Origin: a virus
Taxonomy: Duplodnaviria > Caudoviricetes
Virus record (IMG/VR): IMGVR_UViG_3300048838_001102
Location: 1 to 58,038 of that record
Length of the DNA: 58,038 nucleotides
Strand: one strand, 5' to 3'
Part shown: positions 1-58,038 of the stretch, one piece after another
Layout: every line of letters begins with the position of its first letter
Numbering within the stretch: the first letter of the stretch is position 1
Made by a program: the position numbers and the translations under genes
Notes under the pieces: generated by a model
Told to the model about the DNA's origin: nothing
Database searches by the model: none
Seen by the model: the letters and a program-made list of their open reading frames with translations, nothing else

Positions 1-127
1 TTGCCGGTGGGTGTGGACCTGAGTGCTTTGTGTATTTGGAAGGCGGATGCGATGTTCCAGATGAAATGACTCCGCGCCTTGATGCGGCAGGCATGGAAAT
101 TCATAAACGGTTATATAGATAGACGGG
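1..127. repeat. Terminal overlap identical to 57912..58038 (circular closure); third copy at 57241..57367
   Basis: Exact 127-nt match read directly; 127 is a common assembler k-mer, so probably an assembly overlap. Confidence 0.95.
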
Positions 128-141
128 GTGGAGGTGTGAAG

Positions 142-339
142 ATGAGCAAAGTATTAAAAATAACTGCATGCTGTTTCGGTGTTAAACCGCTTAAAAACAG
201 TAGCCTACTTATGTCATGCCCTTTTTATTTGCCTTCTACCGATACCAACGGAGATTACGAATACTGTAGACTTTTCGACAAGTTCATTGATGATATTTAC
301 AAGATACCTGATTTTTGTGAATTGGAAGACCAAGAATAA
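142..339 (+). CDS. Small Cys-containing hypothetical protein
   Basis: GGAGGTG RBS before ATG 142; stop overlaps next start. Confidence 0.6.
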   Translation: MSKVLKITACCFGVKPLKNSSLLMSCPFYLPSTDTNGDYEYCRLFDKFIDDIYKIPDFCELEDQE

Positions 340-638
340 TGGTCGCTTTCATGGCAAACCCGACTGCTGGCTGTAACGATGATTATTTCAATACGCAAAT
401 CTCAATGACACCGACAGCCGTGTTCTGTGACGGCTCTGGCGATTGGGGATGGAGTGGCGGTTATGAGGTTGACGTTCCTGTTCCAAACAAAAAATGGTTT
501 CTGGAATTTTACCATTGGGGATTTCCAGAAGACATTCGGCCGGTACGGAAAACGGCAATAATAAAAACTGTGGCGAATAGAAAAGTCTCGAGATGCAACC
601 GCAAAGGGATCGGGTTGCGTATTAAAGAATCCAAATAG
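339..638 (+). CDS. Hypothetical protein
   Basis: TAATG coupling with upstream ORF, 99 aa. Confidence 0.6.
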   Translation: MVAFMANPTAGCNDDYFNTQISMTPTAVFCDGSGDWGWSGGYEVDVPVPNKKWFLEFYHWGFPEDIRPVRKTAIIKTVANRKVSRCNRKGIGLRIKESK

Positions 639-652
639 GGAGATTAAAACGC

Positions 653-976
653 ATGGCGCTTAACAATCAAGATTGGAATGAAACGACGTTGGGACTTCAG
701 AACTATCCTACGCAGGGAGCAGAAAAGAAATGTCGAATATCGGAAATAATTGCTAAAAAGCAAATGCTCACATTGCAGCGGATGGATTCTACCGTCAGCA
801 GATTGGTTGCCAATCTAACTCCAATTTGCAGGGAAGACGGATCGGATCGGCCTGATAGCGATCCCGCTAATGATAGGTCGATGCCTTCATACTTCGTCGA
901 GCAGGCCGGATTTATAGCGCAGATAAACGGCATGCTTGATATCGTTGATGATTTAATTGACAGGATCGAGCTTTAA
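653..976 (+). CDS. Hypothetical protein
   Basis: GGGAG RBS, 107 aa. Confidence 0.7.
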   Translation: MALNNQDWNETTLGLQNYPTQGAEKKCRISEIIAKKQMLTLQRMDSTVSRLVANLTPICREDGSDRPDSDPANDRSMPSYFVEQAGFIAQINGMLDIVDDLIDRIEL

Positions 977-1000
977 CCGCTCAGGAAGGAAGGTGAGAAT

Positions 1001-1140
1001 ATGAAAAAGATTCTGATTTTGGTCATGGTCATGATGATGATGGTGTCTCCCGTACTGGCGGCCGAGGCCCCTGCAATCGTGGCACACGGCCAATCAGATC
1101 ACGGTTGAATGGGACCCTATCCCGCCACTCGCATTTCTCG
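1001..1140 (+). pseudogene. Frameshifted remnant of a secreted Fn3-like protein
   Basis: AAGGAAGGTG RBS; signal peptide MKKILILVMVMMMMVSPVLA; stop at 1108, but +1 frame reads TANQITVEWDP. Confidence 0.45.
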
Positions 1141-1146
1141 CAACAG

Positions 1147-1368
1147 TTAGCCAAATAACTCCTCAGCGCAATCTCTACAATACAGGCATCCCGGAAGTGC
1201 TTTCCTCCGGGCTTCCGGGATGCTCAATCCACAACTACGACAAACCCTCGGCCGACGATTCTTTGCCGTATGGAGTTGCCCACTGGTTAACTGTAGAAAA
1301 GCTCTAATCCTCTCTGCTACAAAGGCGTCGTACGCTTCTTGACTTAGATCCCCCTCATCCGCCATCAC
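1147..1368 (-). CDS. TraR/DksA C4 zinc-finger protein
   Basis: N-terminal MADEGD and CRSCG..IPEARRKALPGCLYCRDC. Confidence 0.9.
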   Translation of the reverse strand: MMADEGDLSQEAYDAFVAERIRAFLQLTSGQLHTAKNRRPRVCRSCGLSIPEARRKALPGCLYCRDCAEELFG

Positions 1369-2015
1369 AACACCGCGCCTTCTGTATTAACTCCGGGAAA
1401 GTATAATGGCAACCCGGCATCGCGCATAAGCTCCTCGGTCAGTAGCCCCTCGAACACCACCCGGAAGTGCCGCCCACACCGGCCCCAATTTTCGATCATG
1501 GCAGGAGTTGTCCCGCGCCACTTGCAAAAATATTGCGACCAGGGAGCCGTGTCGTTAAAAAACTTGGCGACCACCTCGGAGCAGATCGCATGCCCTCCCC
1601 AGCCGAATTTAGCGATCCAATGCGGCCCGATGGCGCTTGCAGCCTGGAGCAACAGCCGCCATACCGGATACATATCGCCGTCGAACTGCTGCATCTCGGC
1701 CGTCTGCCACATGATTGGAAACAGCCGGTTTGTCATGCCAAGTGGTTCGATGATCATGATGTTTGATCCGACATAATCTTGCAAGCCGTTCTCCCGATGT
1801 CGCGTGCGCCACCTGGCCGCGAAAGTTTGGCCAAGCGCGTTTGTTATCAGCTCGGCGTGGGAATAGTCCGCATCGCCGTCATGCTCTTTGATTTTTTGAA
1901 AACCAATGATGGCCGTAGAAAGCAGCTTGTCGCGCCACTTGGCAGCCGGTCCACCAACACCTGCCGTCAAAAGGATCCACCCCGGTCGAACGTCGAGTTT
2001 GCCGTATGGCATCAC
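1365..2015 (-). CDS. Permuted papain-like NlpC/P60 (YiiX/YebB-like) enzyme; possible lysis or peptidoglycan role
   Basis: His motif YSHAE precedes Cys motif ICSEVVA, then TTP motif. Confidence 0.7.
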   Translation of the reverse strand: MMPYGKLDVRPGWILLTAGVGGPAAKWRDKLLSTAIIGFQKIKEHDGDADYSHAELITNALGQTFAARWRTRHRENGLQDYVGSNIMIIEPLGMTNRLFPIMWQTAEMQQFDGDMYPVWRLLLQAASAIGPHWIAKFGWGGHAICSEVVAKFFNDTAPWSQYFCKWRGTTPAMIENWGRCGRHFRVVFEGLLTEELMRDAGLPLYFPGVNTEGAVL

Positions 2016-2158
2016 GCACTCCGATTTTTAAAAAATGCGGCGATAAAGCTTTTCAAATGGGAATTAAGGATAATGCAGTATCCACCATTTTTCTATGCCT
2101 CTGTCGCCGCGGTTCCTTGGTTATCATGCCTGCATACAAGGCCGACAATGATCGGCGC

Positions 2159-2332
2159 CTATCTTTTATTTTCTATCAATTCACAATGTCCGCAATCCAA
2201 CGTGCAGCACCCATCACACTCGGGCGAATGCGGCACCACCGGCCCGGATATGGCCGCTTGCCAGAACTTACAACCATCGCACTCAGGGCTTGGAGGCGCA
2301 TAGGGGCAAGCAAAGCAGTTTATCCCGGTCAC
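2159..2332 (-). CDS. 57-aa Cys-rich protein (9 Cys, SPECDGC twice)
   Basis: Hand translation; GTG start overlaps upstream TGA; absent from the supplied ORF track. Confidence 0.5.
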   Translation of the reverse strand: MTGINCFACPYAPPSPECDGCKFWQAAISGPVVPHSPECDGCCTLDCGHCELIENKR

Positions 2333-2778
2333 TTCTTTAAATACTCGATTGTGTCTCGGTGCATCTGATTGATTCCCCGGTTGATCTCGTCTTTCAGTGC
2401 CGCAATCTGGTGCCGTGTTGACTCTGCTAAAAGAGAGAACGCTTCTGTGTTGTTCTTCTGGAGCAGTTCAAGAGCCTTGTGCATTTCGTCTTTAAGCTGG
2501 TTAAGTTGTTCTGCTATTGCTTTTTGTCCTGCCGCACTTTCCTCAAGCTTCTTCTTGACTTCTTCTTGGCACATCCGTGATTCCTCTCCACAGCCCTTAA
2601 GAGTTTGCACACGTAACGTGCCATCCTGCTCATACAGGGTGCTGTCGGCCCGCTTGGAAATCTCTTGAATCCGAAATAGCTTCCAAAGCGCCCCAAGGAT
2701 TATACCGCCTACGCCGAGCGCGGCCCCGAAAAGGGTTAACAGGGCTTTGATTTGTGCGCCGTAGTCGTCCATTACCAC
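2329..2778 (-). CDS. Membrane-anchored coiled-coil protein (holin/lysis-accessory-like)
   Basis: One N-terminal hydrophobic helix, then a charged helical region; distal late operon. Confidence 0.55.
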   Translation of the reverse strand: MVMDDYGAQIKALLTLFGAALGVGGIILGALWKLFRIQEISKRADSTLYEQDGTLRVQTLKGCGEESRMCQEEVKKKLEESAAGQKAIAEQLNQLKDEMHKALELLQKNNTEAFSLLAESTRHQIAALKDEINRGINQMHRDTIEYLKK

Positions 2779-2954
2779 TCATATCCATGATGGCGGTTGT
2801 AGCACGGCACAGCCTCGATATCGGCTTTCATACGTCTGCGCTCAACACGATGTTTGATCGCTTTTGCCCACTTGTTAGAATGCCGCTTGGCCCGCTTCGG
2901 AACAAGGATGTAGGAAAGCCTGTTTTCAAGTTTTTCACCAAGTCCATAAGCCAT
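2772..2954 (-). CDS. Small basic hypothetical protein
   Basis: AGGAG RBS before MAYGLGEK; 60 aa. Confidence 0.5.
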   Translation of the reverse strand: MAYGLGEKLENRLSYILVPKRAKRHSNKWAKAIKHRVERRRMKADIEAVPCYNRHHGYEW

Positions 2955-3118
2955 CGCGGTTCTCCTATCTGACAGTAATACACAGAGTGAACCATAACCA
3001 GCTAAGTTCGATTCCCAATCTATACCCATAGTATTCTGCTGCATCGCCGACAAATCCACGAACCAAGAAAACGTGCGGTATAAGTTGACAATGCCGATTG
3101 GTAAAGACTTGCACCATC

Positions 3119-3535
3119 TTACGATCTCCAAACGCCGGTTCGAAACCAGCCGATGATCTTCTCGATCAGCACGCGAAAGCCCTTCGGTGCTTCGGGCTTC
3201 ATGCTGGTCGGAGTCCATATAACCTCATTGGAGTAACCGCTTTCGATCTCTGCGTTGTCCAGGTTGCCCTTAACGAAAGCAGTAGCCACAAAGCGAACTT
3301 GCTTAGGCTCTGCAAATTCAATCGTGCAGGTTGTCACCGTTCCAGGGCCCTCCCATACGGGAGGCTTGGCGTATGCTCCGGTCGTGGTTGTTTGGGCATA
3401 GATTCTGTACCCGTCCGGTTGAGTTGCGTTGGCGTCCCATTCAAGCGTCACTTGTTCGGCGCTGACTTTGAGCGCAGCTGCGAGTATGCAAAAGAAAAGT
3501 ATTGCTACGAACAGGCACCCTTGTCGATTCGTCAT
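3119..3535 (-). CDS. Signal-peptide protein with fibronectin type III-like domain
   Basis: Hydrophobic leader ending VSA; VTLEWD, GYRIY, FVATAF, ESGYSNEV. Confidence 0.8.
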   Translation of the reverse strand: MTNRQGCLFVAILFFCILAAALKVSAEQVTLEWDANATQPDGYRIYAQTTTTGAYAKPPVWEGPGTVTTCTIEFAEPKQVRFVATAFVKGNLDNAEIESGYSNEVIWTPTSMKPEAPKGFRVLIEKIIGWFRTGVWRS

Positions 3536-3924
3536 TTCGTCTCCTTCACTGGTTCTTCGATCGGTTTCTCGTCAATTACCTTCAGCGCCGCCTCATACTC
3601 AATCGGCGCAACGGTCAACCGTGAAAGCATAGTCGGCTTGATGACCTTGAGCGTTGTCTTCTCGTAGACCCCGGACGTTTTACTATCTGTCACCAGCTCA
3701 GACACACCCTTGACAGCTCGCAAAGCGTCAGCAGTTTTGGTGTCCTTCGTGACTATCCGAAACAGCGCGTCAGTCTGTCCAGCATCGCACCTGCCCATGC
3801 AGGACCAGTCATAATCTGCACCTTCGACTACGGGAGGCCGTCCGTCTGTCATGGGCGCGATAACCATGAGTTCGTCGGCGTAGGCTGAAATGGTTAGCAA
3901 AAGGAATAGGATTAGTGTTTTCAT
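3532..3924 (-). CDS. Signal-peptide hypothetical protein
   Basis: MKTLILFLLLTISAYA leader; translationally coupled. Confidence 0.7.
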   Translation of the reverse strand: MKTLILFLLLTISAYADELMVIAPMTDGRPPVVEGADYDWSCMGRCDAGQTDALFRIVTKDTKTADALRAVKGVSELVTDSKTSGVYEKTTLKVIKPTMLSRLTVAPIEYEAALKVIDEKPIEEPVKETK

Positions 3925-5201
3925 TATTGTATCTCCCTGATTGAGATTTCGTCTAAAAACCCATACGCCTGAGTGCCAGCCTCGGCATTTGTCACTACCG
4001 CTATCGCCCCGAGTACGTCTGCTTCTGCTGGAGTAGTTGTTATGACTTTTGTGTTTTTAGTCCATGTGGATTGAAAACTATCCAAGGCCGCGCCTGTAGG
4101 ATTAATATAGATGTTTGGGAAACTAAAACTACCTAAGTACGCTAAATATTTTACGCCTGCCGTTCCAACTTTTGACCTGAGCGATGCAGAATACTGCTTT
4201 CCTTGTGCCAATGTGATTACCTGAACAATGTAAGGTGATGCATCTGCGGAATCGAAAATCTTGAAGCAATTACCAATAGCGCCGCCTGAAACTATGGCGC
4301 TTAAATCGGCGTTTGTAGCATTCCACCCCGTAAAACTCTCCCCATCTCCGTTCGTAACCAGCTCAGGGCCAAGTTGCCACCGTCCAGCTTTCCAGTTATC
4401 GAATGTCGTTGCGACACTCGTAGCGAAGAACCCTGCAACACTGCTGTCCAGCGAAGCCTCGGAAAGCGTCTGCTCAGTGCCTACCTGTGAGCCGTTGTAG
4501 ACCACGATCCACTTGATGCCGTCTGCGGAGATTAGCTTCAGGGTCGCACCAGCTACATATGTCACGGCAGCGGAAAGCGGAGTGGTTGCAGTATTATTGA
4601 CGTACTTTTTAAGCTCAACCTTATTTGTCGCCAGATCGACATATGCTTCTACCAAGTCCAAGGTTCCGGCTGTGGTGTCTGCGGCCTTAAAGTAAACACC
4701 GGCCTTTGTCCCAGCGTCGATTGTCATGTCTATTGAATAGACGATATCTTTTTTAAACTTGTAGTCCGTCGCATTTGAGTACGGCGCAGCAACATGGTCA
4801 CAGCTCACCGCGCCGCCCCCGTTCAGCGCGCAGTTGCTCGCCGTGCTCGGATACCGAATCCCGTACCAAGGTGGGTAATGCTGGGCTAAAGTCGTGGCAT
4901 CCGCACCAGCGAAGGCATCGGTGAACTGCCCGTTAAAGTACTGTCCTGGGCAACCGTGTTCGGAGCAGTTGTCCGCCACCACCGATCCTGTCCCGGTGAT
5001 GTTTACTGTCGCAAAGCCGCGCTCGGAGCGGATTGCTTGGACGTTATCACCGGTGAAATTGTAGACATCGGTGCCGTCACCTGCCACCCACTCTACCTGC
5101 AGGTCGTTGGCCGCTTCGGTGTACTCAGTTGCCAACACCTGCGCCACGGCCAGGAGAAGGCAGAACAGACTAACAATAAAATTTAATAAGAGTTTCTTCA
5201 T
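3924..5201 (-). CDS. Signal-peptide protein with lectin/carbohydrate-binding-like beta domains
   Basis: Leader ending VLA; C-terminal GPELVTNGDGE..W..LDEISIRE resembles CBM4/9-type modules. Confidence 0.65.
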   Translation of the reverse strand: MKKLLLNFIVSLFCLLLAVAQVLATEYTEAANDLQVEWVAGDGTDVYNFTGDNVQAIRSERGFATVNITGTGSVVADNCSEHGCPGQYFNGQFTDAFAGADATTLAQHYPPWYGIRYPSTASNCALNGGGAVSCDHVAAPYSNATDYKFKKDIVYSIDMTIDAGTKAGVYFKAADTTAGTLDLVEAYVDLATNKVELKKYVNNTATTPLSAAVTYVAGATLKLISADGIKWIVVYNGSQVGTEQTLSEASLDSSVAGFFATSVATTFDNWKAGRWQLGPELVTNGDGESFTGWNATNADLSAIVSGGAIGNCFKIFDSADASPYIVQVITLAQGKQYSASLRSKVGTAGVKYLAYLGSFSFPNIYINPTGAALDSFQSTWTKNTKVITTTPAEADVLGAIAVVTNAEAGTQAYGFLDEISIREIQ

Positions 5202-5204
5202 TCT

Positions 5205-8200
5205 CTACTCCGCTATAAGAATTCTATCCCCGTCAACTAGATCGAGGAGATCAAAAGTAGCTGCATCGAACCCTGTGCCGACCCACCACGCCGTGCCGGT
5301 AGACAAGTCTTTAGGTACAGCAACCACATAGGTAGAATCGTCGGCAAGGGTATTCGGACTTGCCGGCATAGTCAGCAATACAGTGTTCCCCGCCATGTCG
5401 GTCAGCGTAGCCCCCGTTAGAACCAGATCGCCGGCAATCTCTATCCCGTCTGGGTCTCGATTGCCCGGTTCGAGCTCCAACCGAAACACCAGTGTATTCG
5501 CGTCAGTTTTTCCGACATACTCCGCATAGAGTGTTTCATCTCCTACGGCCAGTCCCACCTTAGGCCATGCGGTAGTATAACCAACATGATAGCCATCAGT
5601 AGACGGAAGATTAACGGCAATGTCTATGTACCCATCAGGGTCAGTAAACGAACTGGCATCGTCTGAGACACCCACAACAGAGGCAATCGTATCTACCGTG
5701 TCGTCAATCACGATCCTACCGTTGCGGTCCAGGCTCCGCGAGTCTGGGTCTGTGGGTACTGTCAGGTCTGCATCTGTTGTCGTGCCAGATACTTTAATGG
5801 TCGCACCACCTGCCGCCGCAAGTGTCACGGCATCAAGGTCAGCCGTGTTAAACCCGTCAGGCACTACCAATCCATCAAACTCAATCGTACTGCCAGAGCC
5901 AGAGGCGTACGTAGCATCTACCGCCACGTCATCCCCGGTGTCGTTGACAAGGGTCAGCTTAATGCTCCCTGCGCCAACCGCCCAAGAGATAGCATCAGCA
6001 AACTCCACAAAGAACGGTGCAGTCGTATCGCCTTCTTTATAGTATCCGGTTGGTGTAGAGCTATAAATTCGCACGATCTCGGCAGTAGACACCGAATAGT
6101 TACCAGCAAAGTATGCGGAGATTTCAGTTGTGCTAAACTCTTGAGACAGCACAACTACCTCGTCAATCAGGCCGTCGAAATAATAGGTGTTGCTTGGACC
6201 TATCTTTCCAACGTCGAATGCGGCCGCTGTATTGCACCAGCCGCCATTTACCGTACTGGTCAGATCGCCAGTGGCATTCGTTCCGACCAGTGCGGCAGCA
6301 TCCAAATTATAAAGTGCAAAGGTGTACTCATCCGTCACATTGTCAAATACCAGCGCGATAGCGTAGTTGACTCCCGCCGTAACAGCAGAGCCGTGAAACT
6401 CAGGATCATTGCTCACGCCGTCAGCGTAGCCAATAGCAAATGTGGGATAAGTAGTTCCCCCGACGTTCTCGACTCCAAGATAGAATGATCGCAAGTTGTT
6501 CGTATATTCGTACTTCGACGCGATGATCATTCTCGCGCCAACGGCTGGAAGACTCTCCAACCTGAACTTAGCAAGAATGGTCCACGGCGCCTCGGTGGTC
6601 GCGCCTTTAAACGGGAACCCACTGGCAAGACTAGCATCTGCGATAGAAGCGAATTGACTGCTTCCTGCCTCAAGATCAAGCGAATAATCCCCCTCGATTT
6701 CCGTTGAGCTGTCGTACGCAGGAGAGCCAGAGCCGGTCAGGTTGTTTCCGTTCCCGCTTGTGTCATTCAGGTTGTTCTCAAATACCCATAACCCTTTGAC
6801 GTTAGTGTTGCCAGTATAGTCATTGGCTCCGGTAGCGGCTCTCACCGTAACCGTGACTTGCGCAGGAGTTGGATCGGCAACGCTCGCCGCATCGGTCACT
6901 GTTAGCGTTACGTTGTAGACCCCAGCGGTTGCAAAAGCCGTTGCCCCCGCATCTTCGCTGGTCGAGTTTACCGCCCCTCCGTCGAAATTCCAGAGATAGG
7001 TGCAGGGCGTGTTGGTCGTGCAGGTAACGTCAGCCGTAAATGTAAGACTTTCACCTTCTTCGATGGTTTGATTGCCTATGGGAGAAGTGATTGTTGCGTT
7101 AGGGTAAACAGCGTAGCTGGAATATACAAAGGCCCCTATATCTGGATCGCCATAATCATATTGCAGTGCCATAGTAACAGCCGGAGGATGCACACTAAAA
7201 TCGCTTTCGGCAGAAAGTATCTCGTCGAAAGTGAATGTCTGCGGCGAACTGGAATAATGCTCCACGGTCAGGGGCGGAATTGTGGTAGAACTTAAATCGT
7301 CTCCCGCACCCACCGCTGGACTCGTCGGCCCAATGGTTAAATCGCCTGTGGATGCAGACGTAAATCCAGGATCGGCTGGGGCCGGATCGTTGGCACCCCA
7401 AGCTGCCGGCAGGCTTGTGGAGTCATAAGCATATACCGTACTGCCCCACTTTACGTTATATGTCCCGGCAGTAGTGCTACTGTAATTTAAATTGTAATCA
7501 AGATCAATCCAGTTGCCATCAGCCGTGGCCCATAGGGGGCCGATGTTGTATTTAGGAGTCAGCCCACTTCGGCCATCCGCAATAATATTATTTTTGACGT
7601 GCAGATGCGGGTTAGTCCCGGTGTCGTCTGTGCCGTCCGTAGATGCGCCATAGTTGAATCCAGACCATATAGGCCCGGTCAAATCACCCTCTACTGTTTC
7701 GGCGGCAAACGAGCACGAGTTGTTGACAAACCAAATATCGTCGTAGTCATCCGTGTTCGCGGAATATCCGTCCGCAGCCCCAAAACAGAACTCTTTTATT
7801 CCACTTAGAGAGTTGCCCCACGCATAGATGTCTTGGACATGATACCCGTTGGCTCCATCGGTGACTCCGGTTTCACCGTTGATGTCCATCTTTATGCCGC
7901 CGAGAGCATTATGGATTCGATTGCCGTAGATGCGGAAGTTATAGGTATCGCGGGTCATTGATATGGCGCTTCCAGAAACGTACACCCACTCTGGGTTCAG
8001 AGGCAGATCATAAATATTGTTGTAGCGCACAATGGTGTCAAAATTTCTCCACCACCGATTCAAGCCCTTGAAGTGCATCGCTCCACGGAAGTTTTTACCG
8101 CCCATATCGTGGATTGTGTTGTACTCGATTACTCCGTCACTGGCCCCGTATATAGCAAGGCCAATTATCCCCCATCCATCTTCCCCACCACCATCGATTG

Positions 8201-8978
8201 TTCCGTGGATGTCGTTGTGCGAGACTATGAAGCCTGTCCCCTCGTACAGATAGATGTCGAATCCTATTTTGTTATCAGCGTACAGTATCTTGTAGCCGTT
8301 TCTATCGAACTCATTACCCATGCCGGCAGAACCGCCGATAGTGACATTGCTCCAGATGTCACTAAGCGCCACGCCCTTTAGCCGGTTTTGAGAAAACTTG
8401 CAGCGTGTTACCTTAAAATTAGTGACGGCTTGACTGTAAATACCGCCATAGCCGCGCTTGATTTCCCAATTATCAACGATACAGTTGTCTGTATTGGTTA
8501 CATCGACCAGATCTTTATTGTCACTCGCGGAGAAAAGTTCATCCACCGTTCCGCTTGTGACCTGTCCATCTATCACGGCGCGGGTCGTGTTGTTGTGGAG
8601 TTTGATCCAATCCTTACCGTTGAACCCGAATGCCGCCCCCGTTGAGAATCCAAGGTTCGACGGCTGTAACAACGCCGTATGATCGGGATAATCTCCGCGA
8701 TACGTGATATAATTACCGGATGCCCCCGAACTCGGAACAACTATTCTGGAGGTGATCGTATCAAGCAGATATATCTCATCACCAGGGGAGAAAGCACTTG
8801 CGTTGTGAGTCGTTACGCTCATAGGCGTCGATACGCTTGTCGCCGTGGCCTTTGCCTCTGTTCCGCTTTGAGAAACAAAGAACGTCGCCGCATGACCAAT
8901 TCGCAAAAGCAAAAGCACACTCGCCGCAAGCCAAAAGGCTACGGCAAGAAATCGTTTTAGGTTCTCTCGTTTAATCAT
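5205..8978 (-). CDS. 1257-aa signal-peptide adhesin/depolymerase: beta-helix + PKD + LamG + Ig-like domains
   Basis: SPGDEIYL and repeated xxNxIHD beta-helix rungs; PKD TYLWNFDGG..GVYNVTLTVTD; LamG LWVFENNLNDTSGNG..FDGLIDEVVV. Confidence 0.8.
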   Translation of the reverse strand: MIKRENLKRFLAVAFWLAASVLLLLRIGHAATFFVSQSGTEAKATATSVSTPMSVTTHNASAFSPGDEIYLLDTITSRIVVPSSGASGNYITYRGDYPDHTALLQPSNLGFSTGAAFGFNGKDWIKLHNNTTRAVIDGQVTSGTVDELFSASDNKDLVDVTNTDNCIVDNWEIKRGYGGIYSQAVTNFKVTRCKFSQNRLKGVALSDIWSNVTIGGSAGMGNEFDRNGYKILYADNKIGFDIYLYEGTGFIVSHNDIHGTIDGGGEDGWGIIGLAIYGASDGVIEYNTIHDMGGKNFRGAMHFKGLNRWWRNFDTIVRYNNIYDLPLNPEWVYVSGSAISMTRDTYNFRIYGNRIHNALGGIKMDINGETGVTDGANGYHVQDIYAWGNSLSGIKEFCFGAADGYSANTDDYDDIWFVNNSCSFAAETVEGDLTGPIWSGFNYGASTDGTDDTGTNPHLHVKNNIIADGRSGLTPKYNIGPLWATADGNWIDLDYNLNYSSTTAGTYNVKWGSTVYAYDSTSLPAAWGANDPAPADPGFTSASTGDLTIGPTSPAVGAGDDLSSTTIPPLTVEHYSSSPQTFTFDEILSAESDFSVHPPAVTMALQYDYGDPDIGAFVYSSYAVYPNATITSPIGNQTIEEGESLTFTADVTCTTNTPCTYLWNFDGGAVNSTSEDAGATAFATAGVYNVTLTVTDAASVADPTPAQVTVTVRAATGANDYTGNTNVKGLWVFENNLNDTSGNGNNLTGSGSPAYDSSTEIEGDYSLDLEAGSSQFASIADASLASGFPFKGATTEAPWTILAKFRLESLPAVGARMIIASKYEYTNNLRSFYLGVENVGGTTYPTFAIGYADGVSNDPEFHGSAVTAGVNYAIALVFDNVTDEYTFALYNLDAAALVGTNATGDLTSTVNGGWCNTAAAFDVGKIGPSNTYYFDGLIDEVVVLSQEFSTTEISAYFAGNYSVSTAEIVRIYSSTPTGYYKEGDTTAPFFVEFADAISWAVGAGSIKLTLVNDTGDDVAVDATYASGSGSTIEFDGLVVPDGFNTADLDAVTLAAAGGATIKVSGTTTDADLTVPTDPDSRSLDRNGRIVIDDTVDTIASVVGVSDDASSFTDPDGYIDIAVNLPSTDGYHVGYTTAWPKVGLAVGDETLYAEYVGKTDANTLVFRLELEPGNRDPDGIEIAGDLVLTGATLTDMAGNTVLLTMPASPNTLADDSTYVVAVPKDLSTGTAWWVGTGFDAATFDLLDLVDGDRILIAE

Positions 8979-9146
8979 TCGAATCCCCGCTATTTAAAAT
9001 GTCTCTTATAATTCTCGGAACGTAAGGAACAGAAGGATCTAAAGCATCAAAAGGCTTTGTGCAGTTATGGCCGATAACTAAAGACGCTCCACAGTAGGGA
9101 CACATTCCAAACGGCATCTGTGGCATATCTGCATAGGGTAAGTGAA

Positions 9147-9335
9147 TCATTCGACCATCTCCAACTTCAACATTCTCCATTCCTCTATGATTCTACGACA
9201 AACATCGGCATCAGGCGGCAACGATCCGTCTATCCATTTATCTATCAAGGCATCAGGAACGACATGCACAGATGAGCCGCAATTAATAACCCAATGAGCT
9301 CTGTAATTTTCCAGGTCTATTACTGCCTTAGTCAT
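9147..9335 (-). CDS. Small hypothetical protein
   Basis: 62 aa, overlaps neighbours in the operon. Confidence 0.55.
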   Translation of the reverse strand: MTKAVIDLENYRAHWVINCGSSVHVVPDALIDKWIDGSLPPDADVCRRIIEEWRMLKLEMVE

Positions 9336-9525
9336 CCGCCTTGCTCGCTTCTTCCCAACTCCTAAGTGCCTCGCTCACTTCCGCGATTGCCTTGTATTTA
9401 TCATCCCCGATAGCCGAAACATAAACACTTTCGGTAGGCGTGCTCAAGTTAACCACCGCAGCTACCCAGCCTTCATCTTCTTCCGAGTACCAAGTCTGGA
9501 TTATGTATGTGTAGTACTTAGTCAT
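9328..9525 (-). CDS. Stand-alone HicB-like antitoxin N-terminal domain
   Basis: YTYII..WYSEEDEGWVA..VSAIGDDKYKAIAEVSEALRSW resembles the HicB toxin-binding fold pattern; 65 aa, no DNA-binding tail. Confidence 0.65.
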   Translation of the reverse strand: MTKYYTYIIQTWYSEEDEGWVAAVVNLSTPTESVYVSAIGDDKYKAIAEVSEALRSWEEASKADD

Positions 9526-9964
9526 CTGCACCGCCATCTGTCGAAACAAGCCAGACCATGAAGCATTTCCACAGAGAGTCGTCATAGTCATAAACGATCC
9601 GCAGTTCGCCACCAGCGGGAATATCGATCTCATTATCCGCGCCGATCTGACTGCCATTCAAGTATGGGTTAGCGCCAGCAGGAAAGTCAACTTCGATTAT
9701 CTGCCCCTCGACTTCACGGATTCTAAAATCCCGCGAGCCGGAAGGAGTTGAAAGATTGATCTCGACTTTACCAGTAGCCCCACGGTTAGTAACGGTGCCG
9801 CTCATGCTAGTAGTAGAAAGGCTCCCACCCGCCACAGCATACTCAACTTCGATTACCTTATCTCCAGCTGGCTTAATGCCGCTACGGCCAGTAGGCACCC
9901 AGGGCCAGCCATCGGCCAGAGCAAGGGAAGGCAGAAGAATGAACAAAAAGATTAGCTTTTTCAT
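9518..9964 (-). CDS. Signal-peptide tail/head-fibre-like beta protein
   Basis: Start reassigned to MKKLIFLFILLPSLALA (GAGGA RBS); TNRGATG..INL motif. Confidence 0.65.
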   Translation of the reverse strand: MKKLIFLFILLPSLALADGWPWVPTGRSGIKPAGDKVIEVEYAVAGGSLSTTSMSGTVTNRGATGKVEINLSTPSGSRDFRIREVEGQIIEVDFPAGANPYLNGSQIGADNEIDIPAGGELRIVYDYDDSLWKCFMVWLVSTDGGADD

Positions 9965-9965
9965 C

Positions 9966-10376
9966 TTATTTCCTCTTGAAAATGAGGCCGATGGTAACGA
10001 TATTAGAGTTGCCGATATTGGCAGCGGCGCTTCCATCAGCGGCGGTCAAAGATAGCGTCAGGGTATCGATGACGCTCGGGGTTTTACCGTTGTATTCGTA
10101 GCCCCCCTGGCGTTCCTCGGAATCCAGTGCCCGTTCCCCGCCAAGGAAAACGGTCCCGCCGGTTGCGCTTACAAGCTTTACCCGGTAGGTAGTGGTTGGG
10201 GCGGTGGCGCCGCTCGAAGGCGTGGTGATAACTTCTTCAAGGGCAAAATCAGAAAGGCCGGGCACCGATTCATTCGGCACGCTGCCGTCCGAGGCGTCGG
10301 AAGTGTAGACAACTTGCACCAGGCGCTCGGACTTGCCGCCTTTCCAACTACGGGTTTGTTCTGCGGTTCCTGCCAT
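9966..10376 (-). CDS. Virion structural protein, unknown function
   Basis: 136 aa, GAGGAG RBS, in tail module. Confidence 0.7.
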   Translation of the reverse strand: MAGTAEQTRSWKGGKSERLVQVVYTSDASDGSVPNESVPGLSDFALEEVITTPSSGATAPTTTYRVKLVSATGGTVFLGGERALDSEERQGGYEYNGKTPSVIDTLTLSLTAADGSAAANIGNSNIVTIGLIFKRK

Positions 10377-13300
10377 TTTTGTCTCCTCTGGCCTTTTTTA
10401 GTAGGGTTTCTTGCGAGATAATGCCATCGCGACGCAGATTTTGCAACAACTTCTTGTATTGCTCCGCGCCGAGCTCCATCTCATACTGTGACAACAACGC
10501 CGCCTTTTCCTCGTTGGTGACGGCGTATTCCAAAAGAACAATTCTCTGGTCGTCCCGGCCCTTGTTTTTTATCCGGTTGTACCGCTTTTCAAAAGCATTG
10601 ACATCCTGATCAGGGGGCAGTAGGTCTTCTTGTTTAAGTGCCTTATATAATTCCACTTTGGCTGTACGGGGGACATCGTAACCCATCAAATTGATGTGAC
10701 CCTTTATCCGTCCTTCGGATTCAACCGCTTTTCGAGCATACTCTTTGCGGATCGGCTCTATTATCCTGCGATACCGCTCTGCGTGACCACGGTTGGTAAC
10801 AGTGGCTATGGCCGAAAGCCAGTTTAACACCGGAAATTGCAGCGCTTCTTTAAGGGGTGCCAGCTCCGGGTCAAGCTCCCCCTGCTTGGCATTGTAAAAC
10901 ATCCGCATGCCCAGGTTGTTCCAGACGTATTTGCCCATCTCTTTGTGCGCGTCAAACCCCCCGGCTTTGTAGATCGAATCCGGTAAGATGTGTGATCCTC
11001 GGAAATCGTCTACCGGATTCATGCCATTTACATAGTATTCCAGCAGGTCCGCTCCGACCGATATAGCCGGGTGCCAGCGGTACGGGACAAGCTGGGATGC
11101 TTCGTTGATCGCCCCCTTGGTTCCGCCGAACTCGCCTCGGGCGATCTTGTTAACCAGCGCGCCGGCAAGCTGGCCCTCGTAGTCTTCGGGGATCAAGAAC
11201 GCAAACGAATCCATCGCGCCAAGGCCTGGAACAAGCCGCCGCGGAATCGGGATGACCGTGTAATGGTCCTTCTGGTAATCGGTTAAGCCATTGACAACTT
11301 CTTTTACCCAGGGGATCTGCGCGGAAGCGGCGGCCAATACAAGTTTCGGCAAGATGTTATACAAGACCGTCTTCCACACGTAAGCGGCGCGATCCTCATT
11401 AAAAGATTCTACCGCGCTGCGCAAACCTTCCTTGTTCACGTTTGAAAACATGAACAAATTGTTGGTGATGATCTGGCCTGTGCCTTGCCGCTTGAAATCC
11501 GGCGTGCCGATTCTGCTTCGTACTACGTGAAATATTTCTTGATCGGTTCTTGGCCCCCCGGTTTTCGGGTTGATAAACCCTTTATCACGCTGAGACTTTA
11601 AAAACTTGTAGCCGGCGACCTTGCCGCCCAGCTCCGACACCCGGCCAAAACGGTCCAGCACGTCAAGAATTTGGCGGGCTTTTTTAAACCGTTGCTGGGA
11701 AATCTTGCTTAACTCCGGGTTGAACTGGACGTTAAACTCGTCGGCAATGCGTGCCGTCTCATCCTCATAACCCATCTCCTTTGTGCCGTACACCCGATCA
11801 GTGGTAATGGCTTTGCCGCGTAAAAGTTCATCGATGTCATCACTGGCATTGTTTTTCCAAACATATTCCCATACCTCGCCATAGGCTTGCTTGTACAATT
11901 TGGCAAGTTCCGGCAGACTCTTTACTCTTGCTTCCGGAATGTTTTTGATCGTGGTACGAAAATCACGAAAGATATTTCTAATCATCCACACCGGGTTGTT
12001 GGATACCAAAAGCCTGCGCAGCGGCGCGTTAAGAGCGTTTATCACCTCGGTTGCTTTTTGTGATTCATACGCCGAATACTCAAAAGACTTGGCGATATCC
12101 CGGTGAACGTCATAAGTGAAAGGCTCGCCGTCGCGCATGATGGAAAGATGCGCCCGGGACGGGTCTTCCAGACGGACGGGAGCCATACGACCGAGCCCTT
12201 TATCGTATTTCATCTCCGCTGGTTTTACCTGGCCTGCGTCGATCAAAAAATCCAGCAGGTCGGTCTTTGCCTTGTTTAAATGCGCCGACCGCAACAAACT
12301 GATATCCTGCATGAGCGTTGCGGTGAACGCATTTATCGAATCAGAAAAAGTTCCTTTCTGTGCTTTTAACGCGCCGCCGACCGGCGTGTAGATTTGCGCG
12401 GTGATATCTTTGCCGTGCTTTTCCTCAAGCCAGTGCTGCACACTGATACGCGCGTATTCCTTGCGGGCCTTGATTGCCTGCAAAAGCTCCGGGGCCGCGA
12501 TGCCGGATTGTTCTATGCGCGGAATGATATACTTTTCACGGATCTTGCGGTACTTTTCCGCCGCGTCCTTAACTGCCTGGTATTTTTCAGGCCCGAGTTT
12601 TTGCTCAAGCGCTTCGAGCATAGGCTCAACGGTGGTTGAGGTATGCCCGCCGGGAGATACCAGGTCTTTCCGGTTGGCCTGCACATGCCGGCCGAACAGA
12701 TAAACACCCAGATCCGTTATAGCCGCACCCTTTTCCATCATCGGATCGATCACGTTTTTAACGGTGTCGGTCACGTATGCCGACATTTCCGAAGCGATGT
12801 ATTGGGCTTCCTCCAACCCATAACGGGCTTTCCTGGCTTTAGCGATAAGCTCCGGGTCGCCGGATTTTTCGGCGGCACGGATCTGCTTTAAAACTCCGTG
12901 ATTTCTATCCGTCAAAATAATGAAAAGGGTATCAGCCAAACTGCGTTTTTCCATCCTGTTGCGAATGTAAAAATCCGCGATGACCTTTTCCCCGCGCTCG
13001 TACATTTCATAGAGCTTGCCCAACCGACGCGGGCCGATCTGGCTACCGGATATGTCCTTACGAATGCCTTCAAGCGTTTCGGTAAAATCCGGGCGGACCG
13101 AGGCATACATTTTCATGGCTTTATCGAATGTAGGCGCAACGGACTTTAGCAGCTCGGGCTCTTGCAGCATGACCGACACCGCATCGGCATACAACTCACT
13201 GGACTTGTGCCGGTAGGCGGTGTACTTTTTACTTATGTTCAGGTCAAACGGTTTCCACTGCTGGGTAAGCTCCTTGAGTTCACCCATGACTACCGTGCGC

Positions 13301-16300
13301 TCATAGAGCTTGCGCTTGATAATCTCCTTGCGCAACAGCTCCTTGAACCGCTCGTTGATTTCCTTTTGAGTGGGCATCTTGCCGGCTTGTCGGCGGGTGA
13401 CAGTTTCTTTGACGTAGTCCACACCGACCTGTGTTCTGCCGGTTTGCGGTACCCGCTCATCAACGATATCCTGCAACGCTTTTTTAACGACTTCCTTTTT
13501 CGTTTGCGAATCCGCGGTTTGCAAAAAGCGGTAAACTTCAATATTTGATTCGCCGGGCATCCTGCCCCGCATTATCTCGAGAATCGTTTCAGCCGTAACG
13601 CCGGTTTCCGCAAAGCGGGGAACCTCACGAATGATTTCTTCAACAATGATTTTACCCGTGGTTTCGTCAAGCTTTTGCTTTGCCGCTTCTTTTTGCAACC
13701 GGCCGATATCGGCGGCGGTCAACGCTTCGTCGGGCGAGCCGGGGTACTCGGCCAGGTACTCGTTGATATAGCCCTTGAGCTTTGCGATACGGCCAAGAAT
13801 ATTCCCCCTGCCCTGGACCATAGGCGTATCGCCCGCGGCCGCCCACCAATCGTCCAGGTGGCCCAATTCGTGGCTCAAGACCTTTGCCGCCACATCCGGA
13901 TCTTTCCGGATGGCGCTCAAATGTGTCTCCCCGGAAGCGCGGTGGTACTGGCTCTTGAACACCATGTCAGCCGGATCGACATTGTACCGGGAAAGCACCG
14001 AGTCCTTAAAGTCCTGCATCTGCTGATTGAGCGACGCCTTACGCTCAACGGGGGTTTTTCCCTTAAGCCGAATGACGGCGCGCTCGATAGGCTGGCCGAT
14101 CACCAGATCCGGATCGATCATGACATCGGCAATGCCGGCAAGATCGTTGTGCTGGAAAAGCCCGAGCGCATCGCGCATCCGCTGGAACAGCTTGGGCGCC
14201 TTGCCGGAGTTGAGCACCTTGATCATTTCAGTAAGCTCGGGCAACTCAATGGCGTTTTTGGATTTGGGCCGGCGCGCGTAGGGCTCCCTCGGCGGCATCC
14301 CGCCAGGGTTGTCAGCATCAAGGTTAAACAGCGTCATGCTCGCTTTACCCTGGTACATCCCAGTCCCGGCGCGGCGCTTACCCGCGTACCCGCCGGCGGC
14401 GATATCCCCGAAGATCTTCTCCGCGGAGGTAAACCCGCTGCCACGCAGGAAGTTTCCCATCCGCCGCAAAAGCTCTTTAAGCTGCATGAAAATCTTTTTA
14501 ATACCTTCGGGTGGCTGACTCTTGCCGTTCATAAAACGGGCAAAGCCGTCGGCGGCCGCTTCGGTATTGCCGCCGTATGCCTTTAAAACCGTGGTGTATT
14601 GATCGGGTGGAAGTACCCACTCGGCGGCGATGTGGAATGTCTCATGGTCAAACGTCCATTGCTGGCGCTTGGCATCCTGCGCCAGAGATATTTCCATAAG
14701 CGCGCGCTGACCGCGAAAGGTCGTGGCCCCGAGAACGGTATTGGGCTTAACCCCTCTTGCTTTCCAGTTGGCCAGCGACTCATCGGTATTGGCCCCCCCA
14801 AGATCGATCATCTGTTTCAATTCAACGGATATCCGGTCGGCCAGATCTTTTCCGAACACCGTGCGCAGGATCGGAATCTCGGCGCCATAAATCTTCTGGA
14901 CCGCCTGGCGCTGCTCGCTGGTGAGCTGCGGCGGCTGATCTGTTTCAACAGTATCAGCCGGAACGTCCTCGGCGCTCAGTTGCGTTTTGCCGTCACCGTC
15001 CCAATACATCGGCCGGCCCGCCTCAAGCTGGGACGGGTGCTCACCGCGGGAAGCTTCGATAGCTTCCCGATACAACTGGCTTTTGAAAGCTTCCTGGGAA
15101 ACCGCGTTCCAATCCCTGCTTTCAACCGGAACCGCGTTCAGCTCGGCAAGCCGGGCCTTGGTCTGCTCGCGCAACCGCTCAAGCTCGGACACCTGCTGAT
15201 CGGTAGCCGCTTCACCAAAGCTGATTGCGTCCTCGGTGGTGGCAAGATCCGGAACCGCCGGGGTTGTGGCGTCGGCTTCCGCGGCTTCGAATGCCGACCG
15301 CACCGGGTCAAACTGTTGCCCCGGCCCGGAGGCGGCCGGCTCTCCGGGCTGTTCGCTGGTGCGCTGGTCTTCGGGAAGCGTCGGGGGCTGTTGTGGCTCA
15401 TCCGTGAGACGTTCTTCGCTTTGTGGCTCATTTTCCACGATTTGTGAGCCAATAGGTTCCGTCTGCTCCTGGGCGGCGGCCTCAAACGCCTGACGCACTT
15501 TTTGCATATTGTCGGCATTGCGCAGCGCCTCGTCATAAAGCCCGATCTTGTTATCCAGGTCCGCAACAGCGATTTCATCTTGGCGCGGATCTTCCAAAGC
15601 GGTCAGCCGGTCCCGCTGTTTAATCGCATCAGCCCGAGCCGCTTTAAGATCCCCGGTCATGTCCTTATCGGCAACGATGCCAAACGCTTTGGCCTGGGCC
15701 AGGGTTTCAATCTCGTCGGCCTGAATGGGCTGCGGGCCGGCCTTGATCTTGCCCATCGCGGCTCCGCCCCCGCCGATGAGCATGCTTACAGGGGCAACCA
15801 CGGCCCCCTCATACACTCCTTCTTTAAGAGCCTGGCCCACACCCTCCGTGAACTCGTCAAGCATCTGGCCGGGGCTCTTGCCCGCCCCACGCGCCCACAC
15901 CGACGACATCAGCTCGGGAACTTTCTGAATCATTTCAATGAACCATTCCAGCGCGCCTGTTTTAGACATTTCGGCAATAACGCTCTTGGCAGCCGCGCCT
16001 GGTTTCCAGGTGGCAAGCGCGCGGCTCAGGGGAATCTGCTCCAGAAACGATTGGCCGGCGGCGTTAAATATCGCCGCCTTCCACCGGCGCTCGGGGTCTT
16101 TGACCGCCGGTATTAACCGACCCTTTTCATCGACCCGCGCCTGTGACAGCTTCCGCTCGGTGGCGCCGGCGATCATCGACCCGGTGGCGGCCATGCCGGC
16201 GGCCGGGCCGCCTACATAAGTCGCACCGACTGACGCTCCTACCTGGGGTAGCGCGCGCACCATGTCCTGCACGTACCCCTTAAACCCTTCCGGCCGGGGG

Positions 16301-17079
16301 AGCGGGTCTTGCGCGATTTCCACTTCGAGCCGCTTCTGGAATTTACCCAACGGGGAATCATCCCATACTTTGGCTTTTTCCTTGACAACCAGCGGGTCAT
16401 CGGCGCCAAGGCGTTCTTCCAGCGCGCGGACCTCTTTGGCCTTAAGCGCTTTTAGAAAATTCAGGGTATCCGCAGACGCTTGGCGAATGCCCTGATCAAC
16501 CGCTTTTTTTGGCTCGATCTGAGGCGGGCGCTGCGATAGCTGCGGGCCGCCAGCGTTGACCGGGCGCGGGGATAGCTTGGGCTCCGTATAAACCGGTTTG
16601 TCCTGGGCAAACGATTGATTCGCCGGTTCCTGCGGAACAACGGCCGAGATCGCGTCAGTGATGGTTCGAGTGGGCTCGCCGCGCAGCGCCCGGACATCGA
16701 CGGGCGGGCCGAGCTGCGGGCCGGATTGACCGGCCGCCGCTTCGAAAGCGGACCGGATCGGGTCAACAGGCTGACCGGTCTTGGTGTTCACCCCGTCAAG
16801 GACCATCCGGGGATGACCTTCTTTTTTAAACTGTGAAGGCCAGTGATACTGCTTATCGGCAGGATCGATGGACGGCTCCACCCCGGCGGAGAAAGCGGCC
16901 CGATAGTCATAATAGTGTTCCGGGTTGTCCGGATCTGGATCGATGCCGGCTTTTTTTGCCCAAGCGGCATACCAGGATTGAAACTTCTGTTCATCGAAAC
17001 TATTCGACCCGACCGACTCAAACGCGGATCGGATCGGGTCGTCAGAACCGACAGACTCAAAAATTGAACGGATATCCAT
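10348..17079 (-). CDS. Large internal virion/DNA-ejection polyvalent protein with two HExxH motifs and LPD38-like C-terminus
   Basis: 2243 aa after smaller ejection genes; HETFH and HELGH; NPVWMIRNIFRD..DFKRQG..LFMFSN C-terminal pattern. Confidence 0.75.
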   Translation of the reverse strand: MDIRSIFESVGSDDPIRSAFESVGSNSFDEQKFQSWYAAWAKKAGIDPDPDNPEHYYDYRAAFSAGVEPSIDPADKQYHWPSQFKKEGHPRMVLDGVNTKTGQPVDPIRSAFEAAAGQSGPQLGPPVDVRALRGEPTRTITDAISAVVPQEPANQSFAQDKPVYTEPKLSPRPVNAGGPQLSQRPPQIEPKKAVDQGIRQASADTLNFLKALKAKEVRALEERLGADDPLVVKEKAKVWDDSPLGKFQKRLEVEIAQDPLPRPEGFKGYVQDMVRALPQVGASVGATYVGGPAAGMAATGSMIAGATERKLSQARVDEKGRLIPAVKDPERRWKAAIFNAAGQSFLEQIPLSRALATWKPGAAAKSVIAEMSKTGALEWFIEMIQKVPELMSSVWARGAGKSPGQMLDEFTEGVGQALKEGVYEGAVVAPVSMLIGGGGAAMGKIKAGPQPIQADEIETLAQAKAFGIVADKDMTGDLKAARADAIKQRDRLTALEDPRQDEIAVADLDNKIGLYDEALRNADNMQKVRQAFEAAAQEQTEPIGSQIVENEPQSEERLTDEPQQPPTLPEDQRTSEQPGEPAASGPGQQFDPVRSAFEAAEADATTPAVPDLATTEDAISFGEAATDQQVSELERLREQTKARLAELNAVPVESRDWNAVSQEAFKSQLYREAIEASRGEHPSQLEAGRPMYWDGDGKTQLSAEDVPADTVETDQPPQLTSEQRQAVQKIYGAEIPILRTVFGKDLADRISVELKQMIDLGGANTDESLANWKARGVKPNTVLGATTFRGQRALMEISLAQDAKRQQWTFDHETFHIAAEWVLPPDQYTTVLKAYGGNTEAAADGFARFMNGKSQPPEGIKKIFMQLKELLRRMGNFLRGSGFTSAEKIFGDIAAGGYAGKRRAGTGMYQGKASMTLFNLDADNPGGMPPREPYARRPKSKNAIELPELTEMIKVLNSGKAPKLFQRMRDALGLFQHNDLAGIADVMIDPDLVIGQPIERAVIRLKGKTPVERKASLNQQMQDFKDSVLSRYNVDPADMVFKSQYHRASGETHLSAIRKDPDVAAKVLSHELGHLDDWWAAAGDTPMVQGRGNILGRIAKLKGYINEYLAEYPGSPDEALTAADIGRLQKEAAKQKLDETTGKIIVEEIIREVPRFAETGVTAETILEIMRGRMPGESNIEVYRFLQTADSQTKKEVVKKALQDIVDERVPQTGRTQVGVDYVKETVTRRQAGKMPTQKEINERFKELLRKEIIKRKLYERTVVMGELKELTQQWKPFDLNISKKYTAYRHKSSELYADAVSVMLQEPELLKSVAPTFDKAMKMYASVRPDFTETLEGIRKDISGSQIGPRRLGKLYEMYERGEKVIADFYIRNRMEKRSLADTLFIILTDRNHGVLKQIRAAEKSGDPELIAKARKARYGLEEAQYIASEMSAYVTDTVKNVIDPMMEKGAAITDLGVYLFGRHVQANRKDLVSPGGHTSTTVEPMLEALEQKLGPEKYQAVKDAAEKYRKIREKYIIPRIEQSGIAAPELLQAIKARKEYARISVQHWLEEKHGKDITAQIYTPVGGALKAQKGTFSDSINAFTATLMQDISLLRSAHLNKAKTDLLDFLIDAGQVKPAEMKYDKGLGRMAPVRLEDPSRAHLSIMRDGEPFTYDVHRDIAKSFEYSAYESQKATEVINALNAPLRRLLVSNNPVWMIRNIFRDFRTTIKNIPEARVKSLPELAKLYKQAYGEVWEYVWKNNASDDIDELLRGKAITTDRVYGTKEMGYEDETARIADEFNVQFNPELSKISQQRFKKARQILDVLDRFGRVSELGGKVAGYKFLKSQRDKGFINPKTGGPRTDQEIFHVVRSRIGTPDFKRQGTGQIITNNLFMFSNVNKEGLRSAVESFNEDRAAYVWKTVLYNILPKLVLAAASAQIPWVKEVVNGLTDYQKDHYTVIPIPRRLVPGLGAMDSFAFLIPEDYEGQLAGALVNKIARGEFGGTKGAINEASQLVPYRWHPAISVGADLLEYYVNGMNPVDDFRGSHILPDSIYKAGGFDAHKEMGKYVWNNLGMRMFYNAKQGELDPELAPLKEALQFPVLNWLSAIATVTNRGHAERYRRIIEPIRKEYARKAVESEGRIKGHINLMGYDVPRTAKVELYKALKQEDLLPPDQDVNAFEKRYNRIKNKGRDDQRIVLLEYAVTNEEKAALLSQYEMELGAEQYKKLLQNLRRDGIISQETLLKKARGDKNGRNRRTNP

Positions 17080-18317
17080 TATCGTGCTTCCGTCTGGTAT
17101 AGCCTCGTAGCATTATCGATTTGTTCCGGGGTGGGTTTACCTTTGCCATTCCACCCGGCCCGACGCAAAAATTTTTTTGCCTGTTCCGGAGTGGGTGGTG
17201 GAACCTCTTTCGGCGGCGGGGCTTCCTTTTGCTGGTCCGTCGGCATTTTTGACCCTTTGGTGCCAAACGGCATGGTGTCTACGTCCGGAAGATTCATGCG
17301 GCTCGGGCTACCCGGCAACCCGCCGAGCTGACGCTGGGTATTTACCCACGCATCAAAAGACGGTTTGCCCCCCACCTTTTCCGCCTGGCGTTTTCGCACT
17401 TTTTCATACAGCACCGGGTCTTCGACTTCCATCCGGGCAAGCTCGGAAGCCGATACCAGGCCGAACTCATTATTGTACATCTGCCGCAATTCGGCGCGAG
17501 ATACCAGCTCATTACCAATTTTAACCGTGTTCACCCGTTCCGGACCGGGTTTGTCCCACTCTCCCCCGGAAGATTCCACCTGCCGCGCAAACTCCCGCTC
17601 GGACCCTTTAGGCACCCAATCGACCTGCTTTTTCCCGTCCATATACCATTCGACTTTAACCATCCGGCCGTCACCACCACCGCCTCCGCCGCGGGGGGCA
17701 ATGTGATTGAGCTTACGCAAGTGCGCTTCGATAGCCTCGGCCCGAGCCGTATTGCCCTCGCCCCGAGCCTTTTCCAGTTGGTTCAACAACCGCACATATT
17801 CCGGGTCGGCCGCCGGCTTGGGCGCGTCAAACTTATACCCGGAATTGGCAAGCTGCGCCGCCGTGGCGTTAACCTGGCTTTCCCGCACCAAAAGCGGGGG
17901 CTGTTTTTCCCCGGCTTTATTGTAATAGCTGATCTCAAAATTTTTTTCTTCTTTCATCGTAGGCTCAAAAGAGTGCTTGGCTTCCAGCATCTTCATGCCG
18001 TAGGCTTTGGCCGCCGGTGAAAGCGTCGGGTTCTGAATGATCTGCTGGGCGATCGCCGTGTACGGGTTGCTCTCCATACCCTCTGGCTGCGCGGGTAAAT
18101 TCATGGCGGCGCCGGACGGCAACGTGCCTGTCTCCTGGGCTTCCTGATTCGCCCCGGCCTGGCCGAGCAGCGCCGCGATAGCCGCTTGCTCTTGCTCTGC
18201 TTTTTGCTTTTGCTGCCGCGCCATAAGGCTTTCCACCAACCCAGCGAGTGCCTGCTGCGTGGTTCCGGCGGGTCCGCCGAAAACGTCTTTAGTATAACCG
18301 GGTACGTACAATACCAT
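17079..18317 (-). CDS. Internal virion/ejection protein
   Basis: 412 aa, Gln/Ala/Gly-rich helical; position in podovirus ejection cluster. Confidence 0.65.
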   Translation of the reverse strand: MVLYVPGYTKDVFGGPAGTTQQALAGLVESLMARQQKQKAEQEQAAIAALLGQAGANQEAQETGTLPSGAAMNLPAQPEGMESNPYTAIAQQIIQNPTLSPAAKAYGMKMLEAKHSFEPTMKEEKNFEISYYNKAGEKQPPLLVRESQVNATAAQLANSGYKFDAPKPAADPEYVRLLNQLEKARGEGNTARAEAIEAHLRKLNHIAPRGGGGGGDGRMVKVEWYMDGKKQVDWVPKGSEREFARQVESSGGEWDKPGPERVNTVKIGNELVSRAELRQMYNNEFGLVSASELARMEVEDPVLYEKVRKRQAEKVGGKPSFDAWVNTQRQLGGLPGSPSRMNLPDVDTMPFGTKGSKMPTDQQKEAPPPKEVPPPTPEQAKKFLRRAGWNGKGKPTPEQIDNATRLYQTEAR

Positions 18318-18334
18318 TTTTCACCGTCCCTTCC

Positions 18335-19276
18335 TTATAAAAACAGCCCAAGCAAATCCGCGATGCCCCCCGCGCTACCAAGGAGCCCTTCTTGCTGTAC
18401 CGCCCCCTGCACAACAGGAGTGAAACCCTGCGTATTAAGCGCTGTGCCAAGATACTGTAGCCAGGGGTTGTTGGTCGGTTGCTGTGAAAGCCACTTCTGA
18501 TAATCAGCTTGCGTTTTACCTTGTCCAATCCCGTACTCCTGCGCGCCGACCTGCGTGCCAAGACCCAACAAAGTAGCCAACTGCTGAAAACCGCCGGTGT
18601 CCGCCGCGATCCCAAGCCGACCGCCAGAAGACAACCCTTCCAGATTCAGTGCATTTGTCGCCAGCTTATTCGAAGCGTTGGACTGCTGGGCGGTAAAATC
18701 GCGGGTATCAAACGCCTGCTTTTCGCCGTACATCGCGTTGGCGAGCTGGGAGTTCAGGTTCGACATCACGTCCTCGGCGGAGTTGGCTATGGCCCGGTTT
18801 GCAGCGCCGCTCGATCCGGCATTCTGGGAAATAAATTTTTCCTGCACCTGTGGCACAATGTCTTTTTCCCAGGTCTGCATGGCCGGGTTTACCAAGGCGT
18901 CAGTGTACCATTGCTGCACCGCGGCCGGGTCATAGGTTCCCGCGGAAATCTTTGGCGCGGTAAACCCTTCGGACATCTTTTGCGCGTTGGTTTGTGCCAG
19001 GGGGTTCGGCTCCCCCGTCGTGCCTTTCAGCAAATCCTCAACTGTCTTAAACAGTTGAGACTGAATGCCTGATGCCGGCGTGGACCAGGAGCCCCCATAC
19101 GTCTTACCTGGAGCGCCGAGCTGCTGATTAACAATCGAACTTAGACTGTTTAAAAGCTCTTTTTGCTGCGGCGTAAGCGTATCTACGTTTTTTACTTCTG
19201 GGCCTTTGGTGCTACCAAAAAGTGTATCCGTAATGCCACCAACCGCATCACCGATAAAATCAAAAAATCCCATCAC
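18335..19276 (-). CDS. Internal virion/DNA-ejection (pilot-type) protein
   Basis: GFFDFIGDAVGG N-terminus, Gln/Ala/Gly-rich body, hydrophobic C-terminus. Confidence 0.7.
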   Translation of the reverse strand: MMGFFDFIGDAVGGITDTLFGSTKGPEVKNVDTLTPQQKELLNSLSSIVNQQLGAPGKTYGGSWSTPASGIQSQLFKTVEDLLKGTTGEPNPLAQTNAQKMSEGFTAPKISAGTYDPAAVQQWYTDALVNPAMQTWEKDIVPQVQEKFISQNAGSSGAANRAIANSAEDVMSNLNSQLANAMYGEKQAFDTRDFTAQQSNASNKLATNALNLEGLSSGGRLGIAADTGGFQQLATLLGLGTQVGAQEYGIGQGKTQADYQKWLSQQPTNNPWLQYLGTALNTQGFTPVVQGAVQQEGLLGSAGGIADLLGLFL

Positions 19277-19286
19277 TACACCGCCT

Positions 19287-19733
19287 TTATAGAGTTAATT
19301 CCATATTCGTTTTCAGGGTTGCCTTAAACCCGTATTGCTCGAACGCTTTAGGGGTGGACGTGCTTACCGTTACCCCGGCCGCCTGTACTTCCTTGGCGAT
19401 CTTGCGCGCGATATCGGCCGCTTCCTTGATAATCCCTTTGTTCTGATACTCCGGATCAACCGATAGCAGACGGCAATCCAGTTTTTTTGATACCGTGTCG
19501 GCTACCAGCCACATGAACCCCTTGATCATATGGTCATGGTCCGCAAACACGCCGACAATGTTCATCTTCCAAAAGATGGGCGGCACTGAACACAACACCG
19601 TGTAAAGCCTGTCCGTATCGTCCCATTCTTTATCCTTTACCTGCTCAAGCAGGTATCTCGGGATAAGAGAAAAATCTTCCACCGGCACATATTTTAAACC
19701 AGTTCCTTTTTTCTTCACTGCGCCACCACCCAA
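19287..19733 (-). CDS. GNAT-family acetyltransferase
   Basis: LSVDPEYQNKG motif A and FEQYGF motif B. Confidence 0.8.
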   Translation of the reverse strand: MGGGAVKKKGTGLKYVPVEDFSLIPRYLLEQVKDKEWDDTDRLYTVLCSVPPIFWKMNIVGVFADHDHMIKGFMWLVADTVSKKLDCRLLSVDPEYQNKGIIKEAADIARKIAKEVQAAGVTVSTSTPKAFEQYGFKATLKTNMELTL

Positions 19734-20173
19734 TAGTCAAATTTTACATCGGCCGCCACATTCGACCCGTCACCGGTCGATACGGTAAAAGACGTGCCCG
19801 CGACTCTTGCTGAAACGTATGGGTGTTTTGCCGACCCAAACGCGGCGGTTGCATTCGCGGTAACTGGAAATAAAAACACCCTGCTCGTTGCGGCAATCGT
19901 TGTCGATGCCACCACGATACCGCTTTGCCCACTTAATATGGTAGCATCGCCTTTATCCCCGAGAGCAATCAGCGCGTTGTAATTTGCTTGTGCAATAGCC
20001 GCCACTATGTCATTATACATGCCATCCAGAAAAATAGCCATTGAACGCAAGTAATTCAGCAAAAGCTCCGGCTTTGCGTTACGAACATCACGCAGACTTG
20101 CCGTTATATCTTCCGACCGCCAAGGAATATGAACTGAAGGCGGAAGCAGGCCAGAAGTTGAAAGCGAAATCAT
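19715..20173 (-). CDS. Tail-associated protein
   Basis: 152 aa immediately downstream of the tail tube gene; beta-rich C-terminus. Confidence 0.55.
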   Translation of the reverse strand: MISLSTSGLLPPSVHIPWRSEDITASLRDVRNAKPELLLNYLRSMAIFLDGMYNDIVAAIAQANYNALIALGDKGDATILSGQSGIVVASTTIAATSRVFLFPVTANATAAFGSAKHPYVSARVAGTSFTVSTGDGSNVAADVKFDYWVVAQ

Positions 20174-21976
20174 TTAGTATCCCTTGATCGGCCCGGCGGG
20201 TTTAAACCAGGCGTTTATGGCATGAAGTTCAAAGCGCTGTTCCGCCGCGGTGTGATAAATACGCATCCGGTGAAAATCGCCAACCGCGCCCACGTTTACC
20301 CGCACCCACACTTTGCTATCCTCTACAGAGGGAATGCTTTCCCCGCATTGAACGACTTGAGATAAATACGCGGCGCTTTCATGGTTTATGAAAAACGACA
20401 CGGTGATCTCGGTGTCGGGATCGTTTGTTACAAGTAAATCTACCCAACCGAGTCGCGCTTGCCACCCATCGGAAATATAAGGGTTCCATCGACCGGTACG
20501 GATATCTATGGGGATAGTACCCCCATTATCCGCCCCCGTAGAATTTATAAGCCACACGGACCCGGTAATATCACCGGCAAGGGTTGCGGGAAAACCCGCC
20601 TGCATGGTGGAGTCGTCAAACGAGTAATCGATATCTTCTACAATGTCCTCTATGCTATCGAGAAACGCACTCGCGGTTCCTATCTTATAAAATCCATAAC
20701 AATTAAACCCGTAATCGTATTCACTCCAACTCTTGTCCCGGTAATTAAAAACAAGGGTCTTGTCGTTTTGCGTTGCCCCGACTGTAGGATATGAAATGAG
20801 TACTTGCTGCAATTCTGAAATCGGGATGGCGTATATCCGGTTAAAAAGAGAAACATCCATATTTACAACCGCATCGGGCACGGAAGTATCAACAGAATAA
20901 ACTTCCACCCCGTCGGTTTCTGTGATGCTTGTTTCTCCTACCGCCCCAAATTTTGACTCGTAAACAAAGCCCGAATATGAACCAAACGAACCGCCATAAC
21001 CCAATATGCTTTCCCATCGGAACGGTAAATCCGCATCACCGGTATACCGTAACCGCCAGGTAGACTGCTGGAAAAACACCACCAGATCGTCCTTGATAAA
21101 ATCCGCGCACACAATAGTCTCATGTGTCGGGCAATCCACAAAGCCATCGTTTGACCAATCATCCGGGTTGCCGGCTACGCACCATCTTGCCCGCTGCGGA
21201 TAAAACGTACTATCTTCTTTTGTGCTGAGAGCTACAAGGCGCTCCTTGTATTGAAACAGCATAAGACAAGTAGCAACCTCGTTAGAGGCGTCCCCGTCTA
21301 TATCCATTAACAAATCGGTTATATTTGTGCCGTCATAACTTTTAACCCGGTCAAGATTGTTTGTCAGAAACAAACGATCCTGATAATTGGCGCCCCAAAT
21401 AAGATTGGCGGAAGTTCCGGTCCAGATGTCGGAATCGTCTATCGGCAAAAGTCTGGAAGTAGTCACATCATAAATTGATGCACGACGAGTATTTACAACA
21501 ATGAGTTCCGACACCCCTGTTTGTGAATCGTGATAAGGCTCAATACCAACAATCGGTAAAGCCACCGGAAACTCATATGACACCACAACCGCATCAGTAG
21601 TATTTCCAGAAAAAGTGATGTCGTACTCTCCGGTCGTATAATTAATCGTCCCGGTGGCATCGCCGGTAAATTCTCCCACCCCGTCGTCAGTTGCTTCCAA
21701 CGTGCCGTCGGTAAAAACCACCGTACCGGCGAGAAGGGGTATTTCAGACAACGTGCCGGTGTACTGATCCGTACCGAGCGCACCCACCGCTTCGTCTGTT
21801 ACCTGGTGCGTCATGGTGCCGAACAATTCCATACCGAGTCGTTTACGCAAAACGCCCCGGTACATATGACAGTTTTCAAGTTTTGTGAAAGCGTCTTGCG
21901 GCAGGAGCCACGGTTGCACGCCAAGCTCGGTCCCAAGTCTTAGATTACCAACAAAGTGTGGGGTAAATCCCGCCAT
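20174..21976 (-). CDS. Tail tubular/nozzle (stabilisation) protein, P22 gp10/T7 gp12-like
   Basis: 600 aa beta-propeller-like; ENC....GVLRKRLG N-terminal motif, RWC..GNP.DW. Confidence 0.75.
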   Translation of the reverse strand: MAGFTPHFVGNLRLGTELGVQPWLLPQDAFTKLENCHMYRGVLRKRLGMELFGTMTHQVTDEAVGALGTDQYTGTLSEIPLLAGTVVFTDGTLEATDDGVGEFTGDATGTINYTTGEYDITFSGNTTDAVVVSYEFPVALPIVGIEPYHDSQTGVSELIVVNTRRASIYDVTTSRLLPIDDSDIWTGTSANLIWGANYQDRLFLTNNLDRVKSYDGTNITDLLMDIDGDASNEVATCLMLFQYKERLVALSTKEDSTFYPQRARWCVAGNPDDWSNDGFVDCPTHETIVCADFIKDDLVVFFQQSTWRLRYTGDADLPFRWESILGYGGSFGSYSGFVYESKFGAVGETSITETDGVEVYSVDTSVPDAVVNMDVSLFNRIYAIPISELQQVLISYPTVGATQNDKTLVFNYRDKSWSEYDYGFNCYGFYKIGTASAFLDSIEDIVEDIDYSFDDSTMQAGFPATLAGDITGSVWLINSTGADNGGTIPIDIRTGRWNPYISDGWQARLGWVDLLVTNDPDTEITVSFFINHESAAYLSQVVQCGESIPSVEDSKVWVRVNVGAVGDFHRMRIYHTAAEQRFELHAINAWFKPAGPIKGY

Positions 21977-21981
21977 GATAT

Positions 21982-22332
21982 CTACTCCTGGGCTAATGCT
22001 TTAAGTCGTGCTTCCGTATCTATTTGCTTGCGTATCTCTAAAAGCTGAACGAGTTTTAAAAGAGCCGGATCGGGCTTCGGTCTTCCGTCCGAGGTGGTCA
22101 TGTTATTTCGAAAAGATTCGGTCGCCTGCTGGTTTCCTTCTAATAGACCGAGCGCCGCCAGGGAGAAATCGTGCTGCCAAAGATCAATACACTGTTTGCG
22201 GATTTCTTTTTTAAGCGGATCGCCTTTTGTCGCTATGGTCATTTCAATCCAGGCGGGACAACCTTCCGAACCATCCCACGACTTTTGCGGGCAGTGCTTT
22301 ACTATGCCCCGTATGCAAGGCGGTTTCTTCAT
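21982..22332 (-). CDS. Hypothetical protein next to tail fibre (possible chaperone)
   Basis: 116 aa, CPAW..QCID..QQATESFRN. Confidence 0.6.
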   Translation of the reverse strand: MKKPPCIRGIVKHCPQKSWDGSEGCPAWIEMTIATKGDPLKKEIRKQCIDLWQHDFSLAALGLLEGNQQATESFRNNMTTSDGRPKPDPALLKLVQLLEIRKQIDTEARLKALAQE

Positions 22333-22335
22333 TGC

Positions 22336-23067
22336 TTAATCTTTCGTCGCGGCAATGACTTCCTGAAAATACGGCTGATCGTTCAACCCGGTAGCACCCG
22401 TACCGCCGGCGCCGGTGTTTCCTGAACCGCTACCCGTGTAAAACCACATGTCAGACATATTAGGTGTTACCGCTGATCTGGCTGATCCCCTCTCCGTATA
22501 CAATAGTGAATCCACAACTACTATATAGTTACCAGCGCTGTTAATCAATTTCAAAACAAGGTTGTCAAAAAGCGCTGTAACAAATTTTAACGTGCCGGAA
22601 TTATGGGTATGGCTTGGCCCGGCATGTGTATGTCCGCCTTTAGCACTTACGCTACCACCGGCAACTATATCCCCGGTAGCGGCATAAACCAGCATAGAGT
22701 TATCCGTCCAATCCGCCTTACGGGTCCAACCGGTCGGCGCGGCATTCTGGCCAAAGAGCATAACCGTTCCGGTGGGGAACATTTCTACCCGACACACCTC
22801 GTCGTCTTCCCGAACGAAAAACAGCTCAGCCAGAGCGGTTACATCCTTGGTGTATAGAATCCCTTTATTCGCTACCCCGGAGGGGTCCGCACCGAGCGGA
22901 GCGTTAAACGTGATTTGTAAATGCTCCCCCGCATCACCACCCATCGTACCCGGAAACGCATGGTCACGGTCAAGCGCGTCTTCCAACGCGGCGTTATTTT
23001 CACGCACCAGATCATTGAGAAATTTTGCTTTAATGCCCTCGGCCGGTTTATCTTTGTCCCACGCCAT
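22336..23067 (-). CDS. Short tail fibre with collar-like domain
   Basis: FPTGTVMLFGQNAAPTGW and HTHAGPSHTH motifs. Confidence 0.75.
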   Translation of the reverse strand: MAWDKDKPAEGIKAKFLNDLVRENNAALEDALDRDHAFPGTMGGDAGEHLQITFNAPLGADPSGVANKGILYTKDVTALAELFFVREDDEVCRVEMFPTGTVMLFGQNAAPTGWTRKADWTDNSMLVYAATGDIVAGGSVSAKGGHTHAGPSHTHNSGTLKFVTALFDNLVLKLINSAGNYIVVVDSLLYTERGSARSAVTPNMSDMWFYTGSGSGNTGAGGTGATGLNDQPYFQEVIAATKD

Positions 23068-23076
23068 AATATTCTC

Positions 23077-23703
23077 CTAAAACCGCGGCGCCCCGCGCGA
23101 TCCGATCGGTATTTGCGCTATCATGCCCGAGTGAATCCACCCGACGTACTTCGAAAAAAAAGGTTCGAGCGAAGCCACCCCCTCCGTATCCTGCGCGTCG
23201 GAAAGATTCTCCATCGCGGCGCCGTAAGTTATGGCCCTACCCCAACTTTCGTTAAGCGGGGTGTCCGTGCCGTCCACCAGGGCGTCGGGAACAGATGAAA
23301 CTTTCCGTAGTGTAAGAGCATACCCGGTGTCAGGAATAAGCCGGACATACAAGGTGCGGTCAAAAAGTAAAACACCCGACGGCTCTCCCTCGTCGGTACT
23401 ATCCATCGGGTATTCATTAAAGAACTGCTCGTGGTCCGTGTAAAAATTTATCGGAACATCGTCCAGATACGCCGGCCCGCTGACCGCGACAATGGTGCTG
23501 GGCAAAGCGTAAGTTTCTACCCCGTCAGCAAGTGTAACTGAATACCAGCCTTTAAATTCCGGTGGGCTGACCAGCAACGGGAAAAGAAGCTGATAAAAAT
23601 TGTTCAGAGCTTCTTTGACATCGGCATCGGACATTTGCGTGGTAGTGCGTTTGCCGGTCAGCCGCCGGAAATCAGACTGCATCTTGGTAAAATTATAGCC
23701 CAC
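23077..23703 (-). CDS. Head-tail adaptor/tail tubular protein A
   Basis: G.ETYALPS, GEP, AITYGAA motifs; position after capsid cluster. Confidence 0.7.
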   Translation of the reverse strand: MGYNFTKMQSDFRRLTGKRTTTQMSDADVKEALNNFYQLLFPLLVSPPEFKGWYSVTLADGVETYALPSTIVAVSGPAYLDDVPINFYTDHEQFFNEYPMDSTDEGEPSGVLLFDRTLYVRLIPDTGYALTLRKVSSVPDALVDGTDTPLNESWGRAITYGAAMENLSDAQDTEGVASLEPFFSKYVGWIHSGMIAQIPIGSRGAPRF

Positions 23704-23715
23704 GTCGGGCCTCCG

Positions 23716-24357
23716 TTATTTCGGAGTTTCGGTTTGCTCGGTTACAGCCGCCGCGGTGAGCGTAGCCGGGCCGGTCCCGGTAATCAGCGCAAACAAACCG
23801 GTGCTGTTGGTGTAGGCAACTGTACTGTTTGCCGCGCTCAACGCCGTTGAGCCAAACGTAAAAGCGCCATCCGTTTTAATGGCCGTAACGGTCCCCATAC
23901 GAGCATGGTCGGCCGCGGCAGCCGGAATACCTGCAATAGCCAAAGCCGCCGAAGCATACCCCGTCGCATTACCGGCGGCCTCTATGGCGTCTATCGTTCC
24001 ATCAGAGCCGATATCAAGCGCAACCGCCCCGTATTTATTCTGCGGAACTATGTCGTTTCCAAGTGCAGTACCGGCGGCGACCGCCGCTTTATAATACAGG
24101 GTGCCATTGATGATATAGTTAAACCCGATATTAGCCGCGTGTGTAGTTGTAGAGCCGATAGCGAGCGCCGGTGAGGTGACGATACAATCGCCCTGCACAG
24201 CAGCAGTTAAAGCGTCAATGACAACCTTTGTCGTGGCATGATCCGTCCGCAATTCGTTCGCCAACGTGCGAAGCGCGTCAATCTCCGTATCCATCGATTT
24301 GAGAACCTTGACAAGCGACTCGTCTTTTACAGACTCAAAATTAATTTTTTGCGCCAT
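23716..24357 (-). CDS. Virion structural (head fibre/decoration-like) protein
   Basis: N-terminal coiled coil plus Ala/Thr/Gly-rich beta domain. Confidence 0.55.
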   Translation of the reverse strand: MAQKINFESVKDESLVKVLKSMDTEIDALRTLANELRTDHATTKVVIDALTAAVQGDCIVTSPALAIGSTTTHAANIGFNYIINGTLYYKAAVAAGTALGNDIVPQNKYGAVALDIGSDGTIDAIEAAGNATGYASAALAIAGIPAAAADHARMGTVTAIKTDGAFTFGSTALSAANSTVAYTNSTGLFALITGTGPATLTAAAVTEQTETPK

Positions 24358-24368
24358 TTATTTTTCCT

Positions 24369-24788
24369 TTACGCGGCGTTCTTTTTGTCCCGTCCGGGTG
24401 TAGCCGACGCCGCCAGATTGGTTGGAATACATTGAAACCGGTACTCTTTTGATACCTGAACACTTTCGATCGCCCCGGTCACAGGATCGGTACGGTTTCC
24501 GTATACCGGCTTGAACAAGGAATTGATATGCTCGACAACTTCCTGAGGCCACGTTACAACGTCGTCGTGCTTGACTTCGAACTTTCGCCCATTGTAGAAA
24601 AACCGCACCAACGGCGTCGGATTCTCACCCCCGGGAGGGTCTTCCAGATTCATGAACCGGACCATCAACTGTGGTCCTTTGTCCATCCGTTCATTGATTT
24701 TTCGCAGGTTCTCCTTTACCCGTTGCTGCTCGGATTTTACCTGCGCGTTGATACTCGCATTCTCCTTGTCGATTACACTCATTCCCAT
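24369..24788 (-). CDS. Hypothetical head-module protein
   Basis: 139 aa in late operon. Confidence 0.7.
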   Translation of the reverse strand: MGMSVIDKENASINAQVKSEQQRVKENLRKINERMDKGPQLMVRFMNLEDPPGGENPTPLVRFFYNGRKFEVKHDDVVTWPQEVVEHINSLFKPVYGNRTDPVTGAIESVQVSKEYRFQCIPTNLAASATPGRDKKNAA

Positions 24789-24864
24789 GATACACGCCTT
24801 TCTGTCAAAGTTTCACCCGGTAACGGCTGTCACACCGTTACCGGATAGTTATACCGTTGAAATA

Positions 24865-25515
24865 CTACAGGGTCAGGGTGTTGTACTCATCCGCCATGAT
24901 GGCGATGTAATACAGCGTATCGCCGTCATCAGTGAAAGCGGCGTCTACCGTAATGCCGACCCCGCTGGATGCGCCCAGATCCAGATCGGTGATGCTGAAC
25001 ACATAGTTGGGCGGGGTGCCGTCGCTGCCAAAATTGACCGCTGTTCCGCCTTTGGTGGCTGAAATGCGAAACGTGGTGGCAGTCGCATCGATGACGTAGT
25101 ACTGCGACAAGGCACTGACGTGCGTAGGAAGCCCGCCCGAAGCGATGAACATCACCTTGTCGCCATCGGAATACCCATGACCGGAACAGGTGATCAGATC
25201 TTCGGCCGTGCCGCCGGTGTCGTCAAACGTACAACTTTTCCGATTGCCGACCACACCCTTTGCTTCCCAGGCGGCGATAAGACCGCCCGAGGATTTCTTC
25301 AAAAAGAAATCTCCCGCGCTGGTACCGGCCAGGAAGCGATCGTACTGAACTTCGGCGTCATCGCCCATGCCGTGAAACCATTCCAGAACGGCGATTTCCG
25401 TAACGGCGGCATCAATATTGATGACCTTGATATAGTCGGGGACGCCCCCGAGACTGATATTGACATCCCCGCCGTCGGAAACAATCTTACCGACAATGAT
25501 ATTGGATTTGCCCAC
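24865..25515 (-). CDS. Capsid accessory/decoration protein
   Basis: AAGGAG RBS, GTG start, directly after major capsid gene. Confidence 0.6.
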   Translation of the reverse strand: MGKSNIIVGKIVSDGGDVNISLGGVPDYIKVINIDAAVTEIAVLEWFHGMGDDAEVQYDRFLAGTSAGDFFLKKSSGGLIAAWEAKGVVGNRKSCTFDDTGGTAEDLITCSGHGYSDGDKVMFIASGGLPTHVSALSQYYVIDATATTFRISATKGGTAVNFGSDGTPPNYVFSITDLDLGASSGVGITVDAAFTDDGDTLYYIAIMADEYNTLTL

Positions 25516-25562
25516 TGTTTGCTCCTTTTCTCAAATTAAAGCGGCTACGTTACGACGGCCGG

Positions 25563-26501
25563 TTAGGTGTCTTTGGTTACCCGCAGATTGTGAATCCAGG
25601 CGTCGTTGAGAATACGCCCGGCCCAGGCATGGGACCAACCGGAAGTGGCATACCGGTTCAACACGGACCCAGCCTTGTCAAACCCTTTGACGATGGATTT
25701 GATACCTTCCATATCGACGGCGCCATAGGCATCTGCACCGTAAACCGGAATGCTGTAGATCGCTGTGGCATCCGCACTCTTTGCCGCGTTGGTGGTCCAG
25801 TCGATCCGGGTGTTGCCCAAGGCGCCCCATTCCCACTGACCTACGCCGTCCTGGGAAGCATAAGCGGCCATCGAAACAAAGCCGGTACACGCTTCCAGAT
25901 CCATCAGGAGCTCCTGGTGAATGACCGCCCGGAAAGCAGGACGCAGCGGAGCGGACCCGACACCGGTGCCGGCCTTGACCATTTTAGTGACAAACTTGGC
26001 GTTGCCGCCCAACAGGCTCAACACCACGGTGTCCACGTCGCCGCGGGTAATCTCAGTCGGGGTGTTGCCGTTAGACCCGCCCGAGGCGTTGGTGGAGCTG
26101 GCCGACGCCGACAGGATATCACGCATCAGCGTTTCGAAAGTCAGGTTGGCCTGCTCCCCATTACGCTCGGCCGCGATGGTCAGAACCGGATCTTGATTGG
26201 TCATATCCACTTCTTCGGTGACATGGACGTATTTTCCATACCATTGCATTTTGACCGTCAGGGATTCTTGCTCCATCTTGTTCGGAGGCGGATCTTGCCC
26301 TTCGGGCATCGGAGTCGTGGCAGCGGCCAGATGAGGATACCGGCGCCATTTTTTGGTGTTGCCGGATTTGGTCGGCATGGAGGCTTTCTGAGCGTGAGCC
26401 AAGTAAACCTCATTTTCCTTGGCCGCCTCAAGCAAAACCCGATCATAATAAAGCTCCACGGCGGGGGCGACATCCGTGGTCAAAGTGATATTGTCAGGCA
26501 T
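25563..26501 (-). CDS. Major capsid protein (N4-gp56 family, HK97 fold)
   Basis: YYDRVLL, MP..SG.TKKWRRY, EGQDP, WYG, GADAYG motifs; follows scaffold. Confidence 0.9.
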   Translation of the reverse strand: MPDNITLTTDVAPAVELYYDRVLLEAAKENEVYLAHAQKASMPTKSGNTKKWRRYPHLAAATTPMPEGQDPPPNKMEQESLTVKMQWYGKYVHVTEEVDMTNQDPVLTIAAERNGEQANLTFETLMRDILSASASSTNASGGSNGNTPTEITRGDVDTVVLSLLGGNAKFVTKMVKAGTGVGSAPLRPAFRAVIHQELLMDLEACTGFVSMAAYASQDGVGQWEWGALGNTRIDWTTNAAKSADATAIYSIPVYGADAYGAVDMEGIKSIVKGFDKAGSVLNRYATSGWSHAWAGRILNDAWIHNLRVTKDT

Positions 26502-26515
26502 TTTTTACTCCTTAT

Positions 26516-27403
26516 TTAGAAAAATTTTTTCCCCCGTTTGACTTCCTCAACCATCGCTTTGAAATCCTTTTCCGGCATTGTCGCAATGGCGGACGCCGCA
26601 GACACCGAAGGGTTTATCGCGCCACCGGACAGTCCGGGGTTTCCGGGCTTGGCCTGGTTTGCGATAATCCGATTGATCTCGTCTAAGACGTTCACCGGCG
26701 AGGCCGGGTTGGGATTAGCAGGCGCTTGCGCAGACAACATCAGATCTGCCCGCATTTTTGCAAATTTTACCGCTGTCATCAGCGGATTTGGAGACTGCTT
26801 GATTGTCTGCGCAAGACCTGGGTCGGCGGATATCATAGGGGGTAAATGTTCTTCGATCAATTGTTTGTAATTGGGAATCTCCTGGGCAAGACGTAGTTGC
26901 GTCAGCTCCGGAACCAGCGTTGTCTTGACACCTTCTATTGCTTGGGCAACTTGCTGCTGGACATAGCCATTGTACTTTTCAAGAGCGGCCCGCACCTGCC
27001 CGGCTTCTACAAGCCCGTCATCTGCCACACCTTCAAGAAACGCCGCAAGCGGGGTAGCCTGAGGCGCACTCTGGGGCATGACATACGAAGGGGCCGCCGG
27101 CTGCTGCGGGGTAAACCCGGCGCCTTGCTGCATCGACTGTGGTGCATTTGCCCGGTAAAGCGCCAACTGCTCCGTCAAAAACCGGTTCTGTTGCTCTAAC
27201 TGTTGGCTCGCGCTTTTTGCGGCCTGGACTTCATCACGCACTTTTTCGAGTGCCGACAAAGGCACCTGCCGCACTTCACTTACCTGCGGGGCAACCGGGT
27301 CGGCCGCGGGCGCCGCAATAGGCGCAGGTTCTTGCGCTGGAGCCACCGGGGCCGCTGGTTCTACCGATACCGGAACTGCTGGCTGAACTACCATGTTATC
27401 CAT
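26516..27403 (-). CDS. Capsid scaffolding protein
   Basis: Pro/Ala-rich N-terminus, VPLSALEKVRDE coiled coil, MPEKDF C-terminus; between portal and capsid. Confidence 0.8.
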   Translation of the reverse strand: MDNMVVQPAVPVSVEPAAPVAPAQEPAPIAAPAADPVAPQVSEVRQVPLSALEKVRDEVQAAKSASQQLEQQNRFLTEQLALYRANAPQSMQQGAGFTPQQPAAPSYVMPQSAPQATPLAAFLEGVADDGLVEAGQVRAALEKYNGYVQQQVAQAIEGVKTTLVPELTQLRLAQEIPNYKQLIEEHLPPMISADPGLAQTIKQSPNPLMTAVKFAKMRADLMLSAQAPANPNPASPVNVLDEINRIIANQAKPGNPGLSGGAINPSVSAASAIATMPEKDFKAMVEEVKRGKKFF

Positions 27404-27552
27404 CTTGCCTACCTTTACGCCCGATTCCCTATCGCTTGAGCATCCCCGGCGGCGGATTTTCACCAGTTATCAGCCGGTGAGTTTTACGCCCGTTGCTCGT
27501 CGCCCAGGTACTTCGCCCGGCGGCGGCGTTGATTTTTGCGCTTTCGGCGCGG

Positions 27553-27975
27553 TTATTTAAAAACAAGCCCCAATACAGGCATGTCTTTTGCATCATCGTT
27601 TACCCCCACAACCGGCGGGCCGCCCGTTAAGCCATGAAGCTGCGCGCGGTCCAGGGGGAGTACCCATTTTTTCTCAAACCGCCCGGCCCGGTTGTCCACG
27701 TAAAAGCACATGGTCCCGAGCTGTTTGGGCGGAAGTGCCGGCAAAACCATTACGACGGTTTTGACCGCATTTTTATCCACTTCGTTAAATCGTGAATGAA
27801 CCCACAAATAATAGCTGTCCTGCCGTTGCCTTTTCTCGATAATTTTTTCAAGAGAAACGAGCAGGCTCCTGGTAAAATCTTTGCGCAAATCGCCAAGATA
27901 AATTGTCTTTTCCTGCCGGCGCATTCCAAAAACGTCATACATATTTTTGACAACGACATTTGCTTCATTGGCCAT
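27553..27975 (-). CDS. Hypothetical protein between portal and scaffold
   Basis: Start reassigned to MANEAN; overlaps portal stop. Confidence 0.7.
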   Translation of the reverse strand: MANEANVVVKNMYDVFGMRRQEKTIYLGDLRKDFTRSLLVSLEKIIEKRQRQDSYYLWVHSRFNEVDKNAVKTVVMVLPALPPKQLGTMCFYVDNRAGRFEKKWVLPLDRAQLHGLTGGPPVVGVNDDAKDMPVLGLVFK

Positions 27976-29992
27976 ACTGTCCGCCTTCTTGTGTTTGCGG
28001 GAATTGAACGGCCGGGGCGGGGTCGGCCTGCCGAGTTTGGCCGATTTGCGGATTTGAACCAACCTGCGGACCCGGACCGCCGGCCTGTTGAACCATTTCA
28101 AGAACTTTAATAAGACCCGCGAGATTTTGCACATCCATTGACTGCAATTCTTTCAAAGCCTTGACTCGATCAAATAGCGCGGTGGTTCTGTTCTCCTGCG
28201 CCTGGGTCAACCGCTCAGCAGCTTTTGCCATGTTGGCTTGCATCATAGCTTGGTTAAGCTGTATTTGCAACTGATTTAATTGCTGATTTTCGGCAGCCTG
28301 CGCTGCCCGCGCTTTTTCCTCGGCCTGCACTGCTTCGAGCAGCATGGACTTTCCTTCCAGCGGCCAGGCCTCGATTATGGCGGACCAGGGGATGACTTCG
28401 GCGCCCATCTTGCGCATCGCCATAAGTTGCGAATAATACTGCTGTCTTTGCGTATCGGTCAGTAGCCCTTCGATTACCACACAGTCATATTTACCAAAGT
28501 TTTGATCGTAGAACTCTTTGGTGGGCGGCTTGTTGTTGATCCGCTGAATCTTGCTCGGGGTGTAGTTTTTTTGAATCGCCTGCAAAGTTTTACCGCCCAA
28601 AATCTTTTGACTGCGATCCAGATTATCGAACAAATCCGATAATACCGTCAACCCGGAAGACTGCCTCAGTTTGGCCAGCAGCGCACTGATCTCGATATCC
28701 TGTGAGTCAGGCATCCCCAGCAACTCGTTGTTGAATCCTGGAATCTCCATCACGTCGTTATCCATGATCTGGGTCAACGTAAAGAGCCCCTGCGGGATAT
28801 CGGCCGCCCGGTTTTCCCGTACCAACTGCTCCAACGGAAGCTGCGGGGCGTCATCGCTGATCCAGATTACTTTACCCTGGCCGGTCTGATACAACGACGA
28901 GGGGTTGCGGACCGCTTTTTCCCGCGCCATGTACCCGCTTGAGATCTGGGTATCAATAATGTCGAGCATCTTTGACCGACGTTTGTTGACTTCATCCTGG
29001 GGGTCACGATCGCAACGGATCAACCCCTGAATCCGCAGCTCGGCCTTTTCCGCTTCCGGAACGTAAAACCCGAAAAAGGGCACCATCGGATAACAGTCAA
29101 GCCCGGTGGGGTCCGGGCCTGCTGAGATAAACCTGTCATTGACAAACACCCGCAGCTCGGTAGTGGTCTGTGGCCGGCGCACGACGGCAAAATTCTCCGA
29201 CGAAACCCCCATCAGCTCAAACATTTCACGCAAGCGCGAATCGCTTCCCTTCCAGGGTGACATCTGCCCGGTCATCTTATCGATCAGAATCGTTGTAGAC
29301 TTTACATTCTTGACCCACATCCGGTCGTAAGTATATAGATTTTGACCGCGCCGGTTTTTCATGAACTGATTCATCGATACGAATTTAGAAGGCGTGCCGC
29401 TCAACACCGGCAGATCACTTGATTTTACCGTCGGCAAAAGCTGCGACAGTCTTTCCGGGGTGACCATCACCCGATTAAGTATTGCCGAGCTGTCCTTCAT
29501 GTCCGGTTGACGCATATTCAAATCGAACATCACGGAATTATAGTCGTGCCGCAGCCACACGATGTCGCCATTAACCATGTCGTTTTCGTAATCAATGGCA
29601 ACCTCAACCATGTTCAACCCGGTAATCAGCGAGCCGCGTTCGAACGCGTCGGATATCAGGTTATACCCGTTCATCGCCTGGACGTTCCACATCAGCGTCC
29701 CGGACAACAGCTCGGCGGTCATCTGGTCGGACCCTTCCACCGGGTCGATCCGCATGGCCAAGCGGTTCTTACGCTGATAGCCGGCAACCGCCTTGATAAT
29801 GCGCCGGATCTTGTTAAACACCAGCGCCTCGCGCCGCTCGGCCGCCAGGTAGGATTTTAACCGCGCGTCCCATTGATCCCCGAGAAAGATTTCCAGATCC
29901 CGCTTCATCTCGGTAAAAATGGTCGTCCAATCCGGCAAAAACGCCGCGTACGCATCATCAAATTCTTTTTGCATATCAAGACCGGAAGCCAT
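27965..29992 (-). CDS. Portal protein (P22-like)
   Basis: FLGDQW, LVFNKIRRII..VAGYQRKNR, DPQDEVNKRRSK, C-terminal barrel coiled coil; TGATG coupling to terL. Confidence 0.92.
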   Translation of the reverse strand: MASGLDMQKEFDDAYAAFLPDWTTIFTEMKRDLEIFLGDQWDARLKSYLAAERREALVFNKIRRIIKAVAGYQRKNRLAMRIDPVEGSDQMTAELLSGTLMWNVQAMNGYNLISDAFERGSLITGLNMVEVAIDYENDMVNGDIVWLRHDYNSVMFDLNMRQPDMKDSSAILNRVMVTPERLSQLLPTVKSSDLPVLSGTPSKFVSMNQFMKNRRGQNLYTYDRMWVKNVKSTTILIDKMTGQMSPWKGSDSRLREMFELMGVSSENFAVVRRPQTTTELRVFVNDRFISAGPDPTGLDCYPMVPFFGFYVPEAEKAELRIQGLIRCDRDPQDEVNKRRSKMLDIIDTQISSGYMAREKAVRNPSSLYQTGQGKVIWISDDAPQLPLEQLVRENRAADIPQGLFTLTQIMDNDVMEIPGFNNELLGMPDSQDIEISALLAKLRQSSGLTVLSDLFDNLDRSQKILGGKTLQAIQKNYTPSKIQRINNKPPTKEFYDQNFGKYDCVVIEGLLTDTQRQQYYSQLMAMRKMGAEVIPWSAIIEAWPLEGKSMLLEAVQAEEKARAAQAAENQQLNQLQIQLNQAMMQANMAKAAERLTQAQENRTTALFDRVKALKELQSMDVQNLAGLIKVLEMVQQAGGPGPQVGSNPQIGQTRQADPAPAVQFPQTQEGGQYGQ

Positions 29993-32853
29993 CAGTTTCT
30001 CCTGTACCACCCCGGCAGCGGGGCGCTGTAGCGATCTTTTAATTCCTGGTGTTTGGCGTCATTCATCACTTCGCCGGTGTAGGACTTACCCGGAGCGAAA
30101 GTCAAAGCCAGAGCGTCCGCTTTATTCGGGGATCGTTTCAGGATTTCACGCAGCGTTTCTTTATCCGTAATCTTAATCCGCCCGCGCGCATCCATCGTGT
30201 ATTTCAGGGCCAAAAGTTCTTCGCGCAACTCATCGTCGTCGGGTAGCATCGACGCCGGGTTTTCTTTCAAAAAAACCCGTATCTGCCACAACAACTGATC
30301 GCGCATTCTGGAAAACTCGCCTTGCTCGCAAAATTCCGTGGCCGACACCTGCGTTTTAATGGCGATGCCGTTTATGCCCACCCGGCGAAGATAGGGCGCC
30401 ACGCCGGCGCCGAAACCGTTGGCATCGACAAAGACTTGTTTGTACCCGTCTTCCCGGCAAATCAACTCGGCCCGCTCATTTGTCACGCCTATGTCCACCC
30501 CGCCCCAAGTGGTAAAGCCCCGGACAAAAGAGCCCCACCGCGCGCACAGCGCCGTCTTGTCGGACCCGAGTTCACCAGGGTCGAGACCCGCCCGCCCATC
30601 AACGCCTTGTTGCGGGTGCTCCCCGTTTTCATCTACGTAGTCATTCCACCGGTTGACCGCGGCTTCGATCAGCGCTTCTTCGATCAGTACGTTTTCATCC
30701 CGGGTTGGATACTGGCCCAGCACCATGTAGAAAAATTGGGGTTCTTCCACCCGGTAGCGGCCGACGCGCAACGGCGGGTAAAAGGTTCCGTCTTTGCGCT
30801 TTGCGACATAATCGACCAGGTACTCCGGAAGCTCGAACACGTCCGATCCATTATAATCGTCGTCTTCTTTAAGATACCGGCACCAGGCATTGACACGCCA
30901 GGCGGTTCTTTCCCTCGTCACGGCGCCGGGGTAGAGATCTTTGCCCGTTACAACATTGGGGTGATTGAAAGCCGAAAGCTGGATTACTTTGGCTTCCTGG
31001 TGCTTGACCATACTATAGACATGGCCATGCTTAAAACGCGGGTTATACATGACGAGCAGTCGCGCCATACCGCCGGAAGTACACGACTCGATACCCTTGT
31101 AGACCGCATCAGGAACCGCATCGCCCTCATCTACGATGAAAAGAAGGTAAGGTGCATGCTTGCCACCGAACCGGCTTTCACGTTCATGCTCCATGCCCTG
31201 GCCGGGGATCGGCACCCCGTCGATGGAAGCCACAGGCGGAACCGTAGAGCTTTTAACCGTCATGCCGGATATCGTGGACCCGTCAAACACGTCCGCGTTT
31301 CCGCGCATGCCGGCAACCACTTTGTCCCACAAGATACGCCGCAGGTTTTTTTCCGGGGGCGCCGCGGTCATATATACCTCCGCTGCGGGGAAACACCTGA
31401 ACCACCACAGCGCAAGATCCGCGGCGCAAAAAGAATTGTGCTCTACAAAAGTGGTAAGAAAAGTGTGCCTTTTAGGAACGGAAATATTGTACGTCTCGAA
31501 ATCGCCTACATACTCAAGGCTTTTTACCCGATCCCACTTATACCCTTGCGGGATATTACGATACGGCCATCTGGCTCCTTTATGCCCGGTAAAACGAATA
31601 GCCGCGTCGTAAACTTCTTTTAACTGCTTTTCCTTGCCATAAATACCAACAACATCGATAAACCGAAGAACGTCGCTTGGCTTATAGACCTGAAACTCCC
31701 AAGCGTCGAAATCCTTTTCATCGTTATACCGTACTTTCCGATGCCGAAAGTATCCTGTTATCCCCAACCGCAGACACGCCATTTCCACGTCTCTTACCAT
31801 CTGCTCAGACGCAAGCGTTACGGCTATTCTGCCTACCGGGGAAGACTTCGAAGATGGCTTGGACACCCAGGCATACCCATCACACGCGAAAAACCGATTC
31901 AAAAAAAGCGCCAACTGGTCATCGGGCAATTGCCACACAAAAGACGGAAACGATTTTTCATTCGACTTTTTCCCGAATATGCCCCATTGACGCGCAAGAT
32001 TCAGCACTTCATTGGCACCCGGAGGCGCGTACCCGTTCGTTTCGTTTAACAATACCGATGAGACACAAATCCCGTACGGGTTACCCTTTGCTGGCCGTGT
32101 AAAACACCCGAGTTCCTCCACTATGGATAGAAACTCGTCTTTCACAGGACCGTCCGGTTTCGTGAAATTAATGGCAATCGTTGTCCCGCCGTCAGCCAGC
32201 AAATACGCCAGCAGTTTTAACTTGCTTTCGTCATACCGCTGCGACGCAAATGAACGTAAACCCAAGGGCACCGCAACCAAATCCGTATTTACATCAATAT
32301 CTTTTACCTGTACCCACCCCGACGGCTCGGGGATCAAAGACGAGCATTTGGTGTTTGGGTATTGGCTTTTTGCTTTAGCGCAATACAGAAGATGATTCGG
32401 GGTACGGTAGATTTGACGCCCGGAGCTTGACTCCACCCGGTAGACAGGCTTTCGGCCGTTCGGCCGTACCGCGGCTAAAACGATATCCTGTCGTCCTGTT
32501 GCCTCATCAAAACCCACCATAGGTACAATCTGCCCGGAGAGGTCTTCGACTTTGACAAACCGCCCATCCGCCAGCGGGACGCGCTCGCCTTGTTTCAGGC
32601 ACTTGCCCACGGCGTTCGCGCTTTGCGCTACAACGACATCGTTTTCCAAAACCGCCATCATCAGGTTTTGGACATCTTCGGTATAGGTGTGACCCAGGAT
32701 GTCTTTTCCAAACCCGATCGGATCTTTTTGATACCGCTCGTACCGGCTATGGAAAATTGCCCCGCCGCCGGCAAGACCTTTAATCAGATCCTCCATCAGA
32801 GAATCAGCGACATCGCCCTTAGCCGCTTTTATATCGGGCGAGACATAGCTCAT
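29992..32853 (-). CDS. terL: Terminase large subunit containing an intein
   Basis: Walker A SANAVGK|S, Walker B FIVDEG, YNP coupling motif, nuclease GLDPG..D, VDANG, SPNKADALAL. Confidence 0.95.
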   Translation of the reverse strand: MSYVSPDIKAAKGDVADSLMEDLIKGLAGGGAIFHSRYERYQKDPIGFGKDILGHTYTEDVQNLMMAVLENDVVVAQSANAVGKCLKQGERVPLADGRFVKVEDLSGQIVPMVGFDEATGRQDIVLAAVRPNGRKPVYRVESSSGRQIYRTPNHLLYCAKAKSQYPNTKCSSLIPEPSGWVQVKDIDVNTDLVAVPLGLRSFASQRYDESKLKLLAYLLADGGTTIAINFTKPDGPVKDEFLSIVEELGCFTRPAKGNPYGICVSSVLLNETNGYAPPGANEVLNLARQWGIFGKKSNEKSFPSFVWQLPDDQLALFLNRFFACDGYAWVSKPSSKSSPVGRIAVTLASEQMVRDVEMACLRLGITGYFRHRKVRYNDEKDFDAWEFQVYKPSDVLRFIDVVGIYGKEKQLKEVYDAAIRFTGHKGARWPYRNIPQGYKWDRVKSLEYVGDFETYNISVPKRHTFLTTFVEHNSFCAADLALWWFRCFPAAEVYMTAAPPEKNLRRILWDKVVAGMRGNADVFDGSTISGMTVKSSTVPPVASIDGVPIPGQGMEHERESRFGGKHAPYLLFIVDEGDAVPDAVYKGIESCTSGGMARLLVMYNPRFKHGHVYSMVKHQEAKVIQLSAFNHPNVVTGKDLYPGAVTRERTAWRVNAWCRYLKEDDDYNGSDVFELPEYLVDYVAKRKDGTFYPPLRVGRYRVEEPQFFYMVLGQYPTRDENVLIEEALIEAAVNRWNDYVDENGEHPQQGVDGRAGLDPGELGSDKTALCARWGSFVRGFTTWGGVDIGVTNERAELICREDGYKQVFVDANGFGAGVAPYLRRVGINGIAIKTQVSATEFCEQGEFSRMRDQLLWQIRVFLKENPASMLPDDDELREELLALKYTMDARGRIKITDKETLREILKRSPNKADALALTFAPGKSYTGEVMNDAKHQELKDRYSAPLPGWYRRN
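31435..32601 (-). mobile_element. 389-aa intein with LAGLIDADG homing endonuclease
   Basis: Starts CLKQGERV, block B TPNH, LLAYLLADG and FLNRFFACDG, ends HN followed by Ser. Confidence 0.95.
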
Positions 32854-33584
32854 TGCTTGAACTCCAACGCCGCACGCATCGCGTTTTTAGACACCAGCGC
32901 CTTTACCACCTTGTCCCGTATCTCCGGGGCTTCCTGGCCCAATACCTCCAACACGGTATCCTGAAACTCCTTGATCGCCTTTACGTCCGCAAGGGATTGG
33001 AAGATGCCAAGCTGAAACTCAAGCTGCTTTCGGATCTCGGCCATCGCTTTTAGCGCTATGGCCGGCTGGTTGATGGTCTTTGTGGTATTACGCGTTTCAA
33101 CCCCTGTGATGGGATCGATCTCCACTGTTTCAACCGTTGTCTCCAGGCTGTCAAGCAGCGCATTGGCCGTGCGGTTGATCTTGCAAAGCTGATCGATCGT
33201 GCGGATCTCGCGCGCGATGACGTGCCCGGCGACCGGCGCCACGTTGGCGACCGTTGTGGATTTTAACCGGGCTATCTTGTGGTTGACCGAAACTCGCGAA
33301 CAGCCGAACCGCCTGGCTATCCAGGCTTGGGTCCGCCCTTCCTTGAGGTATTGAACAAGCTTGCGCTCGTCAATTTTCGTGTTGGGGTGCCAGCCTTTCT
33401 TGCGCGGCCGGTAGGCATCGGCGTCTTCTATGAGAACGGAAGTTTTCACGCCGGACAGCGGATCGGTAAACAACTGATCCGGCTGCGGCTCGCAAAATGC
33501 GTCGTCCGAAGGACCGTCAAATGAAATCGGGGGCGTGTCGGATAAATCCTGGGGTGTCACATGCAAAATCATCTCCGCCTGCAA
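32850..33584 (-). CDS. terS: Terminase small subunit (HTH)
   Basis: TQAWIARRFGCSRVSV helix-turn-helix; ATGA overlap with terL. Confidence 0.75.
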   Translation of the reverse strand: MQAEMILHVTPQDLSDTPPISFDGPSDDAFCEPQPDQLFTDPLSGVKTSVLIEDADAYRPRKKGWHPNTKIDERKLVQYLKEGRTQAWIARRFGCSRVSVNHKIARLKSTTVANVAPVAGHVIAREIRTIDQLCKINRTANALLDSLETTVETVEIDPITGVETRNTTKTINQPAIALKAMAEIRKQLEFQLGIFQSLADVKAIKEFQDTVLEVLGQEAPEIRDKVVKALVSKNAMRAALEFKQ

Positions 33585-33629
33585 ATAGATAAAAGCCCAA
33601 AAATGATACGAATACCGCTATCGTTGCAC

Positions 33630-33659
33630 ATATTATTCCATATCGGTAAAGCATGTCAA
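33630..33659 (-). promoter_or_regulatory. Sigma70-like promoter for the terminase/late operon
   Basis: TTGACA-18-TAATAT on the minus strand. Confidence 0.6.
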
Positions 33660-33670
33660 CACTTTTGATG

Positions 33671-33700
33671 TTGACGCCGGACGCATTTGGACAGTACAAC
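33671..33700 (+). promoter_or_regulatory. Promoter of the recombinase operon (shared ACAG-TA motif)
   Basis: TTGACG-N14-ACAG-TACAAC. Confidence 0.55.
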
Positions 33701-33741
33701 AGCCCTATGCCCCAACACACCAAGAAAAAGGAGAGTTAATC

Positions 33742-34383
33742 GTGAACCCATCCGACGCACCAACCGCGGTATCAAAAAACCCCAACCACCCGGCAAAAGG
33801 ATCATCCATCCGCACCGACCCGATCCGCAATAAAAAAGACATCGAAAAAATTCTGGCCCTTCTGTCCGGCAACCCGCGCGACTCGGCGCTGTTTATCCTG
33901 GGCATCCACACCAACCTGCGCGCCTCGGACATCGTGGCCCTTACCGTCGGGCAGGTGGCGCACCTTGAGCCGGGCCAGGAGCTTGTCACACGCGATAAAA
34001 AGACCTCACGCTACATGGTCCGCAGCCTTGCCGAACCAGTAGTAAGAGCCCTTCGCCGCTGGCTATCCGTTCACCCGCGCGGAACCGACAAAAACGCCCC
34101 GCTGTTTCTCAGCCAAAGAAGCGGCGCGGCCTTGACCGCCCCGGCCTTGAGCCGCAAGGTCAAAGCCTGGTGCGCCCAAGCCGGTGTCACCGGCGGCAAT
34201 TACAGCAGTCACAGCTTGCGCAAAACCTTTGCCTACCACGCGTTGAACACTTTTAACCAGCCCGTCCACCTTGTTTCCGCTGCGCTGGGGCACAAGCAGC
34301 TTGCCACGACCTTAACCTACCTTGGCGTGCAAGACCGCCAGATCCGCCAGCTTTTTATGAACACCATCACCGACACCAAATAA
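33742..34383 (+). CDS. Short tyrosine recombinase (catalytic domain only; resolvase/FimB-like size)
   Basis: TNLRASD (R), DKKT (K), HSLRKT (HxxR), LGH, TLTY (Y); 213 aa, no arm-binding domain. Confidence 0.92.
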   Translation: MNPSDAPTAVSKNPNHPAKGSSIRTDPIRNKKDIEKILALLSGNPRDSALFILGIHTNLRASDIVALTVGQVAHLEPGQELVTRDKKTSRYMVRSLAEPVVRALRRWLSVHPRGTDKNAPLFLSQRSGAALTAPALSRKVKAWCAQAGVTGGNYSSHSLRKTFAYHALNTFNQPVHLVSAALGHKQLATTLTYLGVQDRQIRQLFMNTITDTK

Positions 34384-34400
34384 AAAGGAGAACCCACACG

Positions 34401-34949
34401 ATGATCAAAAAAATCCAATTTCTGGAAGACCGCGCGGGCGCCATCGTGGCGCTGTTCGACATCACCGATCGTAGATTCATTGAAACCGCACTGATCGGCT
34501 TCCACACCGTCACCCCAGCCTCTAAATTTACCGCCATGCTTTCGGCCGGCATCACCAAAGAGTCCATCCAGCCCTACCTGCGCATACCCGAAATGAAAAC
34601 CTTATGGACCACCTTGACCCAGGAAGTGCGCCCGGCGATGCTCTCGGGCCAGGCGGGGGTGTGTACCATGAGCGGCGAGCGCAAAGTGGTCCGCGTCGGG
34701 CCGGTTACCGGCTACCGACTCCGGCCAAAGGGCGGAACCGACATTTTACGAGAGGCTATGGACATTTCCACCGGTGTCTACTACGACATCGAGGAAGCCC
34801 GGATCGACCCAGCCTTCGACACCGGCGACACAAAGGCCATTATGGACTTTGCGGGCGTGGAAATCCAGAAGGTGCTCACCGTAACCGGCCTGACCGACGC
34901 CAAAATCACCATAGGGGAGCAGACTTTCTCGGTAAAAGGAGCTGTATGA
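34401..34949 (+). CDS. Hypothetical protein co-transcribed with the recombinase
   Basis: AAGGAG RBS, 182 aa. Confidence 0.75.
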   Translation: MIKKIQFLEDRAGAIVALFDITDRRFIETALIGFHTVTPASKFTAMLSAGITKESIQPYLRIPEMKTLWTTLTQEVRPAMLSGQAGVCTMSGERKVVRVGPVTGYRLRPKGGTDILREAMDISTGVYYDIEEARIDPAFDTGDTKAIMDFAGVEIQKVLTVTGLTDAKITIGEQTFSVKGAV

Positions 34950-35046
34950 GCCTACCTGGCGCCACGATTGACCCGCGGTTTGCCCCTTTCGAATACTGGC
35001 GGAGCTGGATGCACGTAACGGTTTGGATTGTGTGGTTCGATTGAGT

Positions 35047-35074
35047 AAAAGGCGCCTTTCGGGGCGCCTTTTTT
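35047..35074 (+). terminator. Intrinsic terminator (possibly bidirectional)
   Basis: AAAA-GGCGCCT-TTCG-GGGCGCC-TTTTTT. Confidence 0.85.
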
Positions 35075-35172
35075 CATGAAAAAAAGCAAAAATTTTTTCC
35101 GCCGACGCGTTTTAACGGCCGAAAATCTCGGCCTTTTCCCCCTGTAAAACCCCCACCCCCCATAATCACATA

Positions 35173-35280
35173 GTAAATGCCGTAACGGCGGCGAAATACC
35201 ATAAAAAATACCGGGTAAATGCCGTAATGGCGGTGGAATATTATAAAAAATACCTGATAAACGCCATAATGGCGGCGGTG
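35173..35280. repeat. About 2.5 degenerate 42-bp tandem units, each with palindrome GCCRTAAYGGC
   Basis: Palindrome cores start at 35179, 35221 and 35263. Confidence 0.85.
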
Positions 35281-35514
35281 TTTTATCGCCGGCTTTACCC
35301 ATTTTTTCCTGTAATGTTAACAATTTAGAAGTTTGGTGCCATTTAATTTGTACGACGCGCGCCATTAGGGGAATCGACTTGCCAACCCCGGCCCCCTATT
35401 CCGTTTTTCGGCCCCCTATATTGTCCGATTCACCCCGAATCGACCGTTTTTCCTGGAAGCTTGCTAACTTTCTGAAAAAGTTGCCGAACCTGATATGAGG
35501 CGTTTACCTTATTA

Positions 35515-35527
35515 AATCAATGCCTTA
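35515..35527 (+). promoter_or_regulatory. IHF-consensus site
   Basis: AATCAA-TGCC-TTA fits WATCAANNNNTTR. Confidence 0.4.
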
Positions 35528-35579
35528 CCTGGTTTTTTCCTGGCCTGCGGTTTTTCCTGGCCCGGCCTGGCAAGTGCCT

Positions 35580-35646
35580 ATAAAAAACTTGCACTGTGTC
35601 ATTTTTTACACACTGTGTCATTTTTTACACAGTGCAAGTTTTTTAT
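35580..35646. repeat. 20-bp perfect inverted repeat enclosing a duplicated 19-mer
   Basis: ATAAAAAACTTGCACTGTGT ... ACACAGTGCAAGTTTTTTAT; CACTGTGTCATTTTTTACA at 35592 and 35611. Confidence 0.9.
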
Positions 35647-35735
35647 TGCACCTCGCGTGCGAATCCGCGATGTCTTAAACGTAATACGTATTACAATTGT
35701 ACAACCGCCTGTAATCCTTATATCTTTTAACTGAA

Positions 35736-35751
35736 TGTTTCACGTGAAACA
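35736..35751. promoter_or_regulatory. parS: Chromosomal-type parS site
   Basis: Perfect 16-bp palindrome TGTTTCACGTGAAACA, the ParB/Spo0J consensus. Confidence 0.9.
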
Positions 35752-35821
35752 AAAAAAGGTAACAGTTACTTTTTGCAATTTGCAAAAAAGGTAACAGTTA
35801 CCTTTTTGCAATTTGCAAAAA
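35752..35821. repeat. Tandem duplication of two interlocked palindromes
   Basis: GGTAAC-A-GTTAC(C) twice, alternating with TTTTTGCAA-T-TTGCAAAAA twice. Confidence 0.9.
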
Positions 35822-35848
35822 TCAACCGGGCGAAACAGCGCGCCAGAT

Positions 35849-35971
35849 CCGCCGGGTTACGATTGCCGCCGTAAAAAAACTGATTAACTCATAATAGCAC
35901 GAAAAAAAGATTGACAAGCACATTTTACCGGCATAAAGTAAAATCAATACGCTGGAAAAACCACAAACGCC
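35849..35971 (+). repeat. 123-bp exact direct repeat, copy 1 (contains promoter TTGACA-17-TAAAGT at 35911..35939)
   Basis: Identical to 38913..39035. Confidence 0.95.
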
Positions 35972-35987
35972 GAAAGGAGAAAAAACC

Positions 35988-36227
35988 ATGCTCGCAATCA
36001 TTACGGAACCACGCGACGACGGAACATACGACGACGTTGGAACGAACCATCGGATCATGCAATCCAAGTACAAATCTATCCGCACCTTACTCCGATATGG
36101 CGTCCCAGACCACTTTAAAGGCACGTTACGCGTCGAAACGTGGCCGTCCATTCACTCATTTTACACAGATGAAAAACCGAGCTGGACGTTCTACGCCCAC
36201 AAAGAACACTGGTACCCCCGCCGATAA
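35988..36227 (+). CDS. Small early hypothetical protein
   Basis: Strong GAAAGGAG RBS downstream of promoter. Confidence 0.75.
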   Translation: MLAIITEPRDDGTYDDVGTNHRIMQSKYKSIRTLLRYGVPDHFKGTLRVETWPSIHSFYTDEKPSWTFYAHKEHWYPRR

Positions 36228-36246
36228 TAAAAAAAGGAGTCGTGTG

Positions 36247-36429
36247 ATGAAAAAACCCTGGACCGATGAAATGAAAATTCCGTATGGGAACAAAATTGAA
36301 TGGGTAAACGGCGCGCGGTATATCCGCTGCGATAACTGCAAAAAATACAGCCGGGCTGAATCAGTACCCTGGACGCCACCGCGGCAATCATTCTGCCCAC
36401 ATTGCGGCGGATCTATCGACATGAACTGA
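36247..36429 (+). CDS. Small zinc-ribbon protein
   Basis: AAGGAG RBS; CDNC and CPHC. Confidence 0.7.
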   Translation: MKKPWTDEMKIPYGNKIEWVNGARYIRCDNCKKYSRAESVPWTPPRQSFCPHCGGSIDMN

Positions 36430-36459
36430 AAACCACAAACGCCGAAAGGAGAAAAAACC

Positions 36460-36852
36460 ATGAAAATTGACCGCCAACTGCGACTACGGGACCGTAAAAA
36501 ATCCGAAATAAACGCAGCCATAAGCGCCGCTATTTACGGCAGGCAAACAAGTGACGAACTATCCGCTAAAATCTGCGATATCCTCTATACTACCATGCCG
36601 AAGGGCGCCCCCGCGCATATACACACCTATCTATCAGGGTATTATAGCTACTTTCGCGATCACGTCTTATATACCAAATTAGAATTTTGTTACCGCGTAA
36701 ATGGTGCCTTATACAGTACCCACAAAAACAGCCCGCGCTATTACGAAAAATCAGGGCTGTCACCGAAACAAGTAAACGACCTGGCAGATTTTTCTGGTCA
36801 TTATTGGATAGACAGCGACAAACTTTTTTTCGGCGATAAAATAGACCACTAA
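36460..36852 (+). CDS. Early hypothetical protein
   Basis: Preceded by the same 34-nt leader as the gene at 35988. Confidence 0.8.
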   Translation: MKIDRQLRLRDRKKSEINAAISAAIYGRQTSDELSAKICDILYTTMPKGAPAHIHTYLSGYYSYFRDHVLYTKLEFCYRVNGALYSTHKNSPRYYEKSGLSPKQVNDLADFSGHYWIDSDKLFFGDKIDH

Positions 36853-36873
36853 AAACAAAGAGGAGCAAACACC

Positions 36874-37470
36874 ATGAAAACGGATTATATCGGAATAGAT
36901 TATTCACTCGGAAAATCCAACTACAACCCCGAAACAGGTATTCACTATGGCGTCATACCAGCTAACGAAGTGCCGGCCTGGTACGAGGAATGCGAAACTG
37001 ATTATGGCAACGCACTTTGCCCGAAGTGCGGCGGACCCGCGAAAGACTTTGATACCGAAACAGAACAATTGGAAAATGGCGTAGCGATATCAACTATTAT
37101 ACCGGATGTAATGGATAATTGGGAGCGTTATACCGAACATGGCTGCGATGATTATTATTGTGAAACTTGCGAATTGATTTTTGATAGTCAATTCGCGTTT
37201 CCAGATGAGCCCCAAAGCTTTACCTATGAGCAGCAAGGGTACTCCGCCGCCCAAAACGGGGATGACAGCGACATATTCATACTTGAATCACCCTATTTCT
37301 CCCGATGCCAGTATTGTTCGCCCTGCGCGCCTGGCGCGGGGCATCTTTTAAACGAAGTTAAGAACGGAATAAAGACCTATTGCTTTGGTCATGACTGGTT
37401 TGAAAGCGGAAAAGCGCCGTACACCGTCTATGCCGTTAAAACCGGGAAAAAAGTCAATCCAAAAAAGTGA
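36874..37470 (+). CDS. Acidic Cys-rich early protein
   Basis: GAGGAG RBS; CPKC, CETC and CQYCSPC motifs. Confidence 0.8.
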   Translation: MKTDYIGIDYSLGKSNYNPETGIHYGVIPANEVPAWYEECETDYGNALCPKCGGPAKDFDTETEQLENGVAISTIIPDVMDNWERYTEHGCDDYYCETCELIFDSQFAFPDEPQSFTYEQQGYSAAQNGDDSDIFILESPYFSRCQYCSPCAPGAGHLLNEVKNGIKTYCFGHDWFESGKAPYTVYAVKTGKKVNPKK

Positions 37471-37549
37471 TGAAGGCATAATTGAAATGATCGAAGCTAA
37501 CGACTACGAATTTACGATAAACGGCGAACTTGCATAAAGGGGAAAATAT

Positions 37550-37960
37550 ATGACCTGGACAAAAAGAGAAATAGAAGAAGCGAAACAGACATTGTTAGAA
37601 CGTATAAAACCGGGCGACACCCTATTGACCAAAATAACCCACGTTAGCAGATCCAGCATGCTCCGAATCGTAGAAGTCTATCGACCGGGGGCAAACGGCA
37701 TACCAGAAAATATTAGCCGACTTGTGGCGAAAGCAACTGATAGGGGATTCGACGAAAAACGCTATGGCATCAAAGTAAGCGGCTGCGGATTCAGCGCGGA
37801 GCATGATGCCGTATATAACCTGGGATATGCGTTATTTTCCAAAGGTTTTACCTGCATCGGGGAAAAGTGCCCGAGCAATGATCACAACAACGGTGATAGA
37901 AATTATAAACCGCATTGGCATGAATCAGGGGGATACTCTTTAAAGTATAGGAGCCTGTAA
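37550..37960 (+). CDS. Early hypothetical protein
   Basis: HVSRSSM..VSGCG..C..CPSNDH..H; good RBS. Confidence 0.8.
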   Translation: MTWTKREIEEAKQTLLERIKPGDTLLTKITHVSRSSMLRIVEVYRPGANGIPENISRLVAKATDRGFDEKRYGIKVSGCGFSAEHDAVYNLGYALFSKGFTCIGEKCPSNDHNNGDRNYKPHWHESGGYSLKYRSL

Positions 37961-37962
37961 CC

Positions 37963-38133
37963 ATGAAAAACTTATCCGCCATGACCAATAAGGACTTTGA
38001 CCGCCTGTTACGTGATTTGATTGACAAGCATAACACGAAAGCAAGTGAACTCCTATCAGTGCCCGGCATTTATGAAATTTTATCGGAAGAATATAATAAT
38101 GACATTATTGACGCCTTTATGGAAGAAGATTAA
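37963..38133 (+). CDS. 56-aa protein with acidic C-terminus
   Basis: AGGAG RBS; hand translation MKNLSAM...IIDAFMEED. Confidence 0.65.
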   Translation: MKNLSAMTNKDFDRLLRDLIDKHNTKASELLSVPGIYEILSEEYNNDIIDAFMEED

Positions 38134-38159
38134 ACCACAAAAAAAAAGGATTAAACGCC

Positions 38160-38384
38160 ATGAAATTAACTCCAATAGCTTCAAATGTTACTCAACTATC
38201 AATTCCCGAATATGATGTGCTTTTCTCATATTCAACCCCTGTAGCAGCATATTCTAGGATTGACCATAAATGGTATCAGACCGAGCAATGGTATAGCAAA
38301 ACTACGACCAGACATATCAACCGATATGCCGATGGCAACGCCGAACATAGACCACAAGAATTTTTTGACGGCCTGGTAAAATAA
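38160..38384 (+). CDS. Small phage early protein
   Basis: LFSYSTPVAA..YSKTTTRHIN, a pattern I recall from early regions of other phages. Confidence 0.75.
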   Translation: MKLTPIASNVTQLSIPEYDVLFSYSTPVAAYSRIDHKWYQTEQWYSKTTTRHINRYADGNAEHRPQEFFDGLVK

Positions 38385-38439
38385 CTTTAACGCTGCGCCA
38401 TCGGTTAAAATCCGATGGCGCAAACATAGGAGAAAAAAA

Positions 38440-38637
38440 ATGCGCGCTACAATCACCTTGCTAAAATCAATCAATATGCCTTGCATGCTCTGTAATGACC
38501 GACAAGCCACTTGTCGCGCAGCGATCACCGACGGGATAGTGACCGTTAACCTGGTGCTATGCCCGGCTTGTGTAAAAACGCCAATCAACACACTTTTTGA
38601 CAAAATTTTACCGCCGAAAAAGGTGGAGACCGATTAA
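38440..38637 (+). CDS. Small zinc-finger protein
   Basis: CMLC and CPAC; AGGAG RBS. Confidence 0.7.
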   Translation: MRATITLLKSINMPCMLCNDRQATCRAAITDGIVTVNLVLCPACVKTPINTLFDKILPPKKVETD

Positions 38638-38688
38638 CCGTAGAAACGCAGACCGCCAAAGGGGAACGCCGGAAAAGGAGAAAACGCC

Positions 38689-38958
38689 ATGATAGAGAAA
38701 AAGGAGCTACAAGACCTGATCGATCAAAACGCTAAATTTAAAAACGCCTACTTTTGGACCCCGCCGGCAAACGCTTCCGGCCGCCGCTCTTATGAGCAAT
38801 ATAACAGCCGACACCTGCTCGGCGCCTATAATGGCCATGATATCGATTGCAGTCTGGATATCTCATGCTCATGCAAAAATATTTATGTCAGCCGAAAATT
38901 TGAAATCGACGGCCGCCGGGTTACGATTGCCGCCGTAAAAAAACTGATTAACTCATAA
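38689..38958 (+). CDS. Early hypothetical protein whose 3' end forms part of the 123-bp repeat
   Basis: AAGGAG RBS, 89 aa. Confidence 0.75.
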   Translation: MIEKKELQDLIDQNAKFKNAYFWTPPANASGRRSYEQYNSRHLLGAYNGHDIDCSLDISCSCKNIYVSRKFEIDGRRVTIAAVKKLINS

Positions 38959-39035
38959 TAGCACGAAAAAAAGATTGACAAGCACATTTTACCGGCATAA
39001 AGTAAAATCAATACGCTGGAAAAACCACAAACGCC
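38913..39035 (+). repeat. 123-bp exact direct repeat, copy 2
   Basis: Identical to 35849..35971. Confidence 0.95.
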
Positions 39036-39082
39036 CCCGCTTCGAACGGGGGCAAAACGCCGAAACTTTTAAGGGGGGTATC

Positions 39083-39472
39083 ATGAATCAGATTGACCGT
39101 GGAAACGCCGCTCACCACTTCGAACTTATCGTTTGCACGCCTTTTAGCGCCCGGATTTCCAGAGGGGCTTGCGCGCTTAACCTTAAAACCGCCCTGCGTT
39201 GCGCCGAAAAAATCAATTTCTGGCACCCTGCCAGCTCGTCCTGGCGGTTTTGTGTCCCAGGTATGGATGACATAGCCTTATCCCGCTTTTGCGCGTGCTC
39301 ACAATGCTCTAATCCAACCGCTGAACAACGCAAAGCTCTTTCGGCCGCCCGAACCGCTTTATTTTCCATGTGCCGATCTGGTTTTGCCACTGCGGAACAA
39401 ATTCTTTCAGACGATGGCACTGATCTGTTTGATGGCCATAGTTGCAATGACCGAAAGTGTGTGACACTCTAA
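39083..39472 (+). CDS. Cys-rich hypothetical protein
   Basis: AAGGGGGG RBS before ATG 39083. Confidence 0.6.
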   Translation: MNQIDRGNAAHHFELIVCTPFSARISRGACALNLKTALRCAEKINFWHPASSSWRFCVPGMDDIALSRFCACSQCSNPTAEQRKALSAARTALFSMCRSGFATAEQILSDDGTDLFDGHSCNDRKCVTL

Positions 39473-39491
39473 ACTCTAAACTCTAAACTTT

Positions 39492-39534
39492 AAGCCGACA
39501 CAAACTTTAGTTCCAGGTTTGTGTCGGCTTTTTT
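39492..39534 (+). terminator. Intrinsic terminator ending the early array
   Basis: AAGCCGACACAAAC / GTTTGTGTCGGCTT stem followed by a T-run. Confidence 0.85.
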
Positions 39535-39614
39535 ATTTCCATGTGGTTTATCGTACTACGTGAAAAAAAAACTTAGCCACTGCTTTTTTTCATTTTTCGG
39601 CCCGGGTCCGGGGG

Positions 39615-40045
39615 ACGGGTGACGGTGTGACGGGGTGCCGTCAAGGCACCCGTTCACCCGTTCACGACCCCTTAAGGCTTGAACGGCTGAACGGATTTTC
39701 TTGAACGGATTTCGTACTATGTGATTTTTTATCCAATAACCACCGGCACTTACAGCTAAACTTTAGCTAAACTCCTGGCTTTCCGACGGGCCTTGAACGG
39801 GTGGTGAACGTGTCGAATTTAGCCCAAAAACGGGCTAAAACGCGTTATATTTTCTTGGCGAGTCCTTAACTATTGAGTAATTTCCGGCACTTACACGTGA
39901 ACAATTTTTGAATGAGTCAAAATAAATTTTGAACGGATTCGTGAACGGGGTTCGTGCTATGCTGATTTTACACTTCTAATAATTTCGGGTAGTTACGGTG
40001 AACGACTTTTTGAACGGATTTTGAACGGGGTTCGTACTATATGAA
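39615..40045. repeat. Iteron-rich candidate replication origin
   Basis: Ten TGAACG on +, two inverted CCGTTCA, three TTCGTRCTAT, two CCGGCACTTACA; adjacent to primase-helicase. Confidence 0.75.
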
Positions 40046-40147
40046 ACGCCCGTTTTTACCCTATTTTTCGTATACAAAACGCTAAAAACGCCGTTAGCCC
40101 GTTCCCGTAAGTTAGCCAGTTCAAGTTACGAATTTAGAATTTCGGAC

Positions 40148-40184
40148 AAAAAAACCCTCTTTAGAATTTATCTAAAGAGGGTTT
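40148..40184 (-). terminator. Intrinsic terminator of the primase-helicase gene
   Basis: 14-bp perfect stem AAACCCTCTTTAGA/TCTAAAGAGGGTTT with minus-strand U-run. Confidence 0.85.
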
Positions 40185-40209
40185 CCCGCTTAAACTTTAA
40201 GCTTTAACG

Positions 40210-42237
40210 CTAAGTTTCCGGCGCTACTTTTTTATCAGGGTGAAAAAATACCCGGTCATCGATCATCTCATAGGTGCCTTCCGGCCGTACAAGGGGCACC
40301 CCCAGAAACTCTCTGATGCGCCGTCGAACCGTTGAAACGCTGCCCTCGTCAAGTAGCTCATCGGCGAATGCCCTCCTGGCGATCTGGTACGCACTGATGC
40401 CTTTGCCTTTTCGCGACTCCCGGCAATGCGACACAATGCGCGCCACCACCTGGCCCAGATACTCATCGCCGGTTTCCTTCCTTACTTTGGACAGATCCGC
40501 CATCACCAGCACCGGGGTTGTTTCGGTATGGTCGAAAAACAGCTTTTCCGACATCTTTTGATACCACACGGTGTCCTCGCCCGGCGGGGCGTATGACTGC
40601 TTGGCTTTGTCGAGCCGAACGTACCAATCGGCCTTGCCGGCCGCCAGGCCGTACTTTGGCGCATCGGTCGGCGCCATCGGATACAGGGTGTGATACACCC
40701 GGGCAACACCCGCAAAAGCGGATCCACCCCGGCCTTTGTCCATGTTGCCGGGGTCGGCTTTGCCCTTGCTGGTGTGATGGATCACCCCGACGCAGCACTC
40801 GGTCTGCCGCGCGATCTCACGCAGCGCAACGCCGACTATTTTAATGGCGTCGTTGTCGTTTTCCGCTACCGTGTGGATCTCAGCCAGCGGGTCCACAATA
40901 AACAGGCCGATTTTACCTTTAATGATGGTGTTTTTGACGAACTCGATCGCGTTGGCATTGATGGCCGGGCGCCCGCGGGTGTCGGCCGTAACGATTTTCA
41001 GATCCAGTTTGTCGCCGGTGGTGTAGACCAATCCCCGTAGATCCTCGGTTGACAGGTTAAAACGCTTTTTGATGGCGTAAACCCGTTTTGCGATTGTGTT
41101 GTAGGTTTCCTCGGCCGAGTGATACCATACGTTGGTTTTACGGGACACAACACCGTGGCAGATGTCTTTTTTGCCGGTTGCGATGGCAACGGCTTCGAGC
41201 AGTGACATCAAACTTTTGCCGACTCCCGGCGGCGCGGCTGTTGCGGTAACCTGGCCGGTCAGGTAGCGGTACTTTAGCAGCCAGTTGTCCGGGGTAAGGC
41301 CCGATAGGGTGATGGCGCTTGCTCGGGCGAAAATCGATTCTCCGGGCCTTTGGGTGATGTCTGTTTCTTCCGGGGTGGCGCCGGTGGGGAACATCTCGGC
41401 AACGGTGGGTTGGCGGCTGATACCGAGGGCGGCCGTGAACTCGTCTTGCGCGCGATCGGCACAGTGGGCGTGCAGGCAATGGAAATTACCGGTGGTGTAG
41501 CCGTGCGTGTGCGGGATAAAATAAACCGCGTCAGCGTCACCGTCGCCGGTGGTGTGCTCGTCGGCAAACGGGCAGGTGATGCCGATCTTGCCGTTGCCAA
41601 AGTTGCGCCGGACCATGCCGTGCTTGACCAGGGCCTGGTAGATCGGGTCGTCATTTTCGGCTTGGCGGATGGCGGTTTGGCGGGTTGATTTGGGCGGCCC
41701 GGCCAATACGGCCAGGTGGGCTTTGACATGATCGGGCAACGGGGTGATCTTGTCACCGTTTAATTTGTTGCCGGTCAGGGTTAAAAATCCTTTGGTGCAA
41801 AAAACTTCCACACCGGGGGTCCGCCGGTTCTCGTAAAACCCCTCATAGAACGCACGTAGGCCGTTTCCGGATGGGGATATTTCGGCGTAGGTGCCAGCGA
41901 TCAGATCACGCCGGGGGTCCAGCGCGTCCGGGCCTGCGGCGTCTGCGCCGATGTCGTCTAAATCGATGCCGACCAAGCCCAGCTCCGGGGTCATGGCAAT
42001 GCCGATGCCATCGTAATCGAACATATCGGCGGTGTTTACCGCATCCTCGAATGACGATAGGGATGATATGTCCTCGGGGCTGCCGTGTTCGCCGCGGCGG
42101 ACCTGGCCGTTGGTGTAAAACGGGATTTTTCTGGGCTTTTTTGATGGGTTAGACGGATCCGGAACATATTTCCAGACCAGGAAATTTTTGTGCCGTTTGA
42201 GCGCGGCGGGGATGTTGCGGACATCGCCGGTACTCAT
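40210..42237 (-). CDS. Primase-polymerase (AEP, NrS-1-like) fused to Zn module and RepA/AAA_25 helicase
   Basis: GIDLDD, YAEISPSGNGLR; CPF..EH..CLHAHC; APPGVGKS, IVDP, IHH..K, RGGSA; C-terminal HTH-like region. Confidence 0.9.
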   Translation of the reverse strand: MSTGDVRNIPAALKRHKNFLVWKYVPDPSNPSKKPRKIPFYTNGQVRRGEHGSPEDISSLSSFEDAVNTADMFDYDGIGIAMTPELGLVGIDLDDIGADAAGPDALDPRRDLIAGTYAEISPSGNGLRAFYEGFYENRRTPGVEVFCTKGFLTLTGNKLNGDKITPLPDHVKAHLAVLAGPPKSTRQTAIRQAENDDPIYQALVKHGMVRRNFGNGKIGITCPFADEHTTGDGDADAVYFIPHTHGYTTGNFHCLHAHCADRAQDEFTAALGISRQPTVAEMFPTGATPEETDITQRPGESIFARASAITLSGLTPDNWLLKYRYLTGQVTATAAPPGVGKSLMSLLEAVAIATGKKDICHGVVSRKTNVWYHSAEETYNTIAKRVYAIKKRFNLSTEDLRGLVYTTGDKLDLKIVTADTRGRPAINANAIEFVKNTIIKGKIGLFIVDPLAEIHTVAENDNDAIKIVGVALREIARQTECCVGVIHHTSKGKADPGNMDKGRGGSAFAGVARVYHTLYPMAPTDAPKYGLAAGKADWYVRLDKAKQSYAPPGEDTVWYQKMSEKLFFDHTETTPVLVMADLSKVRKETGDEYLGQVVARIVSHCRESRKGKGISAYQIARRAFADELLDEGSVSTVRRRIREFLGVPLVRPEGTYEMIDDRVFFHPDKKVAPET

Positions 42238-42316
42238 GGCGCCACCACATATATTGGCATGGGGGTATCCTCCTTTACCCGGTTAAAGAGAGCGGAAAAA
42301 TAGACCGACAGTTTAC

Positions 42317-42346
42317 AGCATACAGTTCGAGGGGTTGGCAAGTCAA
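42317..42346 (-). promoter_or_regulatory. Promoter of the primase-helicase gene
   Basis: TTGACT-18-TATGCT. Confidence 0.6.
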
Positions 42347-42437
42347 TAAAAAGAAACCCCGTAGTGTGATAAGGAGGTGGTATCACACTACGGGGCCACG
42401 CCAAAAGAAAGGAGAGTGTGGTGGATAGGCCGCGCTC
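42347..42437 (-). ncRNA. Predicted ~90-nt small RNA with anti-Shine-Dalgarno motifs
   Basis: Own promoter (42473..42444); 15-bp perfect hairpin with loop CCACCUCCU followed by U-run; second motif CUCUCCUUUC. Confidence 0.5.
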
Positions 42438-42509
42438 ACCAACAACCTACTGTACCGGGGTGGGGTGTGTCAAGCATAAAAAACAATTTCGCTATTGCGC
42501 GATTTTAGG

Positions 42510-42539
42510 TTGACAAGGATTGTTTGTAGACAGTAGGGT
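42510..42539 (+). promoter_or_regulatory. Promoter of the replication operon
   Basis: TTGACA-N14-ACAG-TAGGGT. Confidence 0.6.
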
Positions 42540-42596
42540 GGGGTCGTGGAGTTAAGGCAAGGCGGAATGAAACTTTTTAAGGAAAAGGGAGGTCGT

Positions 42597-42827
42597 ATGA
42601 CGAAACTTTGCAAGGACTGCGCGCATTACCGAGGCGACGATAAAGACGGATACGGGCTTAAAACGTGTTTGAATGAAAAAGTAAACGCGTATCACAGCTA
42701 TTTCCTGGTGGATGCAAACCCGAAGTACGCCGTGGAATGCACCGACGCGAGGGGCGGTGGCTTTTTCGCGCGGTTTTACAAAGCGTGCGGCCCGAGCGGA
42801 AAACTTTTTAAGGAAAAGGAGACGTAG
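42597..42827 (+). CDS. Small Cys-rich protein
   Basis: GGGAGG RBS; CKDCAHY..C..C..CGPSGKLF. Confidence 0.75.
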   Translation: MTKLCKDCAHYRGDDKDGYGLKTCLNEKVNAYHSYFLVDANPKYAVECTDARGGGFFARFYKACGPSGKLFKEKET

Positions 42828-42830
42828 GTA

Positions 42831-42983
42831 ATGGTTTTCACCGCGGCGGAGTTTTTCGGTTTTGCGGCGTTGTGCCTTTTCGTGGGCGCTGGGGTCGGGT
42901 TGTTCGCTGGCGGGTTGTGCGCGGCGGCCAGGTGCAACGATTGCGTGTTTTTCAAAAAGGAAATGGAGGATGAAGATGTATAA
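42831..42983 (+). CDS. 50-aa membrane protein
   Basis: Hand translation MVFTAAEFFGFAALCLFVGAGVGLFAGGLCAAAR... Confidence 0.6.
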   Translation: MVFTAAEFFGFAALCLFVGAGVGLFAGGLCAAARCNDCVFFKKEMEDEDV

Positions 42984-43266
42984 ACGGCCGAGCAGGATGC
43001 AAAATTACGCCAGGCTTGACCGCATATGGGCGCCGTTTCGCTACTACGAAGACAAGATCGCGGTGGCGCGCAAACATGGTTTTTTGTCATGGTATGAATT
43101 TATTGTGGAAGCATATGCCCAACTGCAATCCTGTTATAAAATCGCGGCTATCACCGGCATGAGCGTTGCCGGAATACGGGAGACAGTGCGAAAATTCGGC
43201 ATCGAAACAGCCGGCGCCGGAACGGGGTGGTACGATCGGTGCGGAAAGAAAAGGAGAAGGGTATGA
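42970..43266 (+). CDS. Small HTH DNA-binding protein
   Basis: SCYKIAAITGMSVAGIRETVRKFGI. Confidence 0.6.
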   Translation: MKMYKRPSRMQNYARLDRIWAPFRYYEDKIAVARKHGFLSWYEFIVEAYAQLQSCYKIAAITGMSVAGIRETVRKFGIETAGAGTGWYDRCGKKRRRV

Positions 43267-43748
43267 ATGGTATGGGTTCACACCAATCCGCCAGAATGGT
43301 AAATGATGAGTGGCTAACACCTCTTGAAATAATAAACGCCTGCGGAGAATTTGATCTCGATCCTTGCTCCCCGATTAAACGACCGTGGGATACAGCTAAA
43401 CACCACTATTGTATCAACGACGACGGTTTGAGACAGCTATGGTTCGGTAGAGTATGGTGTAATCCACCATACGGTAAATACACCGCACAGTGGATAGAAA
43501 AGTTAAGCGTTCACGGTAACGGTATTGCACTGATATTTGCCAGGACGGAAACGGAAATGTTTTTTAAATATGTTTGGGAAAAAGCGTCATCAATACTTTT
43601 TATAAAAGGCAGGCTGTATTTTTATTCGGTTGAAGGAGTAAAAGCCGCGGCTAATAGCGGCGCCCCATCGTGTCTTGTAGCGTATGGCGATGATAACACC
43701 GCGGCTTTAGACTATTCCGGGATATCGGGCAAACTCATATGTCTTTAA
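43263..43748 (+). CDS. Phage DNA N6-adenine methyltransferase
   Basis: DEWLTP, FDLDPC, WCNPPY, ARTET, GRL motifs. Confidence 0.9.
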   Translation: MNGMGSHQSARMVNDEWLTPLEIINACGEFDLDPCSPIKRPWDTAKHHYCINDDGLRQLWFGRVWCNPPYGKYTAQWIEKLSVHGNGIALIFARTETEMFFKYVWEKASSILFIKGRLYFYSVEGVKAAANSGAPSCLVAYGDDNTAALDYSGISGKLICL

Positions 43749-45277
43749 ATCTCACCTACTCGCCCAAACATAAGCTGTTCGTATGGAAAGATACCGACGC
43801 CCAGCTTGCCGGGAAATACAATTTTGACTACTCCCCGGCGGCGGGAAAGTACTATACCGGCTCACCGTACATCGCCGCGTTATTACATAAACACGCCGAC
43901 GATGCGGCAAGGAGTCAGCTAAAGCCCATCCTTGAAAACCTTGCCACATCGTCGGCAAAGCACCCAACGGTAGGCGGGTATGACGACCGGATGTTTGACT
44001 ATCAACAAGCCGGCGTTGAAAACCTGATTGATCAGTATCGAAAACGAAAATCGTTAATGCTGGCTGATCAACCAGGGCTTGGTAAAAGCTGCCAATCGTT
44101 GATAACCGCAAAACACCTGGGCGCAAAACGTTTGCTGGTTATCTGTCCTGGGTCGCTGCGGTACAACTGGCAAAACGAGTGCCGGCTATGGTATCCGCAG
44201 ATGCAAACACAACCGGTGTTCGACGGCAAGACCGCGATCGACGCGAAAGCTACCACCATCATCTCCTACGGGCTTTTAAATCGGGTTTTAAATGAGCGTT
44301 ACGATATGATGGTGGTAGATGAATGCCACTATATCAAATCAATTGCGGCGATGCGGACTAAGTTGATCCTTGGGGAATTGAATAAGGGCTGGCGCGGGTT
44401 AATCGCTAACTGCGAATACAAGCTGTTCATGAGCGGCACACCTTTGCCGAACGGAAAGCCGAATGAAGTATGGCCTATTCTGTTTCGTACCGCGCCGGAC
44501 GTGATATCGAATTTAAAATACATGCCCTTTGTCAGAACGTATTGTGAGATGTTTGAGGACGGTTTTGGCGGCATAGTTGTTAAAGGCGCCAAACGTCAGG
44601 ACGAATTGTACATGCGGCTGCGCGGGTCCGGGTTTATGACACGGCGGTTAAAAAAAGATGTGTTGACACAGCTTCCAGCTAAACTGTATAAGTTAATCAC
44701 CTTTCCGCCTGATAAAAAAACAAAAGAAATTTTAGAACAAGAGGCTCAGTTCAGTGTTGACCAGATTATTAAACACGGGATGCCGGTCGGATCGCCGCTG
44801 CCTGAGATCAGACGACAAATGGGGATTGCCAAAGTGGATGTGTGCGTAGATTATATAGATGAGCTGCTGACCGGCGGAGTAGACAAAGCGGTGATATTCG
44901 CGCATCACATCGATGTCGTCGCCGGACTTGCGGCATGCCTGGGGCAATACCATCCCAAGATTATAACCGGCCAAACTAAACCGGCCGATCGGCAGGCGCG
45001 GGTAGACGCCTTCCAAACCGATCCTGATGTTCGGCTGATCATCGGAAATTCCGCGATGAAAGAAGGGCTTAATCTTACAGCGGCGTCAGATGTGGTTCTG
45101 GTCGAGCCAAGCTGGGTTCCCGGCGATAATGACCAGATGGTGGACCGGCTGCATCGCATCGGTCAGAAGTATCAGGTGGTGGTTCACAACTTGGTGGTGC
45201 AGGGCTCGCTGGATGCAAAGATTTTAGCGTCCAGTGCCGATAAAGCGGTGAACAATAAGCGAATAGTTGGGGAGTAA
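43739..45277 (+). CDS. SNF2-family (SMARCAL1-like) helicase
   Basis: DQPGLGKS, DECH, SGTP, RRLK, EGLNL, DRLHRIGQ. Confidence 0.93.
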   Translation: MSLNLTYSPKHKLFVWKDTDAQLAGKYNFDYSPAAGKYYTGSPYIAALLHKHADDAARSQLKPILENLATSSAKHPTVGGYDDRMFDYQQAGVENLIDQYRKRKSLMLADQPGLGKSCQSLITAKHLGAKRLLVICPGSLRYNWQNECRLWYPQMQTQPVFDGKTAIDAKATTIISYGLLNRVLNERYDMMVVDECHYIKSIAAMRTKLILGELNKGWRGLIANCEYKLFMSGTPLPNGKPNEVWPILFRTAPDVISNLKYMPFVRTYCEMFEDGFGGIVVKGAKRQDELYMRLRGSGFMTRRLKKDVLTQLPAKLYKLITFPPDKKTKEILEQEAQFSVDQIIKHGMPVGSPLPEIRRQMGIAKVDVCVDYIDELLTGGVDKAVIFAHHIDVVAGLAACLGQYHPKIITGQTKPADRQARVDAFQTDPDVRLIIGNSAMKEGLNLTAASDVVLVEPSWVPGDNDQMVDRLHRIGQKYQVVVHNLVVQGSLDAKILASSADKAVNNKRIVGE

Positions 45278-45299
45278 AATAAAAAAAAGGGGGTACGTC

Positions 45300-46247
45300 A
45301 TGGGGGAGGACATTTCAAAAATAGGATTCTACACGTTGTCGGATGATAGGGCAAAAACCGCGTCTGAAACATCGGCGTTGTCGCGGTGCGAATTGATACT
45401 TACGGGGCGGTGTAATTTTAAATGTCCGTATTGCCGCGGAGTTGGTGGGTTTGATATACCCGGGGGTCAGGCAAAACGCATTGTGGATATGTGGGCGGAT
45501 AACGGGTTACAGGCTATTAGATTTTCAGGTGGTGAACCAACGCTATACGGTGGGTTGAACGAACTGGTTGAAATGGCAAGAATGCGGAAAGTGGAGAGAA
45601 TAGCATTATCTACGAACGGTTCAGCAAACGCAGATAAGTATATGAGTTTGATAGACTCCGGTGTAAATGATTTTTCTATTTCGCTTGACGCATGTTGCGC
45701 GGAAGACGGGGATTTCATGGCTGGCGGAAGACCAGGGTCTTTCGAGGTGGTAGTAAAAAACATTGAACTGTTATCTAAAATCTCCTATGTAACGGTAGGT
45801 GTGGTACTTACTAACGAAAATGTTAAAAAAACTGAAAATATAATCGAATTTGCGCATTCTTTAGGGGTATCGGATATACGGGTTATTCCCGCCGCGCAAA
45901 ATGGGCAGAAACTCTCCCCATTTCAGGTGCCGGCCGCATTTTTAGATAAATACCCCATACTGGCTTACCGGGAACGAAACTTACGTGTGGGAAGACAAGT
46001 ACGAGGAAATCCGACGAAGAAATGTGGTTTGGTACTTGACGATATGGCGGTGATGGGGGATAAGCATTATCCCTGCATAATTTATATGCGAGAAGGAGGC
46101 CAGCCTATCGGGGAGATCTCTCGCGGGATGAGAGTAGAGAGAAAAAAATGGTACGAAACACACGATTGCACATCTGACCCTATATGCTCAAGGAACTGTC
46201 TCGATGTGTGTGTGGATTATAATACCCGATATTCTGACTTTCATTAA
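45300..46247 (+). CDS. Radical SAM protein
   Basis: CNFKCPYC, FSGGEP, STNG, ISLD; C-terminal Cys cluster. Confidence 0.9.
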   Translation: MGEDISKIGFYTLSDDRAKTASETSALSRCELILTGRCNFKCPYCRGVGGFDIPGGQAKRIVDMWADNGLQAIRFSGGEPTLYGGLNELVEMARMRKVERIALSTNGSANADKYMSLIDSGVNDFSISLDACCAEDGDFMAGGRPGSFEVVVKNIELLSKISYVTVGVVLTNENVKKTENIIEFAHSLGVSDIRVIPAAQNGQKLSPFQVPAAFLDKYPILAYRERNLRVGRQVRGNPTKKCGLVLDDMAVMGDKHYPCIIYMREGGQPIGEISRGMRVERKKWYETHDCTSDPICSRNCLDVCVDYNTRYSDFH

Positions 46248-46487
46248 AGGAGTAAAATAAAATGGCCGACAGCCAACAAATTTTAGGGAGATAAAAAGAT
46301 GCCGGACAGTAATAATGATAAGGTACTGGCAAGTGAGGTAAGAAAAGCAGCAGAGGAACTAAACAGCGCCGTAGAGCGCGCAAGAAAGGAGGGGTTGTCT
46401 GTAGACTACAATCATCATAGCCCGTATGTCGATCTGGTTTTAAATTATTTTTATATTTACCGCACTTATTAAAGGAGGATAAAAATC

Positions 46488-47150
46488 ATGATTTTGGAAC
46501 AGATTAATCATTCGCTGGCAAGCATCGCTGCATCACTGGAAAAACTGGCGGCCAGGATGGGCTCGGTTGCAAACGATAATTTTAAAGAATCGCCAGTTGG
46601 TCAGGTAATCGGGCAGACCTCGCCCCCGCCGACTGTCACAGAGCCAAATGCGAAACGCGGCGCCCCTACGCCGGCGGCCTCGCCTGATTTTTCCATAGGC
46701 GCCGCACAGCTCGGGGGAATTTTCACTAACGGTGACTACATGAATTTGACGCGGGAAAAGCTTCTTGAGCTGTGTCAGGAGCGCGGCATCACCGTGCCGG
46801 ATCGCACCCGCACGGCCACCCTGGTAAAAATGCTTGAAGAAGCAACCGGGGCTGTAAAGGAAACCACGGCTGATCCCATGCCAGAACCGGACCCGCTGGA
46901 TGAACCAACGCTCGAACCGGACCCGCTGGCGGATGCCCCCGCGGAATCAGATCCGTTGGCGGACACCCCCGTGGAAAAGCCCGTCACCAAGGAAGAAGTT
47001 ATCGCTGTGATGCAACGGCTTCAAAAGGCAAAAGGCAACGATGCGGTGCGTAACGTGCTGATAGCCGCCGGCGGCGGAGCGGCTTTGCTGCGGGACGTTC
47101 GGGAAGCCGACTACGGCAAAGTCAAGGCGGCCGCTGAAAAAATGATGTAG
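46488..47150 (+). CDS. Hypothetical protein of APSE-like replication modules
   Basis: AAGGAGG RBS; acidic Pro-rich linker with EPDPL repeats, helical C-terminal domain. Confidence 0.75.
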   Translation: MILEQINHSLASIAASLEKLAARMGSVANDNFKESPVGQVIGQTSPPPTVTEPNAKRGAPTPAASPDFSIGAAQLGGIFTNGDYMNLTREKLLELCQERGITVPDRTRTATLVKMLEEATGAVKETTADPMPEPDPLDEPTLEPDPLADAPAESDPLADTPVEKPVTKEEVIAVMQRLQKAKGNDAVRNVLIAAGGGAALLRDVREADYGKVKAAAEKMM

Positions 47151-47162
47151 ACCATAGTTTGC

Positions 47163-47380
47163 GCGGGTGTGGCGGAATTGGTAGACGCAGAATTGGGCAA
47201 ACAGGGCTGTGTACGGGCGTATCACGCGACCACGTGGATTAGGGGCAGCTCTCTCTGAGATCGGGAAAATGTCAATGCCGGTAAGATTTGCAACCGGACA
47301 GCTATAAACGCCTAAGCTGATGGACGCGCCGCAATCACAGTGGGCAAGATCTCGTGCAGGTTCGAGTCCTGCCACCCGGA
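47163..47380 (+). ncRNA. tRNA-Leu-like frame with 166-nt region replacing anticodon/variable arms
   Basis: GCGGGTG-TG-GCGGAATTGGTAGACGC-A ... GCAGG-TTCGAGT-CCTGC-CACCCGG-A. Confidence 0.8.
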
Positions 47381-47452
47381 CGCACAATTGGCTAAAAGGA
47401 TTTATGACAGTTTGTATACGTACGACTGTTTAAAGTAAAAGGAGAGGATTAT

Positions 47453-47701
47453 ATGTATGAAATAGAAAAAAACCTTCCTATCCCCAAGGATGGCCGAGGC
47501 AGGCCGCGTGATAGAAAATACCCTTTCAGCTCCATGGAGATCGGGGATTCTTTTTTCATACCCTGTTCTGACAAAAAAGAAGCCACAAAACGAGCGAATC
47601 GGGTAATGAGCAGCGCACGCAGATCCCGAAAATCGATCGAAAATAAAAAATTTACAACCCGGGCTTTCGATGACGGTGTGCGCGTTTGGCGTATTAAATA
47701 A
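47453..47701 (+). CDS. Small basic putative DNA-binding protein
   Basis: IEKNLPIP..KYPFSSMEIGDSFF..VRVWR motif. Confidence 0.75.
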   Translation: MYEIEKNLPIPKDGRGRPRDRKYPFSSMEIGDSFFIPCSDKKEATKRANRVMSSARRSRKSIENKKFTTRAFDDGVRVWRIK

Positions 47702-47716
47702 GAGGAGAAAAAACCG

Positions 47717-48604
47717 ATGAAACGAATACTGTTCCTTATAACTGTCATGCTGTTTATCTTCACCCCGTTTGCTCACGCGAACGGCCACAACCATCATAAC
47801 CAGGATGTTACCAACAACTATACCACGAACAACAGCCCCAAAGCCACCGCAACGGCTAATCCTACAGCCACCGCAACGGCCATCGCAGCTCCGGTGGTCA
47901 TCTCTAACCCTTCTGCGATTGCCGGACAAAAGCAGGGCCAGGGGCAAGGCCAGGAGCAGGATCAGCGCCAAGGGCAAACCCAGCTCCAAAACAACACCAT
48001 GCGTAACAGTTTTAATACTTACCAGCAGCGCGAGTTCCTTAATACCGGCACAGCGCAGCAAGGCCCGCTTGTACCATATTACGGCCCGCAGCAAAAAAAC
48101 GAAGCGGTTGTTGATGTGGCAAAGCTTTTGCTGTATCATAATCGGTTCACCGAGGGAATGTTGATTAAAGCCCTGACCGATGCCAACGTGATGTGCAAAT
48201 GGGATCAATACAATGAGGGCATCGAGGCGGTAAAAGCCGATGTCAATGGCGACAAATGGATTCAGATTATCGTGTCTGAGGGAAAAATCGCCGGCAATTA
48301 CACGGTGGCCGGGTTTGTAGCGGCCAGGGCCAGAAACGGTCGGACCAACAGCCTTGAGGTCGTGCTAAAGGCCGCTTATGAGGCGTTGCAGCGTGGTTGT
48401 ACGACGCTGCATGTCGTCGGCCAGGGGGCGATCGGGCATAACCGGTCAACAGGCTGGGGCGTTGGGCTCAATTACAGTGGCGGGCATATGAGTCAGGACC
48501 AGCTTGACGGCAACGTGTATTCCGGCGGTCCGGGTTACTCATCTGGTAAAGCCTGGAATGAGCATCACCCTTGGGTGCAGGCCTTTGGCTTAGTGGAGAA
48601 ATAA
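47717..48604 (+). CDS. Secreted/envelope protein with low-complexity linker
   Basis: Signal peptide ending AHA; ATATA and GQGQGQ tracts. Confidence 0.7.
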   Translation: MKRILFLITVMLFIFTPFAHANGHNHHNQDVTNNYTTNNSPKATATANPTATATAIAAPVVISNPSAIAGQKQGQGQGQEQDQRQGQTQLQNNTMRNSFNTYQQREFLNTGTAQQGPLVPYYGPQQKNEAVVDVAKLLLYHNRFTEGMLIKALTDANVMCKWDQYNEGIEAVKADVNGDKWIQIIVSEGKIAGNYTVAGFVAARARNGRTNSLEVVLKAAYEALQRGCTTLHVVGQGAIGHNRSTGWGVGLNYSGGHMSQDQLDGNVYSGGPGYSSGKAWNEHHPWVQAFGLVEK

Positions 48605-49924
48605 ATGTCTCACGCCATCCCTATTTTACAGCCATCTGCGTTCAAACGCACCATCGAGTGCCCCGGCTGGGGCGGTCTTTGCACAAAGCACGGGCTCGTC
48701 CAGCCGGAATCCAAGTGGGCGATCGAAGGTTCCGCCGCTCACTTTCTGGCCGACCGGTGCGTGTCGGCCGGCATTAACCCGGCGCTGTTCGCCGGCCAGC
48801 AGATCTGGCAGACAAACGACGGCAACTTTGCCATCTCAACGGACCGGTCCAAGATCCCTGTCGCCAAAATTACCATCACAGATGACATGGTAGCGGCGGT
48901 AAAGGTCTACGCCGATGAGATACTCCGGCAAAAATCAGTGACTATCGGCGCGCAATGCTATTCGGAGCGCAGGGTAGACCTTTCCTGGCTGGTACCCGGC
49001 ATGTTCGGAACCGTGGACTATCATATCATAGAACCGATGAACGTGTTGTATGTCACCGATTACAAGCACGGCGCCGGGGTTGTCGTTGAGGTCGGGGAAA
49101 AGCCCGGCGATAATGTGCAAACATCCATTTACGCCCTGGCCGCACTCGGGGAAAACAACCGGCACATGGTGGGCGAGGTTATATCCACCATCGTTCAGCC
49201 GCGGGCGCCGCACCCCGCCGGCCCGGTGCGGTCAATAAAATATGATGTCGAGGATTTGTACGCCTGGGGGCGGGCGGTCGTGGTCCCGGCGGCCAGGGCG
49301 GCGATGCAAAAAGACGCGCCGCTCAAAGCCGGCCCCTGGTGCCGCTTTTGCCCGGCATCGTCTCCGGCGTCCAAGCTGTGCCCCGAGATTGTCAAGCAAA
49401 TGGCCGAGCGCGCCAACATCATGTTTCCGTCGGAGGATCAGTTGTTGCCCGCGGTCAAGTCGGCGCCCCCGGACCCGGTTACCATGACCGGGGAAGCGCT
49501 GGACCGGTTTCTGGATTTTGCCGATGTGTTTGACAGTCTGATCAAAGCGGTGAAAAATGAGGCCTACCAGCGGCTCCTGCGCGGCGCGGCTGATGCTCCG
49601 ATCCGGTATAAGCTGGTTGCCGGGCGCTTGAGCACACGCGCCTGGGCCTTTGAGGGGGGCGAGCTCTTGCGTAAATTGCAGGAGCACGCCCACATTGACG
49701 AGGCGGATCTTTTCGATTATGCGCCGAAAAGTCCGGCTAAAGTTGAGCAACTGCTCAAGAAAGGAGGCTATAAAGCAGGGCATATCAAAGAACTATTTGA
49801 ACCACTGTTGGGCGAACGCAAACCTGGCAACCCCACCCTGGCGCCCATCGATGACCCAAGACCAGCGTTGCCACCAACTGCCGAACTTATGTTTGGCCAA
49901 GCCGAAAACTCAAACGACTTATAG
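48605..49924 (+). CDS. DUF2800 Cas4-like PD-(D/E)xK exonuclease
   Basis: PSA..CPG, EGSAAH, FGTVD, DYKHG, Q..IYAL, WCRFCP. Confidence 0.9.
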   Translation: MSHAIPILQPSAFKRTIECPGWGGLCTKHGLVQPESKWAIEGSAAHFLADRCVSAGINPALFAGQQIWQTNDGNFAISTDRSKIPVAKITITDDMVAAVKVYADEILRQKSVTIGAQCYSERRVDLSWLVPGMFGTVDYHIIEPMNVLYVTDYKHGAGVVVEVGEKPGDNVQTSIYALAALGENNRHMVGEVISTIVQPRAPHPAGPVRSIKYDVEDLYAWGRAVVVPAARAAMQKDAPLKAGPWCRFCPASSPASKLCPEIVKQMAERANIMFPSEDQLLPAVKSAPPDPVTMTGEALDRFLDFADVFDSLIKAVKNEAYQRLLRGAADAPIRYKLVAGRLSTRAWAFEGGELLRKLQEHAHIDEADLFDYAPKSPAKVEQLLKKGGYKAGHIKELFEPLLGERKPGNPTLAPIDDPRPALPPTAELMFGQAENSNDL

Positions 49925-49936
49925 GAGAAACAACCA

Positions 49937-50560
49937 ATGAGTGAAAAAAGTGTATCCATGCCCGCCCGTACCAGCCCCCCTGTCCGTATCAGCTACCCCC
50001 AGGTGTTTACCCCTCGGGCGTTTAAAGGTTCGGACCCGAAATATTCGGTCACTCTTATGTTCGACAAAAAGAACAAAGAGCATGTCGAGTTTGTTAAAAT
50101 GATCAAGGCCGATGCGGAAAAAGCCCTCGCGGAAAAATGGCCGGACGCCTCAACGCGGCCCCGTATTCCGGTGGTGGGCGATACCCGATCGCTGATTAAG
50201 GACGGGGACAAGACCTGCGATACCCAAGGTATTCCTTTGAAAGAAAAAAACCTCGAGTACGAGGGCCACTGGACTATGCGCGCGGCGTCCGCCAACAAGC
50301 CGGTCGTCGTAGACCGCAATCGGCAAGAGATCATCAACGCCGGTGATATCTACGGCGGCTGTTTTTGCCAGGTTAACGTCAACGTCTACACCTTTAATGG
50401 TGAAACCAACAAGGGTGTTACCGCCGGCTTAAACGGCCTGTTGAAATATTCCGACGGCGAAAGCTTCGGCGGCGGTCGCCCCTCGGCCGATGTCATGTTT
50501 GGCGAAGCTCCGCCCGCCGATGGCGCCGACCCGTTTGCTTCAGATGAAATTCCGTTCTAA
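49937..50560 (+). CDS. DUF2815 single-stranded DNA-binding protein (T7 gp2.5-like)
   Basis: RISYP.VF.P, KYSVTL, IKDGD, IYGGC, NKGV..GLN, DGESFGG, acidic tail DEIPF. Confidence 0.92.
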   Translation: MSEKSVSMPARTSPPVRISYPQVFTPRAFKGSDPKYSVTLMFDKKNKEHVEFVKMIKADAEKALAEKWPDASTRPRIPVVGDTRSLIKDGDKTCDTQGIPLKEKNLEYEGHWTMRAASANKPVVVDRNRQEIINAGDIYGGCFCQVNVNVYTFNGETNKGVTAGLNGLLKYSDGESFGGGRPSADVMFGEAPPADGADPFASDEIPF

Positions 50561-50576
50561 CGTAAAGTAAGTTCAC

Positions 50577-50610
50577 CCGCGGCTCCGCCAGTTTCCGGCG
50601 GAGCCGTGGT
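50577..50610. other. GC-rich hairpin downstream of SSB (stabiliser or terminator)
   Basis: CCGCGGCTCCGCC / GGCGGAGCCGTGG, weak U-tail. Confidence 0.55.
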
Positions 50611-50630
50611 CCTTCAGGGGGGTATGCCGC

Positions 50631-50879
50631 ATGGTAACGATCAATAGCAGGTGGACAATTGAGCGGGACAACGATCAGTGGACGCTGTTTGAAAACATCC
50701 CGGGTAAAAACCGTGAGACAGGAGAGCCAATCATTACGGCCCGGCGCCGGTATTTCCCGTCCTTGCAATCCGCGGTGCTGCGGGTATCAGAGTTGTCGCC
50801 GGAAGACGCGCTCGACTATTGCGATCTGCTGTTAAAATTGGATGAACTTATAAACGCGGTGAAAGGGATAAAATTATGA
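50631..50879 (+). CDS. Hypothetical protein
   Basis: 82 aa, ATGA coupling to next gene. Confidence 0.7.
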   Translation: MVTINSRWTIERDNDQWTLFENIPGKNRETGEPIITARRRYFPSLQSAVLRVSELSPEDALDYCDLLLKLDELINAVKGIKL

Positions 50880-51118
50880 GCAAAGTCATTGGAAAAATCG
50901 GCATAGACGGCTGTCTGTATATCGAGCGGAAACGTAAGACCGGCAAAAAGTGCGAATTGATGGAGTGTATGAGCGTGTCGGAGCGCTCTTGCGGCGATTA
51001 CTGCGCGGGATTCGGAGAACCAGAGATAATTTCCTGGCAAATAAAAGAAGACGCTGGCGCGAAATTGTCGTTGTGCGCCAAGACCATAACCTTCGACGTG
51101 TTTACAGACGAGCGATAA
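50876..51118 (+). CDS. Small Cys-containing hypothetical protein
   Basis: 80 aa, tightly packed before the polymerase. Confidence 0.65.
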   Translation: MSKVIGKIGIDGCLYIERKRKTGKKCELMECMSVSERSCGDYCAGFGEPEIISWQIKEDAGAKLSLCAKTITFDVFTDER

Positions 51119-51119
51119 T

Positions 51120-53264
51120 ATGCGCGTTGAGCAGGCGGTAATTGATTTTGAAACAAGATCCACGGTTGATTTGACTGTCACTGGCGTATGGCCGTATGCT
51201 GCTCACCCGTCTACTGAAATCATGTGTTTATCGGTAGCCGTTAATGCAGCGCGGCCCCTTTTATGGATACCGGATAAATTCTATCGCCTGGTGTCCGGCC
51301 TAAAACTCGAATATGAAACAATCACTGAATCCCGACTTCTCGGTATCTTATCACAGGCTGAAAAAGTAATCGCGTTCAATGCTCAGTTTGAATTTGTCAT
51401 CTGGAATAATCTTGCGGTTCCGCGCCGCAATTGGCCGGCGCTGCTACTTGAAAAGCTTTACGACGTGCAGGCTCAATGCGCGTATCATGCGCTACCACTT
51501 AATCTGGACATGGCCGGCCGGGCGCTTGGGCTATCGCTGGTAAAAGATTCAACCGGGCACAAGGTAATGCTCAAGTTGTGTAAACCCCGCAAGCCGAAAA
51601 AAGGCGAAGACCTTGATAAAATATATTGGCATGAAAAACCAACGGATCTGGTAACACTGTTCAACTATTGTGGCAAGGATGCCGAAGCCGAGCGGGCCAT
51701 TTACCATACCTTGCCGCAACTGCCGGAATACGAGCGGCGGATATGGCTCATGGACCAGCGGATAAACGCTCGCGGGGTGCCGGTTGATATCGTGGCGGTC
51801 AAGGCCGTTGTCAAAGTGGTCAAGCAATACGAGCAAAAGATGCTTGACGATTTCGCGGTAGCGGTCAATGGCGAAGTCTCCGGGCCACGCTCGTATGTCG
51901 CGCTGCGCAATTGGGTCAACGAAAAAGCGGGCCTCAATCTGGACAGTCTGGATAAAAACACCACCGCGGCGCTGATCAAGGAAGGCAAGCTGGATGAAAA
52001 CGTTCTGCTAGCGCTCCAAATCAAATCCGAGCTATCCAAATCGTCGGTTGCCAAGCTGGAAGCTATGGACGCTTTCGCGTCAGTAGATGGCCGCGCCCGC
52101 GGGTTGTTCAAGTACCATGCCGCCGCCACCGGACGCGCCGGCGGGGTTGCGGTACAACCCCAGAACCTACCCCGAGATTCCTACACCCCCGAAGTCTATG
52201 ATGGGGTTATCGAGTCGTTCCGCGATGTAGATTTAGAATGCCTTGATATGATGTATGACGGCCCGTTTTACGCTGCGTCACGCTGCATACGCGGGTCGTT
52301 TCAAGCCGAAGAAGGGTGTCGCTTCCTATGCGGGGATTTCAGCTCTATCGAAGCGATCGGGCTGGCGCAATTGGCCGGGCAGCAATCCACGCTGGATACT
52401 TTTGCCGCCAGGCGGTGTTTGTATAAAACCGCTGCGGCTGAGTTATTCAATAAGCCGTATGATCTCGTAAGTAAAGCTGAACGGCAGGTATCCAAGTGTG
52501 AAATTTTAGCCGCGGGTTACAACGGAGGCATAGGTGCGTATGCCACCATGGCGCAAACATATCGTGTAGATCTTGAAACACTACCCCCGATTATACTACC
52601 GATGGCTACTGGGGAAGAGCTTGATGGTCAATACGGTGCTAAAGCTTTAGCCGCCAATTACCTGTCACGCAATCCAGGTGCTATGTCGTTGGATGCGGCT
52701 ATCGCGTGCGATATCATAAAGCGTAGATGGAGAGCCAATAACGAAAAAGTGGTAGAGTTTTGGGGCGGGATAAAAGAAGCGTCTATCGGCGCTGTGATGA
52801 ATCCGGGCAGTCTGTTTTCATTTCGCGGCATAAAGTTTAAAGTTCATCGCGGGTTTCTAAAATGCCTGCTGCCCAGCGGTAGAATACTGCATTATTTTCA
52901 ACCCCGGCTTGAGGACGTGGACGCGCCATGGGGTGATACCACAAGAGCTATTACCTTTATGGGGTTGAAAGTTGTTGAGGGCAAGACCACTCGGCAGTGG
53001 TCGCGGCTGTCTACACATTCTGGAAAAATTACGGAAAATATAGTTCAGGCGTTCTGCCGCGATCTGTTGATGGAAGCGATGTTGCGGCTTGAGGACGCCG
53101 GCTATCCGGTTGTGATGCATGTTCATGATGAGGCGGTCAGCGAACTTGAAAACGGCGTTGGAACTTTAGATGAGTTTTTGAAAATAATGGAGCAAGTACC
53201 CTCCTGGGCTGTCGGCATGCCGATACGGGCCGAGGGGTGGGAAGGAAGGAGATATCAGAAATGA
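51120..53264 (+). CDS. Family A DNA polymerase with 3'-5' exonuclease (APSE-like)
   Basis: IDFETRS, FNAQFE, Y...D; TGR, QPQNLPR, DFSSIE, RQVSK....GY, ENIVQA, HVHDE. Confidence 0.95.
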   Translation: MRVEQAVIDFETRSTVDLTVTGVWPYAAHPSTEIMCLSVAVNAARPLLWIPDKFYRLVSGLKLEYETITESRLLGILSQAEKVIAFNAQFEFVIWNNLAVPRRNWPALLLEKLYDVQAQCAYHALPLNLDMAGRALGLSLVKDSTGHKVMLKLCKPRKPKKGEDLDKIYWHEKPTDLVTLFNYCGKDAEAERAIYHTLPQLPEYERRIWLMDQRINARGVPVDIVAVKAVVKVVKQYEQKMLDDFAVAVNGEVSGPRSYVALRNWVNEKAGLNLDSLDKNTTAALIKEGKLDENVLLALQIKSELSKSSVAKLEAMDAFASVDGRARGLFKYHAAATGRAGGVAVQPQNLPRDSYTPEVYDGVIESFRDVDLECLDMMYDGPFYAASRCIRGSFQAEEGCRFLCGDFSSIEAIGLAQLAGQQSTLDTFAARRCLYKTAAAELFNKPYDLVSKAERQVSKCEILAAGYNGGIGAYATMAQTYRVDLETLPPIILPMATGEELDGQYGAKALAANYLSRNPGAMSLDAAIACDIIKRRWRANNEKVVEFWGGIKEASIGAVMNPGSLFSFRGIKFKVHRGFLKCLLPSGRILHYFQPRLEDVDAPWGDTTRAITFMGLKVVEGKTTRQWSRLSTHSGKITENIVQAFCRDLLMEAMLRLEDAGYPVVMHVHDEAVSELENGVGTLDEFLKIMEQVPSWAVGMPIRAEGWEGRRYQK

Positions 53265-53809
53265 TTGATGGAAAAACGCTTGATCAATGGGCTAAGGAAA
53301 AAGATGTGGATGTTGATATTTTAGAGGGCGCGGCTGAAAAATTAGAAAAAAACGCGCAAGCAATCATGCAAAAATGTGTCCGTATGACTGAGCGGGAAGA
53401 AGCCGAGGAGATGTGGAAGTTGCAGTCAACTTCCGTTGAGGAAAATCCGATCAAGGATTCCGGCCTGCGCCGGTCCTATGTAACAGGGTCGGTAAGGGAC
53501 GTTCGCACCGGTAAAGGCAGGTTCGATTTGATTTCACCTATAGCGCTGCGGCGTTTGGCTGTCCATCTGGAAAACGGCGCGCGAAAATATGACGAGCGTA
53601 ACTGGGAAAAAGGCCAGCCGCTTATGGATTACATCGATTCTGCTCTGCGGCACATAGCGTCTTATGTGGAAGGCTATCGGGATGAGGACCACATGGCGGC
53701 GGCGTTGTGGAATATCCACGGATTTATTCACACCGAAGAACTGATTAGCCGAGGTGTTTTACCAAACAGTTTGGACAATCGGCCGGTATCGATGATTCGT
53801 GAAAAATAA
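53261..53809 (+). CDS. DUF5664 dATP/dGTP diphosphohydrolase-domain protein
   Basis: GKGRFDLI, GARKYDERNWEKG, DSALRH, EDHMAA. Confidence 0.85.
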   Translation: MIDGKTLDQWAKEKDVDVDILEGAAEKLEKNAQAIMQKCVRMTEREEAEEMWKLQSTSVEENPIKDSGLRRSYVTGSVRDVRTGKGRFDLISPIALRRLAVHLENGARKYDERNWEKGQPLMDYIDSALRHIASYVEGYRDEDHMAAALWNIHGFIHTEELISRGVLPNSLDNRPVSMIREK

Positions 53810-53833
53810 AATCTACATTATACGAAAAAGGTG

Positions 53834-53863
53834 TTGACATTAAAAACACTCAGACAGTAAAGT
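53834..53863 (+). promoter_or_regulatory. Promoter with shared ACAG-TA motif
   Basis: TTGACA-N14-ACAG-TAAAGT. Confidence 0.6.
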
Positions 53864-53963
53864 GGGTTTAAACAAAACAGGAGGTTGCCATGTCGCTGAA
53901 TCATGTCTACCCCGAGGAAATTAAAACCCACGCAATCGAACGTCTGCTTAAAAAGGAAATGAA

Positions 53964-54497
53964 ATGCTCTACATTGGAATTGACCCAGGTCTTACAGGCG
54001 CAGTCGCCGCCGTCGATAATGAGTACGGCGCTGTCATGTTCTGGGATACGCCAATCATTGAAATGACAAAAACCAAAAAGAAAACCGTGGTTGATGTCAT
54101 CTCCGGTAAAGCCGCCGGCAAGAAAACCAAACGGGATTTTCTGCCAGCACAAATGGCACAAATATTAGCGCAGTTCAGCCCACCCTGCCACGTGTGGATC
54201 GAAAAAGTCGGTGCCATGCCTGGCCAGGGGGTGACATCGATGTTTGGATTCGGAAAAGGCTTTGGCATGTGGCTCGGAATTATCGCGGCGCTGAAAATAC
54301 CTTATACGGAAGTGCCGCCTCAAACCTGGAAAAAAGTTATCATGTCCGGCATCCACGACAAAGACGCATATCGTTTGCAAGCGCAGCGGCTTTTCCCTCA
54401 ATGCACCAAAGACCTGTCACGGAAGATGGACCACGGTAGAGCCGATGCTTTGCTGATTGCGGAATACGGCAGACGTGTTTCCCCGTCGGCGGGATGA
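53964..54497 (+). CDS. ruvC: RuvC-like Holliday junction resolvase
   Basis: IGIDPG, IEKV, QGVTSMF.FG, P.TWK, DGRADALLIA-type C-terminus. Confidence 0.92.
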   Translation: MLYIGIDPGLTGAVAAVDNEYGAVMFWDTPIIEMTKTKKKTVVDVISGKAAGKKTKRDFLPAQMAQILAQFSPPCHVWIEKVGAMPGQGVTSMFGFGKGFGMWLGIIAALKIPYTEVPPQTWKKVIMSGIHDKDAYRLQAQRLFPQCTKDLSRKMDHGRADALLIAEYGRRVSPSAG

Positions 54498-54868
54498 ATA
54501 AACTTTTTTACGAAAGGAGTTTTGCGGCTATGCAATCTAAGGGTATAAAGGCGCCCACCGGCGGGGAAAATTCTTGTAAGGGGCTCATCTTTCGCGCGCA
54601 TTGCGTAGAGTTCTACAGCGAAAAAGACGTGAAAAACGGCAACGGATACGTATTTACAAATGTTTTTCTTCAAAACGCGAAGCGGTTGACCATGCGTAAA
54701 CGGTTATCGTGTCCCGGATGTGGTTCCTGTTTGGCAATTAAAGAGGAAATGCGCCAGGCAGGGGATAATATACGCATAGAGGGTTTTGATCAAATCAAAG
54801 ACGGCGGTTATTACCAGATCGTGATGAACGAAGATGGTTTTATCGTCGTACCGTATGAAAGGGGGTGA
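54494..54868 (+). CDS. Hypothetical protein
   Basis: ATGA overlap; SCPGCGSC motif. Confidence 0.7.
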   Translation: MNKLFYERSFAAMQSKGIKAPTGGENSCKGLIFRAHCVEFYSEKDVKNGNGYVFTNVFLQNAKRLTMRKRLSCPGCGSCLAIKEEMRQAGDNIRIEGFDQIKDGGYYQIVMNEDGFIVVPYERG

Positions 54869-54872
54869 AAGA

Positions 54873-55031
54873 ATGGTTAGACCTGCAAAAGATGCAAAAG
54901 CAACAAAAAAATCTTTCGTGGTGAAAATCCTGTCTACCGGATCTGACGCGGTGCTGCTCGGCGCTATCAAAGCGGCATGCGACGGTATCGGTGACAAAGT
55001 AGTTGTTAAGCGGGCAAAAACCCTGGATTAA
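54873..55031 (+). CDS. Small basic protein
   Basis: GGGGGTG RBS before ATG 54873. Confidence 0.55.
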   Translation: MVRPAKDAKATKKSFVVKILSTGSDAVLLGAIKAACDGIGDKVVVKRAKTLD

Positions 55032-55051
55032 ACAGGTGCCTGATTAGTTGC

Positions 55052-55098
55052 AAGCCCCGCCCATATTCGGTCGCAAATTTATGGCGCGGGGGCTTTTT
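55052..55098 (+). terminator. Intrinsic terminator-like hairpin just upstream of the second tRNA-like element
   Basis: AAGCCCCGC-CCATA ... TATGG-CGCGGGGGCTT followed by a T-run. Confidence 0.65.
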
Positions 55099-55116
55099 GT
55101 TTCGAAAGATTATACC

Positions 55117-55288
55117 GCTGGCGTGGCGGAATCGACCGGAGAGGATGCGGCGTTGTGTGAGGAGCGGTGAAGTTGGGCCGCTGTGTATCCGGTTGAATGG
55201 TAGACGCACTCAAATATCGGTTTAAGAACCGACGCAGAACCAAGGCTACTCCTGGGGCGCTATGCAGGTTCGAACCCTGCCGCCAGCG
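55117..55288 (+). ncRNA. tRNA-Leu-like frame with 66-nt D-loop insert and expanded anticodon region
   Basis: Perfect acceptor GCTGGCG/CGCCAGC, T-arm GCAGG-TTCGAAC-CCTGC, D-arm split as GCGGAAT[insert]GGTAGACGC. Confidence 0.8.
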
Positions 55289-55309
55289 AAAACAGAAAGG
55301 GGAACTCGT

Positions 55310-55504
55310 ATGAACATACTCAGTTGCGATCGCTGTGGAATTGTATTAGACCTATCTAAGATGTCATTCCCCGCTGTGTTCGATCATGATACCGCCGGAA
55401 GGATAGAAGGAAATTCAGATTGGGTCGATGGGCGTTTGCTTCCCAAGACGGTGTGCCCGGTATGTGGGGGGATTATCTATGATCTGTCTTATGAGCAGGG
55501 ATAG
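55310..55504 (+). CDS. Small zinc-ribbon protein
   Basis: CDRC and CPVC; AAGGGG RBS. Confidence 0.7.
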   Translation: MNILSCDRCGIVLDLSKMSFPAVFDHDTAGRIEGNSDWVDGRLLPKTVCPVCGGIIYDLSYEQG

Positions 55505-55508
55505 TTTT

Positions 55509-55871
55509 ATGAAAGCAAAGTACCTGATATTTACCCTGCTGCTTTATGGTTGCGCCTCAACCCCGTTCGAGAATTGGACCGCCGCGGATACCGCAAGACA
55601 GGCGGCCTGGACGGCTGTGCATGGGGTGGATTGGGCTCAGACCCGCGAGATCGCTAAAAACCCGGAATACTATGAGCGCAACCCCTTTCTCGGGGATCAC
55701 CCATCGACAGCCGAGGTTGATGCGTACATGGCCGGCAGCCTGGCGGTATGCACGCTGGTATCTGGGCTCTTAGAACCAAAGTACCGAAGGCTTTTTCAGT
55801 ATCTTTCCATCGGGGTATCGACAACCGCCGTTGTAAACAACTATCATATTGGAGTGCGTGTTGGCTTCTAA
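55509..55871 (+). CDS. Putative lipoprotein/membrane protein
   Basis: MKAKYLIFTLLLYGC lipobox-like; D..QT..E.NP.LG..P motif; C-terminal Phe. Confidence 0.7.
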   Translation: MKAKYLIFTLLLYGCASTPFENWTAADTARQAAWTAVHGVDWAQTREIAKNPEYYERNPFLGDHPSTAEVDAYMAGSLAVCTLVSGLLEPKYRRLFQYLSIGVSTTAVVNNYHIGVRVGF

Positions 55872-56319
55872 AAACGTATTGCGTCAGCATTTTGCATGCG
55901 CGCTGTTTGAGGGCTTCTGCGGCATGCTCCAAGACCAGGGAGCCGGCGGCGGGGATCTGCAATTCGACGGCATATGCAAACGGGTTGAGGCAACGTGCGA
56001 CGCCGCGGTAAGGGTCATAAAGCGCGACCCTGGCGGCACGTTGGAGATAGATGATATCGCGCGCATAAAGCGGGCTATGGAGGTATTCAGGCGAGCTACG
56101 TTTATCGATCGGCCGTTTGATTTAACAGAGCCGATAGCCATGATGATTTGCGTGTTTGTGGATCAACTTGCCCGGATAAAAAACCCGGCGAAGAAAAAAG
56201 CGTTTTCTGATATGCTGGCCGAAACTGAAAACCTTATGGCATGGGCCGACCCGGAGTGGGTTTATTCGGGTGATGACGGGTATCGGGCGGCAACCATTTT
56301 TGAAAGTTTGAGCATATGA
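55849..56319 (+). CDS. Hypothetical protein
   Basis: ~156 aa ORF, start uncertain. Confidence 0.65.
   Translation: MECVLASKNVLRQHFACALFEGFCGMLQDQGAGGGDLQFDGICKRVEATCDAAVRVIKRDPGGTLEIDDIARIKRAMEVFRRATFIDRPFDLTEPIAMMICVFVDQLARIKNPAKKKAFSDMLAETENLMAWADPEWVYSGDDGYRAATIFESLSI
55980..56037 (+). repeat. 58-bp exact direct repeat (second copy 57363..57420)
   Basis: ACGGGTTGAGGCAACG...CCCTGGCGGC read in both places. Confidence 0.95.
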
Positions 56320-56412
56320 GGACAGGTAATAAGCAACTTTATCTGCCGTTCGATGACACCGCGCATATGGTCTTTGAATAACAGCTAATCTTTTTGATGG
56401 GTTGGAGGTGTG

Positions 56413-56562
56413 ATGATAACAGGCAACGAAGATTTAACTGTGCAATTTGGAGAAGATCCCCCGTGGGATGACGATCCGCCTGAAAATGGATACGACGAAT
56501 ACCCTGGTGGATACAGCGACTATGACCAGTACCAGCAATCGAAAGGATGGTGTTCAACATGA
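56413..56562 (+). CDS. 49-aa highly acidic protein
   Basis: GGAGGTG RBS; MITGNEDLTVQFGEDPPWDDDPPENGYDEY...; ATGA overlap with next gene. Confidence 0.55.
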   Translation: MITGNEDLTVQFGEDPPWDDDPPENGYDEYPGGYSDYDQYQQSKGWCST

Positions 56563-57011
56563 ATTGGACGAGCGAACTACCAAAGAGGAGCGGGTATTAT
56601 TGGTATTTAGGGCCGGTGATGAAAAAGGATTTCGATCGTATCAAACTTGGCGCTGATATACGCGATTGCACGTGGGGTCCAATTATCGCAGGGGTTGGAA
56701 TTTGCCATACAGAAATACCATCAGGCGATGGCAATCCTCACCATGAACGGATGTGGAATGAAGGCCGTATAGTCGTAGAGTTTTACGGTTCGACTGTCAG
56801 AAGGACATTAAATGAGATGCCAAAAGGAGTGCTATGGGCTGGACCCATTAGACCACCCATATCGGATTGGGCTTGGCACTTGCAACCAAAAGACAAAATA
56901 GAGTCTAAGCCCTTCGAATTAGAAATTGATGCGTCTGAAATTTCAGCATGGGGTGAGGCGTGCGCGAAGGCGGAAGGCTATTACAATAGCATTGTCGGCG
57001 ACGGTATTTGA
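56559..57011 (+). CDS. Hypothetical protein
   Basis: WT.ELP..SGYYW..WAGPI.PP motif. Confidence 0.7.
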   Translation: MNWTSELPKRSGYYWYLGPVMKKDFDRIKLGADIRDCTWGPIIAGVGICHTEIPSGDGNPHHERMWNEGRIVVEFYGSTVRRTLNEMPKGVLWAGPIRPPISDWAWHLQPKDKIESKPFELEIDASEISAWGEACAKAEGYYNSIVGDGI

Positions 57012-57026
57012 CGGATTGGAGGTGTG

Positions 57027-57362
57027 ATGAACAAGGAACAATTTATTGCAAAAGAGATAGAAAAAAATAAAGCCGCCTTCGGGCGGTGGTATTCTTCTAC
57101 AAAAAAAAACTCTGCTAATGAGATGAAATTAATTTTTGGAGAGCCACCACGGAATAAAGAAGAAACATTGCAACACGGCAACGCACTCGCAAATACCGGC
57201 AATTACCCGATTGGAACAAACGAATGTTTTAATGTCGGCATTGCCGGTGGGTGTGGACCTGAGTGCTTTGTGTATTTGGAAGGCGGATGCGATGTTCCAG
57301 ATGAAATGACTCCGCGCCTTGATGCGGCAGGCATGGAAATTCATAAACGGTTATATAGATAG
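57027..57362 (+). CDS. Hypothetical Cys-containing protein
   Basis: GGAGGTG RBS; its 3' half is the 156-bp repeat. Confidence 0.7.
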   Translation: MNKEQFIAKEIEKNKAAFGRWYSSTKKNSANEMKLIFGEPPRNKEETLQHGNALANTGNYPIGTNECFNVGIAGGCGPECFVYLEGGCDVPDEMTPRLDAAGMEIHKRLYR

Positions 57363-57367
57363 ACGGG
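57212..57367 (+). repeat. 156-bp exact direct repeat (second copy 57883..58038)
   Basis: TGGAACAAACGAATG...TAGATAGACGGG in both places. Confidence 0.95.
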
Positions 57368-57455
57368 TTGAGGCAACGTGCGACGCCGCGGTAAGGGTCA
57401 TAAAGCGCGACCCTGGCGGCGCTTGGCAAAATCCTTAAACGATCGGGGTGGATCG

Positions 57456-57863
57456 ATGTTAAAAGCTAAAGTATCAATATCAAGAAATAGCAAAGATATT
57501 ATTTCAATACGATTCACAGATTGCGCTTCTGGTATAACATTTGCTGAAGCTGAAATGAGCCTTAATAATTTTGCTTCAGCTATTACTGGACTTTCTCGCC
57601 AAGACGCAAACCTTAAAATTAATGATCTTAATTTTGTTGGTAAAAAATATGTAACAGAACCAAGAAGAATATCTTGCCCACTAAAAACATATAATAGAGA
57701 AACATTGGAAAAATGGTTGGAGGAAAACGCACAAGAAGAAGGTTGGCTTGTCAAAACATATTTAGGTTCTCAAGATTCCATATCATATATAGGAGATACA
57801 ACATATCTAAATTACAGAGTCGTCAAATATGTCGATATGGAGGCCGATGATGAAAACGCGTGA
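57456..57863 (+). CDS. AT-rich hypothetical protein between the 156-bp repeats
   Basis: GGGGTGGA RBS; visibly more AT-rich than flanks. Confidence 0.7.
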   Translation: MLKAKVSISRNSKDIISIRFTDCASGITFAEAEMSLNNFASAITGLSRQDANLKINDLNFVGKKYVTEPRRISCPLKTYNRETLEKWLEENAQEEGWLVKTYLGSQDSISYIGDTTYLNYRVVKYVDMEADDENA

Positions 57864-58038
57864 CGGTTGCAAATATGCAGGATGGAACAAACGAATGTTT
57901 TAATGTCGGCATTGCCGGTGGGTGTGGACCTGAGTGCTTTGTGTATTTGGAAGGCGGATGCGATGTTCCAGATGAAATGACTCCGCGCCTTGATGCGGCA
58001 GGCATGGAAATTCATAAACGGTTATATAGATAGACGGG

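Follow-up and report, generated by a model that had tools for sequence, protein, structure and literature searches.

Can a short stretch of non-coding DNA between two divergent transcription units give rise to a discrete regulatory RNA, and if so, which phage genes would that RNA control? The question is raised by a 360-bp gap in the window (the whole stretch of DNA analyzed here, which forms a complete virus record of 58,038 bp, bounded by direct terminal repeats and containing 51.7% G+C), where a preliminary description had proposed a minus-strand RNA acting in trans on Shine-Dalgarno (SD) sequences. On the left side of the gap, downstream of the candidate RNA unit, lies a gene for a primase/AAA_25 helicase (40210–42237, minus strand). 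On the right side, a plus-strand operon starts with an ATG at 42597 and encodes first a small Cys-rich protein and then a Dam methylase, an SNF2 helicase, a radical-SAM protein, an exonuclease and a DNA polymerase. The structural genes occupy the minus strand from ~2.3 to 33.6 kb, and a plus-strand module at 33.7–39.5 kb is composed of ORFans with a small tyrosine recombinase at its head. A search for tRNA and tmRNA genes found none.

Predicted promoters of the divergent region

Direct reading confirmed the minus-strand promoter of the preliminary description (TTGACA-N14-ACAG-TAGGTT; 42444–42473) exactly as described, with the −35 hexamer TTGACA at 42473–42468, an 18-nt spacer ending in ACAG, and TAGGTT at 42449–42444. 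By comparison with the sigma-70 consensus, its −35 hexamer is perfect and its spacer has 18 nt, whereas the −10 hexamer matches at only three of six positions, so that a generic promoter scan does not report this site. A combination of pattern counts and alignment placed it in a small family. The pattern TTGACA-N16–19-TAGGNT is found in the window only twice, back to back, in this very gap (0.04 expected; two copies reached in none of 100 shuffles), the second copy being the divergent twin that serves the rightward operon (TTGACA-N14-ACAG-TAGGGT; 42510–42539, plus strand). A broader pattern, TTGAC-N13–17-ACAGTA, has four copies versus 0.06 expected (four reached in 0/100 shuffles), including one before the recombinase gene (TTGACG-N14-ACAG-TACAAC; 33671–33700, plus strand) and one before an ATG near 53890 (53834–53863, plus strand). 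The spacing is identical in all four (TTGAC-N15-ACAGTA); all are intergenic, and three lie 27–58 nt upstream of a start codon. The existence of a four-member family at identical spacing argues for the leftward site, predicted from sequence patterns, being functional as a member of a phage-specific promoter class, despite its weak −10 by the generic consensus. This class also provides a testable map of the co-regulated transcription units of the phage. A second leftward promoter-like site, TCTACA-N17-TAAAAT (42502–42530, minus strand), has a predicted start at ~42495.

The sequence GGGTGGGGT shared by both divergent promoters was considered as an additional signal and rejected, as it is not enriched (17 copies with one mismatch allowed versus 14 expected). 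Another back-to-back promoter pair is present at 33630–33700, where TTGACA-N18-TAATAT points leftward to the structural genes and the family promoter rightward to the recombinase; the −35 boxes of this pair are arranged as a 7-bp inverted repeat. A repeated leader, AAACTTTTTAAGGAAAAGG, lies before each of the two genes that open the rightward operon (42570–42588 and 42801–42819) and recurs in a degenerate form before a third gene (54500–54518).

The statement that no protein repressor is evident stands in a limited sense: scans of the submitted proteins against Pfam, PHROG and NCBIfam detected no helix-turn-helix or repressor family, and, with most of these proteins being ORFans, the missing match is absence of evidence only. 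A 96-aa protein encoded at 42976–43266 (plus strand) contains a helix-turn-helix-looking stretch (…IAAITGMSVAGIRETVRKFG…) with no Pfam or NCBIfam match, and is possibly a DNA-binding regulator adjoining the switch region.

The predicted short transcript, its terminator and the primase gene

The leftward promoter is predicted to give rise to a non-coding transcript of ~90 nt (42348–42437, minus strand), with the 5′ end placed 7 nt after the −10 hexamer and the 3′ end in the U-run UUUCUUUUU (42348–42356). A codon-usage gene caller assigned no ORF between 42238 and 42596. The transcript would consist of a mostly unpaired CU-rich arm (RNA nt 20–41; 42397–42418), complementary to the recombinase leader (see below), and a terminator hairpin (42357–42395) detected by a stem search, by folding and by a genome-wide terminator scan, with CUCUCCUUUCUUUUGGCGU immediately 5′ of its stem. 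The two stem arms (42395–42381 and 42371–42357) are 15 nt long, 100% complementary and 9 nt apart, with flanking pairs extending them to 16–17 bp, and they enclose the 9-nt loop CCACCUCCU (42380–42372, minus strand). The earlier account of this unit (a length of ~90 nt, a perfect 15-bp stem, the loop and the U-run) was correct in each of these details. The fold of a 106-nt RNA has an energy of −37.6 kcal/mol (z −4.76), which was matched by none of 200 shuffles.

The segment at 42348–42395 combines a stable stem-loop with a U-run on the transcribed strand, the features that define an intrinsic terminator. No T-run follows the stem on the plus strand and, with the U-run confined to the minus strand, the terminator acts leftward only. 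At −27.8 kcal/mol, this hairpin is the strongest among six candidates (hairpin plus T-run) in the genome-wide scan. Together with a second strong terminator (39492–39530; −23.4 kcal/mol), which closes the 33.7–39.5 kb module, it is by far the strongest of the six, both having long perfect stems and large loops. A primase promoter-like site, TTGACT-N18-TATGCT (42317–42346, minus strand), starts immediately after the U-run, so that the primase need not rely on read-through. Overall, the combination of a family promoter, a strong terminator and a separate promoter-like site for the primase makes an independent promoter-to-terminator transcription unit, producing a small RNA without an ORF, a credible interpretation.

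The same anatomy could, in principle, serve for insulation only, with the leftward promoter being a divergent partner of the rightward one, the hairpin guarding the primase promoter, and the RNA representing a by-product whose anti-SD content is incidental. This possibility, which we consider doubtful, draws on the U-run directly abutting the −35 hexamer of the primase promoter-like site. It also draws on the similarly built terminator at 39492–39530 (a 14-bp perfect stem and an 11-nt loop), which has no anti-SD loop and indicates that this hairpin geometry is the ordinary terminator style of the phage. At the same time, it leaves unexplained why a promoter of a conserved class should be terminated 90 nt later.

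Several other elements are associated with the primase gene. The TTGACT-N18-TATGCT motif occurs twice, before the primase (42317–42346, minus strand) and within the opening codons of the ORF for DNA polymerase (51171–51200, plus strand), with GTATGCT common to both copies, and may represent a second promoter class, for replication genes. An 8-codon upstream ORF (MPIYVVAP; 42234–42260, minus strand) has a strong SD sequence, AAAGGAGG, and a TGA stop that overlaps the ATG of the primase (ATGA); this overlap and the lack of a separate SD sequence at the primase start suggest translational coupling between the two. Just downstream of the primase gene (39698–40040), 4–5 copies of a ~20-nt repeat (TTCTTGAACGGATTTCGTAC-like) and a second repeat family look like iterons of a replication origin.

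Runs with near-identical sequence were found in eight studies of wastewater, landfill and manure. All of them are kept as contigs, in which strand, ends and level are invisible, and contigs from RNA libraries may be DNA carry-over. In the metatranscriptome X18, two abutting contigs cover 41846–42496, including the 5′ part of the primase gene, the terminator and the whole predicted RNA. One of these (42215–42496, strandless), the sole contig of an RNA library to span the unit, crosses the terminator into the primase gene and, in the upstream direction, reaches 59 nt beyond the predicted start; DNA, read-through or a longer RNA could each be its source. Its end at 42496 coincides with the start at ~42495 predicted from the TCTACA-N17-TAAAAT site (42530–42502), and the −10 hexamer of the rightward promoter is closely followed by the start, at 42541, of a contig from another RNA run (X20); as transcription-start signals, both ends are weak hints. 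In the DNA run X3, the stretch 42329–42601 is not covered by any contig, and the contigs of X19 and X20 miss the unit, although a hole of this kind proves nothing.

These contigs bear on another interpretation, in which the element is a cis-acting leader or attenuator of the primase, and transcripts from 42437 or ~42495 would stop at the hairpin unless a factor permits read-through, as at PR′-tR′ of phage lambda with its Q protein. In lambda, the short 6S RNA arises as a side product of antitermination controlled by Q, and the genes beyond the terminator lack a promoter of their own. The locus described here is similar in having a promoter, then a close strong terminator, and a short RNA before genes, but it differs by the promoter-like site that follows the terminator, which itself argues against attenuation. 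The X18 contigs, continuous over 41846–42496 across the terminator and ending at the start predicted for TCTACA-N17-TAAAAT, are in keeping with this scenario, albeit a strandless contig may be DNA. In a read-through RNA, the ribosome site of the primase may be masked by the CU tracts, and two 8-bp perfect complements connect RNA nt 14–21 with positions −12 to −5 of the primase and nt 2–9 with positions +31 to +38, the former helix forming in the minimum free energy (MFE) fold of a 363-nt RNA. However, chance alone would give about as many 8-bp inverted repeats over 451 nt (~1.5 expected, by our estimate, versus two). Moreover, RNAs of 90, 106, 149 and 363 nt all kept the terminator in their MFE and centroid folds, with no competing antiterminator helix, and the primase leader is outside both the top 12 targets of the arm and the top 14 targets of the loop. 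While factor-dependent antitermination at the hairpin is conceivable, attenuation of the primase appears improbable on this evidence.

Complementarity to the recombinase leader and other leaders

The gene at 33742–34383 (plus strand, GTG start), whose leader is the best predicted target of the RNA, encodes a small (213 aa) Xer-like tyrosine recombinase, as assigned by Pfam, NCBIfam and a homologue search. The protein carries only the tyrosine-recombinase catalytic domain (PF00589, E = 2e-19); its assignment as Xer-like by NCBIfam is below every curated cut-off. The nearest phage homologues (~30% identity) are from Streptococcus, Bacillus and Clostridium phages, which is in keeping with a host of the Firmicutes type that makes strong use of SD sequences. 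Its role could be in either phage integration or dimer resolution. Among IMG/VR relatives of the recombinase (31–37% identity), two have the promoter motif, but it is located 1.8 kb away within coding sequence and is unrelated.

To score pairing, we used an IntaRNA-like scheme (the ViennaRNA duplex energy plus the opening energies of both partners) over 68 leaders of genes from the codon-usage gene caller, with the leader at 35988 added by hand. ORFs shorter than 40 aa, a doubtful ORF at 39008 and one leader running past the window start were left out of this set. The best predicted target is the 5′ leader of the recombinase together with its SD sequence (33715–33736, plus strand), ending 5 nt before the GTG start. 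RNA nt 20–41 would form 19 bp with it (one of them G-U), interrupted by two 1×1 mismatches, with a duplex energy of −25.9 kcal/mol and a total of −16.7 kcal/mol. This leader ranks first among the 68 and is also the best non-self match on both genome strands; its opening cost of 2.7 kcal/mol shows it to be accessible.

The preliminary description had proposed hybridization energy versus shuffled controls as a check, and by this measure pairing was not better than chance. The best energy of the arm (−16.7 kcal/mol) was reached by 42/222 shuffles, its top-three mean (−14.53 kcal/mol) by 44/222, and the count of 12 leaders scoring −10 kcal/mol or lower by 19/222; the best energy of the loop (−10.8 kcal/mol) was reached by 81 of 300 shuffled loops. 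These values count in favor of the insulator-only alternative. The base-by-base comparison shows something that insulation would leave unexplained: 18/21 Watson-Crick matches between the arm and the recombinase leader, a number reached by none of 1000 dinucleotide shuffles (maximum 17) and by only one of the 2684 natural 41-nt windows of the genome. With G-U pairs allowed (19/21), the match was reached by 37/1000 shuffles, and the local alignment score of 30 by 1/500. A blastn-short search recovered the match to the recombinase leader only as a 10-mer (E = 3.5), and the similarity is confined to 21 nt, which rules out a large duplication. Complementarity to the leader of the gene at 33742, a target that the preliminary description did not name, is the one statistically unusual pairing of this RNA. 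As for the proposed trans-acting anti-SD role, the exposed parts of the RNA do complement leaders, while the energy test gives it no support and the leaders originally named are weaker targets.

The reading that we prefer, although only tentatively and with somewhat less than even confidence, is that the unit makes a discrete small RNA and that the CU-rich arm of this RNA covers the SD sequence of the recombinase mRNA in trans and acts on related leaders of the same module more weakly. The ~90-nt RNA would be transcribed from a promoter of the TTGACA-N14-ACAGTA class and ended by the terminator directly before the separate primase promoter. Its mostly unpaired 5′ arm would base-pair with the leader and SD sequence of the recombinase mRNA and, less strongly, with related A/C-rich leaders of the plus-strand module at 33.7–39.5 kb. 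Such pairing would block ribosome loading and reduce translation, and the anti-SD loop of the terminator may offer a generic first contact. The anatomy of the unit, its promoter family, its terminator and its complementarity to the leader are observed; from them we infer the existence of a discrete RNA species, its pairing in vivo and the translational repression. If this reading is true, the recombinase, and possibly the whole gene module, would be controlled at the step of ribosome binding. A broader rule, that the RNA targets the first gene behind every family promoter, was ruled out, as only the recombinase leader pairs well (−6.0/−5.3 kcal/mol for the first rightward gene and −5.3/−7.5 kcal/mol for the gene after 53834).

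The arm-leader match could also have its origin on the opposite strand. Leader families exist in this phage (10 of the 68 leaders have a partner at ≥18/21 identity), so the plus strand at the arm could have arisen as a copy resembling a leader, with no selection for antisense pairing. In its strongest form, this alternative holds the plus strand to be the functional one, with a leader-like copy and an SD sequence driving a 30–31-codon ORF (GTG at 42418 or 42421, end at 42513) and the minus-strand complementarity being its mirror image. Indeed, the plus-strand sequence CACGCCAAAAGAAAGGAGAGTGTGGTG, with an SD sequence 3–6 nt before the GTG, resembles the recombinase leader. On the other hand, no promoter-like site is found upstream on the plus strand, and both the promoter and the terminator are on the minus strand. 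The ORF overlaps both divergent promoters and is not called by the codon-usage model, and the one substitution it has in X18 (42439) is non-synonymous. Taken together, these observations make a plus-strand function very hard to credit.

The loop reads CACCUCCUUA, which matches the 3′-terminal sequence of E. coli 16S rRNA, and the only exact AAGGAGGTG in the window is on the plus strand of the loop, a singularity that insulation alone would not account for. The loop does complement, as claimed, the GGAGGTG leaders at 130, 56404 and 57018 (CACCTCC on the minus strand), but at only about −10 kcal/mol. In fact, the CACCTCC 7-mer is not enriched in the window (5 found, 5.12 expected), again in line with the insulator alternative. 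The top-five mean energy of the loop (−9.29 kcal/mol) was reached by 9 of 300 shuffled loops. Genes with GGAGGTG leaders are located at copies of the terminal repeat, of which there are three (1–130, 57212–57370 and 57883–58038), the internal one 671 bp before the right end. A 12/14 match of the loop plus stem to the leader at 42597 was dismissed, as half of it is inside the stem and it is near chance by our estimate.

The repeated leaders that the RNA was originally thought to silence, namely ACGCCGAAAGGAGA at 35957 and 36429, are complementary to it only as secondary predicted targets in the pairing scan (35966–35981, 14 bp with a 4-nt bulge, and 36438–36453, both on the plus strand), with energies of −11.8 and −12.8 kcal/mol. 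A 620-bp non-coding region (35366–35987) is dense in direct and inverted repeats, among them GGTAACAGTTAC..TTTTTGCAATTTGCAAAAA, present twice, and a palindrome around CACTGTGTCATTTTTTACACA. This region could be regulatory or an attachment region, and it is followed by a TTGACA-N17-TAAAGT promoter within a 123-nt repeat that recurs at 38913–39035.

A more ambitious interpretation would unite loop and arm, making the RNA a mimic of the mRNA-docking tail of the ribosome with a recombinase-directed arm. As the RNA and its targets would share one promoter class, it would constitute an RNA-only feed-forward loop, a developmental switch without a protein repressor in a lineage lacking cultured relatives, that times or caps translation of the recombinase module and of leaders with strong SD sequences. 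We regard this as a long shot. The related proposal of RNA-based lysogeny or immunity found no support: no lysogeny module was found beyond the small Xer-like recombinase, and two scans of genome contigs (with P0002 and with the primase) revealed neither a prophage copy nor a host.

Relatives, known phage RNAs and natural variation

The search for relatives of this element was largely negative. Rfam 15 gave no match at gathering thresholds in the whole window and only chance-level matches around 42100–42800 (E 1.2–3.5, far below gathering). No match was obtained by blastn versus phage records, and searches of IMG/VR with the primase and SNF2 proteins yielded no relative. The exact hairpin pattern had no match in IMG/VR, and the arm-plus-loop pattern had none in JGI metagenomes or IMG/VR. 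Overall, phages, IMG/VR, JGI metagenomes and GTDB genomes yielded no relative with this element, the ~97% relatives (a cluster of nine proteins) being found only in ENA/Logan. To look further, a four-sequence alignment was used to collect 70 loci with distant primase relatives (about 25–48% identity), of which the 20 with a match starting at query residues 1–13 were examined. Their upstream regions contain no comparable hairpin and no CCUCC loop (0/20); three of the 20 have some hairpin with a T-run at least 357 nt upstream. A phage small RNA new to the Rfam families, with a function deduced from its sequence features, is plausible. If true, an uncultured wastewater/landfill/manure phage lineage without described relatives would possess a free-standing regulatory RNA that acts in trans.

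To our knowledge, trans action on phage genes is known for few phage small RNAs, the classic case being c4 of P1 and P7. As described in a review (PMC12197685), the c4 antisense RNA is a trans-acting phage RNA that pairs around the ribosome binding site of an mRNA through sequences exposed in unpaired regions and blocks translation. Accordingly, c4 is the closest known system in mode of action, both involving trans pairing at the ribosome site of a phage mRNA, which in the present case is predicted. The c4 RNA is cut from the same operon transcript as its target and controls an antirepressor and immunity. In contrast, the candidate RNA has its own promoter and terminator, its best predicted target belongs to a recombinase gene at a distance of 8.7 kb, and nothing points to a role in immunity; the lack of an Rfam family match further shows that it is not a c4 homologue.

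In its build, a short RNA from promoter to terminator, the candidate is more reminiscent of lambda OOP and P22 sar, which (PMC12197685) are ~70–80 nt long, have their own promoter and terminator, and lower a developmental-decision gene by pairing. These two are encoded opposite their targets and fully complementary to them, whereas the candidate RNA overlaps no gene, and its distant pairing is imperfect (19 bp, two mismatches). The loop, in turn, resembles the anti-SD motifs of bacterial small RNAs such as cuckoo/CcsR/NfeR1, RsaE/RoxS and RNAIII, in which CCUCC-type motifs in loops or single strands seed SD pairing (PMC4615179, PMC10746234 and PMC9266662). These bacterial RNAs are chromosomal and usually have several repeated motif loops; the candidate RNA, unlike them, has a single loop, that of the terminator, and none of their Rfam models matched it.

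The X18 variant is ~97% identical to the window and differs from it by seven substitutions and one deletion within 42215–42496. Five substitutions and the deletion are in 42250–42303, one substitution is at 42439, and one G>T has no listed position. All six listed substitutions and the deletion are outside 42348–42437, so that the 90-nt RNA contains at most one change, with 2.6 expected if the changes were evenly spread; by a binomial estimate, the probability is ~0.05 for zero changes and 0.22 for at most one. The lower number of changes within the RNA is suggestive and no more. One of the substitutions (42250) alters a single codon of the MPIYVVAP ORF upstream of the primase.
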